From: Rhynchobatus australiae
Taxonomy: Eukaryota
NCBI GenBank assembly: GCA_034780895.1
Contig: JAUZTB010000042.1
Coordinates: forward strand, 8,227,497-8,291,496
Length of the DNA: 64,000 nucleotides
Direction: 5' to 3'
In this document: piece after piece, positions 1 through 64,000 of the stretch
Layout: each line of letters starts with the position of its first letter
How positions within the stretch are numbered: the stretch's first letter is position 1
Made by a program: the position numbers and the translations under genes
Notes under the pieces: generated by a model
What the model was told of the DNA's origin: nothing
The model's input: only the letters and a program-made list of their open reading frames with translations
The model's database searches: none

Positions 1-179
1 AAGGGCCTGTATTGTGCTGTAGGTTTTCTATGTTGTAATCATTTTGCTGACCTATCCTGCTACTTTAAGCTTCTGTGGCCATACATGCAGAATTTGTAGT
101 CACTGCACTCATTGTAGCTGCAAACAAGTAAATGATTAAAAAGGAAAAGACAAACAAGTTGAAATTTCACGAAGAAAGA

Positions 180-500
180 TTCCTCTAACAGAGAAGATAT
201 CCTTGCAGCATCTGCCTTGTCAAGCCCCCAATGTATCTTGTCTTTCAACAATTTCATTTGTCATTCTTCTAGGCTCTGGAAAATAAAGGCCAAGCCTATT
301 TGATTTTTCCTATTAAAACAGCCCCAGTAATCAACCCAGTGAGCTTTCTTAGTGCTGCCTCAAAAGCAAGTGCATCCTTCCTTAAATAAGGAGACCAGAG
401 AAATATGCAATAATGCCAAGTGTGGTCTCAACCCATGGTGTTGTTGTAAAACTTCCTATTTTTAATCTCTCTTGCAATAAAAGCCAGTATTCCATTTTGT
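180..500 (-). mobile_element. Old CR1-type LINE fragment
   Basis: Contains catccttccttaaataaggagaccaga...gccaagtgtggtctc, the reverse complement of the conserved RPHLEYC...WSPYL region. Also GLDKADAAR in the ORF track. Confidence 0.6.
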
Positions 501-2569
501 CTTTCGAGTTCTGCCACGTAAAATAGCAAAAGAAACTAATCCGTAGTTCAATGAGTACATTTTGTTGCAGAAGCTTTCAATCACAAAAGGAATACTAACC
601 ATGTTTGTAATAATAACTTCAAGCAGATGTTTCCATTCCTGCTGTGGTCCATTGCTGCTTTTATCCATGCTTGTAGTTTTATGCATGACAGAGGAATGTC
701 CAAAGAGAAAGTGGTTAGTTAAATAAACAGCACAGTTGAAAATGTAACTGGATCTATTTTAGAGTTTTTGAATGTAAACTCCCTATAAAATAAGTGCAGT
801 CACATTTTCAGTTGGCTAGTCCACTGCCATCCAGATTGAAAACAATGAAGTAATTTTGTTTTTTTGTGGGATGGTAGCACCTGAAAATTAAGAAACATTT
901 TGAAAGTATGGATGAAAGCACATCTTTCTCCCTTTTCAAACATCTGTAGGCCACTTCTACTTTTATGTGGGGTTTCCAGGATTATTATTGTTCTGATTTA
1001 GAATGCTTTTCAATACAAAGCCAGATTAATATTGTAGTATAAAGAGATTTAGCAATTGGAAATGCCTGGTAGACAGGTCATAAAATGCTGCTTCTGTAGT
1101 GATCTTGCAGATTCATCATCCTCTTGCACACTGTAAATTAGTTATTTGTAACTTGGTCAGTAGAGATTTAAACTTCTGCACTTATAAGAAGAAAGTGCTA
1201 TGAGAATATAAATTTGGCATAACTCTGTTCTATTTTTTTCCAATATGAGTCCCATAAGTATAGAATATGTTTTAAATTTGAGTTTATTATACAAATATAA
1301 ACAGTAGTTTCCATTCCTTACTGCAAACAATATTTTTGGGGGGTAATTTGTCACAAATTACTTTTTTTTTCTTTTGAAATATGTCAGACCATTCATTCTC
1401 AACTCTTATGGATTGAATGCATGGTACCAGAACCCTGAAGTTATTTTTTTTGGAGCCATTCATCATTCCATGTTACAGTTCATTTGCTAGATCAATGGAT
1501 GTTTTATAATCCAGGTAACATTTGAATGAGGTCCTACAGACAATTTACAGCATGTTTTTAGACTCTCCCTTTACCGTGAATCTTGTTTCTTTCTGGACAA
1601 TAGTTAATTGGCAAGTAAACCGCATATGTGTGGTGTAAATATGATCTGCCATGTCTCCTTCTGTAGCTACCCCAGAGCTATAATAAAACCAAACATTGAT
1701 TATTTATCTATCCTTTGTTGAGTTATTTATTTGTATAGCTGCATCAATGCATTATGGATGGCCCTTGTTGTGGTTAAAGAAACATTATTTCCCATTGTAC
1801 TAGAATTTTATTTGAGGCACAAACCTATTAATCATTTGGCATTGCAACAAATTTTCAAATGTCAAAACCCTTTGACAGTGAATTTTCAGAATAATAGTAT
1901 TATGGATGCAGTTAATAAGTTTTCACATGCACAGATGCACCCTGCAGTACAAGCAAGTTAGAATGAAACCAATGCATACTCCTCCAATAAATGTAATTTA
2001 CAGCCCAAAAGAACTTGCATAATAATAGTTACAAAGCAAATTGAATTCTCATGAATTATGAACCATCATATGATTCAATGTCACCTGATCAGAACATCAT
2101 GTGAACAAATCTTCCAAAAATATCTCTACAGTTGACAACCCCGCTCTAATTGGTATGTTATACACTGATGACTTGCTATCAACTCCATACCCATCTCCCA
2201 GCACTGCAGGTATTATAATCTGCATATGGGGCCTTGGAAAGTACAGTGGCATGTAAATAGTCATCTCCCCATTCTCACTACTGTCCTGCTCTTGTCATAG
2301 GCATGCACTTGCACACACAAAACATATTTCTTATTGGGTATGTCCATATTGCTAATATTTCCAGTTTAACACATTTAGTGATTATGTTGCCCACTTTTTT
2401 TTACTGTTCTGCTGCTCTGGGCCACACTAGGTTATGCCTGAAAGCATTCTGGCCATGCAATTATAGTGTGCAAGTCTGTGAATATAGCAGATCCAAGAAC
2501 CAATGCCTTTGTCAATGGAGAAAAACCCTCTGGTGGCAATGAATGAGGAAATCTAACAAAGTAGAAAAT

Positions 2570-3310
2570 ATTGGTATTGGTTTATTATTGTAACTTGTGC
2601 CGAGGTACAGTGAAAAAGCTTGTCTTGCATACAGATCGTACAGGTCAATTCATTACATAGTGCAGTTACATTGAATTAGTACAAAGTGCATTGAGGTAGA
2701 ACATAGAAAAGTACAGCACAATACGGGCTCTTCAGCCCACAATGTTTTGCCGACCTCTCAACCTTGCCTAAGACTATCTAACCCCTTCCTCCCACATATC
2801 CCTCTATTTTAAATTCTTCCATATGCTTATCTAGTAATCTCTTGAATTTGACCAATGTACAGAACATATAATAATTTATATTATTATATAAATTTGTATA
2901 TTAATATTATAATTATGTCAATAATAAATGATTATAGTATATATTCTATTTGTATAATTATTGTTTATTAATAATAAATAAAATAATAAGGTAGCACAGG
3001 TAAAAACAATAACAGTACAGAGTAAAGTGACACAGCTACAGAGGAAGTGCAGTGCAGGTAGACAGTAAGGTGAAAGGTCACAACAAGGGAGATTGTGAGG
3101 CCAAGACTCCATCTCATTGTATGAAGGAACCATTCAGTAGTCTTATCACCATGGGATAGAAGCTGTCCTTGAGCCTGGTGGTATGTGCCCTCAGGCTCCT
3201 GCCTGATGGGAGAGGAGAGAAGAAAGACCCGGGTGGGTGGGGTCTTTGATTATGCTGGCTGCTTCACCAAGGCAGTGAGAAGTATTGATGTAGTCCATGG
3301 AGGGGAATGG
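2570..3310 (-). mobile_element. Rex/Babar-related element 3' end with (CCAATA)n tail, carrying a nested CR1 tail (about 2697-2840)
   Basis: attggtattggtttattattgt...gaggtacagtgaaaa...gggatagaagctgtccttgagcctggtggt is shared with copies at 10510, 11191, 24612, 33886 and 40993. Confidence 0.75.
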
Positions 3311-4110
3311 CAGCAGTCAAGTGAAGAATATCACAGTGGGGACTCATCTCATATCCTGACCATAATTTAATATTTAAGTTAGCAATGGTGAAGGACAAGG
3401 AGCAACCTAGAATAAGAAAAAAATTAATAGAGAATGACTAATTTCAACAAATAAGGAGAATAATGGTGGGAGAATCTGGTGGCAGGCACAAATATAACAA
3501 TTACGTTTCATGCATTGTTCAGGTATATTTCACAAGGGGCAAAGTAAAGAATACCAAAGCCAGCTCCCTATGGGTGACAAAAGAATTAGGGCACAATGAA
3601 AAAATCAAAAGGGATATTCAACATCAGAACAATACATGGGAGGATCTGAATGAATTTAATATACAGAGATGAGAAGTGAAGCAAAGGGAAAATATGGGCG
3701 TATATTGGAAACTAATGTAAAAAAGAATCCTAATGCTTTTTGGTAGCACATTAATAGAAAACGCTGTCAAAGGAGCAGTGAGGCTAATCCCAGATGAAAT
3801 TGTAGATCTACTGGTGGAGGGAGAAAGCAGGACAAATGGGTTGCTTTGCATTAATGCTAACCAAGACCTTTAAGAAACTGTAGTAAACAAGAATGCTGTT
3901 AGGACACTGGATGGAATAAAAATAATTAGGTCATAATAGAAAAGCTCTCTGTATTCAAAGTGGCTAAACTACTGAGTGAACAAAGTAATAAATTTGGATT
4001 ATCACAAGACCTTCAATAAGATAAGGCATACTGGATGCATGACTAAAGATTAGAACAGACAAAGTCAAGAGAGAAATAGTAAAATGGATAGAAAACTTGG
4101 TACAAGACAG
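3310..4110 (+). mobile_element. Highly degenerate CR1-type LINE ORF2 fragment
   Basis: Purine-rich decayed coding sequence with remnants such as PWVTKE, KKNPNAF and ...KWIENL. Multiple stops. Confidence 0.5.
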
Positions 4111-6285
4111 NNNNNNNNNNNNNNNNNNNNNNNNNNNNNNNNNNNNNNNNNNNNNNNNNNNNNNNNNNNNNNNNNNNNNNNNNNNNNNNNNNNNNNNNNN
4201 NNNNNNNNNNATCCCTGAATTTCTCCTCATAGTTATAGAAAGAATTGATAAGGATCAGTTTTGGATTATTTTCTTTCCCAAGGAACTGGGTATATAGGTG
4301 AGGAAAAATTATTAAAGGAAATAGTTTGTTTACTTTTAAATGGTTAAGTTTGACATGGAGCTTCTCTTGTATTGCACATCACTTCTTAAGTAAAACACAG
4401 CAACTGAATAAAAAATAGTATAAAAGCAGTTAATATATCAGCAACCAGCTGTCTGCTTAAGTTGTTTATGAGGGTTTGCTGAATCCTTCAGTGAAAAAGA
4501 GAGTTTAATTGTTCATTGTGTTTTGTGGGGATCATTTCAGAAAGGAAATGAGGAAACTTGATCACAGATATTGTGTATGTGTTTATTTTGTTTGAAATGA
4601 GGCAAACAGAAGAATATTGGGTTTTGGATATCTGTGCTTCACATTTGATACGGAAAGCTGAAGTATGATAGATATTTCATATTGACAGACATTTTAGTTA
4701 ATTTAGTGGACCTCCTGGGATCATTGAGCAACAGTTGAATAGTGTCGGAAACACAAGGGACTGCAGATGCTGGAACCTGGAGCAACAAACAATCTGCTGA
4801 AGGAACTCTGTGAACTCAGCAAGACTGGAGGGTTTCGACCCGAAACATAGATAATTTCTCTCCTGCCCCCAGATGCTGCTTGACCCACTGAGTTCCTCCA
4901 GCATATTGTTTACTGCAGTTGAATAGTGTCTTTGGCTCCTCACCACAAACTCCATTTCCTGGCCACTGAATCCATCCCCCTCTTGGAGGCTAAATCAGAC
5001 CTGTTGCAAACTTGAAATCCTGTGTAATGATTTCCTGAGAACAATTTATCCACTCCTTCACCAAGGTTCAATAACATTGTCCTTTTCCCTGCCTGACACT
5101 GTTCCCCTGTCCACCACTCTTTCCCCCCGACTCTCAGATTCTCTGCTCCTCCACTGTAATCATTTCATCACCACCTTTTCCATTGGGATACAACTGTTCT
5201 TTTTCTGCCCTGGCTGGCCTATTTTTCTGCCTTTTTATTAATTGAGCCCATTTAAAGCTCTGGTTTTCAAGAAGTGCACAAAGTAACAATGGAATTTCAA
5301 TAGGTAGATCAAAGGAAGCAGTTCCCATTAATTGGCTGTTCATAGACTAGGGGACAGAGATTTAAAATCTTTGGCAAGAGATCCAAGGGAGACATCAGGA
5401 AAAATTTCTGTTCCCAGAAAGTGACTTTTTGAGTTCTCTGACCTACATTGGATTTTGGTCCATTAATGCCTCATCTTCAAAATTCTCATTGTTATTTTGA
5501 AATTCCCGTATGGCCACTACCTCAGTCTCTCTGTGGCCACCTGTGACATTNNNNNNNNNNNNNNNNNNNNNNNNNCAATGGGACGAGCAGAATAACGTTT
5601 TGGCACAGACTAGAAGGGCCGAATGGCCTGTTTTCTGTGCTGTAGTGTTCTATGGTTCTATAAATCTAATCTATAATCATTCTGAGAAAGTTTTGATGCC
5701 GTTTCCTTGAAGAGTGTTTCAGAACGGTATTATGTGTTCCATCTATAAACAGACTAGATGTCATTTACAATCCAAGATTGGCATTCAAATTCTTTACCGT
5801 CAGATTTATTGGTGTTTTTGTTTTGCTGCTTTAAGACTGAAGCAGTTGCCGTGGACTTTTTAATGGTGTCTTTTTTTTAATTGGATCAACAAGGAAATCA
5901 GAAGTAATTTTAATCCTCGTTTCCAGTTAATTTTTCAATTGCTGGAAATGTTTAAAAACATTCAATACAGATTTTTGGCATAAAATGCTGTCTTTTAAAT
6001 AACAAGTGAAAATTTTAATTTTATCATTCTGACAGTAAAGGCTAGGTTCTTCTGTGGTTGGAGTGATGGGAACAGCCAATGTTTCCACCTTTGGTGATGA
6101 TCCAATGACTCCCACAAGAAAGAAAGGCCAGGGCACTCCACAACTTATTTTTGCTATGAGAGGGAGGTATACCCTTAGAATTTGTAATACCAGGAAAAAG
6201 AAAGCAGCAAATATTCAGTGCAGTATGTAGTTATTTGTATTGTTGTCATTATAATTAAATAATTTTTACCTTTTCCCTCCATTAG

Positions 6286-6481
6286 GATGGCGGCTTGCTC
6301 ATTAACAATCCTTGTGCACTGGCTATACATGAGTGTAAGCGCCTTTGGCCAAACACACCCTTTCAGTGTGTGATCTCTCTTGGAACTGGACGCTATGAAA
6401 CATTGGGGAAAATCAATGTGACTTATACAAGTCTCAAAACAAAACTGACTAACGTAATAAGCAGTGCCACAGATACAGAAG
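6286..6481 (+). CDS. PNPLA8: Calcium-independent phospholipase A2-gamma (PNPLA8 or PNPLA8-like), penultimate coding exon
   Basis: Polypyrimidine tract plus AG acceptor (ttttccctccattAG, 6284-6285) and donor GTTAGT at 6482. The 196-bp exon encodes DGGLLINNPCALAIHECKRLWPNTPFQCVISLGTGRYE...SLKTKLTNVISSATDTE. It begins with the patatin catalytic DGG motif and closely matches vertebrate PNPLA8. Confidence 0.96.
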
Positions 6482-8769
6482 GTTAGTGACCATAAGACCA
6501 ATATCTGAAGGTAATTATAAATGACTTCAATAGTGGATTGATTCAACCAACAATAATTCTGAAATTTTGAACGTGCAATCGTAGTGTATAAATATGTGAA
6601 AGGTCTATTCCAACTAATGGATGCATTTTAAAACAGCTTAAATAAAATGAAAAGATGTGATCATTTTGGCAATAATTAAAGATAGTGAGTTGTTAAAAGG
6701 TGGGATGACTATTGGAAAAACTGCATATCTGTGCACATCCAAGCTGTGAACTTTTACAATAACTTCAGTGGAATCCTTTTGAACTTCTAAGCTACAGCTA
6801 TGGTTCTTTCCATACCAGAGTCAGTGAGAAATGATTCATGATATTAGTGACAAATGTGAACACAATGAAAACCTAAGTATGTATTGTGAACCCTATGATA
6901 CCTAGTCTACATGAAAGTATTTCATGGCCATTATGTCAATTTTAAACATCAGCAAGCTTTTTGAAGCTATAATTTGAATTCAGAATATGTTAAATGACCT
7001 TTTAGTTGTTTCAACATTTTAATCCTTTCAAATGCAGGATCTATCCCTGCCTCCTTTTGTTGAATTATTCTCAAGTTAGATAAATAGTGCAGTATACCAA
7101 ACTTCTTAAAGAATTGTTCACTTTTACTTCCATATATTTTGCCTTAAAGTCCTGTGAGTCTCGCAGATCACTGTGCCACACATACAGTTTAAAATCAATG
7201 TCCTCAGTAACTTACATTAGGCCAGAGGTTGCTTACACTAAGATATCTTCATACACTAAATTAGGATTTAGCCATCAGCAAGGCATCACTGTAAAACAAA
7301 CTGTATTTTCTGAACCTTCAGTTCTTAAAAAAAACTCAGAATAATCTGGTCAGTTGGAAATAACACTTCAAACAGGCATGAGATAAATGAGCTTCAAAGA
7401 CCGGTGTGTTGGTGCAATAAGTTACCTTAAGGTGATGCCTTCCTTCATTATTCTTTTACATTGTTTCTGAAAACTGGAAACTATCTTGTCTTTCTCCGAG
7501 GCCACTATTATCCAATGACTTGTCAAAAAAATGGTAGTGTTTCTTCAACAAATTTTTATTATAAATGTTAGCCAAGTCTTTTGAGATTATTGTGTTCATT
7601 GTAATTAACTGGCTGGCACGTTTTTTAATCTCTGGAACTTCATTGTGAATGGGTCTCAATGAACATAAAAGCATCAGACACTTTCCTTTTTTTTCCAGTT
7701 TTCCTTGGATTTGAATATAATACTTGTTTTGAATATAATTCTTTTTTAAAAAAAAATCCCTGATGCACCAGAAAACTGAATAAGTAATGACAAAATAATG
7801 AAATTGACTCAGTATTGATAACTGACTGCTGAATTGGGAGAAATGTCAATTGCCTGCAGGCATTAACAAGATGCAAGAACAGTACTACAAATTGCAGTTC
7901 ACTTCTGCCTTGATCTTCATTATCACAAAAGATTCAATTTTTCAATGGTGTTCCTTCATTGGTCCTTTTTTTAATACCATCCTTCAGCAACCAGATAATC
8001 TTCCTGTGCAATTCAGTTAAAAACCATGCCTTCTGATACTTTATCAGAGTCTCAGTGATCTATCCAAAATGGCTTAATATGTGCATATTACTGATAAGAA
8101 TATTTTTCCATTTGAATGGTTTTATTGACAATTAAGTATTTCCACAATAATACAGTACTGAGGAATATAGTTTATAATTTAATTTGCAGTTCACTTTGAA
8201 TTAGTCTATCTAGGATTCAAGATCTGATTATTCAGCTTGCAGCAAGACTAATCCATTAACACGTCCTGCTCATTGAATGAGTGCTGCATTTATCTGATTG
8301 TGCAATGCATCTCCAGAATTGCACGCTGATCTTTGTTGCAAGTCTAACCAGAATATACCTGTAATAATGAATTTAATATCTGCTATGGCATTTTGCCGAT
8401 CATTGTTAGTTCATATTTCTGTACATGGATAGTTTGGTGTCTGGAGCTTACAGGTTGGATGCCAATGGCTGTCTCCATTTATCTTTTACTTGCAACTTGT
8501 CCTACTCCCCTGAGGCTGTGAATGGGTACATTTAGATAATTGTAGCTGATGGTAATTTGCTGGGATTACTCATTACTGTTGTTGTAACTATTTATAAATT
8601 TTCGAGCAGGACAGGCTCTTTTACTTGTGTTTCTGTTATTAAAAAACTACATAAAACTTTTATATGATATGGTGGAGCTTCTCATCTCCCATAATAAATG
8701 CCTGATAAATTATTTTCAACCACTGACTTTGCAAGTTGATGCATGTTACCTGTATTGGAGGCAGTTAAT

Positions 8770-9240
8770 CAGGTTGATTCTCAGGATGAAGGCTTTCACG
8801 TATGGAGCAGGGCTGAGTTGGTTGGGCCTTTATTCAATGGGGACATGAAGGATGACAGGTGACCATATCAAGAAAGAGAGGCTTACGTATTGAAATATGT
8901 AAGATTCTGCAGGGGATTGACAAGGTGGATGCTGAGAGGATGTTTCACTCAATGAGCGTTTCTAAAACTAGGAGACACTGCTTCAGAATTAAGGGGTCAC
9001 CCTTTCAAACACACATAAGGAAGAATTTCTTCTCTCATGGGGTCATGAAGCTTTGGAATTCCTTACCACAGAAAGCTGTGGAGGTGGAGTTACTGAATCT
9101 ATTCAAGCTGGAGACTGAAAGATTTTTGAATTATAAGTAAGTGAGCAGTATGGGGAGAAAGTAGTAATACGGTACTGAGGTCAATGTTGGATCTGCCATG
9201 TTCTTATTGAATGGCAGAGCAAACGAGAGGGGCGACTGGC
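8770..9240 (+). mobile_element. CR1-type LINE 3' end, degenerate
   Basis: IEICKILQGIDKVDAERMF...KTRRHCFRIKG...NFFSHGVMKLWNSLPQKAVEV...FKLETERFLN. Confidence 0.85.
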
Positions 9241-9249
9241 CTTTTTTGT

Positions 9250-9484
9250 TATTTACAGCGTGGTAACAGGCCCTTCTGGCCCAACAAGTCCCCACCACCC
9301 ATCTAAACCCCAAATTAACCTACCCATATGTCTTTGGAATGTGGGAGGAAACCGGAGCAGCCGGAGGAAACCCATGCAGACACAGGAGAACGTACAAACT
9401 CCTTACAGGCAGCGGCAGGAATCGAACCCGGGTCGCTGGCGCTGTAATAGTGTTGTGCTAACCACTACGCTACCGTGCCGCCCC
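9250..9484 (-). mobile_element. tRNA-derived SINE (V-SINE/HE1-like), relatively young
   Basis: The minus strand begins ggggcggcacggtagcgtagtggttagc (A box) ...gggttcgattcc (B box), then the V-domain gagtttgtacgttctcc...gggtttcctccggctgctccggtttcctcccacattccaaagac. CpGs are retained. Confidence 0.88.
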
Positions 9485-9489
9485 TAATA

Positions 9490-10370
9490 CCCAGGTATAA
9501 ATCAAAAGCTTTGCTCTGATATCAGGGCAGTAGGATGAGAGGCCATAAGTTAATGCAAATGTAAGGGGAAAATGTAGAGTTAATAATGGGACCCTTAACA
9601 GCATTGGTGGACAGAGGGATCTTGGGTCCAAGTTCACAGCTCCCAGAAAGTGACCACACAAGTAGATAGGGTGCTAAAGAAATGCTTGCCTTCATTGGTC
9701 ATGGCATTGATTATATGGGTCAGGAAGTCATTGTTGTAGATATAAAACTTTGTGGTTAGTTTTATATTCTATATTATATTTATATTCTATATTATATTTT
9801 ATACTCCAAGTTAGGCCGCACTTGAAGTATTGTCTGCAATTTTGGTCGCCCCATTACAAGAAGGATGCAGAGGCTTTGGAGAGGGTGCAGAAGAGGTTTA
9901 TCAGGATGCTGCCTGGATGAGAGGATATGAGCTATAAGGTGAGATGGTTGGACAAACTTGGATTGTTTTTTCTGCAGCCTCGGAAGCTGAGGTGAGACCA
10001 AATAGAAGTTTATAAACTTGTGAGGGGTATAGATAGGGTAGACAACCAGAATCTTTTTCCAGGGGTAGAAATGTCAAGTACTAAAGGAATTGCATTTAAG
10101 GTGAGAGGGGGAAAGTTTAAAGGAGATGTGCAGGGCACGTTATTTTACACAGTAGGTGCCTGGAATGGGCTGCAAGGGGCGGTTGTGGAAGCAGATACAA
10201 TAGAGGCATTTAAGAGGCTTTTAGATAGACACCTGAATATGCAGGGAATGGAGGGATATGGATCATGCACAGGCAGAAGAGATTTAGTTTGATTTGGCAT
10301 TGTGTTCAGCACAGACATGGTGGGCCGAAGATCCTGTTCTTGTGCTGTACTGTTCTATCTTCTATGTTCT
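9490..10370 (+). mobile_element. CR1-type LINE 3' portion
   Basis: MRGIDRVDNQNLFPGVEMSSTKG...FKVRGGKFKGDV...AWNGLQGAVVEADTIEAFKRLLDRHLN, followed by the tail gggccgaagatcctgttcttgtgctgtactgttctat. Confidence 0.88.
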
Positions 10371-10509
10371 ACGTAAAGTGCAGGTGTACAAATCCCATCA
10401 CAGCACTGGAAGAAGAGCATGGTATTCCCTGAAGTCTTGGCCAGAACTTATTCAGTAAACATCATTAAAACAGATGATTATGGGAGTTTGCTTTGTGCAA
10501 ATTGGTTTA

Positions 10510-10870
10510 AATTGGCAATTGGTTTATTATTGTCAAACGTACCAAGCTACAGTGAAAAACTTTGTTTTGCATACCATCCATACAGATCATTTCATAATAT
10601 CAGTACATCGAGTTAGTACAAGGAACAAGTAATAACAGAATGCAGAATATAGTGTTACAGTTACAGAGAAAGTGTAGTGCAGGTAGACAATAAGATGCAA
10701 GGGCCACAACGAGGTAGATTGTGAGACCAAAAGTCCATCTTTATCATACTAGAGCTCCATTCAAGAGTCTTATGAAAGTGGGATAGAAGCTGTCCTTGAG
10801 TCTGCTGGTACATGCTTTCAGGTTTTTGTCTCTTTTGCCTGATGGGAGGGGGGAGAAGAGAGGATGTCCA
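10510..10870 (-). mobile_element. Rex/Babar-related element 3' end
   Basis: The minus frame reads HPLFSPLPSGKRDKNLKACTSRLKDSFYPTFIRLLN, the conserved Rex/Babar C-terminus. Confidence 0.8.
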
Positions 10871-11190
10871 TCTCCTACATTGCAATAGTAATTCCACTTC
10901 AAATAGATTTCATCATCTGTAGAAAGCACTGATGTTCCTGATGCAATAGATATTAATGTCTATTAACGTTCCTTCACTCTGATTTCTTTGTTCCCTCCCT
11001 TTCTGTTGCTTGTTTCTAACTTCCCAACTGTTGAATGCATTAAGTGTCTCCTGTCCTGCTTCTTTCTGCTCTCCGGAGAGCACACAGGAGAATCACCTAC
11101 TGTGGTTAGAGCAGCATTATTTCTTGTACTGTGTGTGCTGGAATAATTCCACCTCCCTAACAAGTAGCACTTGCTCAACTGATTCAGCAG

Positions 11191-11500
11191 ATTGGTATTG
11201 GTATTGGTATTGGTATTGGTATTGGTATTGGTATTGGTTTATTTTTGCCACTTGTACCGAGGTACAGTGAAAAACTTGTCTTGCGTACCAATCATACAGG
11301 TCAATTCATTACACAGTGCAGTTACATTGAGTTAGTACAGAGTGCATTGAGGTAGTACAGGTAAAAACAATAACAGTACAGAGTAAAGTGGCACAGCTAC
11401 AGAGAAAGTGCAGTGCAGTAAGGTGCAAGGTCACAATAAGGTAGATCATGAGGTCAGAGTCCATCTTATTGTACAAGGGACTATTCAATAGTCTTATCAT
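11191..11500 (-). mobile_element. Rex/Babar-related element 3' end with expanded (ATTGGT)n microsatellite tail
   Basis: (attggt) x about 8 at 11191-11238, then the family body ending at IRLLN. Confidence 0.8.
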
Positions 11501-11622
11501 ATTATAACACAGTTACCTCTGTCCAGAACGCACTTGAGCCCATGTGGCACCGACTGGTCCTGGAAATCACCCATTGTACCCATGGATACCGTGTGCTCCT
11601 CCAGTGACACACAGGCACTTAC

Positions 11623-11738
11623 CCTCTCATAGTCGAGGGACATCGATAGGATCGACACAGGCTCCTTTGAAAGCGTAAACTCTGCTACGATGAAGGCTGA
11701 GTGAACAGTGTCAAGAACCTTCTGGACTTTACCATCTC
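11623..11738 (-). CDS. Semaphorin (SEMA7A-like) next Sema-domain exon
   Basis: Acceptor gatttttgttcccacAG and donor AGG|GTAAGT. The 116-bp exon (phase 1 to 0) is in frame with 12999-13194: (G)DGKVQKVLDTVHSAFIVAEFTLSKEPVSILSMSLDYER. Compare SEMA7A DRGTIHKVVEP...FAFNIMEIQPFRRAAAIQTMSLDAER, which ends at the same motif. Confidence 0.85.
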
Positions 11739-12998
11739 CTGTGGGAACAAAAATCATCCCCAAGAGTTCAGAACAATAGGAATTCACATTGCTCATGTTG
11801 GGACATTTGACATCACTGGCACAGGATTCCTGCCCAGTGATTTTGTGGAGCCGGAAGGTAATTTACTACTGTGGGGTGTGGCACTTTGTCCCAAACTGCT
11901 GAATGACTGATGTGGTAGTCATTGTACTTTGTACGCTCCGAAGCGTGGTGTCCTTGAAGTCAAAGGAACCAAATTCTAGAGGCGGAGTCTAACTTGCAAC
12001 CTTCAGTATACTTGGAATGTACCACACTGACAAATGTTTTATGATGTGAAGGGTGCTAAATAGAATTAAAATCTTCCTTTACAATGCCCCCTTGCAGGGG
12101 TTTACCTCGGGAAACCACCTGTTCTCCCTGCACAAGTTCGTTCTGCAGCTGACACAGATGGAGAATTCAATGGATCCACACATTGACAGAGTGGGTCACA
12201 TTACTGCAACTGAAGCGTCAGTTGATTCACTCCCACTTTGGATTAATTGGATTTTAACAAGTCTCTTTGCGCGTTGGTCAAGCCCAAATATCCCAGCAAG
12301 GAGTTTACCCACTTTACGGACCCAAGAGGCAGATGTTGGGGAGGGGTGGGGGAAAGAGATGGTAAACACCAGGACAGGGGCACAGGAATTTCAACCAGAC
12401 CAATTTGCAGGGAAAGGTGCAGTGAGTTGTGATTTGCCCACAGGGTCATTCGGGAAAAGATCTGAAGCATTAGCAAACTCTCTCACACATCCACTGAAAG
12501 GGAGCTGGAAGCAGTTTCAGTTGTAACATTGAGTTAGATGGGAGATGAGGTGAGGAAGCTTGTGTGGAGCTTATGTGCTGGGATGGACTGGGTGGGCCGA
12601 ATGGCCTGTTGCTGCACTGTACATCCCATGTAATCCTACACAAGCAGGATCCAGTCATCTCAAGGTGGGAGCCATTGTCCCTGACGTCCCCTTCATTTAT
12701 TTTAATCACATTATAAATTGCCATGTGAACATTTACAATGGTAACTCTATGTAAACATGTTGCTCTGTCATGATACCCACCTACCATGGGTGGAACTGTA
12801 TCCCTACTGTTGGAGAGCAAAGGAGCTTCCAGAGATTAATTAGGTTGCTCCACCAAAGAGCCAGCATTGGAATGATGGGCTGAATGAACTTACGTTATAC
12901 AGTTCCTTTGTACCACCGACAGTCAATGCGTTGGACTACAATGATCTACAACAGCAAATTAGGCACTTTCAGAACAACTGCTGGCTATCAGCACCTAC

Positions 12999-13194
12999 CC
13001 GTCGCCACGTAGAGGACACGGGACACATCTCCACTGGGGCCAACCACGGAATCCACGACTATTTTCTTGAAGCGATTCTGATAATTGATCACCAAGGGAT
13101 TTCTTCTGATAGGATGGATCCAAGACTCCATTTCAGGATAATCCTCTGCAAGAGCGAGTACTTGATCCGGCAGAACCTTTGTGTTACTGACACA
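12999..13194 (-). CDS. Semaphorin (SEMA7A-like) Sema-domain exon, antisense within the PNPLA8 last intron
   Basis: Minus-strand acceptor cttcctgttattgttccttcattgttgcAG and donor G|GTAGGT. The 196-bp exon is open (phase 0 to 1): CVSNTKVLPDQVLALAEDYPEMESWIHPIRRNPLVINYQNRFKKIVVDSVVGPSGDVSRVLYVAT(G). It aligns by eye to the SEMA7A segment CLPDQQPIPTETFQVADRHPEVAQRVEP...QKVAVHRMQASHGETFHVLYLTT. Confidence 0.85.
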
Positions 13195-37065: not shown

Positions 37066-39417
37066 GAAGACTTTTCTTTGACTGTGACCATTTTGTAAGT
37101 GTTGTAATTTCTTTAGCATACTGGCTTTGAATCATTAGATCTTAGAACCAGGGAAAATTAGAAATCCCCATGTGTCTTTAACATGGGCTGTATGTGGTTT
37201 GCAGGTCTTCTCCATATGTCTCTCGACATGGATAAAGTTAAAGGACTGGAAGATGCAGGTGACATATTTACCGAAGACCACCGGTTTTCCAACAAATTGT
37301 ATATTCATTCAGCACAGAAGGATACCTTTTACAATCTGAAATGTGCTGTGTCTGTGTTAGGGCTTTCCATTCTGTCTTGTGCCCCTCTTTTTTCCCTCAC
37401 AGCCCTTCAAATATTCTCTTTTCCAGTGCTCCATTGAAAGGTTCATAATCCCTTTGAACAGTGTATTTCAGAACCACAAAATAAATCTCATAACTGGATT
37501 GGCTTCTTAACCAATACTTAGAAACCAGAGGAACGTGTGATTGTTACACTGCCTGATTCCAGATGTCATTTGTCCTCAGTTTTCAGTCTTAATCTTCCAA
37601 GAATCTATACTGGGGAGGTAGTTGTGACCCACTGTCAATACAAACGCTAGGAATACCAACCTAAGCAGTGGGCTGTAGGTTGGACAATTTCTTCATAAAG
37701 CTGATCTTGGATATTTAGCTTCAAAATTCATGTCTTAGCAATCTATGTTTTTTAGTTGTTTATGTGCATTTGTAATAAATGAACAGTTACAAGTGTCAGT
37801 CTGAAGTCATGTTATAACATTTTAAAGATATAGACTGGATCCAGTTAGACTTCCCAATGCTTTAATGGAAACAGTTTCAGAAAAGAAGTGTTCAGCAAAC
37901 ATTATTTTCCTCTTTGTGTTTTAATTTTGTTGCGGGTGACACGTTGTGGTGTCAGGGCACTGTACACTGATGTTGCACTGCACAGATAAACATCTCTGAA
38001 AATTTTATTTCACTTGGAAATGAAATTTAAACCAAAAGTCCATGGAGCAGGGAGTCACTAGCACTGAGGTCTCAAAGAAGAGTTGAGGTAAACTGGGAGA
38101 TTTGAACATCTGATAATTGCAGGAGGAAGAGGAAAATGTCATGATGTCCCAGGGAAAGAACTGGAAATAAGCACAATGCAACAAGTCATGGTTGGAACAA
38201 GATGGTGAGGATGATAGGAAGAGGGAGAGGAATTAGAAGAGGAAGTTTCCAACTTAAAAATCCTATGAACAGCAAAAGGCCAGTTAATTCTCGTTTGATT
38301 CCTGGTGCTTTTCTCCATGTGTCATGCAGTGTATGCCCACTCTTTTTTTTCAAGTTGCAGTCTAACTCTTCAGAAGAATAACCAGACTCTGCTTCAACAA
38401 CGGCCTGTGATGGAGGCTTTCATATTCCAACTGCACTCAATGTAATGAAGCTTTTTTCCAACCACCCCTTTTAATTCATTTTGTGGCTATCTTATTTTAT
38501 CTTGTTTAAAAACTCTTGGAAGCAATCTTATTATAATTTACATTGCAAAAGGCTTCATAACCTCAAAGACCTCAATCAAGTTCCCACTTATACTTCTCAG
38601 CTTTAGTGGAATCGGTCTTCACAACTGTAATTCCCCAGTGAGTTAATGCTGCACTTTGCTGTGCTATTATGTCCTTTCTATAGCAGGGGACCCAAACCTG
38701 TGCATAGGACAGAATGAGAGAGGAATGCACAAAGGAATGCACAAACCACTGTCATCTTTGTAAAACGCATTGAAATTGCTTGCAGAAAATAATGCAGCAA
38801 TAATATGAATAACTGCAATGCAAGAAATCTTATTATAATAACACAACTAATAGATCTTATCTTTAGCTACACATGCAAATTCCCATTTTGTGTATGTGTT
38901 TAAATTTGCATTGTCTGGAATTCAAAGGTGTGAACATCTGCACATTACTGTTGGAATTTCTTGCACATTCAGAGACCCAATTAATGACTAATTGAAGATT
39001 TTACTTCTTTAGCATTTTCATCAGGAAGCTTATTCAGTAAAAATAACAAACCCCACCCAATTGTAATTTAATTATGTTAACCAAACGTTATTTTATTTGC
39101 AGTTGTATAGCAGATTTTATCGTTGTACTGAAATAAATTCCATTTGCAACATATCAAGCATTTACTTTTAGAATTCAGCTTCCATTACAGGATTACTTAA
39201 GACCTACATTGATCGATTTCTCCCAAGAGACTCCAGTGTCAACCAGTTACAGACTGATGTTTGTGTTTAATTGTAATGCAATCTTAAATAATATATACAA
39301 ATTGATGTAAAGGCTCGCCAAACCCAAAATGAAAGTGAGACTCCTTCTCTGGTATTGTAAATTAGAACACTTGACAATTCATGGTACTGTCATGAAGAAT
39401 GGCTGTAATGCATCACT

Positions 39418-39822
39418 GTAAGGGTCCTCCATGGATTATGGGCACACCCAATTTATGGACACACCGTCCTTCCAAACAAACATTTGGGAGACTGGTGGGA
39501 TGGATGGGGATGGATTTGCCAGTTGCTGCAGGCATCTTCTGCCCGTTGAGAATGGCATGTGCCTTCTCTCCCCAGTCCTCCTCTCCAGAGATGCAACAAT
39601 TGGGGGTTGGGTCGAGCCCAGCACTGAACACTGAGCAGACTCACTCACTGTGAGTCAGGCTGGCGGCCACTCTCCCCGAGGCTGCTCGCCCTCCCGTCAC
39701 GGCTGTTTCTGTGATACTCCCCCACGCACTGTTGTTGTTCGTTTCCCGCGTACAAACAGTGCAGGTTACGGACAGTCCTCAGGAACGGAAGGGACCCTGT
39801 CGTAACCTGGGTACCACCTGTA
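39418..39822. mobile_element. Tigger/pogo-like non-autonomous DNA transposon (MITE)
   Basis: The right end reads TA-CAGGTGGTACCCAGGTTACGAC on the minus strand, a Tc1/mariner-type TA junction with a Tigger-like TIR. The left end taagggtcctccatggattatgggcacacccaatttatggacac is a decayed counterpart. Confidence 0.5.
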
Positions 39823-39827
39823 ATCGG

Positions 39828-40172
39828 GTGATGCAATGGCGCAGCAGTTAGTGCTGCTGCCTCCCAGCTCCAGAGACCTGGGTTCGATCTTGACCTCTGG
39901 TGCTGTCGGTGTCGAGTTTTCACATTCTCCCTGTCACCATCTGGGTTTCACCCGATTGTTTCCGCTTCTTCCCTTGTTTTACAATGTGCTGGTAGGTTAA
40001 TTCCCTCCTGTAGATTCCCCGCTGGTGTAAGTAAGTGGAAAAAGAATGAAAGGGCAGGTGGGAGAGAATGTGTTTGAGGGCTGCACAGAAAATAAAGAGA
40101 GGGGCAGTAGAGCTGATGGGATTGCTCAATTTGGGGCTAGCATGGTATTGGTAGGCCGAATGGCCTTCTATT
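39828..40172 (+). mobile_element. tRNA-derived V-SINE
   Basis: A box tggcgcagcagttag, B box gggttcgatctt, V-domain, and a CR1-like tail ggccgaatggcc. Confidence 0.8.
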
Positions 40173-40429
40173 TACGTAAACAAAAGTAGCTGTAACTCAG
40201 TTTGGCCCCAACAAAGAGAGACCCTCTTTCACTGCTCCCCTTCTGTGATCTCGGTTGCTCTCCGCTCTTTGACCAGGTGTTCACCCAGACTCAGTTCCAC
40301 AGCCACGTGGCCTTCCTGGGCACTTGCCTCCACTACCATCTTGTGCCACATGACTTCCAGCTCCGCTTCCAGGCCTCCCAGTTTGGCCCCAACAAGGATC
40401 TCAGACCACTACCTTCCCCCCTCACCTGC

Positions 40430-40675
40430 ACTCGCCTTGTCATCTGATTTCACCTTATCTCACCCATCCCCTGCCTGCATGTACTCATCCCCCTCCCCCC
40501 ACCTCCTTATTCTGACTTCTGCCCTCTTCCTTTCCAGTCCTGAGGAAGAGTCTCTGCCTGAAACATCGATTGTTTATTTCCCTCCATGGATGCTGCCTGA
40601 CCTGCTGAGTTCCTCCAGCACTTTTTGTCCATTGCTCCAGATACATCCAGCATCTGAAGAATCTTTTGTGTCTAA
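40430..40675 (+). mobile_element. Penelope-like terminal-repeat element with degenerate hammerhead motif (40535-40572)
   Basis: CAGTC-CTGAGGA-A-GAGTC-TC-TGCCT-GAAA-CA-TC-GATTG followed by gatgctgcctgacctgctgagttcctccagca. Confidence 0.6.
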
Positions 40676-43600
40676 GTGTAACTGAGCACATTCTAGGATT
40701 TCTTTAAAATACTGAATTGAACATGGTGTTTGATATTGAACGTGATGGATGTGAGTGGTGAGGAAGAAGTTTTTCACCTTTGAGAACTGGATTTGGTTGC
40801 TGACTGGATGTTGGGATGGACAATTTCTCCTTTGTGAGTCAGGATGGAGAGTCTGCATTCACTTGGCATGATCCCACTGCACAAAGCATTGGTGAGAGAG
40901 GACATGTGGGAGTGGGAGATCATCACATTGATAGAATAGGATTTACCTTTTGTTGTTGGTATTAGGGCAGAGCAAATAGTGAAGATTTCTAATGGTAATT
41001 GGTTTATTATTGTCACATGTACCGAGATAAAGTGAAAAGCTTTGTTTTGCATGCCATCCAGACAGATCAAAGTAATTGCTTATGTTAGACCTTGGATAAA
41101 TTCCAAAGTTGTTGCATGTTGCTCGGTGGGATGGGCTATGTCTTAGCTTAGCAAGACGACAAGAGGAATCAAGAATGATAGGATCTATCATACACAGTGC
41201 ACCAAACAAAAATAGGCACAGATGTGATCTATCCCTTGCATCAGTGGAACAAGTCCTAATGGCATTTCCAGTCCAATGGTATGGGGCACACACAGGAGCT
41301 TGCTAGCTGTGTCTGTCCAACTTCCCTGCTGGAAAACAACAATACCATTTATGCAGTATATGTTCTATGTGGTAATATACAACCTGTGTTTTGTTGTTAC
41401 TAAACTACTTGGACTGTATGAAGATGCAGACTTCTGGAAAATCAAATCAAGTCTTGTTGGACGGTGTTACCCTTTCTCAGTTGCTTGAACCTGGATGGAA
41501 TGGTCCTTGTGAGATACTGCTGTGTGTAACTATTCTGCCATAGCACTGCCATAGCAAGCATAGTCCAAGACCTGTTATATTTGAGGTCAGCCTTTGCTGC
41601 ATGTTTTCAGTGGTCTACCAGGAGGTTGGTCCAATCCCGTGACAGATTACTGACGATGGGGCTCTGGTATGATTAGCCAGGGTACCAGTCCAAGCAATGT
41701 GTCCGAAGCAGTCTCCTGTCCATTTTGGTTACCTCTGCACCTTTTGATAGACCTCAGTGTTGGTAATGAGCTCTCTGCAGCAGACAAGTAAGGTAGACCC
41801 TGTTAGTTGAATGCATCCAACTTCTTGCCCCAGGATGCTGTCGTTCAGAGGCCAGCAGCTCTGAAATACCGGATTTGTCTATTGTAAAAGCAAAAAAATG
41901 CTGGATACACTCTGCAGGTCAGGCAGCATCTGTGGAGANNNNNNNNNNNNNNNNNNNNNNNNNNNNNNNNNNNNNNNNNNNNNNNNNNNNNNNNNNNNNN
42001 NNNNNNNNNNNNNNNNNNNNNNNNNNNNNNNNNNNNNNCAGGCAGCATCTGTGGAGAGAGAAACAGAGTTAATGTTTCAGGTCCAATACCCTTTGTCAGA
42101 CCTGAAGCACTAACTCTGCCTTTCTTTCCGCCGATGCTGCCTGACCTGCTGAGTGTTTCTGGCCTTTTCTGTCTTTATTTCAGATTTCCAGCATCTGCAG
42201 TTTTATTTGACTTTTGAATTTGTGTGTTGAGTTTCTTTCACCACAGCATAACTAAGATTCACCTTTAATTTTCACCATGGTGCTTCCAGTGTCTCACAGG
42301 TTGCAGTTGAGACAGATGAATGATTTTACCACACAACATTGTTGCCTACCATTTGACTTCATTCAGATGGGGAAGATGTCCTTGACTGGTGTTCACTTTG
42401 GTTTCACCCAGTATATTTCCAGGCAGAATGAGAGTTCGGTCTGCATTAATTTCCAGAGTAAGAAATAGAACATGAAGCATGGTGAGAAAGGCAATGTAGT
42501 TGATGTAGTCCTGTCTGGTAAATACCACAGTGCTTGGGGCTGCTCCCAGCGGACATTAGATAAACGGGCACAAAAACAAAACAGATCTAGACCAATGGTG
42601 CAGCTTTGCCTCTTGCCACTCTTGTTGCTGAACCAATCAGAGGATTCCCTGTGCAGTAAACTGCATTGAACAGTATAGCACAGGAACAGGCCCTTCGGCC
42701 CACAATGTCTGTGCTGACCATGAATGTCCAACATTGCTAACTAATGTTTTTACCAGAGACACATGAGACTGCACATACTGGGATCTGGAGCAAAAATCAG
42801 TCCTGATGCAGGGTCTCAACGTGAAATGTTGACAATCCCTTTGCCTCCTCAAATGCTGCTTGACCCACTGGGTTCTTCCAGTTTGTTTTTTTTGCTGACA
42901 TTATTAATAAATGGAAAATGGGGAACTTGCCACTATGTGATGCTTTTCATGAAGTCAATATACCCCAAAGCACTCTACAATCAATAAACTACTTTTTCAG
43001 ATTAACTGATGGCAGCAAATTTCCACTAACAAGCTGCCATGAACTATAATGGACCAATGATCAGATAATTTCCTTTAATGCAGTGAGATAAGGAAAACCA
43101 GGGGGCTTTTTACAGCGAGAAAGTTCCTGAGCTGAGGAGATTGCTGAGTAAGGAAAGTTTTGGATTGGTCCCATTTAGAAAAGTGGGAGATGATTTCATT
43201 GGGCCGCGCCAGATTCAGAGGGGGTTTGACAGGGTAAATGGAGAGGAACTGTTTCTTTGAACTGGAGAGTCTTGAGTTAGGGCTGCAATCATGTGATAGA
43301 AGGCATAGACATTTAGGACTATGATGAGGAGAGAGCTGTTAATTTCAGGAATTTTCTACCCTGGGGGGTGCATCCTCGGTGCTAGAGTTGGGTACATTTA
43401 AGGTGTAAATTTTTGGATGCAGCAGATTGTGTATCAGCATGGATCAGGCAAAGATGAGCCATGCTCAAGGGGGTATATGGTGCACTTTCTTTATTCAACA
43501 TTCCTATGGTCTTATGTTTGTTGGAAGATAAATATTGGGAGAGTTCTTCCAAATGTATCTTTTATCCACCTGAGAATAGGAATGGCCTCTCAAATGTGGT

Positions 43601-44072
43601 GCCTCAGTCAAAAGAAGGCATTTACAGCAATGCAGCCTCCCCAGTACAGCACTGGAATGCAGGGTTCCTTCTGTGAGGGTATCACCTCGGAGCCAAGGCT
43701 GAGGGAGGTTGCACTCTATCTGCAGGTTCTCTGATCCAACCCCATTCTAACACTGCTTGGACCTGATAGAATAACAGCTGCAGTAACTGCACTTCTCTCC
43801 AGGGCTGTGTCGGTGAACTGGTTTGCCATTTAAAATGGCCTTCTGGGTAGTCCTGTTAAATCAGCAGAGGATGTTCCTCAGGAGTGTGGTGAGAATATGG
43901 CTAACAGCAGATTCCAAATTATTATTTTCTCAGCAGGGGTCCGCCACAAGGTGCAGTAGAATGTTTCTCCGTGCTCAGCACTGCATGTGTCAAGTACAGG
44001 TTCATCAACAACAAACTGCTCACCCATCTCATGATTGTTTGTGGCATAGGGCTGCTACGTAGTCACTGCTGC

Positions 44073-44090
44073 GTGTGTGTGTGTGTGTGT
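44073..44090. repeat. (GT)n microsatellite
   Basis: gtgtgtgtgtgtgtgtgt. Confidence 0.85.
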
Positions 44091-44544
44091 TTACTTAACA
44101 ACAGGCAGCTATTCCAGAGAGAATTCAGTGTGTGTCAAGGATCATGTATATAATAACATTGCTTGCATTTGTATAAAGTGATATACAGCATTATTACAAG
44201 GAGTTGAGGTGTTGGATGTTGCAATCATTATAGTTTTATGATTAAATGCTCTTCTCTAGATGTTTTGTCTCAAGTTATAGGGATGCAATATCACCCATTT
44301 TCTTCCCTCTTCCTTTGTCTCTGCTCCATACCTTATCCCAGCTAAGATGGCATCAGCATTCCAGGCCATAAAGAGGATTATAATCAGGCAGGGTTTGTCA
44401 CCCTGATCCCAAGATTGCACACAAGTGAGATACAAACGCTTGTGGATTTATCCCAGAAGATTGGGGCTAGGGTGGGAGATAGTGGGAAGGACTCAGAAGA
44501 AATACACTCTGAGGTGGATAAATCAAGTAAAATGAAGTGCAAGT

Positions 44545-44958
44545 AAAATTGAAGATGCTGGAAATCTAAATTAAAAACAAAAATTGTTGGAAATAATTGG
44601 ATCAGGCAGGATCTGTGTAGAGAGAACAAAAAAATAAAACTGCTAGAGGATCTCAACGGGTCAAACAGCATTAGTGGAGACAAAGGGATGGTTGAAGTTT
44701 TAGGTCGAGACCCTGAGCGTTGACTGTCCCTTCGCCCCCACAGATGCTGCCCAACCCGCTGAGTTCCTCCAGCAGTTTGTTTTTTTGCTCCAGATTTCAG
44801 TATCTGCAGTCTCTTGTGTCTCTGTGTGGAGAGAAGCTGAGTGAACTTTTTAGTTCTAATGAAAAGTCATTGACCCGAAACATCAACTCTGGTTCTCTCT
44901 CCGGAGCAACTGCCTGACCTGCTGAGTGTTTCCAGCACTGCCTGTTATTTTTATTAAA
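44545..44958. repeat. Nested foldback (inverted-repeat) elements of the Penelope-like terminal-repeat family
   Basis: Inner arms aactgctagaggatctcaacgggtcaaacagcat / atgctgcccaacccgctgagttcctccagcagtt. Outer arms ...ggatcaggcaggatctgtgtagagagaac / gttctctctccggagcaactgcctgacctg. Confidence 0.7.
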
Positions 44959-45064
44959 GCGCTGATGTTGTTTGTGTGTGTTTGTGATTTTCCCCTGGGA
45001 AACAGTGTGGAGTAGTGGATGGGTTCCAGGGTTAGTGTACAACCTGGCAGGCCGCAATATAAAG

Positions 45065-45345
45065 CCACAGCTGGTAGTGCTGATGCCTCACTACTCCAGC
45101 GAACCAGGTTCAATCCTGACTCCGGGTGCTGTCTGTGTGGAGTTTGCACATTCTCCGTGTAACTGGATGGGTTTCCTCCTATGTCTCAAAGGTGTGCAAG
45201 TTGGTAGGTTAATTGGACACCATAAGTTGTCCNNNNNNNNNNNNAGAAACTGGGCATAGAATAAAATGGGATTAGTTTAAATGTGTGTTTAATGGATGGC
45301 ACAGAATTGATGGGCCGAAGGGTCTCTTTCCATGCTGTATGCCTC
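45065..45345 (+). mobile_element. tRNA-derived V-SINE
   Basis: ccaggttcaatcctgactccgggtgctgtctgtgtggagtttgcacattctcc...gggccgaagggtctctttccatgctgtat. Confidence 0.75.
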
Positions 45346-47459
45346 CCTGACAATGGTCCGCCAAGGCCTTAATTACCTCTGTACTACTCGGCGGACTAGT
45401 CAATTCTTGTATAACCCCTGAGACTGAGGGTACTGGTGGGGCAGGGAACTCGCGCTCATTGGATGCAAGTATCTCACTGCACAGAACTTGTGGCTCAGAA
45501 TGTGAGCAGTGGACTCTGGTTAACTTGCGGGGCGGTCTAACCGCACTCAGCGAAGGGCTACCTGCAACTGCCTCTGTCCAATGCATCAGATGTAGTCCGG
45601 CCTCAAGTCTTCAGTTCATTCCTGAGCTGAGACAAAGCCAGGAACCACTTCAGAAGTAGCCGGCAGATGAGAATGGGGAAAGATTCCGGGTGCTCCTGTC
45701 TTTAACCAGCCCACTCACTGCTCAGCCACTGGATCACCCTGCTGTGCACATCCTGTTTTTCTGTCCACGTTGCAGGTTTCTGGTGTTCCACTTTAAATGA
45801 ATGGCACAGTGTGACTGAAGCTGCAAACCTCCTGTGTATAATACTGAAATCTGTGTTCATTTCTTTTTTTAGTTTTTTTGTGGAGCAGCTTGCAGGAGAA
45901 TGAGATGTAGCTCTGGAAGGCTGGATCCCATCTCCTCCACCAGGAATAAAGGGGAGTGCCCAGAACCTGATGTTGCCCTTGTCTCCACATTGCAATGATG
46001 ATCTGTTCCACCCTCAGGAGAATAAAAGGATCAATGTTCGTAATTTCTGCCTCTGTGGTTGCAGTGTTTGCAGACAGCAGAATGCAGAAGGATTTTCCAT
46101 TGATTCCTCCTGATGTTGTGATTGATGGACTTGTATTAGTTTGCTCATGGGAAGGGAAATGGGGAACAGATTGGTGGTAGAGCACAAGGCTTGAGATGCT
46201 GTGATGGTCACTGCGCTCCCAAATCCAAGGCTCAGTTATCTCGGGGATCATGTGGCACCTCTCATTGTTGAAATAAACCAAGCTGTTTGGCCACAGATTA
46301 CTACCCTCTGTTGACATGCGCCTTTCTATGCAAGTCATGGAAATGTATTCAGGATCAGTGTTAATTCTGCTCCTCTCTTCACAGATGCTGCCTGACCTGC
46401 TAAGTGTTTCCAGCATCTTCTGTTTTTGTTTCAGATCCATAGCAATTGTCTTTGTTGTCCTTGCTTATCCTGGGATAATGAGGCCAGGAGGTTGGTTAAA
46501 GCATCAATTATTGCTCCAATCTGAAATGTTAGTTCATCATTTGAAATTGTCAGAATGGAGACAGTTTGTTGTTTTGAATATATTTTAAAAGAGCTCACTC
46601 TATAGAATTCTACTTCTGCTTTGAAAATAAGACAAAAAAAAATCTACAGGTGCTGGAAACCCAAAATAAAGCATAGAAATATTGTCCAAGAGTCACACTG
46701 AGCATAAACAGGTCCTTCAGCCCACGATGTCCATGCTGACCATCAAGGAGCCATCCATACCAATCCCATTTATTGTTGTTAGCCTTCTATGCCTTGGCAA
46801 TTCAAATGCTTGTCCAGATACCAAAATTACTGGAAACATTCCGGTCAGACAGCACCTGTGGAAAGAGAAAAAAAGTTTATGTTTCAGGTTTTTGAGTTTG
46901 CTTTCCTTCCTATTTTTGCAATAAGGGGGATGCAATTATCAGTCAGCATAGGTTTTTGCATTCATGACACCAAAAGGTTAGAGATTTTGCAATACATTTA
47001 ATGCTCAAATTGTACCATGAACTGGGCAGTGGAGTGGTTGTGTTGCAGAACAGCATTCTCGAGTACTGGGCTAATGATCTGGAAACACAAATTTCTATTT
47101 CTACAAATTGAAATTCAGTTAATTAAATAACTCTGGAATAAAAATAAAAATGGTATTGGAAATGGTGACTGAAAGTACCAGATTGTTATAAAAATTGCAT
47201 CTGCCTCACTGGCATCCAGCACAGGGGGATACTGGCTGCCTCTTGCTGTCTGGGTTTTATGGGACCTCAGACGCACGACAACCTGACTGACTGTGATCTG
47301 CACTCTGAAATGTCAAGTGCCACGGTTACAGTGAACTGCTGTGACGAAGTCCAATAAAAGTAAAACCTGACTGGCCAAAGCTTTGGACTTGCAGACAAAA
47401 ACACACCCAGCAAAGTTGGCCTGGCATATATTTTCTGTGACTAATTATCAGGACGACTT

Positions 47460-47960
47460 GTAGAAACAGAAAATCAGAAGCAGGAGTTGGCCATTTGGCC
47501 CTTCAAACCTGTTCAAGCATTCAATACTCCTTAATCTCTGTACCATTTTCCCATTGTCTCCTACACCCCTTGATTTCTTTTGTGATAAGAAATCTTTCTC
47601 TCCCCTTCTTAAATCTACTCAGCAACTTGGCTTCCATTGCCTTCTGTGCTGGAGAATCCCACAGCTTCACCCCTCTCTGAGTGAAGAAATTTTTCCTCGC
47701 CATAGTCCCAAATGTCTTGCCTCGTGTTCTAAGATGTGACCCCTGCTTCATGACCTCCCAGTCAGGGGAACATCCTCCTATATATCCAGAATTTTGATAT
47801 ATCTCAGTAGATCATATCTGATTCTTCCAGAAGTCTGGTGAATCCAGGCCTGGTTAATCCAATCTCTTTTAATGAAACAGTCCTGCAATCCTAGGAGTTG
47901 GTCTGGTGAACCTCAGTTGCACCCCCTCTATAACAAGTGTATTTTTTCTCAGGCAAGAAT
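47460..47960 (-). mobile_element. CR1-type LINE 3' end, degenerate
   Basis: GSHLRTRGKTFGTMARKNFFTQRGVKLWDSPAQKAMEAKLLSRFKKGRERFLITKEIKG. Confidence 0.8.
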
Positions 47961-49369
47961 ACCAAAGGTAAAATTGAACATTGTAGGATCATCAGCGAAC
48001 ATACCCATATGACCTTGTGATGGAAGGAAAGTCGTTTGATGAAGCAACTGAAAAGTAGTTGGGTTGAGGAACCTCTGCAACAAACTTCTGTATCTGGGGT
48101 GATTGACCTCCAACAATCACAACCATCCTTCTTTATTCAGTGTATTACTGCAGCTATTGTAGTATGTTCACCTTGATTCCCATTCCATCAAATGCTGCCT
48201 TAAACTCAAGGGCAGTCATTCTCACCTCACCTTGTTTGGTAGTCAGGTGATATACAATATCTGTGTTCCTAATTTATCATAGCAATTGATTTCTATTAGT
48301 GAGGCTTCAACAGTCCAAACAACAAGATGGATCATAAGTAACTGGTTGCACTTTCTCTCTTAGGAGCCAATCACATTGATAAATGACATGCATCTAAATT
48401 CACTGCACATTATTTTTGAAGTTACCACCAATCTTTAACATTGCATCATCTAAATTTCATCGTTAGTCTGCACTTCATATAAAACACCGCCATTCAGAAA
48501 AGATAAAAGACTTTTAAAAATAAAACAGCATCTCAAAGGCAAATTTGCTTTGCTGCTCTGATACTTTCTGCCTTGAGGTTTTAAAGTGTGATCTCACTTT
48601 GATTTTCAAATATTAAGTTGCTTTAAGTCTGATTTGGTTGCATTTACCCTTCCTGTGGCAGAAGTGGGACAACAGTTGGGGATGATCCAGTTGGTCCCAC
48701 AGTCCACAGTTTGGTGGATGCAATCATCAGCCAGGATTCCCATCATCAACCACTGTTCAGTATCCCCTACTCATGGACTGTGCAGATGTGGGCTTCTGAT
48801 CCAGTCAGAGTGTGAATATTCAAACAGAACACAAATTGCTGGAGGTACTCAGTGTGTCAAGCAACATCTGTGGAAGACTTAAATGGGCAATCCTTTATTT
48901 TTAAACACTGGTTCTTATTTTTAAATGGGCAATTCATATTTTTAAACAGTACTAGATTCTCCTCAGCGAGGAAATATCCTCTCCACATCCACCTTGTCAA
49001 TCCTGCTCAGCATCTTTCATATTTCAGTCACTTTTCTAAACATCGGCTGATACCAGCCCCACCTGTCCAACCTTTCCTCATAAGACAACCTGCTCAATAG
49101 CCCAATAAAGTTTTTCTTACCTGTTTCTGATGTAATAACATCCTTCCTTAAATAAGTCGATCAACACAGTCCACTATTACACCAGGTGCAGCCTTGAGAA
49201 TGCCCTATATAACCGAAAAATAACTTACCCACTTTGCATTCATTACCCCTCGAAATAAACTAGAGCCCTCTGTTAGTTTTCCCAATTATTTGCTGTACCT
49301 GCATAATGAGCCATGCACTGGGACACAGAGAGCTCTCTGTATCTCAGAGCTCTGCCATTTCCTACCATT

Positions 49370-51095
49370 TCAAGTAGACAGGGTGGTAAAGAAGCCATAC
49401 AGCGTGCTTGCCTTCATTGATTGGGGTGCTGATTCTAAAAGTCAGGGAGTCCTGNNNNNNNNNNNNNNNNNNNNNNNNNNNNNNNNNNNNNNNNNNNNNN
49501 NNNNNNNNNNNNNNNNNNNNNNNNNNNAGGAGGGATGTTGAGGCTTTGGAAAGGGTACAGAAGTTTACCAGCATGTTGCCTGGATTAGAGACTGTTAGCT
49601 ATAAGTAGACATTGAGCAAAGTTGGATTTTTTTCTCTGGACCATTGGAGGCTGAGGAGTTACCTGATAGAAGTTTATTAAGTTGTGAAAGGCACATGCAG
49701 GGTCTTTTTCCCAGGATGGAAATATCAAATACTAGAAGGCATAGATTTAAGGTGAGGGGGAAAAGTTTAAAAGGAGATGTACGAGGCAAATTTTTACACA
49801 GAGAATGGTAGGTGCCTGGAACATGCTACCAGGGGAAGTGTTGGAAGCAGACACTGTAGCAACATTTAAGAGGCATCTAAACAGACATATGAACAGGCAG
49901 GGACAAGTGATATTAGAACCATAGAACAATACAACACAATACAGGTCCTTTGGCCCATCATGTGCTGACCTTTAAACCACGCCTAAGATTATCTAACTCC
50001 TTCCTCCCACATATCCCCTATTTTAAATTCTTCCATATGCTTATCTAACAATCTCTTGAACTTGAACAACATATCTGCCTCCACCACTACACCAGGCAGC
50101 GCATTCCATGCACCAACCACTCTCTGGGTGAAAAACCTCCCTCTGATATTTCCCTTGAACTTCCCACCCATATCCTCTTGTGTTGAGCACTGGTGCCCTG
50201 GGAAAGAGGCACTGGCTGTCCACTCTATCTATTCCTCTTGATATTTTGTATTCCTCTATCATGTCTCCCCTCATCCTCCTTCTCTCCAAAGAGTAAAGCC
50301 CTAGCTTCCTTAGTCTCTCCTCATAATCCACACTCTCCAAACCAGGCAGCATCCTAGTAAATCTCCTCTGCACCCTTTCCAATGCTTCCACATCCTTCCT
50401 ATAATGAGGCGACCAGAACTGGACACAGTACTCNNNNNNNNNNNNNNNNNNNNNNNNNNNNNNNNNNNNNNNNNNNNNNNNNNNNNNNNNNNNNNNNNNN
50501 NNNNNNNNNNNNNNNNNNNNNNNNNNNNNNNNNGAATATTCTGTCAGGCCCCAGGGACTTATCTGTCCTAATATTTTCTAACAGCTCCAACACATCCTCT
50601 CTCTTGATATTTACATGCTCTAGAACATTAACTGTACCAACACTGTCCTCAGCATCATCAAGGCCCCTTTCCTTGGAAAATACCGAAGATAAGTATTCAT
50701 TAAGGACCTCACCCACTTCCACAGCTTCAAGGTACATCTTCCCACCTTTGTCTCTAATCAGTCCTACCTTTATTCTCGTCTTCCTTCTGATCTTCACGTA
50801 TGTGAAAAAAGCCTTAACCCTACTCACCAAAGCCTTTTCATGTCCCCTTCTTGCTCACCTCAGCCCCTTCTTAAGTTCCCTCCTTGCTACTCTATATTCC
50901 TCATGAGCCCTATCTGATCCTTGCTGCTACACCTTATGTATGCTGCCTTCTTCCTCTTCACTAGTTGTTCCACCTCTCTTGTCATGTGCATATTGACCAT
51001 GTGCAGGCAGATGTGCAGCTTAAGTTGGTGTTGTGGTTGACACAGACATCGAGGGCTGAAGGGCCTGTTCCTGCTCTGTACTTTGTCCTATGTTA
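49370..51095 (+). mobile_element. Older CR1-type LINE 3' portion, split by the 49915-50980 insertion
   Basis: Peptides QVDRVVKKPYSVLAFI and RDVEALERVQKFTSMLPGL. The 3' UTR tail gggctgaagggcctgttcctgctctgtac resumes after 50985. Confidence 0.75.
49915..50980 (-). mobile_element. CR1-type LINE fragment (ORF2 central part and 3' end), nested in an older + strand CR1
   Basis: ORFs KAFFTYVKIRRKTRIKVGLIRD...EYLSSVFSKE and EALERVQRRFTRMLPGLES...LGLYSLERRRMRGDMIE...FFTQRVVGAWNALP. Contains an N gap. Confidence 0.9.
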
Positions 51096-54000
51096 TATTT
51101 GGATAAAATGTTCTTTTTAAACTTTTTCCTGCCAAAATGGACAATTTCACATTTTTCCACATTATATGCATTTTCCCACTTTATTCACTTTATTTGCTAG
51201 TTCATTGCCTGTCACTTACTGAGGCTACAGAGAAATTTAGATACATTATGTTCTCTTCATTGCTTGCTTTCCCACCTATCTTTGTGTCATCAACAACTTC
51301 AGCAACCATACCTCCAGCCCTCTCATCCAAGTCATTTATTGAGTAAAATATTGAGGCTCCAGCACTGATCCCTGGTTCCCCTTTATCCACAGGACATGTT
51401 GTTTCTTCAAAGATCTCTGATAACTTGGTCAAAAGTGAAGTTCCATTCACTAAACTATGTTGACTTTGCTCAATATGATGAGTCTTTCTAAGTCCCTTAC
51501 TCTAATGTGTTTAATAGCTTTTAATATTTTCCGAATAATAAATGTTGTCAACTGGCCTATAGATTCCTGCTTCCTATTTCCCTCCCTTTCTTGTTGAACT
51601 GTGGGATTTGCCATGGACGAAGCCTTGGTTTGATTCAAGCATAGCTATCAGAGTAGCAAATACCTCAGAGTCACAGAATAATATGGTACGGAAAGAGGCC
51701 CTTCAGCCCAACTGGTCCATGCTGACCAAGTTGCCCAGCTAAGCTAGTCCCAAGGCCTGTATTTGGCCCATATCCCTTGAAACCTTTCCCATCCAGTGCT
51801 TCAGTGCAAGAGCAGGAAGGAGAAAGCTCTCCATGATTTTTTTTTGCATTATTTGGTCTCTTATACAACAATAAGATTTTTTTTGCATTATTTGGTCTCT
51901 TCTCAATAACAACAACTTTCATTTACGTAATCCTGGAAAACATCCCACAGAAACTTGTTGGAGAGTTATCAAGTAACAATTACCATTGACCCAAAGAAGG
52001 ATGTTTTTGGCTGGAAGACAAAAAGGTTGTCATAGAAGTAGGAGCATCTTAAATGAAGGAGAAATGGGTAATGAGGCAGAAAGGAAATTTCAGAGTAAGG
52101 ACCTGGATGGCTGACAGCACTGTTGCCAACATTAGACTCACTCTCGCAGTCTCTTGTTGCTGGGTTGGCAATCTAGGTGCTAAATGCACTCCAATTTGGG
52201 ATAATTTTCAGATGCATTTTTTCTATCTCTACAAATTTCTCCTTAAACTTCTTGGAAAAAGAAAAGAAGATAAACACTACATAATTCTTGGGGAAACAGA
52301 GGTTCCAGTAAGAAANNNNNNNNNNNNNNNNNNNNNNATTTAATTAGCACAACTGAAAATAGATTAATCACAAAAGCAGTATCTAATCCACCATCTGTGA
52401 GTAACCCAATTTGAAATAACTTTAAATAACAATGCAGAGTCAATTGCCTGTCACATTGGCATATAATTTCCCAGTGAAAGCAAATACATCTAAAAGCTTT
52501 TCAAAGGTGCCAATAAGTTTCTTTGGAGCTTCATTTGAAGTATGTTCTCCAACCCCTGCAAAAGGACAGATTTAAGGGCACACAGATGAATGGTCTCAAC
52601 CCAAAACGTCGACTGTCCATTTCTCTCCATAGATGCAGCTCAACTCACTTGAGTTCCCCCAACAGATTGATTTTTGCTCCGGATTAGGTGGGAACTCACC
52701 GTGCTGATGATTTGGATATGGAGATATTCTGGTTCCCTGGGCCGGGCTTGCTCCAGCGAGATGATTTATTTTCAAGTCACTGCAAAATCTTTATGAAACC
52801 CAATTTGTTTAAAATTCTTCAGTCCTTTGCATTGGTTTAGCTGTTTTTAGGCATACAGGAAATGAAAGAATGAGATCCACCTACTAAGAGCATTTCATGA
52901 TCTCAGGAAGTCCCTCAACACTTTCCAGTCTATGACATGTAATGGAGGACCGCTGTAATAGAGGAAATGCGTCAACCAATTTGCACATTGTCACTCCCAA
53001 GAGCAACAATGTCATTGGGACCAGATAACCAGTTACAGTGATGTTGTAAAAGAGATAAATATTGGCCACGACATTGACTTTTTGCCCTATTTTTTTCTTC
53101 CACCTTTAACGTTGACGTGGAAGAACCAATGGGACAGTTAAATGTTTCATCTACCAGGTCAGCTGTCCTTCAGGATTGCATGTATCAGCCTGTAGACCCC
53201 AGGAGGAAGCTCAAGACTTTGTCATTGATCTGTACTAAATTGTATTATTAATCCCAGATCTAAAAGTTGGCCAAAGCAAGTATCTACACACCACTATCCC
53301 AGTACACAGATTCCTTTATGTCATTCTCGACCCAAAACATCAACTGTCCATTTCCCTCCATAGATGCTGCCTGACCTTCTGAGTTCAGCCTGCGTTTTGT
53401 GTGTTGNNNNNNNNNNNNNNNNNNNNNNNNNNNNNNNNNNNNNNNNNNNNNNNNNNNNNNNNNNNNNNNNNNNNNNNNNNNNNNNNNNNNNNNNNNNNNN
53501 NNNNNNATCAACTGTCCATTTCCATCCATAGATGCTGCCTGACCTTCTGAGTTCAGCCTGCGTTTTGTGTGTTGCTCCAGATTCCAGTATCTGCAGTCTC
53601 TCGTCTGTCTTTTATTGATGTCATATGTGCTTCTCTGAACTTCACAGAGAACTTGGTAAGTTCCTGCAGTGCAATGAAGCAGTTAGCTGCCTACCCAATT
53701 TCAGAGTGACTCCAATCTAATGAGGGACTGGGCCCAGTCTGTATATTAGGTTCACTTGACTGAATATTAGGTTCACAGCTGTAATGTTGCATGAATTAGC
53801 CCGACATGGATTTTCAATGCAGGTTGGTGTGGGTGGGTAGGTGGTTTGTGGCACTATCATGTTGAGTCATGGTATTGAGTTATGGAATGGTATATATTAG
53901 TTGGGCAGATAATCTGAGTGTTGACATGGTAAGAGGCCAGTGGGAACAGGTCCTCACATTAACCACTGTGGGGTCAGGAAGCTGAGCCTGGAACTCCCCT

Positions 54001-56224
54001 GAGCTCCCTGAAGAGTTCCACTACTTTCTATTCTGCCTTTGCTTCCTTTCCTGAGCAAATACACTTGAAGGAATTGTTGCTCAGACCAGAGTAAAATAAC
54101 ATCAACCCTGCCCCCACAACCCCCATCCCCCACCCCCAGGGTTCAGGGGGAGAAAGGAAAGGAAAACTTTGCTGTTGTTTTTGTAATTTCTAAAAGAATC
54201 TTGAGAAAATAGTACCAGTTCTCTTTTGTGTCGTGGTGATTTAGAATATTCTGCCGGTCATTACAATGAAGAAACATCATGTTCTCTCCTTTTTTAACCA
54301 GGAGGAGGAGCTAATTGTCATAATGAGGATTAGTTAATGGGACTGTATTCGCAGGAGCAGACACCCTCAAATGGGGGCATTTAATGGGGTGTTTAAAACT
54401 TTGGCAGAGTTTGAGGCGTGAGTAACAAGTAATTATTTTGAATCATTTGGTAAGAAGAAGGTAGAACTTCCTGGGTCGGTAGCAGAATGGACTTGTATCT
54501 CTTCGGCAGTTGTTGTCTCCTTGGATTTTCCTCAAGCTCATGAATTTTCATTGATGTGCAGCCAGTGCCAATATGTTGTCAGTCTGAGACAGCAACATTC
54601 CACAGAAAGGGTACGAGACAAACAATCAGCAAGTCGGCTTTGCAAGTGGAATGGTGGGATTAATGCTGGCCAGATGGGGTTGTGTGGGGAGGAATGAAGT
54701 TGGAATGACATTGACACACAAAAGGTCATTAGAATGTGGCTGAAGAAGCCAAGTCCATGACATTTCGGAGGGTAAGATAGTAAAGAGCATGGGAAAGGAA
54801 TTGTAAATAGGTTACAGTCATTTTTTGTGTTCCTGTGAATGATGATTTACTTGTTGACTTACCTGACGGCTGAGCTAACTTAGCCAAGCTTGTCAGAAAA
54901 GGAAGGCCTGACTCTGTGAGGCATGAACTGATGGTGGTTGCATGTTTGTGAGCTGAGAGTCATGGTGCCCGGTCCATTAAACATTTGCTGTGTTCCCACA
55001 TGCAGTAGCTGTGCACTAAGGATGTTACCAGCACTGGTCTCCATGTTCTGATACTTGTCCGCTAAGGCAACCTCTGGCCTTGTCTTTGACGTAGAAGAAT
55101 ATTCCCAGCTATTCCACAGAGTTGTATGGAAACCAAAATGGATCATGTGCTAGACATATGAAGGGGAGTGGATGTAGGGTTGAACAAGGGTCTGAAAGGA
55201 GATGAACTCAAGAGGTTAGAGAACGGGATTCTGATCGGGAGAGCAGGGTAAAGGACAGCTGTCAATAGTCAGCAGCTGACATGCAAATCAATTGAAAAAT
55301 TCAGAAATGGGGCTGACAGATTTTTCTAAGGTTTGGGTATTCAGAGATTTGGAACCAAGCTGGGTGGATGGAACTGCTGCAGTTTACCCACGAGTTAGAC
55401 CTAAATCTAGACCTAGATCTAAATCCAACCTGCTAGGGGAGTGAAATGTCAAGGTGTTTCTTTTAGATGAGCTATTATCTCAATGCATTGTTTGTTTTCT
55501 CAGGTGGTTGTAAAAAAGATTCCATGATGTTATTTAAAGAAGAGTAGTGAACTGCTTTTGGTGTCCTGACCAGTATTTACCACTTCATCAGTATCACAAA
55601 AACAGGTCACTGAGCTGCCTATTGAAAGCTTGCTGTGTATAAATTGGCTGGTGCATTTCTAGACTGGACTATGATAGTATCTAACAAAGGGTATCTGACC
55701 TGCAATCTGTTTCTCTTCCCACAGATGAGGTCTCACTTGTTGAGTGTCTCCAGCATTTTCAGTTTTCATTTTCGATTTCCAGCATCTGCAGTTTTTTCTT
55801 GATGTTCACTTACAATCGTGCCCCATTTGCTGTGACAAGCTTTGGGACACCCAATGATGAAAAAGATTTAGTATGAATGCATCTCTTCTTTCTTTGACAA
55901 TCATGGCTGACTTCTGATCATGTGCAAGATGGTAGAACGAGTATTAATTTGGAAATGGGAGTTGTAGGGTGAGCAGAGGTTACAGAGAAAGGGCAAGGCA
56001 GAGAGATTTTTGAATTGAAACATGGGAGTCTTAAAACTGAATGTGTGAAAGGCCACATAGGTCAGTAAGTATGAGGTGATTCACAAGCAGAAGTGAATGT
56101 AGTTTAGGATTAGCCAGAAGAGTCATGTATGAAATTAGGGAGGGTGGGGAAACAGGAACACAACCTGATCAAGTCTAAAGGTAACCAAGGCTTGGATGAG
56201 CATAACTGGGAGATTACTGATAGT

Positions 56225-56670
56225 CCCACTGAAACATGTGATGGGGTTTGACAGGATAGATGCTGAGAAGATGCTTCGCTTCTTGGAAGAACCTAGAACT
56301 AAGGAGCATGGTTTCAAAATAAAGAACTATCTGTTTAAGATGGAGAATTTGCTTCTCTCAGAGGTCATAAATCTTTGGAGTTCTATTCCACCGTGAGTTC
56401 TGGTGGCTGAATCATTGNNNNNNNNNNNNNNNNNNNNNNNNNNNNNNNNNNNNNNNNNNNNNNNNNNNNNNNNNNNNNNNNNNNNNNNNNNNNNNNNNNN
56501 NNNNNNNNNNNNNNNNNCACCGTGAGTTCTGGTGGCTGAATCATTGAATATATACACGGCTGAGATAGCTCATTGGTTGATAGGGGAGTCCAGGGTTTTG
56601 GGGAATAGGCAGGAAAGTTCAATTGTGACCAAGATCAGATGTGATCCCTTTGAATATTGGGCCAGTCACC
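56225..56670 (+). mobile_element. CR1-type LINE 3' end, degenerate
   Basis: MGFDRIDAEKMLRFLEEPRTKEHGFKIK...EVINLWSSIP. Confidence 0.7.
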
Positions 56671-58689
56671 AGGATGATTCCTTCTTCTCTTTCTTCATTT
56701 CTTCTGGACTTTGCCCAGTGAGTGACTCTGAGGCCTTTTGGGAGATGGCTCCAACTGGCTCATGTGCAGGCTCCAAGTTTGAGCCTATGCAAGCTCAAGT
56801 CACCTAACTTTCTCATCTTGCTTTGTGACATTGGCAAAGTTGAATGTTGAATCTGAATCTGCACCAGTCCACACCAACATATCATCCCATGCACTCGATT
56901 TTAAAAATCTCTTGCATAAAGAGGCCTTCCTAAAGTCCAAATAACCTAAATCAATGTCCTTCCCTAATCTACTGCAGCCTCAAAATAAAATTCTTCACTT
57001 CCTTCAAATCCCTAGGATACAAGTCATCAGAGTCTGGGAATTTATTGTTTTTCAGTCCCATCAATTTCTCCAGTGCTAATTTTTTATCAATATGATTTCT
57101 TGAAACTCCTTATTCACTCTANNNNNNNNNNNNNNNNNNNNNNNNNNNNNNNNNNNNNNNNNNNNNNNNNNNNNNNNNNNNNNNNNNNNNNNNNNNNNNN
57201 NNNNNNNNNNNNNNNNNNNNNNNNNNNNNNNNNNNNNNNNNNNNNNNNNNNNNNNNNNNNNNNNNNNNNNNNNNNNNNNNNNNNNNNNNNNNNNNNNNAT
57301 GGAATCTTTTGCAATCTGTTTTTAAATGTCTTGCTTTCTTAATCTTATATCTAAATTGCCCTTTCCTTATTAATTCCCGGGTCTTGCTTCACTGAGTTCT
57401 GAAGTGTGTTCAATCCTCAGGCTTATTGCTATTTTTTTGGCAACATTATAGAGTCTTTCCTTTGATCTAATACTATCCTTAACTTCTCTTGATAGCTGAG
57501 GTTGAATCTCTTTTTCTGTTGTTTTTTTGCATTAACATGATACATATCACGTGTAAACCATGTGTTCATTCTTTATGCTGTTGTCTGTTTACTGTCATGC
57601 CTTCTAATGTTCTTCCTGAATCTCCCATAGCTATCTTGGGTCTTGTACCTCCAAAGTTTGTTTTATTTCAATTTAAGACCCTAGTTTCAGATTAAACTAA
57701 ATAACTTTCAATATTAATATAAAATTCCATCTGATTATGGTTGCTGTTCTTGAAAGGACTCACAACTACAATCTTCATTTGAGCCTTTCTCAATTCACAA
57801 GACTGGGTCTAAAATCACCTGTTCCCTCATTGGCTTCTCAACATAATTGAGCTGGAAAACCAACCCATGAAATTATCCTCCACATTATTACTGTTGTTTG
57901 CTTTGCTCAATCTGTATGTAGATCAAAGTCCCTCATAATTTTCCAATAATGAGAAATGCCTGTGATCTTGTATTAACAGGATTTCTTCCCTTTGTTTTCC
58001 TTCCTTGCAAGATGATCATCCTGGTTCCCAAATAATACATTCAAGAATCCCAGAGAGAAAAACAACATCAGCATACTCATACTACAGGCTTAAAGTAAAT
58101 GAGACTTCACTTGCATCTATGGGACGAGTTATTCTCTGCAAGATATCCAATCCCCACATGAAAGCTCCACTGCGACATTGGTTTAATTTTAAAAAAAGCT
58201 CAAACATGAAATATTTGAAGGAACCAAAGTGATTTTGAAGAAACCAACATTGCCCCTCTGAGTGTGGCATGAGACAGACTTGCCCACCGGATAAAATAAA
58301 AACAGAAAATATTGGAAATACTCAGCAGCTCAGGAAGCACAGTGGAGAGACCAACAGAGACCATCAGGTCAATGAGCTTTAATCAGAGTGGCTGTTTGAT
58401 TTTTTGACTGCCGTCCTCTGATGGTTCTTTCGTCAGGTTTTAGCAAGTATTGTGCAGTGAGCATTTGAAAGTGTATCATTGTGCACAATTTGGAGGCCAG
58501 TTGGAGGCTCACAGACTTCCTCGACACTTTCTATAATTGTACATATTTGTGTCCTGAGGTGACGGATTTTCAAAAGGCATAGGCACAGTTTTTCAAAGGA
58601 TAGGTTGGTTGTCCATCCATTCATGGCCAATATATTGGAATCTAGCCTCTTGTGAGCTGTTCCAGATGGATGGCACAGTTTAGTAGTTG

Positions 58690-58966
58690 AAAAACACAAT
58701 GATGCTGGAGGAACTCAGCAGGCCAGGCAGGCAGCATCTGGGGAGAAAAGCAGGCAGTCAACGTTTCAGGTCAGGACCCTTCTTCAGGCCTGAAGATAAG
58801 AAAGGGGGAAACCCAATATATAGGAGGGAAAAGCAGAGCAGTGAAAGATGTGCAAAAATTGGGAAGCGGGGTAGGTGCAAGGTGGTGATAAGGTAGATGC
58901 AGGTAAGAGATAGTGATAGGCAGGTGCGGGGGAGGAGGGGAGAGCAGATCCACCGGGGGATGGGTC
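58690..58966 (-). mobile_element. Penelope-like terminal-repeat-derived element, young copy running into a gap
   Basis: The reverse complement matches 36810-37000 closely and contains the best hammerhead motif in the window. Confidence 0.65.
58755..58792 (-). ncRNA. Minimal type-I hammerhead ribozyme motif (Penelope-associated)
   Basis: Minus strand CAGGC-CUGAAGA-A-GGGUC-CU-GACCU-GAAA-CG-UU-GACUG: core CUGANGA, stem II, GAAA, palindromic AACGUU stem III, NUH = GUU, and stem I with one mismatch. Confidence 0.6.
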
Positions 58967-61120
58967 ANNNNNNNNNNNNNNNNNNNNNNNNNNNNNNNNN
59001 NNNNNNNNNNNNNNNNNNNNNNNNNNNNNNNNNNNNNNNNNNNNNNNNNNNNNNNNNNNNNNNNNNNNNNNNNNNNNNNNNNNNNNNNNNNNNNNNNNNN
59101 NNNNNNNNNNNNNNNNNNNNNNNNNNNNNNNNNNNNNNNNNNNNNNNNNNNNNNNNNNNNNNNNNNNNNNNNNNNNNNNNNNNNNNNNNNNNNNNNNNNN
59201 NNNNNNNNNNNNNNNNNNNNNNNNNNNNNNNNNNNNNNNNNNNNNNNNNNNNNNNNNNNNNNNNNNNNNNNNNNNNNNNNNNNNNNNNNNNNNNNNNNNN
59301 NNNNNNNNNNNNNNNNNNNNNNNNNNNNNNNNNNNNNNNNNNNNNNNNNNNNNNNNNNNNNNNNNNNNNNNNNNNNNNNNNNNNNNNNNNNNNNNNNNNN
59401 NNNNNNNNNNNNNNNNNNNNNNNNNNNNNNNNNNNNNNNNNNNNNNNNNNNNNNNNNNNNNNNNNNNNNNNNNNNNNNNNNNNNNNNNNNNNNNNNNNNN
59501 NNNNNNNNNNNNNNNNNNNNNNNNNNNNNNNNNNNNNNNNNNNNNNNNNNNNNNNNNNNNNNNNNNNNNNNNNNNNNNNNNNNNNNNNNNNNNNNNNNNN
59601 NNNNNNNNNNNNNNNNNNNNNNNNNNNNNNNNNNNNNNTTATAAGTGACCACAATGGACATGCACAGTTGATATCGATAGTTGTTTCTGCAAGTTGTATG
59701 GATTCCACATTGTGGTTTGGCAAATATTTGCACTCTAAAACAAAGTAGATGCATTGTTTTTGTAATGGTATGCTTCTTTTTGTATATATTATCAGAGTGC
59801 CGCTCTATCAGCTATTTCGTTGCAGGTACAGTGGGAATTATGGCAGAATTTACAACAACCAGTTTATTTTGCCTAACAGCAAACAGTCTGCAAGTCTTTT
59901 TAAAACGAGTTTCCATGAAATAGAGAAAACTGACAAATGACTTGAAAGTTAGTAATAGATCTTGATAACAGCAAAGTGATTTCCCTGGCAGTGAGTGGAG
60001 ATATTTGCATATAATAAATCTAATCCTAGTCACTTACACTAATATCAGTGCATGATTGACAGGAGCGGTTGTGCAATCAATCTTATTCTGGTGGTATTTG
60101 GTGATTTTACTGTATACAGTCTCACATAATTACTGAATAATGTATTTTTTAGCAGATGGTTCAAAGCTTCCATATAAAGGAATGAATCAAGCTACCTATT
60201 CTGTTCCAGGCTTCCTAATTCGTTAAGATACTGATTTGGGTTGATTGCTGTATCTGGGACACAAGGAACAATGATTGTTTCAATCCCCTTTGATGGACAG
60301 TGCTGTTGAAACCTTTGATTGTTTGACTACATAGAATGATTATGGAAGTCATTTGGAAGCATTGGAATTTTTTCTGTTGTGGGAATTTGTCATAGGCTAT
60401 ATTTCAGACATTTATATTGGAAGGAAAAGCATCTGATTTGTTTTGACAAACTGAGAAGAATAATAAATGCAGTAACTCCGATACATGTATCGGCACTCTC
60501 CATCAATTTACCTGTTTAATGTTAAATTAACTTGTTGGATTCGCTATTTAAGCTGAGATCTGATGAGAATGCACAGACAATGGACAGAGAGATCATGTGA
60601 CACCATATTTAGTGCTCCAAGAAGCTTTACAACCATGGTAGAAATTTGCCGTTCAGTCATTTATGCTATTGGGCAGATAAAGACAGTTTGATTTGCATTA
60701 GGCCAAAGATCCTTCTCAAGGAAGGGCGATTGATGTTAATCTTAACAATAAACTTAAATACAAAACCTAAAAAATGCAACAGGCAGTCTCATCACAGCAG
60801 TACTCCATGCAACTGACAAGGGTCAAATAGATTTATTTCCCTGTGGTATAAGCTACTTAAACTAATTATTGAACACAGATTAGATTTGGTCAGTGGAACA
60901 GTGCATTGGATAAAATAACATTATGCTTGATTGCTAAATAGTAAAAAATAAACTTCCCACTGTAGTGTGCCAAGGTACCTTCTGACTACACGCTTTTCTA
61001 TTTTATGGAAAAACAATTTATTATATTTGAATTTTTCAACTTTGAAGTTTCCACACCAATTGCAAATAAAACATCAAAGTGTAAAAACACAACATTCCAA
61101 TTCATTATAGCTCAATATTT

Positions 61121-62893
61121 AGAAACATAGAAAAACCTACAGCACAATTTAGGCCCTTCAGCCCACAAAGCTGAACAGGTCCCTACCCTAATTACTAGGC
61201 TTATCCATAACCCTCTATTTTTCTCAGATCCATGTACCTATCCAACAATCTCTTAAAACACCCTATCGTATCCGCCTCCACCACTGTTGCCGGCAGCCCA
61301 TTCCACACACTCACCACCCTCTGAGTAAAAAACTCACCCCTGACATCTCCTCTATACCTACTCCCCAGCACCTTAAACCTATGTCCTCGTGGCCACCATT
61401 TCAGTCCTGGGGAAAAACCTCTGGGTGACTATCCACCTGATCAATGCCTCTCATCATCTTACATACCTCTATCAGGTCCCCCCTCATCCTCTGTCACTCC
61501 AAGAAGAAAAGGCCTAGTTCCCTCAACCTGCTTTGATAAGGCATGCTCCGCATTCCAGGAAGCATCCTTGTAAATCTCCTCTGCACCCTTTCTATGGCTT
61601 CCACATCTTTCCTGTAGTGAGGCGACCAGAACTGAGCACAGTACTCCAAGTAGAGTCTGACCAGGGTCCTATATCACTGCAACAATACCTCTTGGCTCCA
61701 AAATTCAATTCCCCGATTGATGAAGGACAATACACCATATGCCTTCTTAACCACAGAGTCAACCTGTGCCGCTGCTTTGAGTGTCCTATGGACTCGGACC
61801 CCAAGATCCCTCTGATCTTCCACACTGCCAGAGTCGTATCATTAATACTATATTCTGCCATCACATTTCACCTACCAAAATGAACCACACTTATCTCCAC
61901 TTGACACTTGAACTCCATCTGCCACTCCTTGGCCCAGCTTTGAATCCTATCTATGTCCTGCTGTAACCTCTGACAGCCCTCCATACTATCCACAACACCT
62001 CCAATCTTTGTCATCTGCAGACTTACTAACCAATCCCCCCACTTCCTCATCCAGGTCGTTTATAAAAATCACAAAGAGTAAGGGTGCCAGAAAAGATCCC
62101 TGAGGCACATCACTGGTCACCGACCTCCATGCAGAATATGACCCTACGACAACCATTCTGTGTGCCAGCCAGTTCTGGATCCACATTGCAATGTCCCCTT
62201 GGATCCCATGCCTCCTTACTTTCTCCATAAACCTTGCATAGGGTACCTTATCAAATGCCTTGCTGAAATCCATAAACACGACATCTACTGCTCTTCTTTC
62301 ATCGATGTGCTTAGTCACATCCTCAAAAAATTCAATCAGACTCGTAAGGCAGGACCTGCCCATGACAAAGTCATGCTGACTATTCCTAATCATATTATAC
62401 CTCTCCAAATGTTCATAAATCCTGCCTCTCAGAATCTTCTCCATCAGCTTACCAACCATTGAGGTAAGACTCACTGGTCTATAATTCCCTGGGCTATCCC
62501 TACTCCTCTTCTTGAATAAGGAAACAATATGCACAACCTTCCAATCATCTAGAATCACTCCTGTCTCCATCGATGATGCAAAGATCAGAGGTGCTGCAAT
62601 CTCCTCCCTCACCTCCCACAGCAGCCTGAGGTGCATCTCATCCGGTCCTGGCAACTTATCCAACTTGATGCTTTCCAAAATTTCAGCACCTCCTCTTTCC
62701 TAATATCCACATGCTCAAGCTTTTCAGCCCACTGCAAGTCCCCACTACATTCCCCCAGATCTTTTTCTGTAATGAATACTTTTTCGGTATTCACTAAGTA
62801 CCTCCGCTATTTCTTCCGGATCCATACACACTTTCCCACTGCTGCACTTGATAGGCCCTATTCTTTCACATCTTATCCTCTTGCTCTTCACAT
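61121..62893 (-). mobile_element. CR1-type LINE (HER1-like), RT region and 3' end, degenerate
   Basis: ORF 61986-62678 has RT motifs [41 protein letters not shown]. Frameshifted continuations follow, with a typical 3' tail (reverse complement of tagaaacatagaaaaacctacagcac). Confidence 0.93.
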
Positions 62894-63199
62894 NNNNNNN
62901 NNNNNNNNNNNNNNNNNNNNNNNNNNNNNNNNNNNNNNNNNNNNNNNNNNNNNNNNNNNNNNNNNNNNNNNNNNNNNNNNNNNNNNNNNNNNNTGTGAGG
63001 TGTGGTTTGATGGGCGGCACAACATGGTGGGCCGAAGGGCCTGTATTGTGCTGTATTGTTCTATGGTTTCTATGGTAACAACCTTGGGACACTAGGAATA
63101 GTCGCCAAAGCAAATTGAGTCAGGATATTGCAAAGCAATAACCACTTGGAAATTGCAATTCAACAATGCCAGTTGTTTTTTTGTATCTATTTTGTTCTG

Positions 63200-64000
63200 G
63201 GGTGCGTGGGCGTGATGTTCTCAAGTCGGTGTTGTAAAGGCAACTGGAAACTTCCTCCACCGGGTCCAACTAAGGCGGGGTTTCCCAACCTCAGAAGACA
63301 CACGTCTGTTGTATTTCTTCCTTCGTGAGGTAGCTGGTGGGCAACGCCCACCCTGCCCTAAAACAATTCACTCGCTGGCACGAAAGCAAGTTACCTTTAA
63401 CCCCTAGAAGAAAAATATCCCCGTCGACCATCCTTGGTGTTGTCTGAATTGGCCTGTAAAATGTGGGTCGCCAATGCAGTCCATTTCACAAAGAATCTCG
63501 GTCTGGGCTCAGTCTAAACGCCAGAGGTGAAAGGCTCATGAACCCAAAGGCGATTACATTCCCAAGATTTGCTAAATCGTTCTAAACGTTATTTGAGGGG
63601 CGTGTTGTTTGCGTGTCCCGAAGTGCAGTCAACACCGCTGTCTTCCAATATTTTGCAGTCAGGTGATGTGAGAGGCCTGTAGAGTGCAGTGCCCCAAGGA
63701 GAGGCCAGTCGTGAACCTGGAGGTGTGGGGCATGGTCACCTTCACTGTCCCTTGCCTTCCGGGAAAGGAAGGGGAGGAGGAGGAGGAAAGAGTGGGGAGG
63801 GGAAGAGAGGAGGAATGAGCAGGGGGAAGAGAGGAGGAAAGGGGGAGAGAGGATAGGGGGAGGGGGAAGAAGGGGAGGGAAGGGGAGCAGTCCACCACTT
63901 CACCCAACCTCGAAGGCAAGCTGAGGATATCTGAGCCCACCCGAGAAGAAGGATGGGGGTGAGGACAGGGGAAAACAAAGAAATCTGCCCAGTGTAGCGG
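63200..64000. promoter_or_regulatory. GC/CpG-enriched promoter-like region with polypurine tract, truncated at window end
   Basis: CpG frequency rises in non-repetitive sequence. An almost pure G/A tract spans about 63761-63888. Confidence 0.4.

Follow-up and report, generated by a model that had tools for sequence, protein, structure and literature searches.

Two semaphorin 7A-like exons assembled antisense in the last intron of a presumed PNPLA8 gene of Rhynchobatus australiae: seemingly a gene fragment out of place or an artefact of assembly

A total of 64,000 nucleotides of the Rhynchobatus australiae assembly (GCA_034780895.1, contig JAUZTB010000042.1, positions 8,227,497 to 8,291,496 of the forward strand) were analysed, a stretch hereafter called the window, whose own numbering is used unless another scaffold is named. 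Two semaphorin exons were found on its minus strand, exon A at 13194-12999 (196 nt) and exon B at 11738-11623 (116 nt), separated by a GT-AG intron of 1260 nt (11739-12998) and furnished with AG acceptors preceded by pyrimidine tracts and with GT donors. Spliced together they gave 104 codons with no stop, exactly as a sequence-only reading of this DNA had described them. Moreover, both exons matched the Pfam Sema profile (PF01403), one above the cut-off (E 1.3e-12) and one below it (E 0.0013), in agreement with the domain identity claimed earlier; the matches covered consecutive parts of the profile (positions 69-144 and 139-180 of 182) and hence a partial domain. The fragment corresponded to residues 331-434 of the Pristis protein P0002 (331-396 for exon A, 396-434 for exon B), and its exon phases (0-1 for exon A, 1-0 for exon B) were those of the equivalent exons in a second class-7 gene on scaffold C86. 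When exon B was read through its own donor, a stop appeared after 41 further codons.

On the plus strand, a penultimate patatin coding exon (6286-6481, with AG and GT sites) and a last coding exon (15421-15695, with acceptor and stop read from the sequence) continued in frame an upstream exon with a weak Patatin match (E 3e-4, below the cut-off). We take this host gene to be PNPLA8 on the basis of its motifs, and the antisense placement of the semaphorin exons within its last intron holds as assembled. A Pfam scan of the neighbours, covering 68 ORFs out of 890 candidates plus a few more, returned only Patatin, RVT_1 and one weak DUF match, the RVT_1 match (E 9e-23) being a 237-aa reverse-transcriptase frame of a LINE fragment at 61989-62699. 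In addition, positions 34001-36000 were CpG-rich (GC 0.51, 81 CpG in 2 kb) and are probably the promoter of the next gene, from which antisense transcription toward the host 3′ end might arise; the ORFs tested there by Pfam profile scan gave no match.

No other semaphorin exon was detected by tblastn in the window with three full-length relatives, nor in the 204 kb around it with the two relatives tabulated, and exons for the start, the signal peptide, the PSI and Ig domains and the anchor were all missing from this searched region. The exon that follows exon B at a distance of about 150 nt in copies 1 and 2 of the family was also absent from the window locus. The assembly had no N between 6484, at the host penultimate exon, and 14581, while sequence could be concealed by a 100-N gap and, in the 80 kb below the window, by a total of 26,009 N. 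Thus, the idea of a possibly complete nested class-7 gene was not upheld, as full-length relatives found just these two exons here and the rest of the family on scaffold C79; the exons are intact, as they had been called, in their reading frame and splice sites but in no further sense. It seems that no new nested gene lies here, and that the locus is an ordinary displaced gene fragment or an assembly error.

Among 30 longer protein candidates, exon A was matched by three ray proteins only: P0001 of Pristis pectinata, annotated as 'semaphorin-4D-like' (92% identity), P0002 of Pristis, 'semaphorin-7A-like' (86%), and P0003 of Mobula hypostoma, 'semaphorin-7A-like' (73%). None of these 30 was identical to the fragment, and there was no candidate of 36-116 aa. 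Class-7 semaphorins comprise a signal peptide, a seven-bladed Sema propeller, PSI and Ig domains and a GPI signal, according to PMC6016892 and PMC3137789. P0002 was found to contain a Sema domain, a PSI domain and a weak Ig match, the relatives also having a hydrophobic C-terminus. Its best solved-structure match was human SEMA7A (PDB 3nvq, E 5.7e-94), compared to 1.2e-64 for SEMA3A; exon A alone matched SEMA3A and SEMA4D first. These ray 7A-like matches and the structure match of P0002 bear out the SEMA7A-like character first attributed to the peptide, while its being a possibly lineage-specific semaphorin is contradicted by annotated relatives in rays, sharks and chimaera. The order and boundaries of the window exons are common to P0001, P0002 and P0003; however, these are products of 470-625 aa from a different chromosome-scale contig, whereas the window holds residues 331-434 only.

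Two class-7 lineages in cartilaginous fishes appeared in trees of 42 and 32 rows, which were constructed from selected database matches with quick and FastTree methods and contained no named mammalian row; the two lineages fell in no clear relation to the tetrapod-type rows. The lineage of the window was duplicated in Pristis, stingrays, Rhincodon and Hemiscyllium in the quick trees. In a synteny search, the nearest ARID match on C79 was 6 Mb off, with no close linkage. Although human SEMA7A was the best structure match of P0002, the residues of P0002 aligned to the human RGD, a position outside the window fragment, are KND. Furthermore, an RGD near residue 460-493 was observed in 3 of the 17 proteins checked (P0003, P0006 and P0012). 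A class-7 gene of the second lineage was located at C86 6941611-6956148, with 80-86% likeness to Mobula 'semaphorin-7A' in several exons, adjoined on the opposite strand by a diverged paralogue (6901904-6915467).

The full-protein search of the genome for this family, in which 70 of 101 candidates were scored, led to a SEMA7A-like tandem cluster at C79 6794617-7003168 (6.79-7.00 Mb). It contains at least four genes as judged by four last exons, namely three near-complete copies and a fourth last exon, and a further exon A is carried by the small contig C13666. Exons 233-293, 294-330 and C occurred three times each, always on C79 (all 10 and all 5 candidates being scored), and neither the rest of C42 nor the unplaced contigs yielded any remaining exon. 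In the assembly the cluster is fragmented and in part mis-oriented, the N-terminal part of copy 2 appearing inverted in the scaffold. Among its copies, exons A and B differed at near-intron rates (pN 0.08-0.14, dN/dS 0.35-0.90), compared to a pN of 0.02-0.03 for exon 233-293, a faster change possibly due to diversifying selection or to a relaxed surface. At C79 6989597-6990634, copy 3 has no exon B in the assembly; what stands there instead is a longer LINE together with a hairpin repeat, a 44-N gap and foreign DNA of 350 nt that is unique. The 3′ exons of copy 3 are open, with 1 of 44 conserved columns broken.

The semaphorin piece was 3.1 kb long, introns included, and its intron DNA within 11615-14581 aligned to the cluster introns at 75-86%, which excludes a processed retrocopy, as both introns are kept. 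The intron between exons A and B was homologous to that of C79 copy 2 (13.7% different), and the upstream intron (13195-14581, minus strand), with a repeat at about 14091-14510, was homologous to C13666 and C79 (13-14% different over 13225-14080). Overall, the window intron differed from the cluster introns by about 13-14% without gaps, at near-equal, star-like distances that gave the window branch about 6.8%. Moreover, a tract of 112 nt at a contig edge (12531-12642) showed one mismatch to copy 2 in an intron otherwise 14% different, and is either a gene conversion or a borrowed contig edge.

Downstream of exon B, the piece continued with 8 nt of intron, an old, dispersed repeat of which the 5′ half is present (11500-11614, minus strand) and a LINE 3′ tail (11191-11499, minus strand), followed by locus-unique sequence (10875-11170). 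The old repeat belongs to a family with 233 candidate copies, of which 40 were scored, the others among those being 80-86% alike. Its 3′ half was found in C79 copy 3, where a tail of this LINE family comes first and the remaining half of the repeat second; these are followed by an 8-nt target duplication that repeats the beginning of the intron, by the remainder of the intron and by exon C. In the sequence of the repeat, the two halves join to within a few letters. The piece in the window and the 3′ half of copy 3 thus come from one gene, and copy 3 represents the donor lineage. Position 11614 was therefore ruled out as the outer breakpoint, the repeat insertion being common to copy 3, and the host join is in or at the LINE tail, where the semaphorin piece terminates. 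This tail, which ends in a hexamer microsatellite and carries an AATAAA-type polyadenylation signal at 11243 on the minus strand, belongs to a LINE family that we take to be of Rex1/Babar type. A first look gave 7079 candidate copies, of which 40 were scored, the best other copies among those being 94-95% alike. The window tail showed 11 differences in 274 positions from the consensus of 20 close copies; copies lay 4-7% from the family consensus according to the consensus chosen, which is compatible with the age of the intron, and the PF09004 C-terminus was present in 2 of the 3 longer copies tested.

The other junction is concealed by a 100-N stretch (14582-14681). The 8 letters to its right matched the donor intron at 7 positions, 20 nt upstream of where the counterpart of 14581 lies, in a post hoc comparison with a background of 0.8-6% depending on the span. 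When 57 gaps of 100 N in the assembly were examined, 10 of the 16 that were measurable were negative, that is, overlaps. The test for a target duplication of the insert gave a P-value of 0.08, and none of 29 family copies showed one. A three-letter match of the gap edge to the end of the hairpin repeat was found at 5 of 376 edges.

Contigs of sequencing runs covering 11400-15400 were searched in 4 of 13 runs (the best 32 of 116,181 pieces). The junction between exon B and the old repeat was bridged in the runs X1, X5 and X6, and three organisms or more therefore have the piece in their DNA; these contigs are nevertheless silent on its location, because 11614 is the repeat insertion common to copy 3. 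None of these 32 pieces from the four runs crossed the LINE tail or the 100-N gap. In X1, which may be the source of the assembly itself, the depth over the piece was about single (8.3, 7.3, 7.4 and 6.4, with one piece at 15.4) compared to 7.1 for the host intron, and a single contig covered 11802-12203 at 87% likeness. Since exon B had only three copies in the whole assembly (the window copy and two on C79) and X1 gave that single contig, a real insertion would require that the donor exon B has diverged, lies in the 44-N gap of copy 3 or has been lost.

Regarding selection, 6 of 42 conserved columns were broken in the window exons, compared to 5 of 330 in the cluster exons (P-value of 0.0004; neutral expectation 3-5), in a count that omits one column at an exon boundary, this column being broken in each of the three copies of a control exon. 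The erosion concerned exon B (5 of 18 columns, P-value of 0.03), including an otherwise invariant serine, and not exon A (1 of 24), with a P-value of 0.06 when the comparison was made with the same two exons of the paralogues. The pairwise dN/dS between the window exons and the paralogues, a comparison proposed in the sequence-only reading, varied from 0.49 to 0.74, but is uninformative as a test of function, given that the cluster paralogues span 0.35-0.90 in the same exons, and a value below 1 says little. The frame and splice sites survived neutral simulations in 5-13% of cases at 6.75% change and in 17-30% at 4%.

These data bear on a working nested element, in which the exons would be spliced into a putative antisense transcript back through the PNPLA8 3′ end, serving as a regulatory RNA or giving a short product that ends at the stop at 11500 and uses the polyadenylation signal of the LINE tail. 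All four splice sites and the frame are intact, the contigs over the exons were 90-100% alike in four organisms, with the listed exon B pieces free of gaps, and both the AATAAA-type signal and the pairwise dN/dS would suit such an element. However, the exons needed for the beginning, export, PSI and Ig domains and anchoring are missing at the locus, the paralogues show similar dN/dS values, conserved residues are eroding, and the protein candidates included neither an identical protein nor any of fitting size. Furthermore, about a quarter of a seven-bladed propeller (architecture from PMC6016892) would presumably not fold alone, and we regard such an element as improbable. A bolder version, in which 5′ transduction by a fish LINE would have picked up 3 kb of an unspliced semaphorin pre-mRNA and carried it antisense into PNPLA8, with the exons still spliced and kept across several ray species as a new sense-antisense pair born of a retrotransposed gene piece, is very improbable.

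A far more serious contender, which is nonetheless the less probable one, is a chimeric assembly join at the LINE tail, the exons then belonging to the middle of a working SEMA7A-like gene of the C79 cluster whose exon C and last exon are the 3′ half of copy 3. The piece holds exactly what copy 3 is missing, namely exon B together with the 5′ end of each insertion, and the 3′ exons of copy 3 are open. The two LINE copies, of the window and of copy 3, have in common an identical run of 55 nt, which also occurs in 4 of 39 other copies and is a natural site for a misjoin, and the two have no private change in common. The fragmented and partly mis-oriented state of the cluster, the single depth in X1, like that of the host intron, and the 112-nt tract nearly identical to copy 2, which is easier to explain inside a tandem cluster, point in the same direction, and the frame and splice sites would need no luck, compared to a simulated neutral survival of just 5-30%. 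Against such a join, exon B has 5 of 18 conserved columns broken, with the otherwise invariant serine among them, and the donor-like letters beside the gap would have to match by chance. It would also require that C79 was misjoined a second time and that an exon-A contig of foreign origin was placed in the hole. Moreover, since the foreign DNA of copy 3 had a GC content of 0.49, compared to 0.34-0.41 in the host intron, a simple reciprocal swap does not account for it, and no target duplication was found for a swap either.

The explanation that we favour, at somewhat better than even confidence, is that of a real copy without function, some 5-7% in age, which arose by means of the LINE tail. 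The gap-free assembly from the LINE side to 14581, the donor-like letters at the gap edge, the finding that 100-N gaps are often overlaps and the eroded columns were counted in favour of a real insertion. The lack of contigs across the junctions among the pieces searched, the erosion lying all in exon B, the low simulated survival, the lack of the donor exon B from the assembly, the 112-nt tract and the empty target-duplication test were counted against a dead copy. According to this favoured explanation, an old repeat and then a sense-oriented LINE tail would have inserted just after exon B in the lineage of copy 3. Fish LINEs recognise their own 3′ tail, and soon afterwards, at about 5-7% neutral change ago, an unspliced pre-mRNA ending in the LINE tail would have been reverse-transcribed from that tail and inserted in the host intron, 5′-truncated at a short microhomology, which amounts to a 5′ transduction. 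The frame and splice sites would then have persisted by chance in a slowly changing genome. A second event would be needed for copy 3 itself, because its LINE has foreign DNA on the 5′ side. The fragment would encode nothing that folds or is exported, since it has no start, PSI, Ig or anchor exon and about 104 of the approximately 430 residues of the propeller would not be expected to fold.

The RNA route is suggested by the LINE tail lying in the sense of the semaphorin transcript and by the piece stopping at that tail, and takes a little over half of the probability given to a real insertion. Nearly as likely, DNA repair templated from the LINE homology would yield the same product. Such 5′ transductions are known for SVA elements (PMC3287187), where the cargo is likewise upstream gene sequence that precedes a sense-oriented element, the piece ending at the 3′ tail of this element; however, the SVA case described there gained its 5′ cargo by splicing, whereas here the introns are kept, the tail is that of a fish LINE and a target duplication is not detectable. 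The locus also resembles a duplicated (unprocessed) pseudogene fragment arising from ectopic recombination or repair at a repeat, in its retained introns, one end in a high-copy repeat and eroded conserved residues, and this origin, the RNA route and a misjoin are not separable on the present sequence.

The locus seems to be undescribed: no literature was found on a PNPLA8-semaphorin antisense locus, on duplication of semaphorin 7A in cartilaginous fishes or on vertebrate semaphorin phylogeny among titles and abstract beginnings, few subscription papers being covered. Should the insertion be real, it would offer a clean and datable example of how gene sequence with its introns moves in association with a LINE in a cartilaginous fish. 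As a dead fragment or a misjoin, it has little importance beyond the caution that, where a genome evolves slowly and is fragmented, open exons within an intron do not necessarily make a nested gene. Of more use is the donor, a tandem cluster with four or more SEMA7A-like genes, in which exons A and B differ far faster between copies than a neighbouring exon does, and whose lineage is duplicated in several sharks and rays.
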